This document shows positions 1-64,000 of a DNA stretch of 64,000 nucleotides, one piece after another. This DNA is from Macrostomum lignano (taxonomy: Eukaryota), in assembly GCA_002269645.1 (NCBI GenBank), contig NIVC01000736.1:346521-410520 (forward strand). Reading direction: 5' to 3'. The position numbers were made by a program, and so were the translations under genes. The notes beneath the pieces were generated by a model. The model was given only the letters and a program-made list of their open reading frames with translations. It searched no databases and had not been told where the DNA came from. Numbering within the stretch: the first letter of the stretch is position 1; every line of letters begins with the position of its first letter.

Positions 1-1
1 G

Positions 2-2362
2 TGGCGCAACTGCGACGCCAGGCTGGAGATCTGCGAGCAGGAGCTGCAGCAGAACCCGAACCGCCTGCTCGAACTGGCCGCCTGTCACGTGACCCAGCAT
101 GCGCATCACGTGATTGTGAAGCAGCTGGGCCGGAAGTTGATCGCGTCCAAGGGCTGGCCAGAGTGCTTGCTGAACTCCGCCTTCTGCAACAGCCTCGCTG
201 ACCAGGTGGGTTATCCGACTGAGCAGTTGCGAGTTCGATTCCTCACTTATTTGGCACTATAGAACAGAATAAACTGCCTTCAATGTTAAAATTCCGTTTA
301 TCATAGTGCTCACTGGCTTTTAGCCCTAATGTCCCTGCACAATTGGCTTTAACTAATAATTGCCTCTGAACGTCCACAGAATAGGCCCGAAACACCCCAC
401 ACAATGAGTCCTAATAATCCCACAGAATCGGCCCGAAACACCCCACATAATGAATCCTAATAATCCCACAGAATCGGCCCAAAACACCCCACATAATGAG
501 TCCTAATCATCCCACAGAATCGGCCCGAAACACCCCACACAATGAGTCCTAATAATCCCACAGAATCGGCCCGAAACACCCCACACAATGAGTCCTAATA
601 ATCCCACAGTATCGGCCCGAAACACCCCACATAATGAGCCCTAATAATCCCACAGAATCGGCCCGAAACACCCCACATAATGAGTCCTAATAATCCCACA
701 GAATAGGCCCGAAACACCCCACATAATGAGCTCTAATAATCCCACAGAATCGGCCCGAAACACCCCACACAATGAGCCCCAATAATCCCACAGAATCGGC
801 CCGAAACACCCAACATAATGAGCTCTAATAATCCCACAGAATCGGCCCGAAACACCCCACACAATGAGCCCCAATAATCCCACAGAATCGGCCCGAAACA
901 CCCCACGCAATGAGCTCTAATAATCCCACAGAATCGGCCCGAAACACCCCACACAATGAGCCCCAATAATCCCACAGAATCGGCCCGAAACACCCCACGC
1001 AATGAGCTCTAATAAACCAACAGAATCGGCACTAAACACCCCACACAATGAGCCCTAATAACCCCACACAATGAGCCATAATAACCCACACATTGAGCCA
1101 TAATAACCCCACACAATGAGCCCTAATAACCCCACACATTGAGCCTTAATAACCCCACACAATGAGCCCTAATAACTCCACACATTGAGCCCTAATAACC
1201 CCACACAATGAGCCCTAATAACCCCACACAATGAGCCCTAATAACCCCACACATTGAGCCCTAATAACCCCACACAATGAACCCTAATAACCCCACACAT
1301 TGAGCCAAAATAAGTCCCAATGACACTACTGCTGTGAACACTACCAGTAGTATCAATCAAACACCTGAACTCCGCCGCCCCAGTCGCCCGAGCCGGCGCC
1401 GCTCCGCTGCCAGTGGGACTCGTGCGAATATTTCACCTGCAACACCTGCGCCTTCTACCTGCATTGCTCCAATCACCGATTCGAGTACGAGCGCCCGCCG
1501 CCCCAGCAGAAGTTCAGGCAGTACAGGCAGCGCGAGCACCGCGGCATCCGGGACATGCCCTGTCTGTGGCGCGGCTGCGACCACGTCTGCCGCTCCATCA
1601 GCAACCTCACCGAGCACATCCGCTGCCACTCCAAGGAGAAGCCGACCGCCTGCCCGACCTGTGGCCAGAAATTCTTTAATAATTCAAAACTGCAGAACCA
1701 CCTGCTGAGGCAGGAGACGCCTAATCCCGTTCACAAGTGAGATTGGGGTTCCATGTTATCCCAGTGTGATCCAATCCCAGTGTGATCCCATCCCATCCCA
1801 GTGTGATCCTATCTAATCCCAGTGTGATCACATCCAATCCCAGTGTGATCCCATCCCATCCCAGTGTGATCCCATCCAATCCCAGTGTGATCCCATCCCA
1901 TCCCAGTGTGATCCCATCCAATCCCAGTGTGATCCCATCCCATCCCAGTGTGATCCCATCCCATCCCAGTGTGATCCCATCCAATCCCAGTGTGATCCCA
2001 TCCAATCCCAGTGTGATCCCATCCAATCCCAGTGTGATTCCATTCAATCCCAAAATGATCCTATCCAGTCTCATGATTATTCTATCAAATCCTCACTCGC
2101 CGTGATCTCCGACCCGCGTGCGCAGGTGCGACCAGTGCCACAAGTTGTTCAGCTCGCAGCGCATCCTCAGCGATCACATGCGCCGCCACGTGAACACGCA
2201 GAAGTGCCCCCACTGCGAGTTCACCCTGCCGACGCCCAGCGCTTTGCGGCGGCACCTGCAGATGAGGCACAGCGAAGAGAGACCGTTTGTGTGCACCGAG
2301 CCCGGCTGCGGGCACAGCTGCAAAACTGAGGACCAGCTCAAGGTGCTCAGCCCAAACTTGTG

Positions 2363-2406
<44 letters not shown>

Positions 2407-2410
2407 GGCT

Positions 2411-2478
<68 letters not shown>

Positions 2479-2624
2479 GGAAGGCAGGCAGACAGGCAGG
2501 CAGACAGGCACAGGCAGACAGACAGGCACAGGCAGACAGACAGGCAGACAGGAAGGCAGGCAGACAGGCAGGCAGACAGGCAGGCAGACAGACAGACAGA
2601 CAGGCAGACAGACAGGCAGGCAGG

Positions 2625-2674
<50 letters not shown>

Positions 2675-2877
2675 CACAGATAGACATATAGACAGGCAGG
2701 CAGGCAGGCAGACAGACAGACAGGCAGACAGACAGGCAGGCAGGCAGGCAGACAGACAGGCAGGCAGACAGGCAGACAGACAGACAGGCAGGCAGACAGA
2801 CAGACAGACAGACAGACAGGCAGACAGGCAGGCAGGCAGACAGACAGGCAGGCAGACAGGCAGACAGACAGGCAGGC

Positions 2878-2931
<54 letters not shown>

Positions 2932-3713
2932 CTTGTTCGTACATATCGGCAGCCACTATAGCCAGGCCACTCCCCCCAACCGTCCCGCAGGTGCACTCCC
3001 GACGGCACGATCGGTCGCTGCGCTGCGACATCTGCGACCAGCACTTCGTGACCACCCACTTCCTGTACCGCCACCTGTCCAAGGCGCACGGCTTCGACCA
3101 GCTGTCGCAGTCAGCCGAGCGGGTGTACGCCTGCCACCTGTGCCACCTGGTCACCAAGGACTCGCGCTGCCTGTCCCGCCACCTCATGCGGCGGCACCAT
3201 CTGAGTCGGCCAGCCGGGTTCTCCAAGTTTAGATTCGAACCCGGGACCGACGGCGTCTGCCGGCTGGTGCAGACCCGGCTGGAGAGCATCGAGGTCACAA
3301 AGGAGGTGCTCGGCAACGAGCTGGTTGAGCACCAGCTCAGCCTGCAACGGCAGCAGCAACAGCAGCAACAGCAGCAGCAGCAGCAGGAGCAGCAACAGGA
3401 AGAGCAGCAGGAGCAGCAGGTACGGCAGCAGCGCCAGCAGCAGCAGCGGCAGCACCACCTGCAGCGGCATCCCTGGGACTGCAAGGACGCCGCCGCTCAC
3501 CTGCAGCTGCCGCTGGTCCTGGGACCGCACGAGGACGACTTCCGGTTGGAGCGCCAGCAGGAGCAGGAAATGCTGCTACTAGAAGAGCCCGGCTACCAGC
3601 AACAGCAGCTGCAGGCCGCCGAGGACGAGTTCCTGCCGCTGCTCAGCGTGGTGACGCCCAAAGCCGGACCATCCGATGAGCAGTGCCTGTCTCTGGATAT
3701 CGGGGGGCTGTGA
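2..3713 (+). CDS. HINFP: Histone H4 transcription factor (HINFP/MIZF)-like C2H2 zinc-finger protein, 5' end outside the window; exons <2-205, 1384-1736, 2126-2342, 2991-3713
   Basis: All three introns are GT-AG and phase-compatible. The spliced peptide has CLWRGC..LTEHIRCHSKEKPTACPTCGQKFFNNSKLQNHLLRQ, CDQCHKLFSSQRILSDHMRRHVN..KCPHC..LRRHLQMRHSEERPF and FSKFRF..RLVQTRLESIEVT. These follow the HINFP finger series and C-terminal motif, then a polyQ tail. Confidence 0.9.
374..1312. repeat. Intronic minisatellite, ~46-bp unit (AATAATCCCACAGAATCGGCCCGAAACACCCCACACAATGAGTCCT) changing to a ~23-bp unit (AATAACCCCACACAATGAGCCCT)
   Basis: Directly visible tandem array filling HINFP intron 206-1383. 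Confidence 0.95.
1760..2062. repeat. Intronic minisatellite, 21-bp unit TGTGATCCCATCC(A/C)ATCCCAG
   Basis: Tandem array inside HINFP intron 1737-2125. Confidence 0.95.
2362..2928. repeat. (GACA)n/(GGCA)n tetranucleotide microsatellite
   Basis: Fills HINFP intron 2343-2990. Confidence 0.97.
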
Positions 3714-3739
3714 CTGTGGTATCTGTGCTGCGGTTCGGT

Positions 3740-4150
3740 GAGATCTCAAAAATTAGATGAGATCTCATGAAAATTTGATGGGATCTCAGGAAGATTTGAT
3801 GGGATCTCATAAGGAATAGATAGGATCTCATAGGGAGTAGATGGGATCTCATAGGGAATAGATGGGATCTCATAGGGAATAGATGGGATCTCATAGGGAA
3901 TAGATGGGATCTCATAGGGAATAGATGGGATCTCATAGGGGGTAGATGGGATCTCATAGGGAATAGATGGGATCTCATAGGGAATAGATGGGATCTCATA
4001 GGGAGTAGATGGGATCTCATAGGGAATAGATGGGATCTCATAGGGAATAGATGGGATCTCATAGGGAATAGATGGGATCTCATAGAGAATAGATAGGATC
4101 TCATAGGGAATAGATAGGATCTCATAGGGAGTAGATGGGATCTCATAGGA
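3740..4150. repeat. 21-bp minisatellite TAGATGGGATCTCATAGGGAA
   Basis: Tandem array just after the HINFP stop codon. Confidence 0.95.
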
Positions 4151-4841
4151 ATATCTGGTTCTGTAGAATCGATTTGATATCTCAGGAATTCGATGAGTTC
4201 TGTTGTACATGTATTTGATGGAGGGCCATACTTGTGTGTGCTTTATACTTTATGTAATTATGCTCTTATAACTCCCAGTTTTACTATGTAAAGTTTCACA
4301 TCTGCACCTGGGGCTGCTCTGATCATGTTTACAGAAACACTCAGTGGCTCAGTCTTTATGTTGCTGCTGCTGTTTTGCAACTCTTCAGGCATTGCTACAC
4401 TGCAATAATTCTCTGTTACAAAAAATTGTGTTTAGCATGCTGCGAGCGTTACACTTATCCGCACATAAACTAGCAGCTTTGCTAATTAATTAATTTCATT
4501 TGTTTATGTGGCAATCTTTGTGTTAAAATATGCGCTCGTTCATCTGTACATCTGCTAGTTTAGTTTAATAATAATAATAACTATTTATCTATTTATTTCT
4601 AATACCGGAAAATAACAATAATAAGCAAGACATTTTTCGACAGACTACTTATTTTAAAAAATGTTTAAGGTGATGCAGTATTTGGTTTTTTTCTATTAAC
4701 AAAAAATCGTAGAATTAATTTTTCTAGACAATGTGCCTCTACCTACTGACATTCCTGCCTAGTAGTGCAGTAAGAACGGGAGCTGTAAAAAGTTAAATAA
4801 CTTTGCCAATCGAAGCTCCTGAAAAAAAACTTGGATATTCC

Positions 4842-7466
4842 ATGAGTCACGTGACGGCAGCCGGAGGGGTTGGCGGCGCCAGTGCCAGCCAATCAGAAGA
4901 GGCCGTCCTGTCCAGCGTTCGCTCGGCAGTGATTTACGCCGATTCTGGCGCCGCCGATTGGATCAACTGGCGCCGGCTACTGCCGCGCCTAATCGAGCAC
5001 GGCGCGCTGGCTGTGCGCGAATTCCAGCCGGCTGAGAAACTGCAGCAGCAGCCAGCGGCCGCGGCCGTCAGGAAGGCCGTCTTCTTGCTGGCCGGCCGGC
5101 CGGACAGCCGGGTTGCCATGGAGACCCTGGCCGAGCTGGTGTCCGACACCGGACTCAATTATGTGATTCTCCTCACCGGAGCCTGTCCGGAGACCGCCGT
5201 GCTCATGGATGTCGAAGAGCACCTGGCCGGCTGGCTGGGGCACGGGGCCACCGCCCAGGTGAGGCCGCTGAAAACTTATTGAAAGTTTCTTACACTATAG
5301 GCTCGTATACACTATATTATATTTTTATTATGCATCTTGTAAGACATGCCAGTGTCTTTCAGACTACAAAAATATTCGGTGGCCCACGATTTCTAAGAAT
5401 CCGAATCCCACAAACCGTTTGCTCCTCTCAGGTTCGCTTCGTCCCTCTGGGTCACGTGACCCTGATCCGGCCGCCTGAGGACCACCGCTTGCCCGAATTC
5501 GTAGTCCTCGGCGGCGGCGGCGATGACGTCACCGACCCGGATGATGATGACGTCATCAGCGAGCCGATTGGCCACCTGGCTGGCCGGCTGCACAGCCTGC
5601 TGGCCGAGCTGTCGCTCAAGGAGGACATCCTCTGCCTCGGGCCGGCCGCCTCCCGTCTCGGCGACGCCCTGGCAGCCCTCGGGCCCGCAAAGGAGCGGCG
5701 CCGGCTGCCCAACCACCGGCGGGCGACTGTCGTGCTGGTGGATCGCGCGCTGGACCTGGTCGGGCCGCTCAGCTTTCTGGCGGACTCCTGGCTGGACACG
5801 CTGTGCAGATCTGGCCGCCCGCTGCTGGTCAGCGATGTGCACCTGGACCTCACCGCCTTCACCAGGTGCGCCGGCTGGAACTCCAGTGGGACTGAGTTGG
5901 GACTGGGGTGTTGCTGAGTTGGGACTGAGATGTGGCTGAGTTGGAGTTGGGACTGAGATGTGGCTGAGTTGGAATTGGGACTGGGATGTGGCTGAGTTGG
6001 AACTAGGGTGTGGCTGAGTTGGAACTGAGGTGTGGCTGAGTTGGGACTGAGGTGTGGCTGAGTTGGGACTGAGGTGTGGCTGAGTTGGGACTGAGGTGTG
6101 GCTGAGTTGGGACTGAGGTGTGGCTGAGTTGGGACTGAGGTGTGGCTGAGTTGGAGTTGGGACTGAGATGTGGCTGAGTTGGAACTAGGGTGTGGCTGAG
6201 TTGGAACTGAGGTGTGGCTGAGTTGGGACGGAGATGTGGCTGAGTTGGGACTGAGGTGTGGCTGAGTTGGGACTGAGGTGTGACTGAGTTGGGACTGAGG
6301 TGTGGCTGAGTTGGGACTGAGGTGTGACTGAGTTGGGACTGAGGTGTGACTGAGTTGGGACTGAGGTGTGACTGAGTTGGGACTGAGGTTTGGCTGAGTT
6401 GGGACTGGGGTGTGGCTGAATGACCCCTTCCAGCAGCTCAACAGCCAGTTTTCCTCTACCTGCTGCCACTGGCAGATCCCGCAGCGCCGCTCACCTGCCC
6501 ATCGGCTGCCTGTCCGGCTGTCTGGACAGCCCCCTCGGCCGGCGCCTGGCCGGCGGAGACGCCAAGCTGGCCGCAGGGAAGGCGGCCGCCGCGGCAGCCC
6601 AGCGGGCCCTGGCCGACGCCATGACGGCCGAGCGGGTGGCCTTCGACCCGGCGCTGCTCGTCGCCTCAACCTCGGCGGCCGGCAGCCCAGCGGGCAGCCT
6701 CGGCCTCCTGCTGGACCGGCTGGCCTCTGAGCGGCCGGGCCTGGCCTTCTCCAGCCGGCACTCCGGCACCGTCCAGCTGGCCGTGGCGGTGGCGCAGTCC
6801 CTGGCGGCCGCGGCCAGCGAGCGTCGGCAGCTTCAACAGCAGCTGGCAGCCGCCGTCCGCATCGAAAAGTCGATGCTGGGCGCCGCTGGCAGCCCGCCGG
6901 ACGAGCTCGCCGAGGTCCGAGCGGCAGCTGCCGCTGAAGCTCAAGCGGCCGGGCTGCCTGCCGACGCCCTGCTGGCGCTGAAGGTCATTGGTTCGAGCCT
7001 GCTGCCCGCGCCCAAAGCTGATGTTGACGCTGAAAGCGAGGAGACGGCGGCCATCCTCGGCCGGCTGTCCCGCGTCCGGGCCGGCCAGCCTCGCCTGCGG
7101 CTGGTGGACAACTCGGTGGTGCCCACCTACGCGCCTCTCGTTGCTCAGCTGGGCGCCGAGATCGTTGGCGCCGCTGGGGCGCGGGCGCCGGCGCCTCAGT
7201 CGGCACCATCGCTGCAGCTGGAGCACAAGTCCACCGGGATGGCCGGCCTGTTCGGCTACCTGGGGGTGTCCGGCAAGCCGAAGCTGGCCGAGTCCGAGCT
7301 GGTGCTGGTCTGCGTGATCGGCGGCGCCACCTGGGCGGAGCACCGGGCGCTGCGGGAGCGGCTCCGCCAGCTGCAGCCGGGCCGGTCGGTGGCGCTGGTG
7401 ACGGACCGCCTGCTGCGCGGCCGCGACCAGCTGATCGGGGCGCTACGGCGCGGCGAGCTGTGCTAG
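4842..7466 (+). CDS. SCFD2: Sec1 family domain-containing protein 2-like; exons 4842-5258, 5432-5865, ~6476-7466
   Basis: N-terminal AVLSSVRSAVIYADSGAADWINW..VREF..KAVFLL and C-terminal LVLVCVIGGATWAE..PGRSVALVTDRLL match the SCFD2 pattern; RATVVLVDRALDL is a Sec1 motif. Splice phases are 0 and 2. The exon-3 acceptor could be 6476 or 6485. Confidence 0.85.
5888..6418. repeat. 22-bp minisatellite GTGTGGCTGAGTTGGGACTGAG
   Basis: Tandem array filling SCFD2 intron 2. Confidence 0.95.
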
Positions 7467-7602
7467 CCTGGCTGTTGTTTCCATGGCAACCGTATTGTCT
7501 AGTCTTGGCGACACAATGTTCTGTTTTCCCGTGCCACTGCTTGTACTGAATCCAAATAATCGCCCCAGACACTACAGGCTCTCATAAGAACTTGAAGACA
7601 AT

Positions 7603-8008
7603 CGCAGAAGAATCGCCCCAGACCCAGCTGCCAGGAATCGCCATAGACCCAGCTGTCAGAATCGCCAGCTGGGTCAGCTGGGTCTATGGGTCTATACAGC
7701 TGGGTCTATTCTCCAGCTGTCAGAATCGCCCCAGACCCAGCTGTCAAGAATCGCCCCAGACCCAACTGTCAAGAATCGCCCCAGACCCAGCTGTCAAGAA
7801 TCGCCCCAGACCCAGCTGTCAGGAATCGCCCCAGACCAGCTGTCAGGAATCGCCCCAGACCCAACTGTCAAGAATCGCCCCAGACCTAGCTGTCAAGAAT
7901 CGCCCCAGACCCAGCTGTCAGGAATCGCCCCAGACCAGCTGTTAGGAATCGCCCCAGACCAGCTGTCAGGAATCGCCCCAGACCAGCTGATAGGAATCGC
8001 CCCAGACC
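7603..8008. repeat. ~25-bp minisatellite AAGAATCGCCCCAGACCCAGCTGTC
   Basis: Tandem array between the convergent 3' ends of SCFD2 and GTPBP6. Confidence 0.9.
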
Positions 8009-8335
8009 TCCCACAAACTATGAAGATTTTCGCTTGAAATCTGTTTTCATGATTGCCCGCTATTAATCCAGAGTATTCAGTGAAGCTGTGAATTCTGGTC
8101 TTTGAAATGAACTTTCACGCGTATAATAAATAAACTCGTATTTGCCTCTTCATACGAGGTGCGGATTCAATTTCCGATGCAAATTGGCTTTCAATGAAAC
8201 GAACTCAGCTTTTGTCTCGGTTTATTTTATTCAAGTCATATCCTGTACAAAAGGCGGACACGAAACACGCAAAGCACATGAAATGCTTCTCGAGCACCCG
8301 AAAGGCACCCAGGTTAAGTGGCTGAATTTTCACTC

Positions 8336-11300
8336 TCAGAAGCTTCCGGCTGGCCGGAACCGGGCCCGGAACTTGGCCAGCTGCTGCGGCGACATCAGCA
8401 GCCGCATCGCCAGCTGATCGCCGCCGCCTTGGCTGGCGGGCACTGCGGACTCGACAGTCACGCCCTGCTGCTCCAGCCAGGTGTACAGCCGGGAGGCCGG
8501 GGAGCAGCGGAGACGCACGCGCTGGTAGCCCAGGCCGGAGATGAGCCGCGACTGCAGACGCCGCTGCAGCTCAACCAGGTTCAGCCCCGTCTCGCATGAC
8601 ACCAGCAACGAGTCCTCTGGCGGAGCCGGCGGCTGCGGCGACTCAGAGTCAGTCTGGTGGAAAATGGGATTGCGGGAAAGGGGATCACACTGGGGAGATG
8701 GGATCAGACTGGGGAGAGGGGATCACACTGGGGAGATGAGATCAGACTGGGAAGAGGGAATCACACTGGGGAGATGGGATCAGACTGGGAAGAGGGGATC
8801 ACACTGGGGAGATGGGATCAGACTGGGAAGAGGGGATCACACTGGGGAGAGGGGATCAGACTGGGAAGAGGGGATCACACTGGGGAGAGGAGATCACACA
8901 GGGGAGAGGGGATCAGACTGGGGAGAGGGGATCAATCACACTGGGGAGAGGGGATCAGACTGGGGAGGGGGGATCACACTGGGGAGAGGGGATCACACTG
9001 GGGAGAGGGGATCACACTGGGGAGAGGGGATCAGACTGGGGAGAGGAGATCACACAGGGGAGAGGGGATCAGACTGGGGAGAGGGGATCAATCACACTGG
9101 GGAGAGGGGATCAGACTGGGGAGGGGGGATCACACTGGGGAGAGGGGATCAGACTGGGGAGAGGGGATCACACTGGGGAGAGGGGATCAGACTGGGGAGA
9201 GGGGATAACACTGGGGAGAGGGGATCACTCTGGGGAGAGGGGATCACACTGGGGAGAGGGGATCACACTGGGGAAAGGGGATCACACTGGGGAGAGGGGA
9301 TCACACTGGGGAAAGGGGATCACACTGGGGAGAGGGGATCAGACTGGGGAGAGGGAATCACACTGGGGAGGGGATCACACTGGGGAGAGGGAATCACACT
9401 GGGGAGATGGGATCACACTGGGGAGAGGGGATCACACTGGGGAGATGGGAGCAGACTGGGGAGAGGGGATCACACTGCGGGGAGGGGATCACACTGGGCA
9501 GATAGGATAAGACTGGGGAGAGGGGATCATACTGGGGAGAGGGGATCACACTGGGGAGAGGGGATCACACTGGGGAGAGGGGATCAGACTGGGGAGATGG
9601 GATCACACTGGGGAAAGGGGATCACACTGGGGAGATGGGATCAGACTGTGGAGAGGGGATCACACTGGGGAGAGGGGATCACAATGGGGAGATGGGATCA
9701 CACTGGGGAAAGGGGATCACACTGGGGAGATGGGATCACACTGGGGAAAGTGGATCACACTGGGGAGATGGGATCACACTGGGGAGAGGGGATCAGACTG
9801 TGGAGAGGGGATCACACTGGGGAGAGGGGATCACACTGGGGAGATGGGATCACACTGCGGAGATGGGATCACACTGGGCAGATGAGAGCAGACTGGGAAA
9901 AGCCCAGGCTCGCTCACTGAGTCCAGCAGCAGGTCGCACTTGTTGTAAACCGTCAGCATGCCGTTGCGCAGCTTCTCGGACAGTCCGAGTTTGTCCAGCG
10001 TGTCCGAAACTGTCCGGCACCGTTCCGGCCAGTCCGGATCGCTGCAGTCGACCACGTGGAGCAGCTGGTCGGCGTCCAGCGAGTCGCGCAGGGTGCAGCG
10101 GAACGGAGCCACCAGGCTGGTGGGCAGGTCGGACAGGAAGCCGATGGTGTCCACCAGCAGGCAGGGGAGGCCGCACGGCAGGCGGCAACGGTGGTGGCTG
10201 CTGTGCAGGGTGGCGAACAGCCGGTCCTCGGGCAGCAGAGACGACTTGCGGGCCAGCAGCGACACTAAAGAGGTCTTGCCGGCGTTGGTGTAGCCCACCA
10301 CCGCCACAGTGGGCACCTGCGAATACAGATGGGTTGGGTTCAGGAATTTTTTCCTTCCCGGACCCTGCATCCCAACCCCTTTCTCTCACCCTGCATCCTC
10401 AACCCCTCCCCGACCCTGCATCCCCAACCTTTTCTCTCACCCTGCATCCCCAACCCTTTCTCTCACCCTGCATCCCCAACCCTTTCTCTCACCTTGCATC
10501 CCCAACCCTTTCTCTCACCTTGCATCCCCAACCCTTTCTCTCACCTTGCATCCCCAAACCTTCCCCGACCCTGCATCCCCAACCTTTTCTCTCACCCTGC
10601 ATCCCCAACCCTTTCCCTCACCCTGCATCCCAACCCTTTCTCTCACCCTGCATCCCCAAACCTTTCTCTCACCTTGCATCCCCAACCCTTTCTCTCACCT
10701 TGCATCCCCAACCCTTTCTCTCACCCTGCATCCCCAACCCTTTCTCTCACCTTGCATCCCCAACCCCTTCTCACACCCTGCATCCCCAACCCTTTCCCTC
10801 ACCCTGCATCCCCAACCCTTTCCCTCACCCTGCATCCCCAACCCTTTCTCTCACCTTGCATCCCCAACCCCTTCTCACACCCTGCATCCCCAACCCTTTC
10901 CCTCACCCTGCATCCCCAACCCTTTCCCTCACCCTGCATCCCCAACCCTTTCCCTCACCCTGCATCCCCAACCCTTTCCCTCACCCTGCATCCCCAACCC
11001 CTTCCCTCACCCTGCATCCCCAACCCCTTCCCTCACCCTGCATCCCCAACCCCTTCCCTCACCCTGCATCCCCAACCCCTTCTCTCACCCTGCATCTCCA
11101 ACCCTTTCTTTCACCTGTCGCCGCCGCGCCTCCCCCTTCGCGGTCTTCCTGGCCTCGATGTCAGCCAGTGCCGCCCGCAGCCTCTCTGCCTCGGCCTCCA
11201 AGGCGTCGAGGGCCCGCTGCCTGCCGGTGGCCTCAGAGGCGGCCCGGCCGGCGGCCACGGACTCCGGTGAGACGACGGCGGTGCGGGCGAGACGCAGGGG

Positions 11301-12445
11301 GATCTCGGCCAGCTGGATCTGCAGCTTGGACTCGCGCGAGGTCGCCCGGTCGTTGAATGCCTGCAGCACCACCGAGTAGCGGTCCAGCACCGGCCGGCGC
11401 CACTCCGCGGACAGGTTGTACGACTGCGGCGGGAGGGCGCGAGGTTTTTGACTGGTGTGTGAACAATCTAAATGCGTGAACAATCTAAATAAATGTGTGA
11501 ACACTGGGAAATGCGTGAACAATCTAGAGAAGACTGTGAACTATCCAAAGAAATATGTGAATACACAAATTAGTAAACAATCCAGAGAAATGTGTGAACA
11601 ATCCAGAGAAATGTGTGAATTATCTAGAGAAATGTGTGAATATTCCACAGAAATGTGTGAATATTCCACAGAAATGTGTGAATATTCCACAGAAATGTGT
11701 GAATATTCCACAGAAATGTGTGAATAATCAAGAGAAACGTGTGAACAATTTAGAGAAACGTGCGAATAATTTAGCGATATGTGTGAATCATTAAGAGAAA
11801 TGTGTGAATCATTTAGAGAAATGGGTGAATAATCCAGATAAATTTGTGAATAATCAAGAGAAATGTGTGAATAATCAAGAGAAATGTGTGAATAATTTAG
11901 AGAAATGTCTGCACAATTCAGATAAATGTGTGAACAATCCAAAGAAAGTGTTAATAATTTAGAAAAAAATGAATAATTTAAAGAAATGTATGAAAAATCC
12001 ATAGAAATGTGTGAACAATTCATAGAAATGTGTGCACATTCCATAGAAATGTGTGAACAATCCAGAAAAATGTGTGAAGATTCCAGAGAAATGTGTGAAC
12101 AATCCAGAGCCAGCTCACCTGCATGCCGCTCAGCATGGCCACATTGACGAAGACGGCGGTCGCCTCGCTGCGCCGCACCTGGCTGGCGAGCTGGCTGTAC
12201 ACCCCGCTGGTGAACACCCACTGGGTCCGCTGCTTCATGTTGACGCTGAAGCAGCCCGACACCGACCAGCCATCGATGGATTTCACCAGAGCGCGCGCCT
12301 CGGCCAGCTGCCGCTCCGGTGGCACCGAGTCCCGGTGGCCCCGCAGCTTCCGGCGCAGAGGCTGGACGATCAAGACGCTGTGCCAGCGACGCGGCAGCTG
12401 CGGCCGAAGGCGCTGGCAGCGGCGGCAGGACTGAGCTGCGAGAAG
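8336..12445 (-). CDS. GTPBP6: HflX-family GTP-binding protein 6 (mitochondrial ribosome factor); exons ~12445-12119, 11423-11115, 10316-9918, 8653-8336; start codon not found in the first exon
   Basis: QLAEARALVKSIDGWSV, VLDRYSVVLQAF..A..RESKLQIQLAE, G1 VAVVGYTNAGKTSL, LFATL, G3 DTIGF, LLHVVD and G4 VYNKCD. All three introns are GT-AG in phase 0. The 5' boundary is uncertain. Confidence 0.9.
8678..9897. repeat. ~20-21-bp minisatellite; sense (minus) strand TGTGATCCCCTCTCCCCAG
   Basis: Fills GTPBP6 intron 9917-8654. Confidence 0.95.
10360..11112. repeat. ~26-27-bp minisatellite; sense strand GTGAG(A/G)GAA(A/G)GGGTTGGGGATGCAGG
   Basis: Fills GTPBP6 intron 11114-10317 and starts exactly at the splice donor. 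Confidence 0.95.
11455..12105. repeat. Degenerate 21-bp minisatellite AGAGAAATGTGTGAA(C/T)AATCC
   Basis: Fills GTPBP6 intron 12118-11424. Confidence 0.9.
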
Positions 12446-12654
12446 CTGCAGTGCGGTAGGATCAAAAAATCCCCTGAGATCCTGTAGAACGGATTTGCTC
12501 AGAGCCAGCGGTTCTGCTAGATGCAGATCGCAATGGGATTAACTGGACCGCTTTTGGGACAAAACATTTCTTATAGAGAAGAGGCCGGACTCGTGTCAAC
12601 ATCCAATGTCAATATGTACGAGAATGTCTCACGAAGTCTAATGGATTATGGACA

Positions 12655-12998
12655 CTGGATCTAATAGATCAGGGTTCCACTGTCTAAGAGATGAGTCCAT
12701 AGACTAATCCAGAGATTCCAGACTATTAGTCATAGACTAATAGATCAGGGTCCCAGAGTCTTATAGATCAGGGTCCCATAGTCTTATAGATCAGGGTCCC
12801 ATAGTCTTACAGATCAGGGTCCCATAGTCTTATAGATCAGGGTCCCATAGTCTTATAGATCAGGGTCCCATAGACTAATAGATCAGGGTCCCATAGACTA
12901 ATAGATCAGGGTGCCATAGTGTATTAGATCAGGGTGCCATAGTCTAATAGATCAAGGTGCCACAGTCTAATAGATCAAGGTGCCACAGTCTAATAGAT
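12655..12998. repeat. 23-bp minisatellite ATAGATCAGGGTCCCATAGTCT(T/A)
   Basis: Tandem array upstream of GTPBP6. Confidence 0.9.
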
Positions 12999-13380
12999 CA
13001 GGTTACCAAACGGTCTTGGATACAGCAAGCCGAGAAAACAAAGGCAGACACAAGGCAATTTTCAATATTAATAAACCTGTCTAGATGTGCAAATATTAAT
13101 AATTTCCAAGTCACAGAGATGGAAAGCTGGCTGACAAAATAAAACAGTATATTTCTTGTATTCCATTTGCTGATCTGCCGCGTCCCAAATAATAACCAGG
13201 CCAAATGCAGCGCAGGTGAGCATAAGCCTAAAGCATTTCATCATAGATCTACTGGTGCAATAAGATTGATCAAGGCAGCACTGCTGAGCTCTTTGTGATT
13301 GCAAGTTTGGGTGTACAGTATGGCAGCTCAAGTTTGCAAGCAAGTTACGGGTTGGATCAAAAGGCAGAGAACGATTCCTG

Positions 13381-14240
13381 ACGATTCTGATGGTCAGGGA
13401 GTCCCGATTCTGATGGTCAGGTGTCCCGATTCTAATGGTCAGGGTCCTGTTTCTGATGGTCAGGGGTCCCGATTCTGATGGTCAGGGGTACCGATTCTGA
13501 TGGTCAGGTGTCCCGATTCTAATGGTCAGGGGTCCCGATTCTGATGGTCAGGGTCCTGTTTCTGATGGTCAGGGGTCCTGTTTCTGATGGTCAGGGGTCC
13601 TGTTTCTGATGGTCAGGGGTGCTGATTCTGATGGACATGGGTACCGATTCTGATGGTCAGGGGTCCCGATTCTGATGGTCAGGCGCACTTATTCTGATGG
13701 TCAGGGGTACCGATTATAATGGTCAGGCGCACTTATTCTAATGGTCAGGGGTCCCGATTCTGATGGTCAGGGGTACCGATTCTGATGGTCAGGGGTCCTG
13801 GTTCTGATAGTCAGGGGTCCCGATTCTGATGGTCAGGGGTACCGATTCTGATGGTCAGGGGTACCGATTCTGATGGTCAGGGGTACCGATTCTGATGGTC
13901 AGGGGTACCGATTCTGATGGTCAGGGGTACCGATTCTGATGGTCAGGGGTCCCGATTCTGATGGTCAGGGGTACCGATTCTGATGGTCAGGGGTCCCGAT
14001 TCTGATGGTCAGGGGTCCCGATTCTGATGGTCAGGGGTACCGATTGTGATGGTCAGGGGTACCGATTCTGATGGTCAGGGGTCCCGATTTTAATGGTCAG
14101 TGAGTCCTGATTCTAATGGTCAGGCGCACTTATTCTAATGGTCAGGGGTCCCGATTCTAATGTACAGAGGTCCTGTTTCTGATGGTCAGGGGTCCCGATT
14201 CTGATGGTCGGGCGCACTTATTCTGATGGTCAGGGGTCCC
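13381..14240. repeat. ~22-23-bp minisatellite GATTCTGATGGTCAGGGGT(A/C)CC
   Basis: Tandem array between the GABPB-like stop and GTPBP6. Confidence 0.95.
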
Positions 14241-14405
14241 AGTTCTTGTAATATTGTAATCATCCACAGAGGCACCAAAAACCTGATCAGGAGACCCTAA
14301 CAAGAACAATTTTCAACCAAAGCGAGAGTGAATTGAAAAGCTTGAGTCAGAGCTCCAGCACTGAGCCAGTACAAGGGCGGGCGGGGGCAGTCCAGTTAGG
14401 CCCTG

Positions 14406-17400
14406 CTAGGACTCCGAGCAGGACTGCAGGTGCTCCAGCAGCTGGCAGTCGACCCGGAACGCGGACACAACCAGGCGCGAGGCCGATTCCTCGTGAGTGG
14501 CACGCAGGTTCACAACGGAGCCGTCGGTGTCATAAAACCAGCCCAGCAGGGACGACCCGTACATTGCCGTCACGCGCAGGCCCAGGCTGGACAGGTGGGC
14601 GGGCACCTGGAAAATATTGTTTGGGGGAGCTTTGTCACACTGGCGTCACGGCCTTCTTGATGGCGCCCATGCGGTCACAGAGCACTGAGATGAGCACCCA
14701 GCCCGGTCATAGAGCACTGAGAGGAGCACCCAGCCCGGTCACAGAGCACTGAGATGAGCACCCAGCCCGATCACACTGAGATGAGCACCCAGCCCGGTCA
14801 CACTGAGATGAGCACCCAGCCCGGTCACAGAGCTCTGAGATGAGCACCCAGCCCGGTCACAGAGCTCTGAGATGAGCACCCAGCCCGGTCACTCTGAGAT
14901 GAGCACCCAGCCCGGTCACACTGAGATGAGCACCCAGCCCGGTCACAGAGCTCTGAGATGAGCACCCAGCCCGGTCACTCTGAGATGAGCACCCAGCCCG
15001 TCACACTGAGATGAGCACCCAGCCCGGTCACTCTGAGATGAGCACCCAGCCCGGTCACACTAAGATGAACACCCAGCCCGTCACACTGAGATAAGCACCC
15101 AGCCCGGTCACTCTGAGATGAGCACCCAGCCCGTCACACTGAGATGAGCACCCAGCCTGTCACACTGAGATGAGCACCCAGCCCGGTCACTCTGAGATGA
15201 GCACCCAGCCCGTCACACCGAGATGAGCACCCAGCCCGTCACACTGAGATGAGCACCCAGCCGAACCTGGGCGATCCCGCAGCCGGCAGGCAGCCAGACG
15301 GACAGCGGGTCGCCATTCCCCTGATCTGCCAGCTCCTGCAGCCGCATCCGCAGCTCCAGCCCGGACGTGGCAGATGTGGCCGATGAAGCCGCTGAAGCTG
15401 GCGAATCGCTCTCGGCCTGCTGCTGCAGTGAAGACTCAGCCGGCTGCTCGAACTGGATGTCACCAAGGTCGTCCAGCAGCCCCAGACCTGCGTCGGTGGC
15501 GTCGTCAACGCCCGGCCAGCGGCAGGCCTCCGTCAGCGATTCGTCGACGTCGATGCAGCCAGGTTCGACGACGGGCGGGCCCAGAGACCGGCTGCCGTTT
15601 GTGGCGAAGTCGGACAGCAGCGCGGCGCAGCCCAGGCCGGCGTGGCCCAGCGACTCGGCCACCTGCAGGGGCGTCTGGCCGAACTTGTTCACCGGGCTGT
15701 GCTGTGCGCCCGCCCGCAGCAGCAAGTCCACAATGGCCGGCCTGGGGACGCGGGAATGGGGATGGCGGGTGTCACCTCTGACACAATCCTGTCAGACTGT
15801 GAATATCTGACACAATCCTGTCAGACTGTGAATATCTGACACAATCCTGTCAGACTGTGAATATGACACAATCCTGTCAGGCTGTGAATATCTGACACAA
15901 CCCTTTCAGACTGTCAATATCTGACACAATCCTGTCAGACCAATCAGAGAACATCTGACACAAGCCTGTCAGACCAATCAGCGAATATCTGACACAAGCC
16001 TGTCAGACCAATCAGAGAACATCTGACACAAGCCTGTCAGACCAACCAGTGAACATCTGACACAATCCTGTCAGACCAACCAGTGAACATCTGACACAAT
16101 CCTGTCAGACCAATCAGTGAAAATCTAACACAATCCTGTCAGACCAATCAGTGAACATCTGACCAATCAGTGAACATCTGACACAAGCCTGTCAGACCAA
16201 TCAGTGAACATCTGACCAATCAGTGAAAATCTAACACAATCCTGTCAGACCAATCAGTGAACATCTGACCAATCAGTGAACATCTGACACAAGCCTGTCA
16301 GACCAATCTGTGAATATCTGACCAATCAGTGAACATCTGACACAAGCCTGTCAGACCAATCAGTGAATATCTGACACAAGCCTGTCAGACCAATCAGTGA
16401 ATATCTGACACAAGCCTGTCAGACCAATCAGTGAATATCTGACACAAGCCTGTCAGACCAATCAGTGAACATCTGACACAAGCCTGTCAGACCAATCTGT
16501 GAATATCTGACCAATCAGTGAACATCTGACACAAGCCTGTCAGACCAATCTGTGAATATCTGACACAAGCCTGTCAGACCAATCAGTGAATATCTGACAC
16601 AAGCCTGTCAGACCAGTGAACATCTGACACAAGCCTGTCAGACCAATCAGTGAATATCTGACACAAGCCTGTCAGACCAACCAGTGAACATCTGACACAA
16701 GCCTGTCAGACCAATCAGTGAATATCTGACACAAGCCTGTCAGGCCAATCAGTGAACATCTGACACTAGCCTGTCAGACCAATCAGAGAACATCTGACAC
16801 AAGCCTGTCAGATCAATCAGTGAACATCTGACACAAGCCTGTCAGACCAATCTGTGAATATCTGACACAAGCCTGTCAGACCAATCAGTGAACATCTGAC
16901 ACAAGCCTGTCAGACCAATCAGTGAATATCTGACACAAGCCTGTCAGACCAATCAGAGAATATCTGACACAAGCCTGTCAGACCAATCAGAGAACATCTG
17001 ACACAAGCCTGTCAGACCAATCAGAGAATATCTGACACAAGCCTGTCAGACCAACCAGTGAACATCTGACACAATCCTGTCAGACCAATCAGTGAACATC
17101 TGACACAATCCTGTCAGACCATCCAGAGAACATCTGACACAAGCCTGTCAGACCAATCAGTGAACATCTGACACAAGCCTGTCAGACCAATCAGTGAACA
17201 TCTGACCAATCAGTGAACATCTGACACAAGCCTGTCAGACCAATCAGTGAACATCTGACCAATCAGTGAACATCTGACCAATCAGTGAACATCTGACCAA
17301 TCAGTGAACATCTGACACAAGCCTGTCAGACCAATCTGTGAATATCTGACACAAGCCTGTCAGTCATTTCTTAATCCACCTACCAGTTGCCCTGGCAGGC

Positions 17401-18051
17401 GCAGTGCAGCGGCCGGTTGCGCAGGAAGTCCTCGCTGTCCGGATCCGCCCCGGAGTCCAGCAGCAGCCTGGCAACATCGCCGTGCCCGCCCGCCGCGGCC
17501 AGGTGCAGCGGGGTGCGGCCCACTTTATTGCGCGCATCGGCCTGGAAGCTGTGGGCCAGCAGGCGGCGGCAGATGGCCAGGTGGCCGCTCCGGGCGGCCT
17601 GGTGCAAGGCAGTGAAGCCCAGCCAGTCGCTGGAGTGCGGCACGTTGGACTCCAGCAGGCTGCTCACCTGGGCCAGGTCGCCAGCCTCGGCGTAGGCGTT
17701 CAAGCAGCCGCCGAGATTCTTGGCCAGCTCCAGCGGCTTGTCGTCTTCTTCGTCTGGCTGCTGCTTCACCAGAGGAGTCTGCTGCTCCTGCTCAGCCAAT
17801 TGCTGCTTCCGCTGTCTGATGCGCCACCTGCAGCCGCTGCGGCCCTGCATCCGCTGGGAGGCCGCGGCTGCAGAGGCAGCGGCGACAGCCGTGATGGAGG
17901 CGGCAGGGTTGAGCAGTGAGGGATCGGCGGCGAGGGACCCCAGCATTGGACTGCCTGCCTGCTGCTGCTGCTCCTGCGAATATTGCTGCTCCTGCAGAAG
18001 CAACTGCTGCTGGAACAATTTCTGTTGCTGCTGCACTGCTTCTAGTGGCAT
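14406..18051 (-). CDS. GABPB: GA-binding protein beta-like ankyrin-repeat protein; exons 18051-17384, 15741-15267, 14606-14406
   Basis: [67 protein letters not shown] and VNKFGQTPL follow the four GABP-beta ankyrin repeats (DWLGTSPLH, DARTKVDRTPLH, DMLKMTALH, KFCKTAF). The phase-2 intron rejoins TG|G = Trp; the second intron is phase 0. Confidence 0.8.
14675..15262. repeat. ~24-29-bp minisatellite ACACTGAGATGAGCACCCAGCCCGGTC
   Basis: Fills GABPB-like intron 15266-14607. Confidence 0.95.
15777..17362. repeat. 34-bp minisatellite ATCTGACACAAGCCTGTCAGACCAATCAGTGAAC with an internal palindrome
   Basis: Fills GABPB-like intron 17383-15742; TCTGACA and TGTCAGA are reverse complements around a 6-nt loop. 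Confidence 0.95.
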
Positions 18052-18217
18052 GAATTAGTGGGCATTTGCAGATATATTATTTGTTATATTTATTTTGCTA
18101 ACAAAAATGTCAACAAATACTTATCAAAGAAGACACATTTATAAATGACACTCTAAGCCTAGAATAGCACAAGTACAAGTGTTATAAATTCATATAGAAA
18201 ATAGAAAAAATGTGTAA

Positions 18218-18530
18218 AATAATAATAATAATTGATTATACCTGCCCTAATTGGGCCAGATGTGCAACTGACAGCTCAGCCACAGCTATTGTGTTGCACA
18301 TCTGAAGGTTGCATATGGCTGTTTAGTCTAAAGACTGGGGGTTACCATATACCCTGAATTACCCCAGCTAATGCTGGCACCTATTTTATAGCTGGGTGGA
18401 CTAAAGCATTATAGAGTTAATTGTCTTGCTTAAGGACACAAGTTGTTCCAATTGGATCTTGAATCCAACTTCCAACCTTCAAGTCACAAGTCCAATGCTT
18501 TAAATATCAGACTACAACACATTTAAGTAA
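18218..18530 (-). mobile_element. tRNA-headed CORE-type SINE (degenerate copy)
   Basis: Clearly homologous to 45048-45345; contains a CORE-like segment and a (TTA)n-type tail at the left end. Confidence 0.7.
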
Positions 18531-18764
18531 TAAATCATAATGAATTCTACCTTTGAAACTACACATATCAACATATGTAACTGCTAGCCAACCTAGCCAA
18601 TACAATATAGCTAATATAAATTATGACAAACTAGGAATAAGTTATAAAATTAACAACTTTTGATAAATTGGACTCTAATTTGTCAAATTAGACAAATTAG
18701 ACTCTAATTTAGAGAACAAATTTAATAATTTTTATTTTGATTTTTGTTAAGTAACAAAGCTAAG

Positions 18765-18955
18765 CAGGCGCCGCGGAACAGGGGGGGCAGCTGCCCCCCC
18801 TGACATTGAGTTGGGGGGGCATTGCCCCCCCTCAAATACTGTTCAACAGCATAATTTTGCTCAAATTTTTGGTCATTGTCCAAGTCAGGGTCTGGGCTTG
18901 AGTTTCGGAAACTTGGTCCTGCCCCCCCTGGCAAAAACTCGTTCCGCGGCGCCTG
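18765..18955. mobile_element. hAT-type MITE, 191 bp
   Basis: Perfect 15-bp terminal inverted repeats CAGGCGCCGCGGAAC...GTTCCGCGGCGCCTG, flanked by an identical 8-bp direct repeat AAGCTAAG (18757-18764 and 18956-18963). Confidence 0.9.
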
Positions 18956-20482
18956 AAGCTAAGTTGCATTTTTAACTAAGGTGCATAGCCAATAATATAT
19001 AGTTTTTGAAGTTGTATGTATATATATTAAAAACTATGTAAATTAAAAAAGAATAATGTTGCAAATCTTATGAATGACTTTTTGGGATCAATTTTATTTT
19101 AAATTATACTTCAAATATACTCAAGCATTTTTATTTCTATTTAAATAGAAAAAGACTAATAGAGACAATGTATTTAAAATGATTGTCAAAGGTAGGAATA
19201 AGCTATAATGCTAAAATTAGAACTGGGAGCACCAGATACACAGAAGTGTCAAAACAATTGAGATACTCTGCATGATGCATGTATTAAAACTTTTCAATTT
19301 TAGCAATTTTGACCCATTCCCTCTATAGAAAATATGGCTTTATTTTGGCTTAAGAAGTTAGATTATGCCTGATACCCCTTGGATAAAATAAACTTAGAGC
19401 CTGGCTGCCACTGGAAATAGTTCTCTTAGAGACCTAGTATCTATTGTCTTTTTATAGGCCTATATTACATCTTATTTTCCTTTTCATTTGTTATGATTCC
19501 AAATAGCCTAGCCTGCCTAGGCTGCTTAGCTGCTGGCATAAGACAAAAATTTAATTAGGCATTATTGTGACATTGCATTATTTAAAAAGGATTCAATATT
19601 CTACAAGTTATTTTATTGCAAAAGAGCATTCTTTCGTTTTATTTGACACAAATAGCCGTTTTATTAGTAACACCTGACTCCACGTAACGCAATATAAATG
19701 AATGAAGTTCACACACAGTATGACCTTTCTTTCTAAGAAAACTCATTTAAACCATTCTCACTTTTTATAGACAAACAAAAATAGTGACATTGAAATCTTT
19801 TATAGAGTCATATAGTATAGGATTTCCAACTCCCTGTATAAATTCTACTTCTCTTAAATAGCCCCTAAGGCATAAACATTAATGGTAGATCAAGAGTGAC
19901 AAAGTTTTGAAAGTTTTAATGTCTGCTTTACAAGGCCTTTCAGTGTAAGTTCAAGGACCCAAGGACCATTGTAGTATAGCTATATATATAACTACGCTTG
20001 TATATATAACTATATATAACGATATAACTGTAAGCGATACGTTTTTCTACGAGTACCGTACGTGGTGTTTGAGTAAATTCTGTTTAACCCTAAACCGTTG
20101 TAATTTAGCACCAGAAGACTATGAATTTAAATGCGCTGAATGTAACATATATATAGAGCTGCAGGATGTAATTTTCTGCAGCTGCAGGTATATCTTAGAT
20201 TGATAGTTTATATTCGACGGATGCTTCGAAATATAGCGGATGTTAAGATAATAGCGGAAGACAAAGCATTTGTTGTTTAATTGGTACAAATCAAAATGAC
20301 GCGCAACGACTGATAGCTATTTTTTTAAAAGGGCCTTCGTTAAGGGGTAGTGCATATTCGCGTATATATGAACTTGCTACTATTAGCTAGTTGCAAATGT
20401 GAACCCTACTTCTCCGAAATCAGTTTTCTGAGCGAAGCAGTCACAGGGCAAGCAGTCACATACCCTCAAGTCAAGTAATTAT

Positions 20483-21180
20483 TTTCCTTTTCCAAAACTG
20501 GCGATCCCAATGACTCGGCTGTTCTCAACGCTTAAAGCTGATGCTGTTGCTCGCATTCTTGGTTCTGCCATTGCAACAAGCTGCAGCTCAAACTCAACCG
20601 ACGCTTCCTCTTGGTCAAGCCCCGCAACTTTACCATCAGTTGTAAAGCGCCTTAAGTTCTTTTTGTGTTCAGACAGACAAGTAGAAAAATACAAAAGCAA
20701 AAGCCAATAACATGTCTAAAACGTTTTCAGCTTTTGCAATAACAAACAATCCTGCTCCCGGTTGGCAAGGCAGTTTCGGTTATGCGGAAACGTCATCGAT
20801 CACCACAAGGATCGAAACTGGGAAACTCGTCGCGACTCATGAGGATGACGGAGCTGGACAGCAGCGTCTGCCTGAAGCCTCGCTGAAGCACGGACGGCGG
20901 CACCTGCTCAGCGGGGCAGCGGCTTCTCTGCACGGACACCAGACCGCATGCGGAGTCGTTCGACTCGACCAGAATGCGGACGGCTCTCAGGTCCGTGAAG
21001 TTTGCTCGGCCTGAGTCGAAGTCGAAGAAGAAGAGCTGCGGACCGGACGGCTGCAGCAGAACCGGGACGGGCTGTCCAAGCGACAGTCGGAAATCCGAAA
21101 CGAGTTGAGCTCTAGAACTAACAGTGACGAGCATAGCCGACTGGGTAGTCACCCACAAATACACCTGCTGCTGCTGCTGC

Positions 21181-21183
<3 letters not shown>
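20483..21183. pseudogene. Rearranged SID-1/SIDT pseudogene: 5' end on + (~20483-20670), ectodomain and TM fragments on - (~20675-21183)
   Basis: The plus piece translates as MTRLFSTLK..AAAQTQPTLPLGQA with frameshifts. The minus piece is QQQQQQVYLWVTT..QPSGPQLFFFDFDSGRANF..GFRQTLLSSSVILM, near-identical to the intact paralogues, followed by frameshifts and an internal deletion. Confidence 0.88.
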
Positions 21184-21268
<85 letters not shown>

Positions 21269-21275
21269 TGTGTGC
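21183..21275. repeat. (TG)n microsatellite
   Basis: Directly visible; lies between the LINE 3' end and the SID-1 CAG tract. Confidence 0.97.
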
Positions 21276-22705
21276 GGTGGATTGCGCCCAGGCACCGCTA
21301 GAGGCGATGCTTGGCCAGTTCTACCAGCCCGAGTGGGTCGGCTGCGATGCTGCTGACATCAATGGAGTGTCCTCCTAGGAAACGGAGCCTGGCACTGGCG
21401 AGGGCCGGGCAGTCGAGCCAGTGAACCAGGTCGTCGCATGGGTGACCGCAGCGTAGGCAGAAGGGATCGACCGACGGGTCGATGACGCTGTGGTAGGCTC
21501 GAAAGAGAAGGCAGTGCCCCGAACGGATGTTGGCGGGGAGCACGGCGTCGGCTGGTTCATTGATGAGGTTCTCCTCGAGGTGACAGTTGAGATGGCTGTA
21601 TGTGAGACTCGAGAGGTCGTGTGGCTGATCGGGGGGTCCTGAATGGCGTGGTGAATGACGTTCTTGGCGCTGCAAAATCTGACTGGGCAGGGAGAGAGGT
21701 CCAGCATCGTGGCCTCCTTGGCGGAGCGGTCAGCCATGCAGTTCGTTGCCGGTGACATTTTAGTGGCCGAGGACCCATTGCCAGGTGATATCGGCGATGG
21801 GCGTTGGCAACTGGGCCCTGATGTTGGGGCTGCCGCTGGCAAGCGATCGGAGGAGGGCCTGGCTATCCATGCAGATATTGGTGGCTCCCGTGGTGGCGGA
21901 TTTGTTAAGTCAGCTGATGGCGAGGGCTGCGGCTTGGACCTCCTCCTCGAAGGATGTGGTGGAGGGAGCGCCTCGCTGCTGGAGCGTGGCCAGAATGGTC
22001 GGGTTGTCCGGGTCGTCGACCGTGACGATGGCCGCGGCACCGCCACCGGCCGTGCCGCCGGCAGCCGAGCCGTCACAGAAGATGGTGATTGTGCCTGGAA
22101 GCAAGCGAATGATGTTGGTGGCAGCTGCCGTGCGCGCTGGGCGAGGCTCCGGCAGATCCATGCTGATGCGCACGTCGTTGAAGCTAAAGGAGGCGTCCCA
22201 CGGGGCGGGGCGCGCAGTGAAAATCGTAGCGCGCGGTGTAGTGTCCGCTTTAATGAGGGGCGTCAGTGCGCGCGCAAATGCCACCAGCTGCTTCTGCGGA
22301 GGCGGTACGGAGTGTTTCCTGTGACCGCGATGTGGCACGGGTGGGAAGCCGGAAGGCGAAGAGCCCTTTCGTAGGCGACGAGACAAATGGCGTTACTTCC
22401 GGTATGGACGGCGGAGCAGATGCCCGCTTCCAGTCTGAGAGCCTCAACAAGAGTCTTGCCGTGTTGGCCGGTAACAATGCTGAGGGCGGCGTTCTGCGCT
22501 CTTTCAAGCTAGTTGAAGGCGGAGTCAGATAGCCAGGGGTGCCAGGCCGGAGCAGCGTAGTTGATGATGCTGAGTTGCATTGCCTTGTAGATGCGAAGCA
22601 AGAGTTTCTTGCTCCACCCCCATTCCTTGGAGGCGAGACAGGCAAGCAGCCGGCAGCGGGAGGTGGACCGTTGAAAACTTCTGTTCAATGAAAGTTGCAT
22701 GTGGC
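21276..22705 (-). mobile_element. 5'-truncated, degenerate non-LTR retrotransposon with RNase H (I/Ingi-group-like)
   Basis: RT thumb WGWSKKLLLRIYKAMQLSIINYAAPAW, RNase H IFCDGSA..SFEEEVQAAALA..WQWVLGH..GNE..ADRSAK, and C-terminal CLRCGHPCDDLVHWLDC zinc knuckle. Contains stops and frameshifts. Confidence 0.85.
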
Positions 22706-22960
22706 TTTCCAACACTGGGACCCAGAAAGAACTCCAGAAGCTCCTTGCCTTACAAGTCATGTCCAAAAGTCATGTCATGTCATGTCCAAAAGTCAGACAG
22801 ACTCTTTTATTGTTTATCTCTCTCACTTGCGTATCCTTATATATGTACGTTGCTCGGCCCAAACAGTTGACTATCATATCTATCTTGACGCGTCCCTTGG
22901 TAACCTAAACAGATTGGCTCACATAACTTGAGTCCATTCACAAAATGCGTAAACCAATTG
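22705..22960. repeat. Dispersed repeat, second copy at ~33720-34110
   Basis: Shared blocks CAACACTGGGAC..GAAAGAACTCCAGAAGCTCC, GCGTATCCTTAT, TCTTGACGCGTC and AGATTGGCTCACA occur in the same order and orientation. Confidence 0.75.
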
Positions 22961-23258
22961 TGACCTTTCTTTGTAATTCGTAAAACTACCAAAACTATTA
23001 AAATCTGCTTTGTGAAAACTCGGTTTCAGAAACGGACTTTGCTTCGGTTTGGCCCAGTCAGGAACTTCTAGATGTAGAATAAAACACAGTGGCAACGATG
23101 GCAGCTTCACAAACTCTTCAATAACTTAAAACCTGTGTTATAAAGCTGAAAAACAATTGCCACATCTAAGCCATTCTTTGTTTAAACTTGTAAAGTCGGC
23201 AAATTTTAACTCTACTTGAAAAAGTTGAGATGTAGAAAACTGATTCTCATCTCATCTC

Positions 23259-23590
23259 AACATCAAATTAGCATCAGATTAACATTAGATTAACGTCAGA
23301 TTAATATCAGGTTAGCATCAGGTTAACATCAGGTTAACATCAGGTTAACATCAGGTTAACATCAGGTTAACATCAGGTTAGCATCAGGTTAACATCAGGT
23401 TAACATCAGGTTAACATCAGGTTAACATCAGGTTAACATCAGGTTAGCATCAGGTTAACATCAGGTTAACATCAGGTTAGCATCAGGTTAACATCAGGTT
23501 AACATCAGGTTAACATCAGGTTAACATCAGGTTAGCATCAGGTTAACATCAAGTTAACATCCGATTAACGGCATGTTAACATCAGGTTAA
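23259..23590. repeat. 11-bp tandem repeat CATCAGGTTAA
   Basis: Directly visible array. Confidence 0.95.
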
Positions 23591-24500
23591 CCCATCTTAA
23601 GTTTTCATTGTTTCCACACTAGCGTCAGTGAAGGACTACAATGGTCCTTGGCATCAGTACGCTAGCTTCCAGTCCGCTGATGCTACTTTTAGGCGTCCCT
23701 GATCCAACCAACCTTCAAAACCGTCGCGTTTTTTTCTTGTTTTGTTGCAATGATCACCCCAGGGCTTGGCGCAGTAGCAATAATTCGTGGGTTCAAATTC
23801 AATTGCTGATAAGAAAATCCGTGCGTGTCTCAAACGCGAAAATTCATGTGAGCAGCACAACAAGTTTTGACAGGCACCAACTAGCACGTCGACCACAGGT
23901 ACACCAACATCTCAATCAAATTTCCGCTTCAGATCATGCACCACTCGGGGAAAATGAGTTTATTAGATAAAGCCAGGCTATTAATGTATGTGTGTGCGGT
24001 GAATTATAGTTCTGAAAAATAGATTTTTGAAGCCCAGATGACAAAGCCTCAAAAAATTGAATTAAAAATTCTAATAATCATACAATCGTATATTTGGATA
24101 CAGGAAGAAATAAATATCAGGAGTTCTAGAGGAATTTTTTCATCAAGAATGTTTTTAAAAAATTCATTTTAATAAGCGATGTCATAGGCATTGAAAGCGA
24201 TGAGCTACAAATCAAACGGTTGACAATAACGTCTACTTCGGAAACCGCGAAGAAGCAATGATTAAAAAATATAATATCTAATATCATTGAATAAAAATAA
24301 TTGGAGCTACTAGTAGATAAGGCGGTCGGTTTTTATTGCCCACCTCCTTGTTCAAACTAAAAAATTATGCAAATAGTCAAACTGTGAACAGCAAAATATC
24401 TCCCCAAGCACTGCTTCAAAGTTACAATCCACACATGCAGTAATGCCACTTCCGAACATAATTTCAGATCATCTTTGTTCCATGGATTAACTTCTTTGGC

Positions 24501-26832
24501 TCAGAAAATCCGGTCTGGCGCGAGCTCCTGTCGCTCTTCATCGAAGTCCATGAAGAGAACGAAGAGCAGCAGGCAGAGCAGCGCCTGCGAGCCGATCAGA
24601 TGCCACAGGTCGTGCTGGTCGAACGGCAGGCCAAGCGGATGCCACAAGCAGTCGTTGTTGGATTCTCGGGACTCAGCCGGGCTGCCTTCCCATTCGGTTG
24701 GAGGGTTGAAGAAAAAGACTACGGCCAGGATGAAAAGGCCAGCAAAAAGCAAGAATAAAATGAGTACAGCAGTTCCTCGACAACAGAGCTTGACAGACTT
24801 GACACACAGACAGGCTTGAATATCCTTTGGTCTCGTCTTCCTGCAACACTTTCGAATGCAGTAATAAAGGAAGTATAGACTTGCAGATCCGGCAGTCACA
24901 GCCAGAAGGAAATATGCAAATAGAAAATGTTCATGTAGAAATCCAACTAGAAAACTGGCGATTCCAGCGGCAAAACAGACAAAAGCAGCTAAGAACGTAA
25001 GGAAATTCTGCAACAACTGCTTTTTCCGAAGGATCAAAGCAATAACAGCCAGAAGCAGCAGCACAACACCCAGCACGCTAAACACGAATTCTCGGCTAAC
25101 CAAGGAGAACAGAATGCCCAGCGAGTTCACCAGCACCGTGACGCCCAACGCAACAAAGGTGACGTTGGCGACCGAGCCGGAGCTGAGGTGCCGCTTGCTG
25201 TAGACAGCCAGGCCCAGCATGCTGGAAAGCATGATCATGAAGGTCGTGTCGAACTGGAAGGTGTTGTGCGACGGACAGATGTGGTAGCAGGCGGAGAGCA
25301 CACCCTCCATGGCCAGCGCCAGACCGGCGGCGTAGTGAGCCGAGTAGCTGCGAGGAATGACGACCGGTCTGGCGATCTGGGGCTCAGGTGGGAGCAGTTG
25401 CACATTCTCAGTATTCGTATGATGCTCTTCTGATCCTTGAACAGTTGCCTAAAGTAGATAAGATGCAAAAGCATTTGGTAGCTTTAGTCAGCGCTGCCGG
25501 AGCGTAGAAAAAAGTTTACTTAAGGGCAACAACTTTGTTTTAAACTTCACATGTACTTTAGGGTACTTAGGCTAACCAGTGATCTCACCTGTGGCTTGTC
25601 ATGGAAAAGTTGCTTCCAAAGGACAACCACCATGAACACTATTCCGGCCGTTATGTAGCCCACATTCGATACCGCATTGTTGAATGCAAAAAATGTCGTC
25701 AGCTCTGTTTTTACATAAAAGCGGCACTTGAAGTTATAGTAGCACTCATCCAAGTTTCCGAAGGAGCTGATGGAGTCCTGCTGGAGCAGCACCAGCTGAA
25801 AAACTGGCAGGCAGTAGAAGATAGCTATGGCCGTCAGCTGCATCACGAGGCTGGCATGAGGCTGTTGTTGCTGGTTTTCCGGCTGTCCTTGGTTGTCAGC
25901 ATCGTTATTCAAAAAAGGTTCGGGCTGCTCGGGGCCGCAGCACCGGCAGTGCATGCAGTACAAGCTGAAAGTGCAGCTGCGATTGCATTCGCAGCAAACA
26001 TCACGAATAGAACGGCAAGAATCTTTTATTAAAGAATACGTTTGCCTAAGGAAGTTTTTAAACCCCCTGAAAAATTTACGTGTGTATCCCCTAACAGCAC
26101 CTAAAATACCAAGCAGAACAAGACCTGAACCAAGCAAGATTAGACAAAAGAGTAGCTTTTCAAAAAACCAAAGAAGCAGAAAAACGAAGGCAAGAGCGAA
26201 ACTCATGACAGAGAGTGATATGAAAAATAAAAAAGTAAATATGTTCAAAAAATGTTTGCAGCTTTCAGCACAAAAAATAGAAACAAAAATTATCGACATA
26301 AGGCAGTCAAATCCGCCTAAAAGAAAAGTCAAACCCAAAAGTGGCCACTCCTCCGAGTCGTGCATGGCGATCTGCTCAACCTTGATCGTGACGCTCTTGC
26401 TGGGAAACCGCTGTCGCCGCTCCTGCTCCCAGTTGGCAAGGCAATTTCGGTTGTCCGGAAACGCCGTCAGCACCACAAGGAAGCTGGAATTAAACTCGTC
26501 ACGCCTCATCAAGATGACGGAGCTGGACAGCAGCGTCTGTCTGAAGCCTCGCTGGAGCACGGACGGCGGCACCTGATCAGCGGGGCAGCGGCTTCTCTGC
26601 ACGGACACCAAACCGCATGCGGAGTCGTTCGACTCGACCAGAATGCGGACGGCTCTCAGTTCCGTGAAGTTTGCTCGGCCTGAGTCGAAGTCGAAGAAGA
26701 AGAGCTGCGGACCGGACGGCTGCAGCAGAACCTGGACCGGCTCTCCAAGCGACAGTCGGAAATTCGAAGCGAGTTGAGCTCTAGCACTCACAGTGACGAG
26801 CGCAGCTGACTCGGTAGTGACCCGCAGATACA

Positions 26833-26869
<37 letters not shown>

Positions 26870-27253
26870 ATCAGGTGTCTGAGTACTCAGATGCGGTGGG
26901 CAGATGGTCCTGGTCACCGACTGGAAGCTCTCTACAGCGCTCTGATCGCCTGTGCTGCTCACATCAACAAAGGTGTAAGGCAGCGACCAGGTGTGCAGTG
27001 TCAGTTGCTGCCTGACGACCACAAGAAGCGACGCATTCGAGTAGCTGGTCGTTTCCAATCGAAGTGCTACAGTTTCATTTTCAGGCGGAGTATATTTCAC
27101 AAGAACTTCGAGTGCGCGTTTAGAGCTGATGGAAAAGTTGCGGGCTTGACCAAGCGGAAGTATCGGTTGAGTTTGAGCTGCAGCTGGTTGCGATGGCAGA
27201 ATCAGGAATGCCAGCAACAGCACCAGCCTAAGCGTTGAGATCAGCCGAGTCAT
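24501..27253 (-). CDS. SID-1/SIDT transmembrane family protein, paralogue A; exons 27253-25589 and 25448-24501
   Basis: Signal peptide, two-domain ectodomain, then IAIFYCLPVFQLV, GNLDECYYNFKC, AFNNAVSNVGY, GLALAMEGVLSACYHICP..FQFDTTFM, W..SPAESRE.N.DC and FDQHDLWH. The phase-0 GT-AG intron of 140 bp joins the two ORFs without a stop. Confidence 0.92.
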
Positions 27254-27479
27254 CGGGATCACCAGTTTCTGAAAGGGGAAATGATTGCTTGACTTGAGGG
27301 TATGTATTGCTTGTCTGCACTAGCTTTAGAATGTTGATTTCGGATAAGTTTTAACGGGTCTGTTTAACGGGACAGTTGGTCAAAACAAAACTGATTAGCT
27401 TTTCTCTATTTTTCTGCTAATTCTTTTCAATATTTTCTATCAATTTTACTACAACGACTTTGTGCCCCGATAGACACCC

Positions 27480-30400
27480 ACTTTGCCTCAAAACTCTCTC
27501 TGAGCCCATTGGCAACATTTCGGTCCTCTGTCTGCGCATGCGGACTCGTCCTGTAGGTCTTCAGCACCCGGGTCAATGTCATTCTCGAATTTCACTCTCG
27601 CTCTCAGGTCTGCGGCGAGGCCCTCCTTGAGGCTGCGATTGAATCTCTCAACCCCCTGTTTCCTTGTGGGTAGTATTGTCTTGACCTGCTGTGCTGTATT
27701 CCTTCGACCCGTAGGAGGTACTCAAAGTTTTCGCTCACTAATTGGGGTCCGTTGTCGCTGATGAGCACCCTGGGAACCCCCAGCGGATGAACAGCTTCCT
27801 GAGCGTCTTGCAGACGATTGACGATGTCACAGTCTTCATAGCTGCGATCTCTGGCCATTTGCTGTGCAGTTCATGCACAACCAGCAGGAAATGCTAATGA
27901 CGCGGGGCTTACCTTACCGAAGATGTCAACCTCAATCTTCTTCCACGATTTAGGGACACTCGAAGGGAGTAATGATTGTCTGCTGCGTCTTGCCGGATTT
28001 TTTCGACAGGATTCAGGCTGTGCAGTTCTTGACATAGTCCTCAACCTTGATGACCTTGGAGCTTCTTCAATGGCTTGGAGTCGAATATTCTGCCGAATAA
28101 CCGCTCGCTCCCTCGTTCCGGGCGAAGAGCTTGTCCTCGACATAAAGGTAAGGTCGAAGGGAGTTGTTGAACTTGCTTTACCACCCAGCAGCAATAAACT
28201 GCAGAACGGCTGCAGTTCCTCATCGTCCTTCGTTGCTTGCTTGCGTCCGCCTGCTTGGAATCGGTCAGAGCCGTCTTGGACTCGATAACAGCGTAGATGT
28301 AGCCTTCCTCTAACGGTCTCCTCTGCTGGCACTCTCAGTTGCTGCCCATCTGGATAGCAGATTTGCGCACGGATTCTTATCTTCTGGGATGCGCTTCAGC
28401 CTGAGGTCATATCCGTGGAGCCTCTCGATCCACCAGTGAATGCACAACGGCTTATGATCGGTGCCGCTGGAGTCGAGAAATGCTGTCAGTGCGTTGTGGT
28501 CCGTACGCGTTGTGGTCTGTCCGCACGGGTAGTTGTGCCACCTCTCGATGCTCCAGACACAAGCCAAAGCCTCTCGCTCCCCAGCTGAGTGTCCTGTCTC
28601 GACTGGGCTGAGCGCTCTGGATTCGTATGCAATTGAGACCTCTTTGCAGCCTTGTGCTTGGGTGAGCACTACCCCTAGTCTACCAAGGCTTGCATCGCAG
28701 GTGACGTAGGTATCTGCCTGGCTGTCAAAGTGCGCTAACACTGGGCTAGGAGTCGAGTGCCTGGAACGCCGTGCGCTCTCGGTCGCCCCAGTGCCAGTCC
28801 GCATCTTTGAGCAACAATGCTTGCAACGGCTCAGCGGTAGCAGAATAGTTTGTAATAAACTTGTGCAGGAGATCTACTGCACCTAAGAAATATTGAATCT
28901 GCACCACTGGCGTCGGCTCTTGAATATTCATAATCGCGTCCACATTAGACTTTGTTGGCTCTGTGCCTTCCGCTGAGATTTCTCGCGGTTCAGAGTCAGA
29001 CCCTCGCCGTGGTGTCGACCCAGAATCTCTCGGAGGTTCCTGTCGTTCTCTGCTTGGTCCTTGCCATGCACCAGGATATCGTCTACAATGTTAATGGCGC
29101 CCTGGGCTCCCAGAAGCGCTTCTTTAAATGCGGCACACGAGCTTGACAGCCCGAACGGCACCACGGCAAACTGGAAGAGCGCAACGTCGCTGATGAAGAA
29201 TATGAGACCCCTGAAGTCAGGGTGCAGCGTGATCTGCTGATAGCCTTGTCGAAGATCCAGCTTGCAGGTCCGACAGGTCCTCGATCGATGGAACAGGGGA
29301 GCGATCGGCGATCACCATCTTGTTAACTTGGCGCAGATCCACGCATAGTCGAACTTTGTTGGAATCCTTCTTGTGAGTTACTAACCCATTCAGATGCGTC
29401 CACTTTCTCGATGATTCCTTCCTGCTCCATTCGGGCAATCTCCACAATAACTTCGTCCTTCAGCCTCCGAAGCGGTTGAGACACTCGTCCGACGTTGTGG
29501 TCAACCTGTGGTCGATAAATGAATCTTCTAGATTTTCCAAGGTCTCTAAAGATCTCTATGAAGTCGCGCTCAACACTTTCTTCAGTGATGTTAAACAACC
29601 TTGCTGTCGCCTTGGAAGTTTGTAAAGCCAAGCGCTTGAAACAGATCCCTCCCGAGGCCAGTACTGTTGGGCCTGGCTGCTTTGTCTCTCCTGCACTGAC
29701 AATCGACACTTCCTTGCTGCGGCAAAACTTGGCAAAGTGGTCCAGCTTGCCGCATCGCCGGCACTTTTGACCCTTAGTCTTGCAAACGTCCTTCTGCCCG
29801 TATCCGTCTCCGCATCGTGTGCAGCTGTTACCGGTCGATAGTGTCTTTTTGCTGTATCTTGGAGTCGCACCCTTCTTGCTCACTGCTTTCACCTGGAGGC
29901 CTTGGCCACCGCCTTTCTTGGAGTCGTTGATCGCTTTCTCGATCCTGTTGGCCATCTTGACGGCGTTGTCCTGCGTGTGGCTGTCCTTCTCCTTCAGGAG
30001 TCACTCTCTGATGCTTTTCGACGAGCCAAAGATCCCCTGTAGCTGGGAAATCGTGTCCTTCAGTGATTCCCAACGTCGTCCTTCCTTGCCCAGTAGTTCC
30101 AGGATGTTCGCCTTTTGCGCTTCTCAGACGCAGCTTCCAGGTCGCCGGTCACAAGGAAATTCTGGAAAGCGCTGATCCACTTCACCCATGGCACTGGAGA
30201 ATCCATTGGCGCTGCTTGGAACTCCGCGGGGTACGGTATGCTGCTCGTCGCCATTTTTTGTGTTTTTTTAAGAAAAAAAGGCCGGTAAAGCACTCGGTAT
30301 ATAGTGCTTTAGTACAAAATGAAAGGGTTTGCACTTACAGTGCGCGCGTAGCCAGCAAGGGGTGTATTGTATTTATCGCCAAGAGAGAAGCGGAGCCTCT

Positions 30401-30520
30401 CTTTTCTGTTGGGGAAACACAACAGGGGTTTGCACAGGTGTTTTCATGCAGCCCGGGTTACATCAACTATAGGCCCAGGATACTTACAATTAATTATACG
30501 GTACACAGGATATAACATCA
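27480..30520 (-). mobile_element. Degenerate Ty3/Gypsy LTR retrotransposon (gag-pol with integrase); probable single LTR at ~30260-30520
   Basis: gag MATSSIPYP..WVKWISAFQNF with CxxC knuckles; RT LCVDLRQVNK, VPFGLSS and NIVDDILVHG; RNase H CDAS..IAYESRAL..EREALA; integrase PRVLISDNGPQL. A TGGCGACGAG PBS-like start follows a TGTTAT..CA segment. Many frameshifts. Confidence 0.88.
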
Positions 30521-32137
30521 CGTGCCTGATTTGTAGTCGGCTTAAAAATAGTCAAATTTTCCATTATCTAAACTTTTATGCCTTATTCCGCGTATTCTAG
30601 CTACGCCCTAATCTCTTGTGCAAAATGATGTCACTTCCGGCGTTTAGATGGCGTCCTCTGGACAGCTTTCTATACGTCAGCTAAAAATAGCAGTGAGCTA
30701 GCACTTCAGTATTACTTTTGTGAGTCCAACTGAGAATACTCATTAAGCCATCCAAATTGAGAATCCTCCATACACTGCTTGCGAAGGGTCTCGGCTGTGT
30801 CTTGCCTTAGTCTATGGGCCATACGAGTAGACTGCAAAAGCCCAGAAAAGTGATAAAAAGCCATTCAAACTGAGAATTGATAGTTTTCTCTCTTTCTCCA
30901 GCCCCCCCCCCGAGCTCATTAAAAATGGAAGCTCACTAAGGGAAACAGCAGCGGTCCTGCATCCTAACTGAGTACAGGATTTCCCGGCGACATCGCCTGC
31001 ATCAGTATCTGTTATCCAAGGCAACGGTTATCGACTAGCCATTTTTTTTCGCGCCAATTTGCGAATAAATAAAGATAAAGTACACTACGTATAAACCTAT
31101 TGATTCTCAGCTAGGCTGACAAAAGCAATTCCAAGTGTTCGCGTTCGTACTGTATTGGGCGGGCAAATGTTGGTTCTACGAGCGTATTATTAGAACTTGC
31201 ATGTCCAGTTCTTGGTTTTAATGAATGCGCAACAAAGAACAACCTAGCCGGTGAATTTTTGTTCTTTGTTTGCGTTTAAATTCAGTTCATCTGTGTTATA
31301 ATTTCAGAAAAGTTATAAAGTAGCCGTCATAATCATATTCATTGCTCCATACCTTTGACACCAGTAGGCTTTGACTGCTTGACGGACGAGAACGATGAAA
31401 AAAACGAACCAGTTGGTCTGAGTCAGTCGATCGCTTGTCTGGTTGTGAGGGGTATTAAAAATGGGCAGACAGGTGGGGTGGGGGAGCACCAGTTGAGCAC
31501 ATTGGACCCGTTCTATGAAGCCATCGTAAGATAAGATCGTTCTTAGCTCCTATCTCCGCAGTGTAAAAGTTCCAACGTACGATCAAACTTACGCTACGAC
31601 AGCTTAATAGTACGAACCCATTTGAGTGGGTAGAGAGCACACAAATTCCACATGTCCACAGGCAGAACTTCAGGACTTTGGCGCGTTTGCTGCTCTACCT
31701 GGCTCTGCCTGACGAGCTTATCTCTGCTCTACTGGATGATTTTATCCAAAACTCGTCTTTTCCACAACTGTTACGTATGGGAAATGCGCTTCAGTGAACT
31801 ATCAAAAACTAGAGGGCAATTGAAGCTGCCTTATAATTTCTGAGAATAGCTGTTGGAATCATTCATTATTACTCCATGCTGTTGAAACCAGTGGGACCTC
31901 TAGGGAGGGTTTGTTACCTGTATTGATCGATTGATTTTTATCCCGTTTAGATCAGTAGTTGAAACTGTGAGTATTGCGTTGGGATAGCAAATTTTATATA
32001 TATAAGGGCATTATAAGCATAAATAGATTTTAGTAAATGTCAATTTCAGGTGGATTTTTAGAGGGGTGTGTTTGACTTTTTTTATCGCTGATGTAAGTAT
32101 CCGTATTGTCGCCAGGGTTAGCAAAATATAGGCGACA

Positions 32138-32440
32138 GGGGTCGCCATCATAAACCCGAAAAATCACAACTCCGAAAGCACTTCCCATCATAAACTCGAA
32201 TATCATAAACCCGAAAAATCACAAACCCGAAATATCACAAACCCGAAATATCACAAACCCGAAATATCACTAACCCGAAATATCACAAACCTGAAATATC
32301 ATATCTTCGAAAACCAAAATATTGTTGGACATTGCTAGAACTTTCAGAGTTATGATACTTTGGGTTTATGATATTTCGGGTTTATGATGGAAAGCGCTTT
32401 TCGGAGTTGTGATTTTTCGGGTTCGTGATGCCCCCCCCCC
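32138..32440. mobile_element. Foldback/MITE-like element with ~80-bp inverted termini built of ATCA(C/T)AAACCCGAAA subrepeats
   Basis: Left CATCATAAACCCGAAAAATCACAACTCCGAAAG matches the reverse complement of right CTTTTCGGAGTTGTGATTTTTCGGGTTCGTGATG. Confidence 0.75.
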
Positions 32441-33246
32441 GGCGGCATCACAAATGCCCACCTCCTCGCTGCATCCGATGCGCGGAGCCCCCTGCAGCTA
32501 AGTCAAGGCTAAGTCAAAGTTTCGGTATTGCAATAAGGTGGTTAATTTCAAATACAAGGCCATTATGCAGAAATAGGTTTTAGTAGATGCGTTTTGCACC
32601 AAAAGCCCAGTTATGCCTACTACTTTCTATTATTCTTTCGTGTAATGCTGCTGACCCGACCATGAAATCTTCTAAATTCCTCACTCTATACTACTGTTTG
32701 TGGGAACTCTTCCTTCAACAATATGCAACCGACTATCGAGAGCGACATTTCTCAGGATATTGATTGCCTTGTGTATCGTTATAATTGTGGGCGGATCTCT
32801 GGAATCTCTTCATCACTGTTACTGTAGCCACTGTCGAGGAAGGAAGCTCAAGTCTCAAATTAAAAAGCAACTGCCAGAATTTTCCACAAAATTGAACAAG
32901 AATTTACTAAAGAATGACGCCAGGCAGACAGAGAGACTCCGGGAATAGGCAATCATGACTTAGTTAAATTAGTTCAATGGATGCATCCCACGAATGCAAG
33001 GAGCTGAGAATGTTTAATAAATTCGCGGAGATCACGAGTGTTCTCCGCTCCCTGTATTCGCGGGACGCGTTTTGTCTATGGTAGAAGAAAGTGTTCAACC
33101 AACCTCACTCTGGCTCAAGGCAAGGCGTTAATTTTATTGTCTATGCCTCTATGGCAGCGGAGGTTACTTAGTGAGAATCTCCGCTAGCAAAGCACTAGCA
33201 ACATATACAAGGCGTACAGCCGTACAGGCAAAGTGGGATACATTTC

Positions 33247-33341
33247 AATAACCTACTGAAACGAGGAGAACGTCTATACAGAATCTCCGAGGCGAAGCCG
33301 AGACATAGACATAGACATTCTCCTCGTTTCAGTAGGTTATT
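33247..33341. repeat. 95-bp near-perfect palindrome (31-bp arms, 1 mismatch) with a central GCGAAGC mini-hairpin
   Basis: AATAACCTACTGAAACGAGGAGAACGTCTAT at 33247-33277 against the reverse complement of 33311-33341. Confidence 0.9.
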
Positions 33342-34899
33342 ATACATTGTTAGAGATTGCAATTGTCCTTCTCCGAGTACTTGAGTTGTTCTCGATTTTA
33401 GCGGCGCTAATTAGCAGCTACTCAAGTCGTGACATGAGCAGTGATTTATAGGCAAACAGTTTGGTGCCCGTAGAAAATTTATGTTCGAAGAAGGTTTACA
33501 TAAACATAAACGTGGCTCATCTCCTAGTATCAGGCGATTCTTTGTATTCAATCCACGGCATGTGCGACTCCGGCGGAGATAATGGGTTATCTCCGCTATC
33601 TATGTCTATCCATCTCGTTGGTTTGTCTATGGTAGCAGGGTTACGCTACTGATTATCACCGCTTATTTAACACTGGGAGAATAGACGAGGCGCACAGGCA
33701 AAGTGGATTACATGTAGCTTTTCAACACTGGGACCTGGAAAGAACTCCAGAAGCTCCTTTGCCTTGCAAGTCTACGACTTTGATTTTCTTTTTGAATTTC
33801 ATGGCACCAACGTCACAATTTGAGCTGGCGGAGTAACTCTAAAGTAAGTCAATAGTTTGTGGCCTTTGGAAAAGACCAAAAGTCTTAAGAATTTTTTAAT
33901 AAAATGTCCGAAATCGGACTCTTTAATTTGCTTATCTCTCTCTAGCTCTCTCGCGTATCCTTATTATGCGAGTAGTCCGGCACACGTTGCTCAGCCCTAA
34001 CAGTTTACCCTACCTATCTTATCTGTCTTGTCTTGACGCGTCTCTATGGAAAACTAAATAGATTGGCTCACACACTTGGGTCTGTTCACAGAATGTGTAA
34101 ACGAGTTGTGAACGTGTCGAATTGTTTTCTATATTTTAGTCTTATTACATTGAAATTTTGTTATTTTTATTATGTACTCTAGCTAACCTCTATTCATATC
34201 TAGTTTGACCTATACTAAAGTTATATTAATGCTTGTTTTACATGTATCTCGTATGACGCGTATGACAAGCGTCATTTTGGACCCTTCGTTTTGTACTCTG
34301 GCATTGTCCTGTGCCTCGTAAAGACAAGCTGTTATTGCGAGGACTCAATTATTACATGTACATGTACAATTAAAATTCGTTTTCGTCATAATTATAACAT
34401 TGTACTAGCTCGTACAGCTTCAAGCATTTGGCAATTTTGCTTCAATCTCTTAAGATCAAGATTAATTTAAGGTAGATTCAATACTACCTTAAAACAATTA
34501 CTGAAAATCTGGTCTCATTTTAATTTAAATTTTTCAAATAAACAAGCTTATCCGGCATATTAATTTGGAGGTCCTACCCTAAGGATAAAGAACTCAAGTG
34601 TTCATACTTCAAATTGGAGAATCGATTGGGATTGCTAAAAGCGAGTCAACAACATCAGCACTGTGACAGTGGCACCATTGGCACAAGACCAATAGTATAA
34701 CTGTCCTTTCCCTACGGCCTACTGATAACTGGTGAGGGTTTGTTTGTTGGTTTGCATTTGTGTGGTGACTCATCAGGCGGGCACAGACAATTGGAAATTC
34801 AACACTAAGCGACCACCACCCCAACTTGCAATCCGACAACTGACTAAAAATTCACACTGGCATACAAATATATGAGCCACCAAATCACACGATTACCAA

Positions 34900-36670
34900 T
34901 TGTCAGTGGTCGTATGATTTGGTAACTCATTTGATTGCCAGTGTGAATAAGCCTTTTGCCAAACTGCCAAACTGGGTTTTGGACGCCGCATTTTCAAGCC
35001 TCCACAGTCAGTCACTGCGTGTGTGCTACGATAACCATTTACTACAAGAGTCGGCAACAAAGAACTGCAAGGTCATTGGGACCATTGGGACCAGGACCAA
35101 TCAGTCACTGGGACCAGCGAGAGCAGCAAGACCGAGAATACAGTTCTCAAGATACAGCTGATCAGAGGCGATGCAGCAGGTGCCTGTCGACAAGGCACAT
35201 GTTGCAAAAGTGTTTGTTCATCGAAAAGCAGTACTTCCGGTGCCACAAAAATGGAGAGGTGTCCAGGGCTTGTAGAAATCAGCCTCAGCCAAACCAAGCC
35301 GCAGCAAGTTTCTGAGGCGACAACCGCTGAAAAAATTCAAGACGAGCCGTACTTTCTGCATCAACTTGGTTCCGCCTCCGCGCGCAGCGAAGCTGTGCCC
35401 CGATCATCACAACTGTTTTCATCGACAGACGTCCGTACCGTATGGAGGTTGACACTGGAGCTTCCGTGTCGCTGATATCGGAGCGCACCTACAAGGATGT
35501 CCTGCACGGCGGCCCCGAGTTAAGCCCATCAACTGACCAGCTGAGCACATACTCCGGACACTCCGTTAAAGTGCTCGGTAAGTTGGAATTGCCCTCAGCA
35601 AGTCGCAAGGCCCAAGTCTGCTCGGCTGCGACTGGCTGCGGCAGCTGCAACTCGACTGGCAGTCCAGCAGGCTACTGGACGAACTCGTCGAGGTGTTTGG
35701 TGACCTCGATGCATTCAAAGGCACGCCACTATCGATAGAGCTGAAGCCGGATGTCAGGCCTCGGTTCTGCAAGGCCCGCTCCATTCCGTTCTCACTGAAG
35801 ACCAACGTCGAGCAGCAGCTGAACAAGGAGGTGCTGCAGGGAGTGCTGTACCTCATGAAGTCCTCAGAATGGGCGTTGCCGATCCTTCCTGTAATGAATC
35901 GGATGGGGATCAGATCGGGTTTGCGCCGATTTTAAACAGACCGTCAACGCTTCTTTTAATTCGGACACGTAACCACTGCCAAAAATTGACGAATTGTTCT
36001 CGAGACTCGCCGGAGGCAAGAAGTTTACCAAGCTGAATCTGAGTCAGACCTTCTCTCAGATACCCCCATTTGGGCTTCTTCGATACTCGAGGCTTCCATT
36101 CGGTATCGACGGCGCCAAGCATGTTCCAGAGGGTCATGGACGGCCTGCTGCATGGCGTTGCTCACTGCGCTGCATTCATGGACGAAGTCATCGTCACTGG
36201 ACAGGACTGCAGCAAGCTCAGGGCGCTCTCCGTTTTTAAGGGCGCTGGCTTGACTGCAGCCGTGGGAAGTGCGCTTTCATGCAAGATTCAGTGGCGTACC
36301 TGGGACACCGCATTGACTCGGAAGGCCGCCTTCATCCACTGAAGGACAAGGTCCAAGCCATAGTGGATGCGCCTGAGCCCACGGACCTGACGCAGCTGCG
36401 GAGTTTTCTGGGTCTCGTGAATTACTACGGAAATTTTCTGCCTAACTTTTCGACAGTCTTGAGTTCGCTTCAGCAGATGCTCAAAAAGGAAACCCTATGG
36501 CGCTGGGGACAGGCGCCAAAGACGGCTTTCGAGACCTGCAAGCGTCTTCTGGTCCAACCGAACGTCCTGGCTCGTTTAGGATGCAGCAGCATGATGCAGC
36601 AGCGGAGCTGTTCTTGGAGTGCGACTCTTCGAACTACGAAATTGGAGCCGGAATTTTCCATCAGGTCGGC
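34900..36670 (+). mobile_element. Degenerate, 3'-truncated Ty3/Gypsy element (gag knuckles, protease, RT, start of RNase H)
   Basis: CSRCLSTRHMLQKC..RCHKNGEVSRAC, MEVDTGASVSLIS, YSRLPFGI, FMDEVIVTG, YLGHRID, LRSFLGLVNYYGNF and FLECDSSNYEIGA; breaks at the (AATAC)n tract. Confidence 0.88.
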
Positions 36671-37175
36671 AATACAATACAATACAATACAGTACAATAC
36701 AATACAATACAGTACAATACAATACAATACAATACAATACAATACAATGCAATACAATACAATAAATACAATACAATACAATACAATACAATAAATACAA
36801 TACAATACAATAAATACAATACAATACAATACAATACAATACAATACAATGCAATACAATGCAATACAATACAATGCAATACACTACAATAAATACAATA
36901 CAATACAATAAATACAATACAATAAATACAATACAATAAATACAATACAATAAATACAATACCGTACAATATAATACAACACAATACAGTACAATACAAT
37001 AAATACAATACAATACAGTACAATACAATACAATACAATAAATACAATACAATACAATAAATACAATACAATAAATACAATACAATAAATACAATAAATA
37101 CAATACAATAAATACAATACAATACAATATAATACAATACAACACAACACAACGCAATAAAATACAATACAATAG
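36671..37175. repeat. (AATAC)n pentanucleotide microsatellite
   Basis: Directly visible, with AATAAATAC variants. Confidence 0.97.
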
Positions 37176-37179
37176 AACA

Positions 37180-38650
37180 CAAAGTCCACCGACCACAAAG
37201 TCGTCACTGTCAGGAAAAGGGGACAATGTCACGCTTAGTTGCACAGTCTCTGATAAAAGCAGCACCATTGGCCTGGTGAGGCGACTTAGCGTCTTCTGTC
37301 AAACAGTCGACGAGCCTCCGGGTCCGCGCCTATCCTGGCCGAAAAGGGACCCGCTGTGTCCACAGCAGGACCTCATGCAGCGGCTCCGAAAAGTATGACT
37401 CGGCGCGGATGACGTGACCCGCCAGCATCAGGCGTCGCTGTCGCAGGGTCACGCTGGGAGGGCTCAGCTAGGCCCGTTAATAAAGGACCTGGTTGGTGAC
37501 ATGTTCGGCGTCACGGTGGATGTTGAAGGCTGAGCGTAGCAGGCTGGAGTACACCGCGTCCAGTTATCGCTCCAGGACCTCTGTCATGGTACATGTCTAG
37601 GCTTTGTAGAGGAGCACCGTTTCCACGATCTCCTGAATCAGTCGGGCTTTCAGCTGGTCCGACAGGGCGTCGCTTTGGAGCACGAAACGCACTGAGCGGA
37701 AAGCCGCCCACACGAGCCTTCTGCGGTGCCACAGGTCCTCATGGACGCTGGGAACGAGACCGCCAAGGTACCGGAACTGCCCGCATCGGGGAGCGGTGCT
37801 GCCGCCGTGCTGTTCCAGCTGAGGAGGCGAATGTCCATTGGTTGGAGGAGAGTTGGGACAGTCAGGACTTCCGTCCGTTGATCTTGAGGCCGACCCTCGC
37901 AGCAGCAGCAGCTAGGCCGTTAAGGAGGCGTTGAGCACTGGCAGCAGTGGATGCCAGAAAGGCGAGGTCGTCAGAGTAGCTAAGGAAAGCCAGCCGCTTC
38001 TCCGGCCGCTGAATGCTCGTTCGCCTGCATAAGATGTTGTCCGCAACACCCAGTCCAGGATGAGGATGAACAGGAAGGGAGCAAAGATGTCTACTTGCAG
38101 GACTCCAGATGTGGTGGTGAAGAAGTCGGAGAGGCCGTCACTTCTGATCACAGCAGTGAGAGTGTCTTGGTAGAGCGCCATCACCGCCGCGCTCAGCTTC
38201 TCTGGTACACTGTAGGCTTAAAGAACTAATGGTATCACATCTCGAGCGACCGAGTCAATAGCCTTCAGGAAGTCGATGAACAGACAGAAGAGGTCCACCT
38301 GGCGAATGCGCGATTGCTCGATAATTCTCCGGAGTGCCAGAATTTGTGTAACCATACCGCGTCGCGGTCCAAACCCATTCCGCTTGTGCCGCAGGTAAGG
38401 GTCCAGCACTGGCTGCAAGCGCGACAGTAGCAGCTTGTTATACAGCTTCGCCGCACAGGACACCAGGGAGATGCCCCGATGTTCTTCAATCTTGTTGGTG
38501 CCTGGCTTTTTGGGGATTGCCACAATGTAGCACGGGTCCCCTCCGGAGGTGCGACGCCTGTGTCAAGAACGTTGTTGATCACCCTGGCGATTTCTTGGGC
38601 GACCTTGGGCAGTCTGAGCACCTCGTTGGGAACTTCGTCGGGGCAAGAAG
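37180..38650 (-). mobile_element. 5'-truncated degenerate RTE-like non-LTR retrotransposon
   Basis: IPKK..HRGISLVSCAAKLYNKLLLSRL..NGF..R..TQILALRRIIE..FIDFLKAIDSV, TTSGVLQ.D..APFLF and LSYSDDLAFL..GLKING RT motifs, with frameshifts. Confidence 0.85.
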
Positions 38651-38884
38651 AGGAATCTTCTTGGCGAGCGAACGTTGATTGCGTTCAAATGTCCAGTGCA
38701 GAAAATCTGTGTGGACGCGGCAGCCGAGTGTCATGACAGGAGGCAGCGCTAGCGCATTAGGGAGCGCAGGAGCGCAGGTCCTCCTGAGTCGCTGTACTCA
38801 ATCTTTGGCCTCTCTAATCTCTGGATCGCTCATCCTCAATGGTTGCGAGCGCTGCGGTGGTAAGCACTCTACTTTACGAGTTTA

Positions 38885-39070
38885 AGTTGACACAATAGTT
38901 CCTAATTATCCCCATGCTTGTTCGCCAAAGTCCAATTTTGTCGCTTTTCTGCCAAACTCTGCTTCCTCGTGTCACTGTGAGCAGAATGACGTATCTCTTT
39001 TGTACATAGGTTACTCAGGTCTCAGATATGAGCTCAAATATGGGCTCAATTGTGAGCTTAAGTTGACAAG
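38885..39070. mobile_element. Diverged relative of the 55385-55531 MITE
   Basis: Shared internal CCTAATTATCC..GCTTCCT(C/G)GTGTCACTGTGAGCAGAATGA..GTACATAG.TTACTC. Confidence 0.65.
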
Positions 39071-40343
39071 CCCTTTGCAACAGCGTGTCCATAGTCTCCT
39101 GGTGCCACTTGTTGAAACGCCAGAAGCTCCGCCTGGGTAAAGGCCAGTGACGAACGAAGTCAGAGCCGATATATGCAGACACATGTGGTTGACATGCTGA
39201 TGAAGTTTGAAGGCTTGGCAAGGCTGCACTAAGGCGCAGTGCTTAGTGGTGCACAGGGGTGTACTGAATACACTGGCGCTTATGGAAAAAATCCGACTTT
39301 TTGGCAGAATCGTCGAATATATCGACGGTCCGGAGGGCTGGCGGCTTGGTTCTTGTTCGAGAAGGTGCGCAACAAATAGTTGATTTCTTGAATTTCGTGT
39401 GCTTGCCCCCCCCCTTGGTAGTTCTAATGAGGGAAATGGCTTATTATTCCTACGGTTATTGTGGATGTTCCGACAGGGACCATGGCTTGGAGTTCTAGGG
39501 TTCCAAAGCTAACTGACGTGAATCAAAACTGGCTTTTGATTATCAGATGCGGTTCGCATTCACTCGCTGCAAATTTTACACCGTCAAAAACAGTGGGCGT
39601 CACGAACTCGGAAAATTCACGAAAAAAAACCCTTGCTGGTCAAAAAAACGTTGATCTTGAGCTTAGTGAAAAAACACCAAGCCTGCGAAGTGTGCGGTCC
39701 TCGGTCATGTGAACTTTTTGCCCCAGAATGTAAGCAGCAAAACAATTAGTTGACACGTTGACCACAGGTACACTGACACCTCAATCAAGTTTCCGCTTCA
39801 AGTCATGCAAGTCAAACTCGGGGAAAATGAGTTTATTAGATTAGCCAGGCTAATAACGTGTGTACGGTTAATAAAGTTCTGAATAAATTTCTGACGCCCA
39901 GATAACGAAGGTTGAAAATTACCATATATTTGGATACTCGAAGAAATAAATATTTGGACTTCTACAATATTTTATCATCTAAAACGGATCCGTATTAATA
40001 TAAGCTTTGCTAGGCATAAAAAACGGTGACCTACAAATCAAACGGTTGTCAATTACGGCTAGTTCAGTAACGGCGCAGATACAAAGATTAAAAATATAAT
40101 TTCTGAATATCATTGAATAGGAATAATGGGAACTACTTGTGTGTAGACTGTCGGATTTTATTGCCTACCTCTTTGATCAAACCAAAAATTTATCTAAAAC
40201 TTCAAACTGTGAACAGCAAAATATCCCAAGCACTGCTTCAAAGCTACAAGCCCAGCCTAGAGCAGGCTACACATGCAGTACTGCCACTTGGGAAATCCAA
40301 AAACAATTTCAGATCAGTTTTTTCTTTTTTCAACTTCATTGGC

Positions 40344-43300
40344 TCAGAAAATCCGGTCGGGCGCGAGCTCCTGTCGCTCTTCATCGAAGTCCATGAAGAG
40401 AACGAAGAGCAGCAGGCAGAGCAGCGCCTGCGAGCCGATCAGATGCCACAGGTCGTGCTGGTCGAACGGCAGGCCAAACAGATGCCACAAACAGTCGTTG
40501 TTGGATTCTCGGGACTCAGCCGGGCTGCCTTCCCATTCGGTTGGAGCTTTGAAGAAATAGACTGCGGCCCAGACGGAAAAGCTGACAAAAAACAAGAAAA
40601 AAAGACCACAGCAGTTCCTCGGCAGCGGAGCTTTCCAAGTGGCATATTTTCCCTGGGTCTCGTCTTTCTGCAACACTTTCGAATGCAGTAATAAAGGAAG
40701 TATAGACTTGCAGATCCGGCAGTCACAGCCAGAAGGAAATTTGCAAATAGAAAATGTTCATGTAGAAATCCAACTAGAAAACTGGCGATTCCAGCGGCAA
40801 AACAGACAAAAGCAGCTAAGAACGTAAGAAAATGCTGCAACAACTGCTTTTTCCGAACGATCAAAGAAATAACAGCCAGTAGCAGCAGCACACCACCCAG
40901 CAGGCCAAACACGAATTTTCGGTTAATCAAGGAAAACAGAATGCCCAGCGAGTTCACCAGCACCGTGACGCCCAACGCAACGAAGGTGACGTTGGCGACC
41001 GAGCCGGAGCTGAGGTGCCGCTTGCTGTAGACAGCCAGGCCCAGCATGCTGGAAAGCATGATCATGAAGGTCGTGTCGAACTGGAAGGTGTTGTGCGACG
41101 GGCAGATGTGGTAGCAGGCGGAGAGCACGCCCTCCATGGCCAGCGCCAGACCGGCAGCGTAGTGAGCCGAGTAGCAGCGAGGAATGACGACCGGTCTGGA
41201 GCCCTCGGGGTGATGTGTGACAAGTGGCGGATTCTCAGTCGTAGTCTCTAGTGGTTCTTGATCAGTTGGCAGCGCCGGACCGGCAGCGTAGTGAGCCGAG
41301 TAGCTGCGAGGAATGGAGATCTTTGGCTCTTGAACAGCTGCCTAAAGTAGATAAGATGCAAAAGCATTTGGTAGTTTTAGTCATTTTTAGCTTTAGTTAG
41401 TTTTAGGAGGGTAGAAAAAAGTAAACTTAAGGGCAACAGCTTTGTTTTAAAGTTCACATGTATTTAGGGTAACTAGGCTAACCAGAGATCTCACCTGTGT
41501 CTGGTCATGGAAAAGTTGCTTCCAAAGGACAACCACCATGAACACTATTCCGGCCGTTACGTAGCCCGCATTCGAAACCGCATTGTTGAATGCAAAAAAT
41601 GTCGTCAGCTCTGTTTTTACATAAAAACGGCACTTGAAGTTATAGTAGCACTCATCCAAGTTTCCGACGGAGCTGATGGAGTCCTGCTGGAGCAGCACCA
41701 GCTGAAAAACTGGCAGGCAGTAGAAGATGGCTAGGGCCGTCAGCTGCATCACGAGGCTGGCATGATGCATTTTTTGCTGCCTTTCTGGCTGTTCTTGGTT
41801 GCCAGCATCGTTAATCTCAGGAGGATCGGGCTGGTCGTTGCCAGCATTGATATTCACAGGAGGATCGGGCTGGTCGTTGCCAGTATTGATATTCACAGGA
41901 GGATCGGGCTGGTCGTTACCAGCATTGATATTCATAGGAGGATCGGGCTGGTCGTTGCCAGAATTGATATTCACAGGAGGATCGGGCTGGTCGTTGCCAG
42001 CATTGATATTCACAGGAAGATCGGGCTGGTCGTTGCCAGCATTGATATTCACAGGAAGATCGGACTGGTCGTTGCCAGAATTGATATTCACAGGAAGATC
42101 GGGCTGGTCGTTGCCAGCATTGATATTCACAGGAAGATCGGGCTGGTCGTTGCCAGAATTGATATTCACAGGAAGATCGGACTGGTCGTTGCCAGCATTG
42201 ATATTCACAGGAGGATCGGGCTGGTCGTTGCCAGCATTGATATTCACAGGAGGATCGGGCTGGTCGTTGCCAGCATTGATATTCACAGGAGGATCGGGCT
42301 GGTCGTTGCCAGCATTGATATTCACAGGAGGATCGGGCTGGTCGTTGCCGCAGCACTGGAAGTGCATGCAGTACAAGCTGAAACTGCAATTGCAATCGCA
42401 TCCGCAGCCACAAGCAATAACATGACGAGAGTCTTCTTCATCTTTAATTTGATCAAACACTGTTAACGAATTCCCACACAGGTATCCAATAACAGCAACT
42501 ACAAGCAGGATAAGACCTAAAACAAGCAAGATAACAAAACAGAGTAGCTTTTTGAAAAACCAAAGAAGCAAAACAACGAAGGAAAGAGCGAAACTTATCA
42601 CAGAGAAGTAGAAAGATACAAAAGCCAATATGCTCAAAATAGTAAGTTTGCAGCTTTGATCATAAAAAATAATAGCCACAAGTATCGCCACAGCGCAGTC
42701 TATAACGCCTAAAAGAAAAGTCAAACCAACAAGTGCCCACTCCTCCGAGTCGTGCATGGCGATCTGCTCAACCTTGATCGTGACGCTCTTGCTGGAAAAC
42801 CGCTGTCGCCGCTCCTGCTCCCAGTTGGCAAGGCAGTTTCGGTTGTCCGGAAACGCCGTCAGCACCACAAGGAAGCTGGAGTTAAACTCGTCGCGCCTCA
42901 TCAAGATGACGGAGCTGGACAGCAGCGTCTGTCTGAAGCCTCGCTGGAGCACGGACGGCGGCACCTGATCAGCGGGGCAGCGGCTTCTCTGCACGGACAC
43001 CAAACCGCATGCGGAGTCGTTCGACTCGACCAGAATGCGGACGGCTCTCAGTTCCGTGAAGTTTGCTCGGCCTGAGTCGAAGTCGAAGAAGAAGAGCTGC
43101 GGACCGGACGGCTGCAGCAGAACCTGGACCGGCTCTCCAAGCGACAGTCGGAAATTCGAAGCGAGTTGAGCTCTGGCACCCACAGTGACGGGCGCAGCCG
43201 ACTCGGTAGTCACCCGCAGATACACCTGCTGCTGCTGCTGCTGCTGCTGATCAGGTGTCTGAGGACTCAGATGCGGTGGGCAGATGGTCCTGGTCACCGA

Positions 43301-43633
43301 CTGGAAGCTCTCTACAGTGCTCTGTTCGCCAGTGCTGCTCACATCAACAAAGGTGTAAGGCAACAACCAGGTGTGCAGTGTCAGTTGCTGCCTGACGACC
43401 ACAAGAAGTGACGCATTCGAGTAGCTGGTCGTCTCCAATCGAAGTGCCACAGTTTCATTTTCAGGCTGAGTATATTTCACAAGAACTTCGAGTGCGCGTT
43501 TAGAGCTGATGGTAAAGTTGCGGGCTTGATCAAGCGGAAGTATCGGTTGAGTTTGAGCTGCAGCTGGTTGCGATGGCAGAACCAGAAATGCCAGCAACAG
43601 CACCAGCTTAAGCGTTGAGAACAGCCGAGTCAT
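40344..43633 (-). CDS. SID-1/SIDT transmembrane family protein, paralogue B; exons 43633-41495 and 41341-40344; one apparent frameshift at ~40590-40603
   Basis: Same motifs and intron position as paralogue A (SACYHICP, FQFDT, HDLWH). The frame changes in A6/A7 runs between RGTAVVFF and FVSFSVWAAVYFF. Confidence 0.85.
41805..42350 (-). repeat. Coding 39-bp tandem repeat, 13-aa unit GNDQPD(P/L)PVNIN(A/S), 13 units plus one variant
   Basis: In frame within ORF 41447-43633. Confidence 0.95.
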
Positions 43634-45047
43634 CGGGATCGCCAGTTTCTGAAAGGAGAGAATGATTTGTTAAAGGTATGAATTGCTTGCCGTCACAAGT
43701 TTAGAGAGTTCATTTTGGTTAAGTTTTTCTGCCTTTCAACAGGACAATTGGTCAGAGTGAAACTGACTAAATATTTTCAATTTTTCCTGCTAACTCATTT
43801 TAAAGACGCAATTAATTATCACTTATTATAACTAAAATTTTGTGCCCAATACCCCCTCTGCCCCAATAACCACTTTGCCTCAACACCCCTTCGCCCCAAC
43901 ACCCTCTCTACCCTAACACCATTCTGCCCCAACACCCCCTTTGCCCCTGCATCTCCACTGCCCCAACATTCGTTCGAACGATAATTAAGGTTTTGTTCAA
44001 ATTTTCGATAGAACGTTTTGGTCTCAGTCACAGTATCGCGCAAGAGAGTGATCCTTACTCTAAGTCATGGCATTAGCAGATAACTTTAATTGCTTTTTCT
44101 AGAGATATAGGCGCCTACTTGTCAAAAATAACATATCAACTGTAATACCTCTTAACACAGATACAGTAATATACTAAGTAGACACGTCACAACGTGTCAA
44201 ATTTAAGCGAAACCGCGCAGACAAGAGTAAATCTACTTTTCCATTACTTTAATTGCGAGTGACGTGTCTAGTTATCAGTATTCTATTATCTGTGCTACGA
44301 AACCAGCTGACAAAGGTGCAAATTAAAAATTCTAAGTTGTAAGTTATCACAGATTGACGTGCAATCAGTGAATTATTAGGCTAAGCACTGATGGAAATAC
44401 GTATCTCGTAACTTACATAATGCAGACCTTCTTAGCGAGTCGAGTTCGCAAAATATACTGGCATAATTCGAGAAAGGTAGAATCTTGAAAGCAAGGGAAT
44501 GCGCTTTGTTTTTTATGCTGAATATAATAAATGAACTATTGAATAGATAAGCATTCTGAGAGTCAAGCTCTAAAATCACTTGTAGCTACAGCTTTTTGCA
44601 GTGTGCACAGGAAGTACACTTCACGGATTGGCTGTCAATAGGGACAGAACTTACTAGTAACAAAACATCTGCACCTCTCACACTGAAGATGGCGCCATAT
44701 CTAGCTAAACACATCGCAAGTAACTTTATCATTTGCTAACTGGACTGCAGCTATCTGCAGGTAAAAATCATCCATTTAGTTGGCTAAGTAAGAAGGGCTG
44801 TGGACTAATGACGGCAACAAACTTATATAGCCTACACCTTTGGAATGTTATTTCTCTATGTCAATTAAACGAGCAACCAGTAGAGTTTTACTTCGCTGGC
44901 AATATTTGTTTTAGTTACTGGGTCGGATTAATTCTGGAAAAGTGAATTTTCATCGCATCCGGAGTTGCCAAGCCTGAAGTGAGATGGATCGATAAAGAAG
45001 CACGGTTGCGATTGAGGAGACTTTTGGCCGAATGTTTTGATATAATC

Positions 45048-45345
45048 ATAATAACGTATTACACCTGCCCCAATTCGCAGATGTGCAACCGACAGCTCAG
45101 CCGCAGCTATTGCGCGGCGCATCTGAAGGCTGCGTACGGCTGTTCAGCCCAAGGACTGGGGGGGTCGCCACACACACCCTCAATTACCCCAGCTAATGCT
45201 GGCACCCATTTTACAGCTGGGTGAACTGAAGCAATGCAGAGTTAAGTGACTTCCTCAAGGACACAAATTGTTCGAGTGGGATCGGGAATCAACCCCCCTC
45301 TCAGACCTTCAAATCGTGAGTCAGAACCATTAGGTTACAACCCCT
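45048..45345 (-). mobile_element. tRNA-headed CORE-type SINE
   Basis: Minus strand reads A-box-like TAACCTAATGG, B-box-like GGTTGATTCCC, then TGTGTCCTTGAGGAAGTCACTTAACTCTGCATTGCTTCAGTTCACCCAGCTGTAAAATGGG, which resembles the MIR/CORE consensus, and an AT-rich tail. Confidence 0.75.
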
Positions 45346-45554
45346 AGACTGAACCTGAGAATAAGATTATCAACTAAACACCTGAGCCCAAATCGAGTTC
45401 AATCGAGTATTTATTTATTGATTATGTTAACACGAGTGAGAGAGCCAACGCCTATTGAATTACTGTTGCTACGCATACTTGTAGAAGTCACTATCCAACA
45501 GTTTTTTTCTACTTTGAGTTCGCCAATTTAACTTTCTCTCTGGGCGATAATAAC

Positions 45555-46496
45555 TCAGCAGTGGCTGCTGCGCTGGTGCTGATGCCGAGCCTGCCGACCA
45601 TTTGGATGTCGCTTGGCACAGGCCGTCTTTCGAAAATCGGCCCTTTTTCGATGCTGATGCGGCCGCCCCGAAGGGCAAGACGCAGCAGAGGCCGCAGTGG
45701 CTGGAGTCGCCACTGCAGCCGCGGTGGCCGTCGCGTCGCCGTCAGCCCGGTCCTTCGATCCTTGCCCGCTACTGCCATCGTCCGAGCAGCTGTCCGAGTC
45801 GGAATCATAGCTGCTGCTCTCGTCGTCGGTTTCCTCCTGATCTTCGAATCCGCAGCCGCTTCCATCATCATCCTCCTCATCCTCTTCATCGTCGGACTTG
45901 TAGACCAGCATGCAGGAGCAGGACTGCATGAGGCGGTATAGCGGGCCTCGGGTCGCAAAGCCCCGACCTCCTCGAACTGCCATTGCGGCGTTGCCTCCAC
46001 TGCTACGGCCAAGGCGTCTGGAGCTCGCCCGACCGACATGCCGGCGACTGCTGCTGCTGCTGCCGGCTCCCCCATCGCCGTCTCCAACATCCGTTTCATC
46101 CTGCTGCTGAACCAGTTCGTCCTCGACAACTTTCTTGCCACCGTAGTTGCTGTTGTTGTCGTACGCCTCCTCGTTAGCGGTGGCGGAGGCGGTGGCGGTT
46201 GCAGTGGCGGAGGCGGTCGTCGCTACCGTCGCCTCGTCTGGTCCGACGCGCCTGGAGTTGGCATTGTTCTCCAGCTCTTCGCTGCCCTGCGGCACCGCTT
46301 TCCTCTGGCAGTCAAAGTCCTCGTAGTCGAATGCGCGACTGGCATTGAACACGGAGTCCATGCCCATGAACAGGATGTAGAAACCGTAGAAGCCGATCTG
46401 CAGAGCTCCAACCAAGTAGCAAGCTGTCAGCACAGCTGTATGAAATGGGTATTCAGGCTCGCTGGTCAGCGTTGCATTGGCGGCATTCAATGCCAT
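45555..46496 (-). CDS. Unrecognised intronless single-TM protein with an acidic low-complexity cytoplasmic region (313 aa)
   Basis: ATG-initiated ORF in a GC-rich island among AT-rich flanks; one hydrophobic span AVLTACYLVGALQIGFYGFYILFMGM; D/E/S-rich tract. The C-terminus may belong in the overlapping frame ending at 45509. Confidence 0.6.
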   Translation of the reverse strand: MALNAANATLTSEPEYPFHTAVLTACYLVGALQIGFYGFYILFMGMDSVFNASRAFDYEDFDCQRKAVPQGSEELENNANSRRVGPDEATVATTASATATATASATANEEAYDNNSNYGGKKVVEDELVQQQDETDVGDGDGGAGSSSSSRRHVGRASSRRLGRSSGGNAAMAVRGGRGFATRGPLYRLMQSCSCMLVYKSDDEEDEEDDDGSGCGFEDQEETDDESSSYDSDSDSCSDDGSSGQGSKDRADGDATATAAAVATPATAASAASCPSGRPHQHRKRADFRKTACAKRHPNGRQARHQHQRSSHC

Positions 46497-49146
46497 GCAT
46501 GCACAAGAAAATCGAATAGAGAAATCTCTGTGTGGACCACTGGAGTTCGCGGTTGATCAGTGATTGATCAAGAAAAAAGAAGAGCGCCTCGATGATTCTG
46601 ACTTAACGGCCATAGACAATGAAGAATTGGACTTCTTGAACTTTAGGTACGTCAAATATTTTTGAATCACCATTTCTTTAACTTTTGCCAGAGACCGATT
46701 GGGAGCCTTATATACGTATAAAACTATGAAAAATGACCCTCTGTGTTTGCAAAGTGTCAACTTGTGCTTCCCTTTTGTTTTTACCGACCCGCTAAAAAAA
46801 TTGAAGCCGATTCCTGGTTAAATTCCTAGTTAAACTGTGAATATTCAAGGTTTATCTAGGAATGAGAGTTAAGATCGCTTTCAAGTTAAACTGACGTTTG
46901 AATTCATTGCAATTTAACAAAGCACGGTCAAAAAAGTTGAAAAATGACTGTTAAATTAAGCTAACTGTAAATAAATTTGTATTTACAATATTAGGCTGAG
47001 CTTCACTACACACATAAATGAAACGCAGCATGAAAAGTAATAGATTTGAATGTTATCGCGCGCTCAGACAACATTTTTTATGTGGACTGCAGCATACCAC
47101 AGTGGTTGGCTTTAAACCAGTGGGTAATTGATATGCCTAAAATTCAACAGAGCTCCATGCCTCCATTGAAGATTATATGTGTAAAATCGATCCCCATGAA
47201 GAATCTCTCTATCCAAAACTCCTCCATTTCCTATTATGCCCGGGAACGGTTGGTTCTGGGCTACTTTTGGGTTGAAGCTAAACAGAAATGAATTTTAAAT
47301 TTTAAATTAGCAACCTCTAAAAAACCTTTATAGAGACACAATTATGACCTGACGAGAATAATAGGGCCAAGCCCAAAGTGACATGTAGGAGTTGAAAGTG
47401 AAGTTCAGATTCCCGCGACAAATTTGAAAAGCAAATTTTAAATAAAGTTTCAAATTTAAAAACTGCAGAGGATAAAGGATTTTACTTAATGACTCCATAA
47501 GACAGAGGCGTTTCCATGGATTTTATGGTGTCGGGGGAACAAAGCCAACAATTCCTACATTATTTGGGGAATCTGTGTTTTTTTGGCATTGGAATATCCC
47601 CCATAGTTTTTACTTGGGGAGACGTGCCCCCCCCACGGTGGCGAAGCCCTGCCAGAAGACAGAGACATGATGAAAACTCTAGCAAAATTAAGCAGACTTG
47701 ACACAAGCTAGAATGCAACTGTCCCGGAGGCTTCACATTGGCACCAAAAAAAATAAGATCGAATACTGCTTGTGTGCGAGATTTTATTTTAACTCACGAT
47801 TCGTCGAAAAAATAATTATATTCACTGGAACAATAAAGCATACGAATTATATGCCGAAATTGCAGTAGTAAACATATAACATTCTAATTAGTTGTGATAG
47901 GCAAAAGGCACAGGCAAAAGAAGTCAACAAATCGCAAAATAACATTTTTTCATGAGCACGACGAGTCAATCGCTGAAACTAGTTTGACGATTTGTTTTGT
48001 TTTACTGTTTAGCACATAGACTAAGGCGGACATCTACCTGATATATGCACTTCAAGCCAGTGCCTAAATGAGCCTGACGTAGAATTTCAGCATAAAAGTT
48101 CCAAATCAAGCCAGGTTTACAGACCAATCATTCAAGCCATAGTACAAAGAATAGCTGCAATCAAGCATGCCTTCATTCATCAACCGACTTCGAGTGCTCT
48201 GGGCATTGACGCTGTTGGTATTTCTCGCCGGTAAGCGTATATATCTGACTACTGACTTTTCATGGGTTCCAGACTAGAGCCCCAGTAGAAGCCAAAGGTT
48301 TCTATTGTAGCTTCTGGACTTTTTGAAGCAGCAATGCGAGTAGCAACTTTGACGCATCCAATCTCTTTAACTCGCACTACTGTACTCGTATTGTAAACCA
48401 GGGCAAGCAGACAGTCGCCTCCATCTAAAGCCAATGCACTGCCACAAGGTGGAAATGCACGGAATGTCCCATTGGACTTTGCCCAACAAGGCCGACTGCG
48501 CCGTCGGCATCTTCAGCTGCTGGTACGTGAACGTCAGCAGGCCGGTCCCGAATTTCGCCCAGCCGGCGCAATCGACGGTGAGTCATGTCGATTTGCGCGA
48601 TCACGATGGTCTAATTTATAGCATGTCAGCTGAAGGACCACTGTAGTATAACTAACAGGACTTGAAACTCAAGGATCGTCTAATTTTTAGAGACTAATTT
48701 CCTGAACAAATACCAAAATAATTGCATTTGGTCTGGGGCAGCGAAGATTACCAATCTTTAAAATTAGCATGCGAAGCATGATATTTTGTTGTAATTTATA
48801 GAGTTGTGCAGTCAAAGTTTCATCTTCATATCTTTTTTTTATTTTATGAAAAAAGCTAGTGAATACTTACGGCTTTGCGCTTATGAAATAAAAAAAACAA
48901 TATGAAAGAGAAACTGTCACGTCACAACTCTATAAAATACCAAAGAGTAAAGCTGCTGTGCATGTTAAATAAAAAATGATAATATTCACTGTGCCAGTTC
49001 AAATGAAATCATGATTTTGTGATGAAAAATTTTTTCCTATCTCCGCAGTGCATTTTCCAAGAAATTGGCCGCAAAAAATCACACAAGATCTTGAGTTTTA
49101 CGTCCTGTTCTGTACTACAGTGGGCCTTGTGTCAGATATGTTACTT

Positions 49147-49563
49147 TTACGGTAAAGTTTTGTCGTAAGACGACACAGTGTTCAATGCAGCAATGAACAA
49201 CCTCTGACAGTATTTTAAAGGCGACTGCGGCACTTGTCCCGCCAACGAGAAGTCCTGCGTCACCTGCTCAGAGCCATATTGCAACTTCAAAAAGACAAAG
49301 TCGCCCAGGGTTCTGTACCACACGGACTTGATGAACCAGCTGTCGTACGTGTGGGTCCGCCGCCTCACCCCGTTCGAGTACAGGCTGCGCAGGTCGCGGG
49401 AGGCGAAGGGGAGCTCAGCGGACGACTTCCCCCGTCGGCCCAAGGTTCGCGTCACGGTTTCGTCGGATTTTTCGAGCAAAGAAAGCCGCTCGATTGCCGG
49501 GTTGGGAGCTGCCTGCCAGCTGCTGCCACTGCTGCTGCTGCTGGCTGACCGAGTTGCTTGCAC
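49147..49563 (-). other. Probable coding exon of an unidentified gene, possibly continuing at ~48430-48620
   Basis: GC-rich island with exon-like composition (LPFASRDLRSLYSNG..WFIKSVWYRTLGDFVFLKLQYG). No N-terminal ATG and no family recognised; I could not build a consistent splice model. Confidence 0.35.
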
Positions 49564-50225
49564 TTTGGTTTGAGATTGTTCTCAGCAGCAATTATTTTCA
49601 GTTTTCTTAATCACTACTTATAGTAGAGTTGCTGCTAAGCTATTGGCCCCGCATATTGATCTGCTGTAATTAGGGCTTCGCTGGATTGTATAGAGACTGA
49701 TTTTCTTTTTCAAAGCCTAAATTTAATAAAAAATGTTAGCACCTATGTTTTGTCGGCTGAGCTGAGTTCTCAAAAGAGACGCTGAAATAGTTTTAGCGAT
49801 ATTTACAGGTGTCGATAATTTGCAGGTGCATATTAAGCTAGTAAAACACAAACGAATTTACTACACAAGGACGTGTGTACTTTTTATTATATATTATATT
49901 TTTTATAATTCGTCATAAGCAGTAGATGGCAGGTGTTCGTGCAAAATATATATATGGTTTCTCAACCAAACTCTGTCCCGCATGCTCAGTATGGATCTCT
50001 TCTCTCGGAAACTTGTTCAAGTTATGAGTAGCAGAACCAGCCAAGTCACGATTGTCACAATTCAACGAGATTTTGTATTGAATATTAACAGCCGAACTTT
50101 TTCCCAGTCGAGTAAAATTCTAAAGAGATAGATAAGGGGCCAATAAGTCCGAGCCAGAATAAATAAAGATTCGCAAGTAAACTCTTGAACTAGCTCGTAT
50201 GAGTGAAGTACCGCTACTTGGAGCC

Positions 50226-52732
50226 ATGGCCTCGATGCCCCGGATTCGCGAGGTCCGAGCCTACGTCAGGGACCAGCTGAAGGCTGCTGTCACGAACAGC
50301 GGGGACCGTCAGGGCGCCGACTGCCACGATGTGGACGACAGGCAAAGCTGAAATTGAACTGTGCTCTGTTGGGTCTTTGTCTAAAATCCATTTGAAAATA
50401 GGCATTTGACCTGACGTTATTTTCTATATTTAAAAAAATAAAAAATAATGTAGCTAGACATTCTGAGCTTATTCTGGGTTTATGCAAGCATGACGATGGC
50501 ATTTAGCTCGCTCTTAGCTGGACAAGAAATTCATGACTCATGCGCGCTGATGCAATTGAATTCCAAGTGATGTTCTGTTCAGGGCCTTGCCATGCGAAAG
50601 CAGTTAGATAGGAACCTGCGTACAATGTCCCGAGGACTGGATGTTCTACTTAGATTTTCCTTTCCAAAATCACCTTCTGGTGCGTTATTTTTTTTCTGAA
50701 GCGTTTCTGGTGCCGCAGGTTTTGGCGGGCCCACATCTTTCAAGCGCGTCCTCCATTCAAAACTAACGTCCTCCAATCGAAAATCAGATGGAGAACCGCA
50801 ATGTCTGGGTGAACTGAATTACTGTAGCGTTTATAATTTCTGATTAATATGGCATGGCATGTCTACACTTAGTAAATCATCTGTCCAGGCACTGGATTAA
50901 CGGCTACCCGACTCCCATCGCTAATCCCATGAGCTGCTATTCTCAGTACCGCGCCACCCGCAAGTCATGGGGCATCAACGCTTTGGGCAGCATGATTGTG
51001 GAGGTCGAAGCGGAGGACGGCACCACCGGAGTTGGAGTCACAATCGCCGGGGAGCCAGGTGAGAGACATCGATCAGCTACAGGTATCTATATGTACAGTT
51101 GTCTACGTCATCAATTTGCCGTTCCGTTACTCACCGCAGGCTGTTACATCGTTGAAAACCACCTAAGCCGCTTCATCGAGGGCGAAGACCCGCGCAACAT
51201 CGAGAAGATGTGGGACTGCATGTACCGCGCCACAGTCAATTACGGCCGCAAGGGCCTCACTCTGCAAGCAATTAGCGCCGTGGACCTGGCGCTGTGGGAC
51301 CTGCTGGGACGACTGCGAGGCGAACCAGTTTATAATCTACTTGGCGGTCTCTGTCGCGACCGCCTGCCCGTGTACTGCACCACAGCTCGGCCGGACATTG
51401 CTCAGAAGTTGGGTTTTGCCGGCGCCAAGGTGCCGTGCCCGCACGGTCCGGCAGAAGGCGACGCTGGCCTGCGCCGTAACGTGGCCTACTTCGCCGATTG
51501 GCGCCGCAAGGTGGGACCGGACTTCCAGCTCATGCTGGACTGCTACATGGCGCTCAGCGTGCCCTACAGCCTGCGCCTGGCCAAGGCCCTCGAGCCGCAC
51601 GGCTTGCGATGGCTGGAAGAGCCGCTGCATCCGGATGACTATCCCGGATATCGCCGGTTGGCTGACTCCTTGATGGCCAGCGGGTCGACCGTCCAGCTGA
51701 CCTGCGGTGAGCACGAGTACTCGCGCTACGGATTTCGAGATCTAATCGATGGCGGCGTGACCGTCCTGCAGCCGGACATCACCTGGCTTGGCGGCATTAC
51801 CGAGGCGCGTCGGGTGGTCGCCATGGCAGCTGCTCGGGATGCCGTAGTTGTTCCACATGGATCCAGCGTGTACAGCTACCATCTGCAGGTTGGCTTAAGC
51901 TTGCTTGGATACCAAATTGACAACTGCTAGCTTTCAGTTGATTTAATTAAAGAGTACTTCAAGTTCGCTTTGTTCTGTTTCCGCTTCTACTCATAGTCAA
52001 TAAATAAAAATTAAATTTAGTGTTATAGCTACTCAATATTCTCTGAATTTATCTAAACTAACCGATTAAACTAAAAAAAACTTCGAATTACGAGCGAATG
52101 CCCTTAAAGGCTTGCTTACACCAACATCAAAGTAGGCAAAAGGGAACGCCAACTTTGAGCACCGGAATGGGTCCCGAAGTGAATCAGGCCGACCGCAAAC
52201 TGCATGCAGAACTTGTCCGGTCAGTCGAATAAAAACGCCTAGACATCGCATTCAGGTCCTTGCCTTGAGCTCCCGGGTGATAAGGGGAATAAAATGAGGA
52301 TTAAATTTCAAATTAAGACACCGTAAAAGAACCTTGTCAACCTGAATCTTACACAAAGAGCCCCGGGGAGACCTTTGTATGCTAATCGTGTGGGAGTTTG
52401 GTCGGTTCAATAGCGACTTGGGTGGCTGTAGTGTGTCAGTTGACCTTTCGTCCTACCAAATCTCGCAGATGGCTTTTCCCAACTGTCCGCTTGGCGAGTT
52501 CATCAACCTGAGCCCGGAGGCGGACACCGTGAGCCCGTACTTCGGCAACTTGTTCCTGGATGAGCCGCTACCTGAGCGAGGCTTCGTACGACTGGCCGCC
52601 GACAGGCCTGGCTTCGGGGTGACGCTGAACCGCGAAGATTTGAGACGACCCTGCGAAGGTCGCGTCGTTGATTCAAAGCATCAAAGAGTGCCAAACAAGA
52701 TGGACGAAGAGCTGCCTGTGGTGCCGTTTTAA
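50226..52732 (+). CDS. rhmD: L-rhamnonate dehydratase-like (enolase/mandelate racemase superfamily), ~432 aa; exons 50226-50341, 50889-51058, 51140-51888, 52469-52732
   Basis: ADCHD..HWI..IANPMS.Y..R.SWGINALG..VEVEAEDG, ISAVDLALWDLLG..PVY.LLGG, LMLDCY, WLEEP, CGEHE, LQPDI, VVPHGSSVYSYH and PGFGV.LN follow RhmD/fungal LRA3, with the metal ligands D/E/E and the catalytic His intact. Intron 1 is GC-AG; the others are GT-AG. Confidence 0.92.
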
Positions 52733-53231
52733 ATATTTCTATATCCATTTGGTTGTTGTACCAAAGAGAACTTACACGAACAGCTACCCTTGCATCATCG
52801 AGGCTATCTGCACACTGTTTTGTGAATAATTTAATTGCGACTGTCTGGATCTGCTTTAACTTCACATTTATCCAACAGCTTTGCTTTAGAACGCAGCAAC
52901 TTCAAAAAGCTTTTTTGATTGAACGCTAACAGAAAAATTTACAAGCAAACATATGTATTCAGTAGAAAAATTTAACGCAACTTTGAAATTATACGCTCGT
53001 ACGAGCTAATTTTTTAAGGTAAAGAACATTCAAAACAAGCTCGTATATAATAGTCAAGGAAGTTCAACCATCTAATTGTTTTGGATCCGAGAGGAAGCAG
53101 AGAGTTGTGAAGGTCATAATTCGGTGTTTATGCGAGCTATAATCAACAAGCTTTGCGAGAATTGCCCCATTGGAAACCAAAGTATCGGATGCCTTATGAA
53201 AAACTGCCGATCTCAGAAATTCTTTTGAGGT

Positions 53232-55692
53232 TCACCCTCGGTAGCTGCAGTTGCGCACCACAGTCAGGTTACTCTCATACTCGTGGACCAGCTCGCGTCG
53301 AAGCGGCTTCTGAGTGTCGAACAGCGTCGGGGCCTGAAAGAAGATCCCAAAAGTGCCAACGATTGCCGACAGGCCAAAACTGAGCAGGAAGATTCTGTCC
53401 AGCACGAGCGCCACGTATTTCCATTCCTCCGTGCTTGTGCTGGACCGAATGTCGGCGCGGATCCGGCGCGCAATCGACCGGACGCCGCGCACAGCTCGTG
53501 CCATATCGTGGACGCTCACCTCACCATCGATGACATCCGTACTGTCATTCTCCTCCATGCTTTCGAGTCTTTCTTCATCCTCTTCTTCTTTCTCATCATC
53601 ATCGTCGTCCTCGAGACAGTCAGCGCCGTGGTAGCTGCTGTGGCTGATGTCCTCGACAGGCGCTCGCCGGTCCATGCAGAGAGTGCCAGGCAGGGTTTGC
53701 AGGAACAGCCGCTTAGCCCAGTCTGGCACCTTGTTCACGTGCGGCGACCGGTAGCGAACGTTCAGAACGACTGTGGACACGAGGATGGACAGGCTCACTA
53801 GGATCATTGTGAACATCAGGTACTTGGTAATCAGCGGGACAACGAGCGATGTCGGGGGCGTCAGGTCGAACACCATCATCATGAACACAGTCAGGGCGAT
53901 AAGAATTGAGATGCTGAGTGTTATTTTCTCCTGTGAATCAGCGGCAGGTAGAACACGCAGATGGTGAGGAAGCTGATGGCCAAACAGGGGCAGATGAGGC
54001 TGATCCCATAGAATAAGGACTGCCGGCGAAACTTCAGGCTGTTGGTTCAGGTAAGGAGTACGAATATTAGTTTAGATAGCATTCAAATTCTGACTCTTGA
54101 ATGCAAATTTATTAATGCTTACAAGAATGTGATATCCAGGTAGGGCTCCGGGCAGCAGGCATAATAAACAATGTTTCGCTTGGCGGACACCTGAAGCAGG
54201 TCCCACTCCGTGTTCTCAACATACTCGGACAGATCCACTGCGTAGTTGATCTCGGCTTCGCAGTCGTCGAACTTGATCCTGTTGAGCCGTTTAGCCTCGG
54301 CCTTCTGCGCTAGATGTCGCAGGTCGATGTGCAGCCCGTGGTAGGTCCAGGTGCCCATCTTCAGCCGGCAGTCCTGCATGTCGAACGGGAAGAACTCCAC
54401 ATTGATGTCGCAGGTGCTCTCATAGATGACGGGCGGCTTCCAAACTACCGTGCCGTCATAATAGACCTTCAGCTTGGTAGAAGACTGGCTCAGGTCCCAG
54501 TCGCTGCCGGCGCTACAAGTTATATCATAAATACTCTTTGAGTAGTTCGTGTTGGACGAGCTAGTTAAACTGCATCAACTTGATAGTGCTCAAGTAGTCA
54601 AAATATCAAAAACTAAACTGCTACAAAAAGTTTCGAGATAGGATTAGGTGGCTAAGGGTTTTGTCACAACTCCACTTCCACCGTGTCCGTCATTGACGCC
54701 GCAAAGGTTGATTAAGCAAGGATAAAAGACTTTTTAATTCCAAACGCAGGCAAAGCCAGACCAAGACACCAGCCATGATCTATATTTGGCCAAATGGTCC
54801 TGACCTCTGTCCAGATTTTTGTTCTTTAGCCCCAAAACCTCAGAGCAGTATTGAAAACAATTTGCATGATATATACGCTCGTACCGAACCAGAAAACAAA
54901 TATTGTAAGATTCTTCGCTTCGTTCATCATCAATGTTTAAATACAGATTGTTGCACTAAAATGTAAGGAATACATAAGGCGACTCACTTGCTGTAAAGCA
55001 CAACGTCGGGTGTCCAGAGCGCATCAGACGGCAGCAGCATATGATCGACGCCACCGTAGCTCTCTGGATGCCAGATGAAGAATGGGTCAGTCCACTCCTG
55101 CAACACCCACATGTTGAGCTTAATGATCTGATTCTTCTCGTCCACGTCCATTATTTGCGTCAAGCTGACGTTCATGTACATGATCACTGGCTGAGAGTTG
55201 TTAACCACCGGCCTAGCGTACCTGTAACTGGTCCTGGACAGGTAAAAATCGCTGTACAGATGCGCCAGTCCCGGCGGCGAGGCGTTTATTGCTAAATGAA
55301 GATATTTAAGTACATTGTCAATACGGTTATCAATGGTCTTAAAGGAATGGGAGTCTAACAATTAGGGACTAATATGTAAACGTAAGCTCATAAAGTGGAG
55401 TCCCTAATTATCCGCTTGCTTGTTCTCTCAAATCTCTCTCTTGTTTTACCAAATCCAGCTTCCTGGTGTCACTGTGAGCAGAATGATATATAATTGTGTA
55501 CATAGATTACTCGGGCTCCACTTTATGAGCTTACATGTAAGTTGACAGGCACTTCATACGCAGCACATTATTACGATTGCAAACAGTAGAAATGGCAAGT
55601 AGTACATACAGTTACATTCTTTATGCTCTTCACTTACCCTCGAAGATGCTGACGAGACTCAGAACAGTCAATAGCTCTACGTCCCGTGCCAT
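53232..55692 (-). CDS. Nicotinic acetylcholine receptor alpha-type subunit; exons 55692-55638, 55291-54988, 54512-54123, 54038-53232; one -1 frameshift at ~53945
   Basis: Signal peptide, [10 protein letters not shown], Cys-loop [20 protein letters not shown], vicinal cysteines [10 protein letters not shown]2 [18 protein letters not shown]3 [12 protein letters not shown] and TM4 [13 protein letters not shown]. The frame slips between YLP and ADSQEK. Confidence 0.9.
55385..55531. mobile_element. ~147-bp MITE with TA flanks (Tc1/mariner-like), in nAChR intron 1
   Basis: TIR AGCTCATAAAGTGGAG...CTCCACTTTATGAGCT with TA on both sides; related copy at ~38885-39070. Confidence 0.75.
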
Positions 55693-57749
55693 TTCGAGTT
55701 CAAATCGAGTCTCAAATCGCAGGGTTCAATTCGAATTCATCTTCCTAATCTACTCGGCAGCTTCTCAAATCTCTGCTGAGGCCGAGCTCGAACTGGGGTT
55801 GCTTTTGGGCTAGCGACGCAAGATGCAGTATGATGGAAGGCAAGACAATTTGCCCGGCTGAGTACGGGAGTACACAGGTGTGACAGGCTGTGGGTAAATA
55901 TACGAGTCTGGCATAAAGCTGCACAATGAGGTTTCGGGGAGGGCATTGTTTGCACAAGTATCCACTTCGGGCATAGGAATCTGCACTGCACGCTCTCTGC
56001 AGTTTATCACAGCAGAGTGCAGATGTGAGCACAGAATGCTGCGCGAAAGCCAGTTTAGCACATATAGCCTTTAGTTCTCTCATTATACGCTTGCATGTAC
56101 ATGCAGCTTCAGGCTCGCTCCGGGCTACATCCCGAGTCTACTATCGACTAGGACCAGGAGAGCAAGGTGCATGGTTACAGAATTAACGAAATTTTCGAAG
56201 TTCTTAATTGTGGTTGATAGTTTCCAATTCAGTATATTACATGTACATCCAGCGTACCGGTACGTTTAAGTTAACGAAACTTCTTCAGCTATGCATACAT
56301 GTATTGCGGTCAAGTGTTGACTAGTGAATACACTTGTTCATGTACTCGCCATTCATCCATGAAGCATCGTGGCATCCCAGATTCCCAGCAACTCCCACGG
56401 AAGGACACTGTCTAACAGTATTGAGAGGCCGCCCCCAAAGGACAAAGTTGTGGGAGAACTACTAAAATCAAGATCAGGGGCACCACGACTGCTGTGTAGT
56501 GGCGCCAAATCAGCTGACAAAGGGTGCCATGATTTTTCTCTCTAATCGAGGAGGATGGGGGGCGCGGCCCTCTAGCCAGCTGGAGTCACCGACGGCGCAA
56601 CAGGTCGCTTGGCTTCCAGGTGTATAAATAAGTCATGAATCACTTAGGAAGGCTAGAAGTTACCCTAAGCCGCTCCCCCACTTGTCGATTCCCCTGACCA
56701 ACATACAGTACTACACCACGCTACTCAATGCAGCTCGAAAGCAACGAGCTCAGTTGACCAACAACTGGCGACAGATGTCTCGCATAGTTATATACACACT
56801 ACTGCTACTCAAGTCCGCTTCGTGCAAGTGATGACGATAAATATATATTTTTGACGAGAATTGCGAGCAGACAGATGGATATTTGCGAGTGATTCATTAC
56901 TCGGCGATTAGTGTGGGGAGAGGAGTTGCAGAGCCGCTAAGCCAGAGCAATACATTACCGGTAGACAGACAGCAAGACTGAAAGTAACAGGCCCAACACG
57001 AGCCAGAGCAAAATTTGTTGATGGAAAAAATGGGAAAAATTACCGAGGCACAAATAATAAGCACTGGAATAGGCGAAGCTGAATTTCAATAAAACCATTC
57101 ACGAAAGCAATTATTATAATAAAAAATTCAAGGGGAAATTCGCAAAATCCATTCCAACTGGGTACAATTCGGGCATTTCACTGAAAAGTTTTAGCTTAAG
57201 GAGGGTCCGGGACACCCGAATTGGCACTGCAGCCTGGCATTGCACAACTATTATAAAATACAAATTGTAAATAGAAAGATTGGCTACAAAAAGTAATACA
57301 GATTTTATTAATAAATATCAATCAAGTAAAGAAAAAGTTACAAAGCAGTAAAAGGTGGGATATTAGCTACGAATTCCGTTTCATCGTAAACGCGCCACAA
57401 CACAGACAATCGGTTTCAGTTGCCAGGACAAAGCACCTGCAGTGAGCAAAGCTGGCCCACTATGAAGGGAGATGCGAAGCGCAGGGGAGCGAAGAAGCTA
57501 AAAGCGCAAGAAGGGTCACCGATCGATGCTCCATTGGTAGCAGGCTGTGCATCGTAGCTCGGAGTTGATCAGAAAATAGTACCGCTGTATAGCCCCACAT
57601 ACCGAATCATCAGCTACTGATTGAGAGTCAGCTTGTCTCCCTAGTCAAATGGAACATGCTACAGGATTTGTCAATCTACAAAAAGCACCAGAAATTTGAA
57701 TGCACTGTCGCACAGTTTCCATAACAAAAGCAACGTTCACTGCTGAGCC

Positions 57750-60394
57750 TCAGACTGCAGCATCCGATGACGCTGGCTTCTTCTGCAGCAGCGGCTCAAC
57801 AGTGGCTCCGCCATCCTCAGTGGCGGTGGTGACGCCGCTGGTCAGCTGGTCGCCATTGCTGGCCCGATATTTGTCGTCCAGCGGCAAGTTCTGGGACGCC
57901 TGCGGCTGCTGCTGACTGGCGGGATCGGCTAAGCTCGCCAACGACAGGTGCACCAGGAGAGCCAGCAGTACAGCGAACCAGAGGAACCAGGCGATGCAGA
58001 ACCACAGGATGCTGAGCGGATACAGAACCGAACGGCACGGGATGTCAACAAACGACTGGTAGAAGTTGTACACATTGCGACACGGTGCAATGACAGACAG
58101 AAAGCCGATAGTGGTGTTGTCAGCGATTGCTTTGGACTCGGCTGTGCTGCCATCAATCACGTGCATAGTGTAGTACTCGACAGCGGTCTCCGTCCAAAGT
58201 GTCGAGTTTCTCAAGAATCTGTCCATGTGCTCGTTGCTGTTGATCACAGTGTCAATGACAGACACGACGTTTTTCTTCGCTTCCAATTGCTCCGTCTTTG
58301 GCACAAAGTAGTCAGTGGTATTCGACAGAATTCCTAGAGCGCGCAGCACCGATCCGATATTCTCCCTATTGCTGTCAGCCAACTTCCATGTGCTGTCCTC
58401 AGTGTTGTTGATTCGCGATTGAATGTAGCGGTTGAGCTCCTGCAGCACCAGTAACACGCCTTTGCTCCGGCCAGCAGGTCCGATTTCGCGCCCACAATGC
58501 CACCCAAGTCAGCGAAGGGATAATTCGTGTACTTGACGAACACCATGCGCAGGCTTCGCATCTTGTCTCCCAAATTTTCGTCGCGCAGCACCTCAAGATT
58601 AGCGTTGCTCATCTCGCGGCGAAGGATATCCCGTCCTTTCTTCTTGAACTCGAGAGACGCCTCGGCGCTGTTGGAAGCCTCGGTGTCAATGTAACGGACA
58701 GCGTCCAGCGCCTTGACAATGGGCAGGTCAGCCTGACAGCCGTCGAGGATGCCACCGATGAGCCGGCCAACGCCGGTCAACGGAATCGAATCGGTTGCGT
58801 TGGGATCAGCGGCGGCGCGGGCCTTGAGCTCGCGCACAATCGCGTTGACCTCCGGCACCAGGAAGCTGTCAGCCGTTTTTCTCCTCGTACATGTAACGGC
58901 AGGTTTCTGTCTGTAGGTAGCCGGTGATGCAAAACAACAGGCAGACGAACACGATGGCCAGCGCGTAGGCGATGTAGCTGGCGTAAACGCCGCCCATCAG
59001 AATGCCCGACCGAGTCTTTGCAACACTGGGTAGTTGGATGGCACAGACTCCGTGGCCAACAGCACTAGCGTCAGCAGAGAGCAGCCACCAGCAGCACAGT
59101 GGTCACGCCGAATCGCATGGACTCGAATCGGGAGGATGATTTGGCGTAACCAGCCTGGACGCGGGTAGATGCGTTGCGTAGCGAGCCGATAGCCTTCTGA
59201 GTCTTATTTTCCAGGTCGTCAAGCTTCGTATTTAGACCGCTTAAAATGAACTCGGTGGAGTTGAGCTCGCGATCAAACACGCTGGAGATGTTGCGGTTGA
59301 ATTCAATGCTCACGTTCACCTTCTTCTCTTTGATTCGCTGCTGAGCTTCGGGCGAGTTGTTTGTGCCGTCCAGAGTACCGACAAAATCTCTGAGAAGATT
59401 AGTAACGTTGTTAAACGCGCCCTGTGGAGTCATACTGGACGGCTTCTCGGCCCATTCATTGTGTACTTGTCGGATAATTATCAATGCATCATTAATACTT
59501 TTGGAGTGATTTCTGCAGATGCTATCAGATACTTGATAGCGCCTGCAATCCGCCTCGAACGACAGCAGTCGCGCATTGTTTAGGTTGTTAAGTGCACTGT
59601 TCACCACCTTGCTCAAGTCTCCCAGCCGCACGCCAGTGTAATAGTACAGTCCCATGCGGTCAAGCAGATCCGATGAGCTGGCTGTCAGAGTGTTGGGCCG
59701 ATTTTTTTCACGAAATGCATTCTGATAGGCCGTCTGCGACTTGTTCTTCATCGCGGCAGTCATGTCCAGCGTCCACTGGATGACGGGCTGCACGTCGCGG
59801 CGAGCCTTGGGCACCAGATCGGCCAGGAAAGTCTCCACGCTATCGAAAGCCTGCTGGATCTGATTGGCCACGGTGCCGTCGCGGTTGGATTGGCTGTCCG
59901 ACACACTGGCGTGGAGGCGAGAATTGGCCGCGAATGACAGCATAAGCGGCACGAGGGCCATCAGCAGGACCAGGGCGGACACAATGCCCATCAGACGGCG
60001 CAGTGAAATGGGCAGCTGGTTGACCCGGCTGGCTCGGAGACGCAGCTTGTTTTTCATCGCATTGCTAGCGTTAGAATCAGTCCGCCTGCGGCAGCAGATG
60101 CTAACGACAATCAGAGTTATTAGAGCCAGGACCAGCAGAACTGTGAACACGATTGCCGTGAGGTTGCCCCCGGAGAGCATCGTGGATTTTGCGTCGCCGA
60201 CGATGGCCTGGCGGTCGAGGCTGCGATTGACAACAGCCGAATAGAGGAGGTGCCGCTCACCGACCAACTGGAAGATGCCGCCGTCCCAGGCGCGGCTGCC
60301 ATCGAGGAATGACATGGCGCTGCTGCGAATGGACTGCAGGTAGGACTCCATTACTTCACTGAAGAACTGTCCAAGCTTCGAAATTCGATTAGAT
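57750..60394 (-). CDS. Prominin-like five-TM glycoprotein, apparently one long exon with four frameshifts (~59088, ~59008, ~58875, ~58465); signal-peptide exon not identified
   Basis: TM1 followed by CCRRR, TM2, a large N-glycosylated loop, TM3-TM4 ending TETCRY, a second loop, then VIAPCRNVYN..DIPC..LYPLSILWFCIAW TM5. This is prominin topology and cysteine pattern. Acceptor TTTTACCTGCAG at ~60395. Confidence 0.75.
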
Positions 60395-61317
60395 CTGCAG
60401 GTAAAAGTCAAGTTTAACCAAATAAATATCACTTGAAAAGTTTATAAAAGTCTAGCAAGATAGAGCGAGAGGCAAAGCTTCGGGCGCATTTTCGTCATAG
60501 ACAAACTGAATCGAATGCCATGGAGAGAAGGAACTCACAGCCGAACTGCGCCCTAACTTGAATAACAACTTGCATGGAATGCAAATTTCCCTAGTTGCTT
60601 AGCGGCAAAATTTCGAGACTGTAGAAAGCGAAAACCCCAATAAAGCACGAGTGTATAGCATAATCGAATCGGGTGTTTATTTCAAACTACGATGCAGTCT
60701 TAGTTGAAAAAAACAACTAAGGGTGTTCAGAACGAAATGAAATTCACACGAGCGGAGAGAGCCGAGCAATGCAGAGTTTCGAGTTTCAAAGCTGAATTAA
60801 ATTGTTTTGCACGCATGAACTTTGGCCTCTGTCCTTACTTATGCGCGATCCGAGCAGTTTTAAGCTTTATAAAAACACTGCATGTTTTTCGCTGCTCTGA
60901 CCAGGTCCAGGCCGCCAGACAATTCGCACGCATTTAATTTGAATTATAATATCAATGCTATCGTATGCAGATAGTTTTAAACTGGCCCGTGGTGGGCAAA
61001 TTGAATTTTGGTCACTGCAGGTTTCAAAGTCCGTCTGTCTATAGCAGACCTTATCATTTATTAGTCATCAAACTACTGATACGAGCTACTTCAATGTAAC
61101 AAAGATAAAAAACATTCAAAAGTGCTGTGCAGTTACGAGAGATCCTGCTTTCTTTGACTTTATACTACTTAAATAAGTAGCTTTAAATTTTGAATACTTC
61201 TTTGCCTCAAATTCCACAAAACTAAAAAACTTGAATAGTTTTATCGATATGACGATATTATTTAAAAATTTTAACTAAGTTGCTTCAGTAATAACCACTA
61301 CATTGACTCAGTAATAA

Positions 61318-62470
61318 AGCACCGGGGAAGCAGAGGTCAGTGAAGCACCGGGAATCAGAGGCCAGTGAAGCACCGGGGAATCAGAGACCAGTGAAGCACC
61401 GGGAAGCCGAGACCAACTTGAAGCACCGGGGAGGCAGAGGCCATTGAAGCACCGGGGAATCAGAGACCAGTGAAGCACCGGGGAAGCAGAGACCAACTTG
61501 AAGCACCGGGGAAGCAGAGACCAACTTGAAGCACCGGGGAAGCAGAGACCAACTTGAAGCACCGGGGAAGCAGAGACCAACTTAAAGCACCGGGGAAGCA
61601 GAGACCAGTGAAGCACCAGGGAAGCAGAGACCAACTTGAAGCACCGGGGAAGCAGAGACCAACTTGAAGCACCGGGGAAGCAGAGACCAACTTGAAGCAC
61701 CGGGAAGCCGAGACCAACCTAAAGCACCGGGGAAGCAGAGACCAACTTGAAGCACCGGGAAGCAGAGACCAACTTGAAGCACCGGGGAAGCAGAGACCAA
61801 CTTAAGCACCGGGGAAGCAGAGACCAGTGAAGCACCGGGGAAGCAGAGACCAACTTGAAGCACCGGGAAGCAGAGACCAACTTAAAGCACCGGGAAGCAG
61901 AGACCAGTGAAGCACCAGGGAAGCAGAGACCAACTTGAAGCATCGGGGAAGCAGAGACCAACTTAAAGCACCGGGGAAGCAGAGACCAGTGAAGCACCAG
62001 GGAAGCAGAGACCAACTTGAAGCACCGGGGAAGCAGAGACCAACTTGAAGCACCGGGGAAGCAGAGACCAACTTGAAGCACCGGGGAAGCAGAGACCAAC
62101 TTGAAGCACCAGGGAAGCAGAGACCAACTTAAAGCACCGGGGAAGCAGAGACCAACTTGAAGCACCGGGGAAGCAGAGACCAACTTGAAGCACCGGGAAG
62201 CCGAGACGAACTTGAAGCACTGGGAAAGCAGAGGCAAGTGAAGCACCAGGGAAGCAGAGACCAGTGAAGCACCGGGAAAGCTAAAGCAGAGGTCAGTGAA
62301 GCACCGGGAAAGCTAAAGCAGTGGTCAGTGAAGCACGCGCGAAGCTAAAGCAGAGTTCAGTGAAGCACCGGGAAAGCTAAAGCAGAGGGTGAAGCACCGA
62401 GGAGGCAGAGGCCATCAGTGAAGGGCCGGGAAGCGAAAGCAGCAGCAGAGGTGAGCGGTCCAGAGTGAAG
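61318..62470. repeat. ~27-28-bp minisatellite GAAGCACCGGGGAAGCAGAGACCAACTT
   Basis: Tandem array lying between a strong minus-strand donor (AAG|GTAAGC at 62638) and the prominin acceptor, so probably intronic. Confidence 0.95.
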
Positions 62471-64000
62471 GACAGGGGAATCAGCGGCTACAGCGAAGTT
62501 TGGGGAAGCTAAAGCCAAGGAGAGCCAGTGAATAGTCATTCTCACACGGCCAATCTTGCACAAAGGCGAAAGGCGGCAGATATAACTAACTACTAAGAAA
62601 TTCAAAGGTCCCAAGCATGGCAAATGGCAAACGCTTACCTTCTTTAACTTGCAGACTGCGGGTACAAAATGCTGATGAATTCTATCAAAGTTGAAGGAGT
62701 TTTGCTTTTTTCAATGCCAAATGACGTGCTGAACAGAAACACAGCAGTAGCTGAAAACTTGGGTAGATATGAGCCAGGCAGGCCGGCAGCAGCTGAGTCA
62801 CACGCGGAACACGCCACACGCTTGCTTCGTGACAAACCAAGCCCAGGGGAGTCGGGACCTCAGTCAGTGTTCCAAACACACGGTTTCGCTTTAGTTTCAA
62901 TGAATTCGTGCGGGTTTAGGTAGGCCTTTAAGAATTTAAATCGGCATATCGCCGGCCCCCACATTAAAGATAGGGGGAGAGAAAGGAAAGGAGGACATTG
63001 GGGGGTTGCGTGTGCATTGCGTACAGACTGGAGCTGACTTGAAAAGGGCCCATAATACATTGACCAGATTGGCAATTAGGCGCGGGAGGGGGGCGGGCTC
63101 TGTCCAATCGGTGGCGACTGTTGATTTTGTGAGCGAAAAGGAAGGGGGTCGGGGCGTTCATTTGTGGGGGCGATGGACGCGGCGGGCTTTTGGTTTGTGG
63201 GTGAAGGGCTGGCCCGTCAGATAACACGCACAGGCCTTGTCTTCCCTTGCTTAAGAGCGAATTTGACAAGGCCCAGTCCGGGGGTCCAACCAGTAAGCCA
63301 AAGTAGGGCCAAATTGCGCACCCAGCCAGCAGCTCCGCACACTGGAAGGCGCTGCTCTTAATCTTATTTAGGCCTTATCGATAAGAAAAGCGGCGGTCGG
63401 TTAGATTGCAGTCAACAACACAACAAGACAGAAAAAACGCGCCAGTTTGAATTTGAACTGAATTTCGGACTAGCGATACAAGCAATTTTTTAACGCTGTT
63501 AACTTAAAAGCTCTCAGTACACAGCCTAGCCTACTCTCAGTTAAAAATTAAAATGGCAAGACTTGACATGAAGTTCATGAATTCAGAACAATCCCGAATG
63601 AATTGTGATTTTTAAAAAATGTGAAGCTTGAGCGAATAAAACAATTGAAGCAGCGCAAAAGCTCCACTTTCAGGTCATGCTAGTTGCTTCCAGAAATAAA
63701 TAAGTCAGTCAATTGCAGAAATGCATCAGTAACAGTATGTGTGCGTGTTGTTCAGCAGTAAAAAAGCGCTGCAAAGCTGTTCTGTGAATCGTGTATAATT
63801 CAAGCCCCCAATCCGGCGCTGCTTGTTCTCCAGAAGCAGCTAAGCAATAATAAATTTAGAAAATGTCGCGGAAATGCACAGCATGCAGCCATGATCGGAG
63901 TCACATGAGCCTTTTACCCAAACCAAATTTACCAAGGCATTTTGGCCATCGAAAGGGACAGTAAGTACAGGGGCTCCATCGTGTGGGCCGGGATCAGCTG

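What the first reader, a model, noticed from the sequence alone, without database searches (positions are those of the whole stretch)
12119..12540. GTPBP6 has no ATG of its own; a trans-spliced leader AUG would create a clean mitochondrial presequence
Seen: the GTPBP6 frame runs from 12119 to an upstream TAA near 12535 with no ATG. An acceptor, TTTTTTGATCCTACCGCACTGCAG, ends at 12446 exactly in phase 0. Established: flatworm spliced-leader exons end in AUG, which can serve as the initiator; GTPBP6 is mitochondrial. Inference: SL-AUG joined at 12445 gives M-LLAAQSCRRCQRLRPQLPRRWHS.., an Arg-rich, acid-free targeting peptide. The start codon and organelle targeting would then depend on trans-splicing. 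A second in-frame acceptor at 12482 would instead add acidic residues.
Basis: partly seen in the sequence, partly recalled or inferred. Interest (0 to 1): 0.78.

Follow-up and report, generated by a model that had tools for sequence, protein, structure and literature searches.

The report
Flatworm GTPBP6 gene lacking its own ATG
A mitochondrial ribosome-factor gene of the flatworm Macrostomum lignano has no usable start codon in the genome and most likely borrows the AUG at the end of the trans-spliced leader RNA. This trick is already known in flatworms, so it is a tidy example rather than a new mechanism.

Summary
The window is Macrostomum lignano assembly Mlig_3_7, contig NIVC01000736.1. 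The minus-strand gene is a four-exon HflX/GTPBP6 orthologue (BOX15_Mlig025347g2). Its reading frame is closed upstream by TAA at 12541-12539. It has no in-frame ATG before the conserved core, which begins at HSVLIVQP, residue 23. A CTGCAG acceptor ends at 12446 in phase 0.

M. lignano trans-splices about 30% of its genes with one leader that ends in ATG. GenBank annotates all three copies of this gene as 5'-partial. No credible ATG-bearing upstream exon exists. GC3 jumps from about 0.45 to about 0.9 at the acceptor. The gene lies downstream of a same-strand ankyrin gene at operon-like spacing. The resulting N-terminus is Arg-rich and acid-free for 39 residues.

So a leader-supplied AUG is the best explanation, at about 0.7. 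I found no junction reads. The annotated 5' ends sit 9-12 nt downstream of 12446, beside an out-of-frame AG at 12436, so the exact junction is unproven. In-phase AGs are common here (5 of 10).

The mechanism was shown in Schistosoma in 2006. "Targeting depends on trans-splicing" overstates it: the presequence is genome-encoded and only the Met comes from the leader. This is a new member of a known kind, of modest interest.

The parts
12119..12445 (-). Exon 1 of GTPBP6/HflX (109 codons, phase 0 at both ends). It encodes an Arg-rich, acid-free leader of about 22 residues and then the HflX N-domain from HSVLIVQP.
   Evidence: Translation. Pfam GTP-bdg_N, E=1.9e-9. GC3 0.90. Alignment to 11 orthologues places the conserved core at residues 23-30.
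12446..12469 (-). Proposed trans-splice acceptor TTTTTTGATCCTACCGCACTGCAG. It has a T-tract, a TTGAT branch-point-like element (A at 12462) and CTGCAG ending at 12446. It is the first AG downstream of that element.
   Evidence: Sequence. Fits the M. lignano trans-acceptor motif [T/C]TNCAG (PMC8629364). Identical in all four genomic copies apart from a T/C change in the T-tract of L001. The UniRef model P0126 starts exactly at LLAAQSC.
12431..12436 (-). Two further AGs just inside exon 1. CGCAG ends at 12436, where the SL AUG would be out of frame and give MLSPAAAASAFGRSCRVAGTAS*. CTCAG ends at 12431 in phase 0 and would give M-SCRRCQRL.... The GenBank CDS starts abut these sites.
   Evidence: AG and phase list. 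(the CDS starts of L001 and L003 fall on the G of CGCAG; L002, which is the window, starts at 12433).
12539..12541 (-). In-frame TAA that closes the reading frame upstream. No ATG lies between it and the acceptor in this copy.
12482..12484 (-). Not conserved.
   Evidence: Reads CGG in L001 and L003. It would place two Asp residues in the first 8 residues.
11115..11423 (-). Exon 2 (103 codons), covering the end of the N-domain and the middle coiled region.
   Evidence: Splice sites cag|TCG and CAG|gtgaaa, GC3 0.92. Pfam GTP-bdg_M is weak.
9918..10316 (-). Exon 3 (133 codons), the HflX-type G domain with GYTNAGKT.
   Evidence: Pfam MMR_HSR1, E=9e-12. Invariant G-motif columns in A2.
8335..8653 (-). 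Exon 4, the C-terminal domain and TGA stop (8337-8335). AATAAA signals at 8231 and 8226.
12447..14405 (-). Outron or intergenic spacer between the stop of the same-strand ankyrin gene and the acceptor. It is 1,959 bp, of which 1,131 bp are two minisatellites (12731-13002 and 13382-14240).
   Evidence: The repeat-adjusted length of about 830 bp is below the 1-kb operon threshold of PMC8629364.
13077..13244 (-). Rejected.
   Evidence: GC 0.39 and GC3 0.43, with donor GTTTAT, which is not GTRAG. It is not part of any annotated model.
14406..14608 (-). Last coding exon and TAG stop (14408-14406) of the upstream ankyrin-repeat gene on the same strand.
   Evidence: Gene list of L002.

Best explanation
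The locus is one of three near-identical, functional copies of the Macrostomum lignano GTPBP6/HflX gene. GTPBP6 is a mitochondrial ribosome biogenesis and recycling GTPase. The genomic first exon begins at a splice acceptor and carries no initiator codon.

Proposed mechanism. The pre-mRNA comes either from a promoter in the spacer or, more likely, as the downstream member of an ankyrin-gene/GTPBP6 polycistron. It is trans-spliced to the 35-nt spliced leader ...TTGCATG at CTGCAG|CTT (12446|12445). The leader's terminal AUG then lies in frame and serves as the initiator. This gives a 451-aa protein, M-LLAAQSCRRCQRLRPQLPRRW-HSVLIVQP.... Its first 22 or so residues are encoded by the genome apart from the Met and act as a short mitochondrial presequence.

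Shown: the organism, gene identity, exon structure, absence of a genomic initiator, absence of a credible upstream coding exon, the acceptor motif, the compositional switch, and purifying selection.

Inferred: that the mRNA is trans-spliced at all, that the junction is at 12446 rather than 12436 or 12431, that the SL AUG is used, and that the N-terminus directs import.
For: (1) Organism and leader. The window matches M. lignano NIVC01000736.1 at 100%. The SL is CGGTCTCTTACTGCGAAGACTCAATTTATTGCATG, 30% of genes are trans-spliced, and the acceptor motif is [T/C]TNCAG (PMC8629364). CTGCAG fits that motif.

(2) Gene identity. Pfam finds GTP-bdg_N and MMR_HSR1. The named best hits are 'putative GTP-binding protein 6'. 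Human GTPBP6 is mitochondrial (PMC7736812).

(3) No genomic start. TAA lies at 12541-12539. The first in-frame ATG is codon 71, inside the conserved N-domain.

(4) Annotation. GenBank lists all three copies (PAA77537.1, PAA85641.1, PAA85521.1) as 'partial'. Each starts within 12 nt of the acceptor and has no upstream exon. The UniRef model P0126 starts exactly at LLAAQSC, although the frame stays open 31 codons further upstream.

(5) Composition. GC3 is 0.86-0.92 in the four exons, 0.45 in the open frame just upstream of 12446, and 0.43 in the alternative exon.

(6) Upstream exons. Of 36 ATG-to-GT candidates in any phase between 14405 and 12447, none has a GTRAG donor.

(7) Function. Paralogues differ at 5-6 synonymous against 1-3 non-synonymous codons in 345 codons, a rough dN/dS of 0.07-0.16. 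The gene is therefore functional and must be translated from upstream of residue 23.

(8) Operon-like setting. A same-strand ankyrin gene ends 1,959 bp upstream, about 830 bp after removing tandem repeats. This is below the 1-kb operon criterion (PMC8629364).

(9) N-terminus. It is acid-free for 39 residues, has 6 Arg in the first 30, net charge +6, and an 18-residue hydrophobic moment of 0.58. The medians for 110 Met-starting orthologues are 29, 3, +4 and 0.43.

(10) Precedent. The S. mansoni SL AUG is in frame in 28% of trans-spliced mRNAs and is required by more than 40 cDNAs (Cheng 2006, as summarised in PMC9851317). The Macrostomum SL ATG has been flagged as a start codon (PMC10468722).
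Against: - There is no direct junction evidence. Exact look-ups of seven hypothetical full-length products and an N-terminal homology search found no transcript-derived ORF.
- The GenBank CDS starts fall on the G of CGCAG (12436 equivalent) in two copies and 2 nt after it in the window copy. This is what trans-splicing at 12436|12435 would give. There the SL AUG is out of frame and opens a 22-codon dead-end ORF.
- That argument is weakened because 5' ends in this annotation are ragged. The neighbouring ankyrin gene is called 'partial' starting 6 nt downstream of its genomic ATG in L003 and 24 nt downstream in L002. Copies with identical sequence also get different starts.
- Phase-0 AGs are common here, 5 of 10.
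- Arg-rich, acid-poor peptides also arise in the other frames of this GC-rich stretch, so presequence-likeness is only modest evidence.
- The SL AUG has a weak Kozak context, with T at -3.
- The presequence would be unusually short. Orthologues have roughly 50-150 residues before the conserved core.
Confidence: 0.7

Rival explanations
1. The gene is trans-spliced, but mainly at the AG 10 nt downstream (CGCAG|CTCAG, 12436|12435). The SL AUG is then out of frame and most mRNAs are unproductive. Alternatively, they are translated by leaky scanning or non-AUG initiation. The in-frame sites at 12446 or 12431 would be minor, or would serve as a regulatory switch.
For: The annotated CDS starts of all three copies abut this AG: on the G in L001 and L003, and +2 in L002, which is the window. 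The SL's terminal G matches the acceptor G, which would explain a start on that G. A neighbouring zf-C2H2 gene model starts exactly after an AG, so some 5' ends in this annotation are precise.
Against: TCGCAG does not fit [T/C]TNCAG, whereas CTGCAG does (PMC8629364). 12446 is the first AG after the T-tract and the TTGAT element, and by established splice-site scanning the proximal AG is normally chosen. An out-of-frame SL AUG would leave a conserved gene under purifying selection with no initiator before Met71. Identical sequences receive different annotated starts, and the ankyrin gene shows truncation of 6-24 nt, so the annotation cannot resolve 10 nt. P0126 and P0001 begin at the 12446 boundary.
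Confidence: 0.15
2. The mRNA is not trans-spliced. It has an unannotated 5' exon or 5' extension. Translation then starts at a cis-encoded ATG such as exon 13244-13077, at a near-cognate codon in the open frame upstream of 12446, or at internal Met71.
For: The frame stays open for 31 codons upstream of 12446 and contains CTG codons. Paralogue L001 has acquired an in-frame ATG there. The exon 13244-13077 is phase-compatible. Annotated 5' ends can be truncated.
Against: GC3 is 0.45 in the upstream extension and 0.43 in the alternative exon, against about 0.9 in real exons. No ATG-bearing candidate has a GTRAG donor. The upstream ATG exists in only one of four copies. Met71 would delete the first strand and helix of the conserved N-domain and any targeting signal. 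None of the three StringTie/TACO-based models joins an upstream exon.
Confidence: 0.1
3. The copy is a decaying duplicate in a recently polyploid genome, and its lack of a start codon reflects loss of function.
For: M. lignano is a hidden polyploid with many duplicated genes (PMC10468722). The C-termini of the copies differ: PAGSF* against PAGQAEASESENSAT*, and a truncated model in L003.
Against: All four exons are intact with canonical splice sites and GC3 of about 0.9. Synonymous changes outnumber non-synonymous ones between copies. All copies share the same ATG-less 5' end, so this is the ancestral state of the gene in this species and not a lesion of one copy. No other HflX-type gene from M. 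lignano appeared in the search.
Confidence: 0.05

Closest known systems
SL-AUG-initiated ORFs of flatworms (Cheng, Cohen, Ndegwa & Davis 2006, J Biol Chem 281:733; called 'slORFs' in PMC9851317)
   Same: The spliced leader ends in AUG. The recipient exon starts at an acceptor with an open frame in phase and has no genomic initiator of its own. The protein therefore depends on trans-splicing for its Met.
   Different: That work was experimental and done in Schistosoma mansoni. Here the species is the free-living M. lignano, the case rests on sequence and annotation only, and competing AGs at +10 and +15 nt leave the junction unresolved.
Alternative trans-splicing controlling mitochondrial targeting in Trypanosoma brucei (isoleucyl-tRNA synthetase, PMC3273800)
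   Same: The position of SL addition decides whether an N-terminal mitochondrial presequence is translated.
   Different: In trypanosomes the SL carries no initiator. The long mRNA simply includes a genomic upstream AUG, and two isoforms (mitochondrial and cytosolic) result. Here only one productive product is expected, and the SL itself supplies the AUG.
Human GTPBP6 / bacterial HflX (PMC7736812, PMC8209004)
   Same: Same domain order: HflX N-domain, helical linker, HflX-type G domain, C-terminal domain. Identity to metazoan GTPBP6 is 32-37% over about 95% of the length.
   Different: The extension before the conserved core is only about 22 residues, against roughly 50-150 in other animals. 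The initiator is not in the genome.
M. lignano operons resolved by SL trans-splicing (PMC8629364)
   Same: A same-strand upstream gene, a repeat-adjusted spacer below 1 kb, and a [T/C]TNCAG acceptor at the 5' end of the downstream gene.
   Different: The raw spacer is about 2 kb and repeat-filled. The poly(A) site of the upstream gene was not located, and there is no AATAAA in the spacer. Co-transcription is not shown.

Membership tests
HflX / GTPBP6 GTPase family | HflX N-terminal domain (Pfam PF13167, GTP-bdg_N) | tested here: met
   E=1.9e-9, 38.4 bits against a cut-off of 25.4, profile positions 2-88 of 89.
HflX / GTPBP6 GTPase family | HflX-type G domain with P-loop G-x-x-N-A-G-K-T/S | tested here: met
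   MMR_HSR1, E=9e-12. VVGYTNAGKT is invariant across 12 aligned orthologues.
HflX / GTPBP6 GTPase family | Middle helical domain (PF16360, GTP-bdg_M) | tested here: inconclusive
   18.5 bits, below the 29.5 gathering score. The region aligns with orthologues but is divergent.
HflX / GTPBP6 GTPase family | Closest named relatives are metazoan GTPBP6 | tested here: met
   Hits from E=1e-60 named 'putative GTP-binding protein 6' in molluscs, echinoderms, insects and mammals.
HflX / GTPBP6 GTPase family | Mitochondrial localisation | not testable with these tools
   Only simple presequence measures could be computed. Localisation is known for the human protein (PMC7736812).
Flatworm SL-AUG-initiated ORF | The host has an SL RNA whose exon ends in AUG | tested here: met
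   The window is M. lignano. The SL ends ...TTGCATG (PMC8629364). No SL RNA gene lies in the window itself.
Flatworm SL-AUG-initiated ORF | The mRNA carries the SL, joined at a mapped acceptor | not testable with these tools
   No reads or cDNAs were reachable. The indirect evidence is 5'-partial models that start at the acceptor cluster.
Flatworm SL-AUG-initiated ORF | The SL AUG is in frame with the main ORF with no intervening stop | tested here: inconclusive
   In frame for junctions at 12446 and 12431, out of frame for 12436. Which one is used is unknown.
Flatworm SL-AUG-initiated ORF | No genomic AUG able to give the full conserved protein | tested here: met
   TAA at 12541-12539 and first in-frame ATG at codon 71, inside the N-domain. 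No spliceable ATG exon upstream.
Mitochondrial matrix-targeting presequence | N-terminal, Arg-rich, free of acidic residues, able to form an amphipathic helix | tested here: met
   Acid-free for 39 residues, 6 Arg in the first 30, net +6, muH(18) 0.58. All are at or above the upper quartile of 110 orthologue N-termini, except the acid-free stretch, which lies above the median but within the interquartile range.
Mitochondrial matrix-targeting presequence | Positive call by a trained predictor, and an MPP cleavage motif | not tested
   No predictor such as TargetP or MitoFates was available. RRW|HS resembles an R-2/R-3 site by eye only.
M. lignano operon (downstream gene) | Same-strand neighbour with repeat-adjusted intergenic distance below 1 kb, and a trans-spliced downstream gene | tested here: inconclusive
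   The distance criterion is met: 1,959 bp minus 1,131 bp of repeats gives about 830 bp. Trans-splicing and co-transcription are not shown.

The most novel reading that the evidence does not exclude
All M. lignano GTPBP6 copies have lost a genomic initiator, so an essential mitoribosome factor depends entirely on the spliced leader. Three AGs within 15 nt (12446 in frame, 12436 out of frame, 12431 in frame) would then act as a productive/non-productive switch that tunes mitochondrial translation capacity through the choice of trans-splice site.
Probability: 0.1. Interest if true: 0.5.

Novelty: new member of a known kind. Interest (0 to 1): 0.3.

Why it matters
If confirmed, this is a clean case in a free-living model flatworm of a conserved, essential organellar gene whose start codon is supplied only by the spliced leader.

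The practical value is for annotation. GenBank lists all three copies as 5'-partial, and many other 'partial' M. lignano models probably have the same cause. Adding the SL ATG at mapped trans-splice sites would complete them.

It also shows that once an AUG-terminated leader exists, genes can lose their own initiator and become locked into trans-splicing. It does not reveal a new mechanism. Use of the SL AUG has been known in flatworms since 2006, and mitochondrial targeting dependent on the trans-splice site is known from trypanosomes.

Tried and rejected
- Looked for transcript-derived proteins carrying the SL Met. A first N-terminal homology search returned only old frameshifted UniRef models. 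A third search with the exon-1 peptide plus SL-encoded residues found nothing new. Exact look-ups of seven hypothetical full-length products were all absent.
- Contig look-ups for the UniRef models P0001 and P0002 found nothing.
- Searched supplements and full text for Mlig025347, Mlig016050 and GTPBP6 in M. lignano papers. No hits.
- Searched the window for an SL RNA gene. None found.
- Considered that the N-terminal frame rests on a homopolymer error, because the old ML2 models read GCGGGC where the window has GCGGGGC. Rejected: all three Mlig_3_7 copies agree with the window, and GC3 is 0.83 in the window's frame against 0.57 in the ML2 frame.
Rejected on donor quality and composition.
- Considered the 12482 acceptor. 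Rejected as the main site because the AG is absent in two paralogues and it adds two Asp residues.
- Tried to use the GenBank CDS starts to fix the junction. Abandoned because the annotated 5' ends are demonstrably ragged.
Full report
**What is there**

The finding lies on the minus strand. Translating 12541-12119 gives a stop (TAA, 12541-12539), then 31 open codons, then LLAAQSCRRCQRLRPQLPRRWHSVLIVQP.... The sequence TTTTTTGATCCTACCGCACTGCAG ends with its G at 12446, so an exon starting at 12445 is in phase 0. The exon ends at 12119 before GTGAGC.

I extended the model to four exons: 12445-12119, 11423-11115, 10316-9918 and 8653-8335. All have canonical splice sites, all are in phase 0, and the model ends in TGA followed by AATAAA. 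Pfam finds the HflX N-domain and an HflX-type G domain. The best named relatives are metazoan 'putative GTP-binding protein 6'. Human GTPBP6 is a mitochondrial ribosome biogenesis and recycling factor (PMC7736812).

**Whose genome**

The top protein hit is BOX15_Mlig025347g1 of Macrostomum lignano. Its cluster holds two more GenBank copies. The locus of one of them, PAA77537.1 (Mlig025347g2) on NIVC01000736.1, is 100% identical to window 20433-336 over 20,098 bp. The window is therefore M. lignano assembly Mlig_3_7.

This species uses a single 35-nt spliced leader, CGGTCTCTTACTGCGAAGACTCAATTTATTGCATG, on about 30% of its genes. The enriched motif at trans-splice acceptors is [T/C]TNCAG (PMC8629364).

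**Is the gene really without a start?**

- In this copy there is no ATG between the TAA and the acceptor.
- The first in-frame ATG is codon 71. An alignment with 11 orthologues shows the conserved core starting at residues 22-30 (WHSVLIVQP against GHxVxVxQP). Met71 would therefore remove conserved structure.
- All three GenBank models are flagged 'partial'. They begin AQSC..., QSCRRC... and AQSC..., with no upstream exon.
- GC3 is 0.86-0.92 in the four exons. In 8-codon windows the switch falls at 12445-12433.
- Of 36 ATG-to-GT exons in any phase between the upstream gene's stop and the acceptor, none has the GT[A/G]AG donor typical of the species.
- The copies differ by 5-6 synonymous against 1-3 non-synonymous codons over 345 codons. 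The gene is under purifying selection and is not a dead duplicate.

I also checked a worry raised by older UniRef models, which read the N-terminus in another frame with one G fewer. The three Mlig_3_7 copies agree with the window, and GC3 favours the window's frame, 0.83 against 0.57.

**Context**

An ankyrin-repeat gene on the same strand ends at TAG 14408-14406, which is 1,959 bp upstream. Of that spacer, 1,131 bp are two minisatellites, leaving about 830 bp. This is below the repeat-adjusted 1-kb limit used to call M. lignano operons (PMC8629364). A downstream operon gene must be trans-spliced, so the setting fits. I could not place the ankyrin gene's poly(A) site, because the spacer contains no AATAAA.

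**The N-terminus**

With the leader's AUG joined at 12445 the protein starts MLLAAQSCRRCQRLRPQLPRRW|HSVLIVQP.

| Measure | This protein | Median of 110 Met-starting orthologues |
|---|---|---|
| Acid-free stretch (residues) | 39 | 29 |
| Arg in first 30 | 6 | 3 |
| Net charge | +6 | +4 |
| 18-residue hydrophobic moment | 0.58 | 0.43 |

(All.) The N-terminus is presequence-like but short. Orthologues have roughly 50-150 residues before the core. The other frames of this GC-rich stretch are also acid-poor, so this is supporting evidence, not decisive. No trained predictor was available.

**What weakens the exact claim**

1. Five of the ten AGs between 12541 and 12380 are in phase 0, because CAG is a favoured codon. 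'Exactly in phase' is therefore close to a coin flip.
2. There are three AGs within 15 nt: 12446 (phase 0), 12436 (out of phase) and 12431 (phase 0).
3. The GenBank CDS starts fall on the G of the 12436 AG in two copies and 2 nt after it in the window copy. Trans-splicing at 12436 would give exactly this. The leader AUG would then open a 22-codon dead-end frame (MLSPAAAASAFGRSCRVAGTAS*).

I do not think this overturns the model, for these reasons:
- Copies with identical sequence receive different starts.
- The neighbouring ankyrin gene is called 'partial' from 6 nt (L003) or 24 nt (L002) downstream of a perfectly good genomic ATG.
- The pipeline combines StringTie/TACO ends with coverage 'peaks' (PMC5730564).
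- CTGCAG fits the published acceptor motif and TCGCAG does not.
- 12446 is the first AG after the T-tract and the TTGAT element.
- The UniRef model P0126 starts exactly at LLAAQSC, although the frame is open further upstream.

Even so, the junction is inferred and not observed. Every attempt to reach transcript-level evidence failed.

**The second acceptor**

CTACAG ends at 12482 and is in phase. It would add MDLRGFFDPTALQ, with two Asp residues. It reads CGG in two of the three other copies, so it is not a conserved site.

One copy, L001, has gained an in-frame genomic ATG 19 codons upstream of the acceptor through a C-to-A change. This is a curiosity of that copy only.

**Comparison with what is known**

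Use of the flatworm leader's terminal AUG as initiator was shown in Schistosoma mansoni. It is in frame in 28% of trans-spliced mRNAs and is needed by more than 40 cDNAs (Cheng et al. 2006, as summarised in PMC9851317; see also PMC12582326). The authors of the Macrostomum genome papers already treat the leader's ATG as a possible start codon (PMC10468722). Mitochondrial targeting that depends on the trans-splice site is known from trypanosomes (PMC3273800), although there the leader brings no AUG.

The present case works like the Schistosoma examples. For membership, the host leader, the absence of a genomic initiator and the in-frame geometry are met. The defining step, an SL junction on this mRNA, could not be tested.

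The presequence is genomic, and without the leader there is no protein at all.

**Verdict**

- Observation: confirmed.
- Interpretation: partly supported.
- Leader-supplied initiator: about 0.7.
- Exact junction at 12446: about 0.55.
- Novelty: a new member of a known kind.
- Use: mainly for repairing '5' partial' annotations in M. lignano.
- Interest: 0.3.

Noticed in passing
window 8674-9897, 10362-11115, 11470-12109, 12731-13002, 13382-14240, 14683-15262: Every intron of the GTPBP6 gene, the spacer upstream of it and an intron of the ankyrin gene carries its own long minisatellite. Periods are 19-27 nt, with 12-64 copies at 79-93% identity. These arrays make up most of the non-coding DNA at this locus, and their copy number differs between the paralogous loci.
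   Followed up: partly
L001 7935-7937 (equivalent to window 12505-12503): Paralogue Mlig025347g1 has a C-to-A change that turns CTG into an in-frame ATG 19 codons upstream of the acceptor (MSKSVLRDLRGFFDPTALQ-LLAAQ...). The window copy and L003 lack it, and GenBank still annotates that copy as partial.
   Followed up: partly
window 18027-18051 (minus strand); L002 2407; L003 872: The upstream ankyrin-repeat gene has a genomic ATG at 18051 ([13 protein letters not shown]...). Its GenBank CDS is nonetheless 5'-partial, starting 24 nt downstream of that ATG in L002 and 6 nt downstream in L003. The annotated 5' ends in Mlig_3_7 are therefore ragged.
   Followed up: yes
L001 20353 (minus strand of the locus): The neighbouring zf-C2H2 gene model is also 5'-partial and begins right after CTCTGCAG| (LSMPYPDEQI...). 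The SL AUG would be in frame there too, 2 codons before a genomic ATG. This is a second possible SL-AUG case on the same contig family.
   Followed up: no
window 8335-8370; L001 12774-12813; L003 11799-11865: The C-termini of the three GTPBP6 copies differ. The window has ...RPAGSF*. L001 has ...RPAGQAEASESENSAT*. The L003 model is truncated after exon 3 (…LLLDSRTRCWCHARRG*), probably because of indels or a different annotated splice.
   Followed up: no
window about 21100-22650: A (GT)n microsatellite and overlapping long ORFs on both strands. Their translation resembles the reverse-transcriptase-like tail of a fused UniRef model (P0125). This is probably a retroelement fragment.
   Followed up: no
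window 4842-7466 (plus strand): A Sec1-like gene (613 aa in GenBank) converges on the 3' end of GTPBP6. Its annotated CDS starts with a normal genomic ATG.
   Followed up: no
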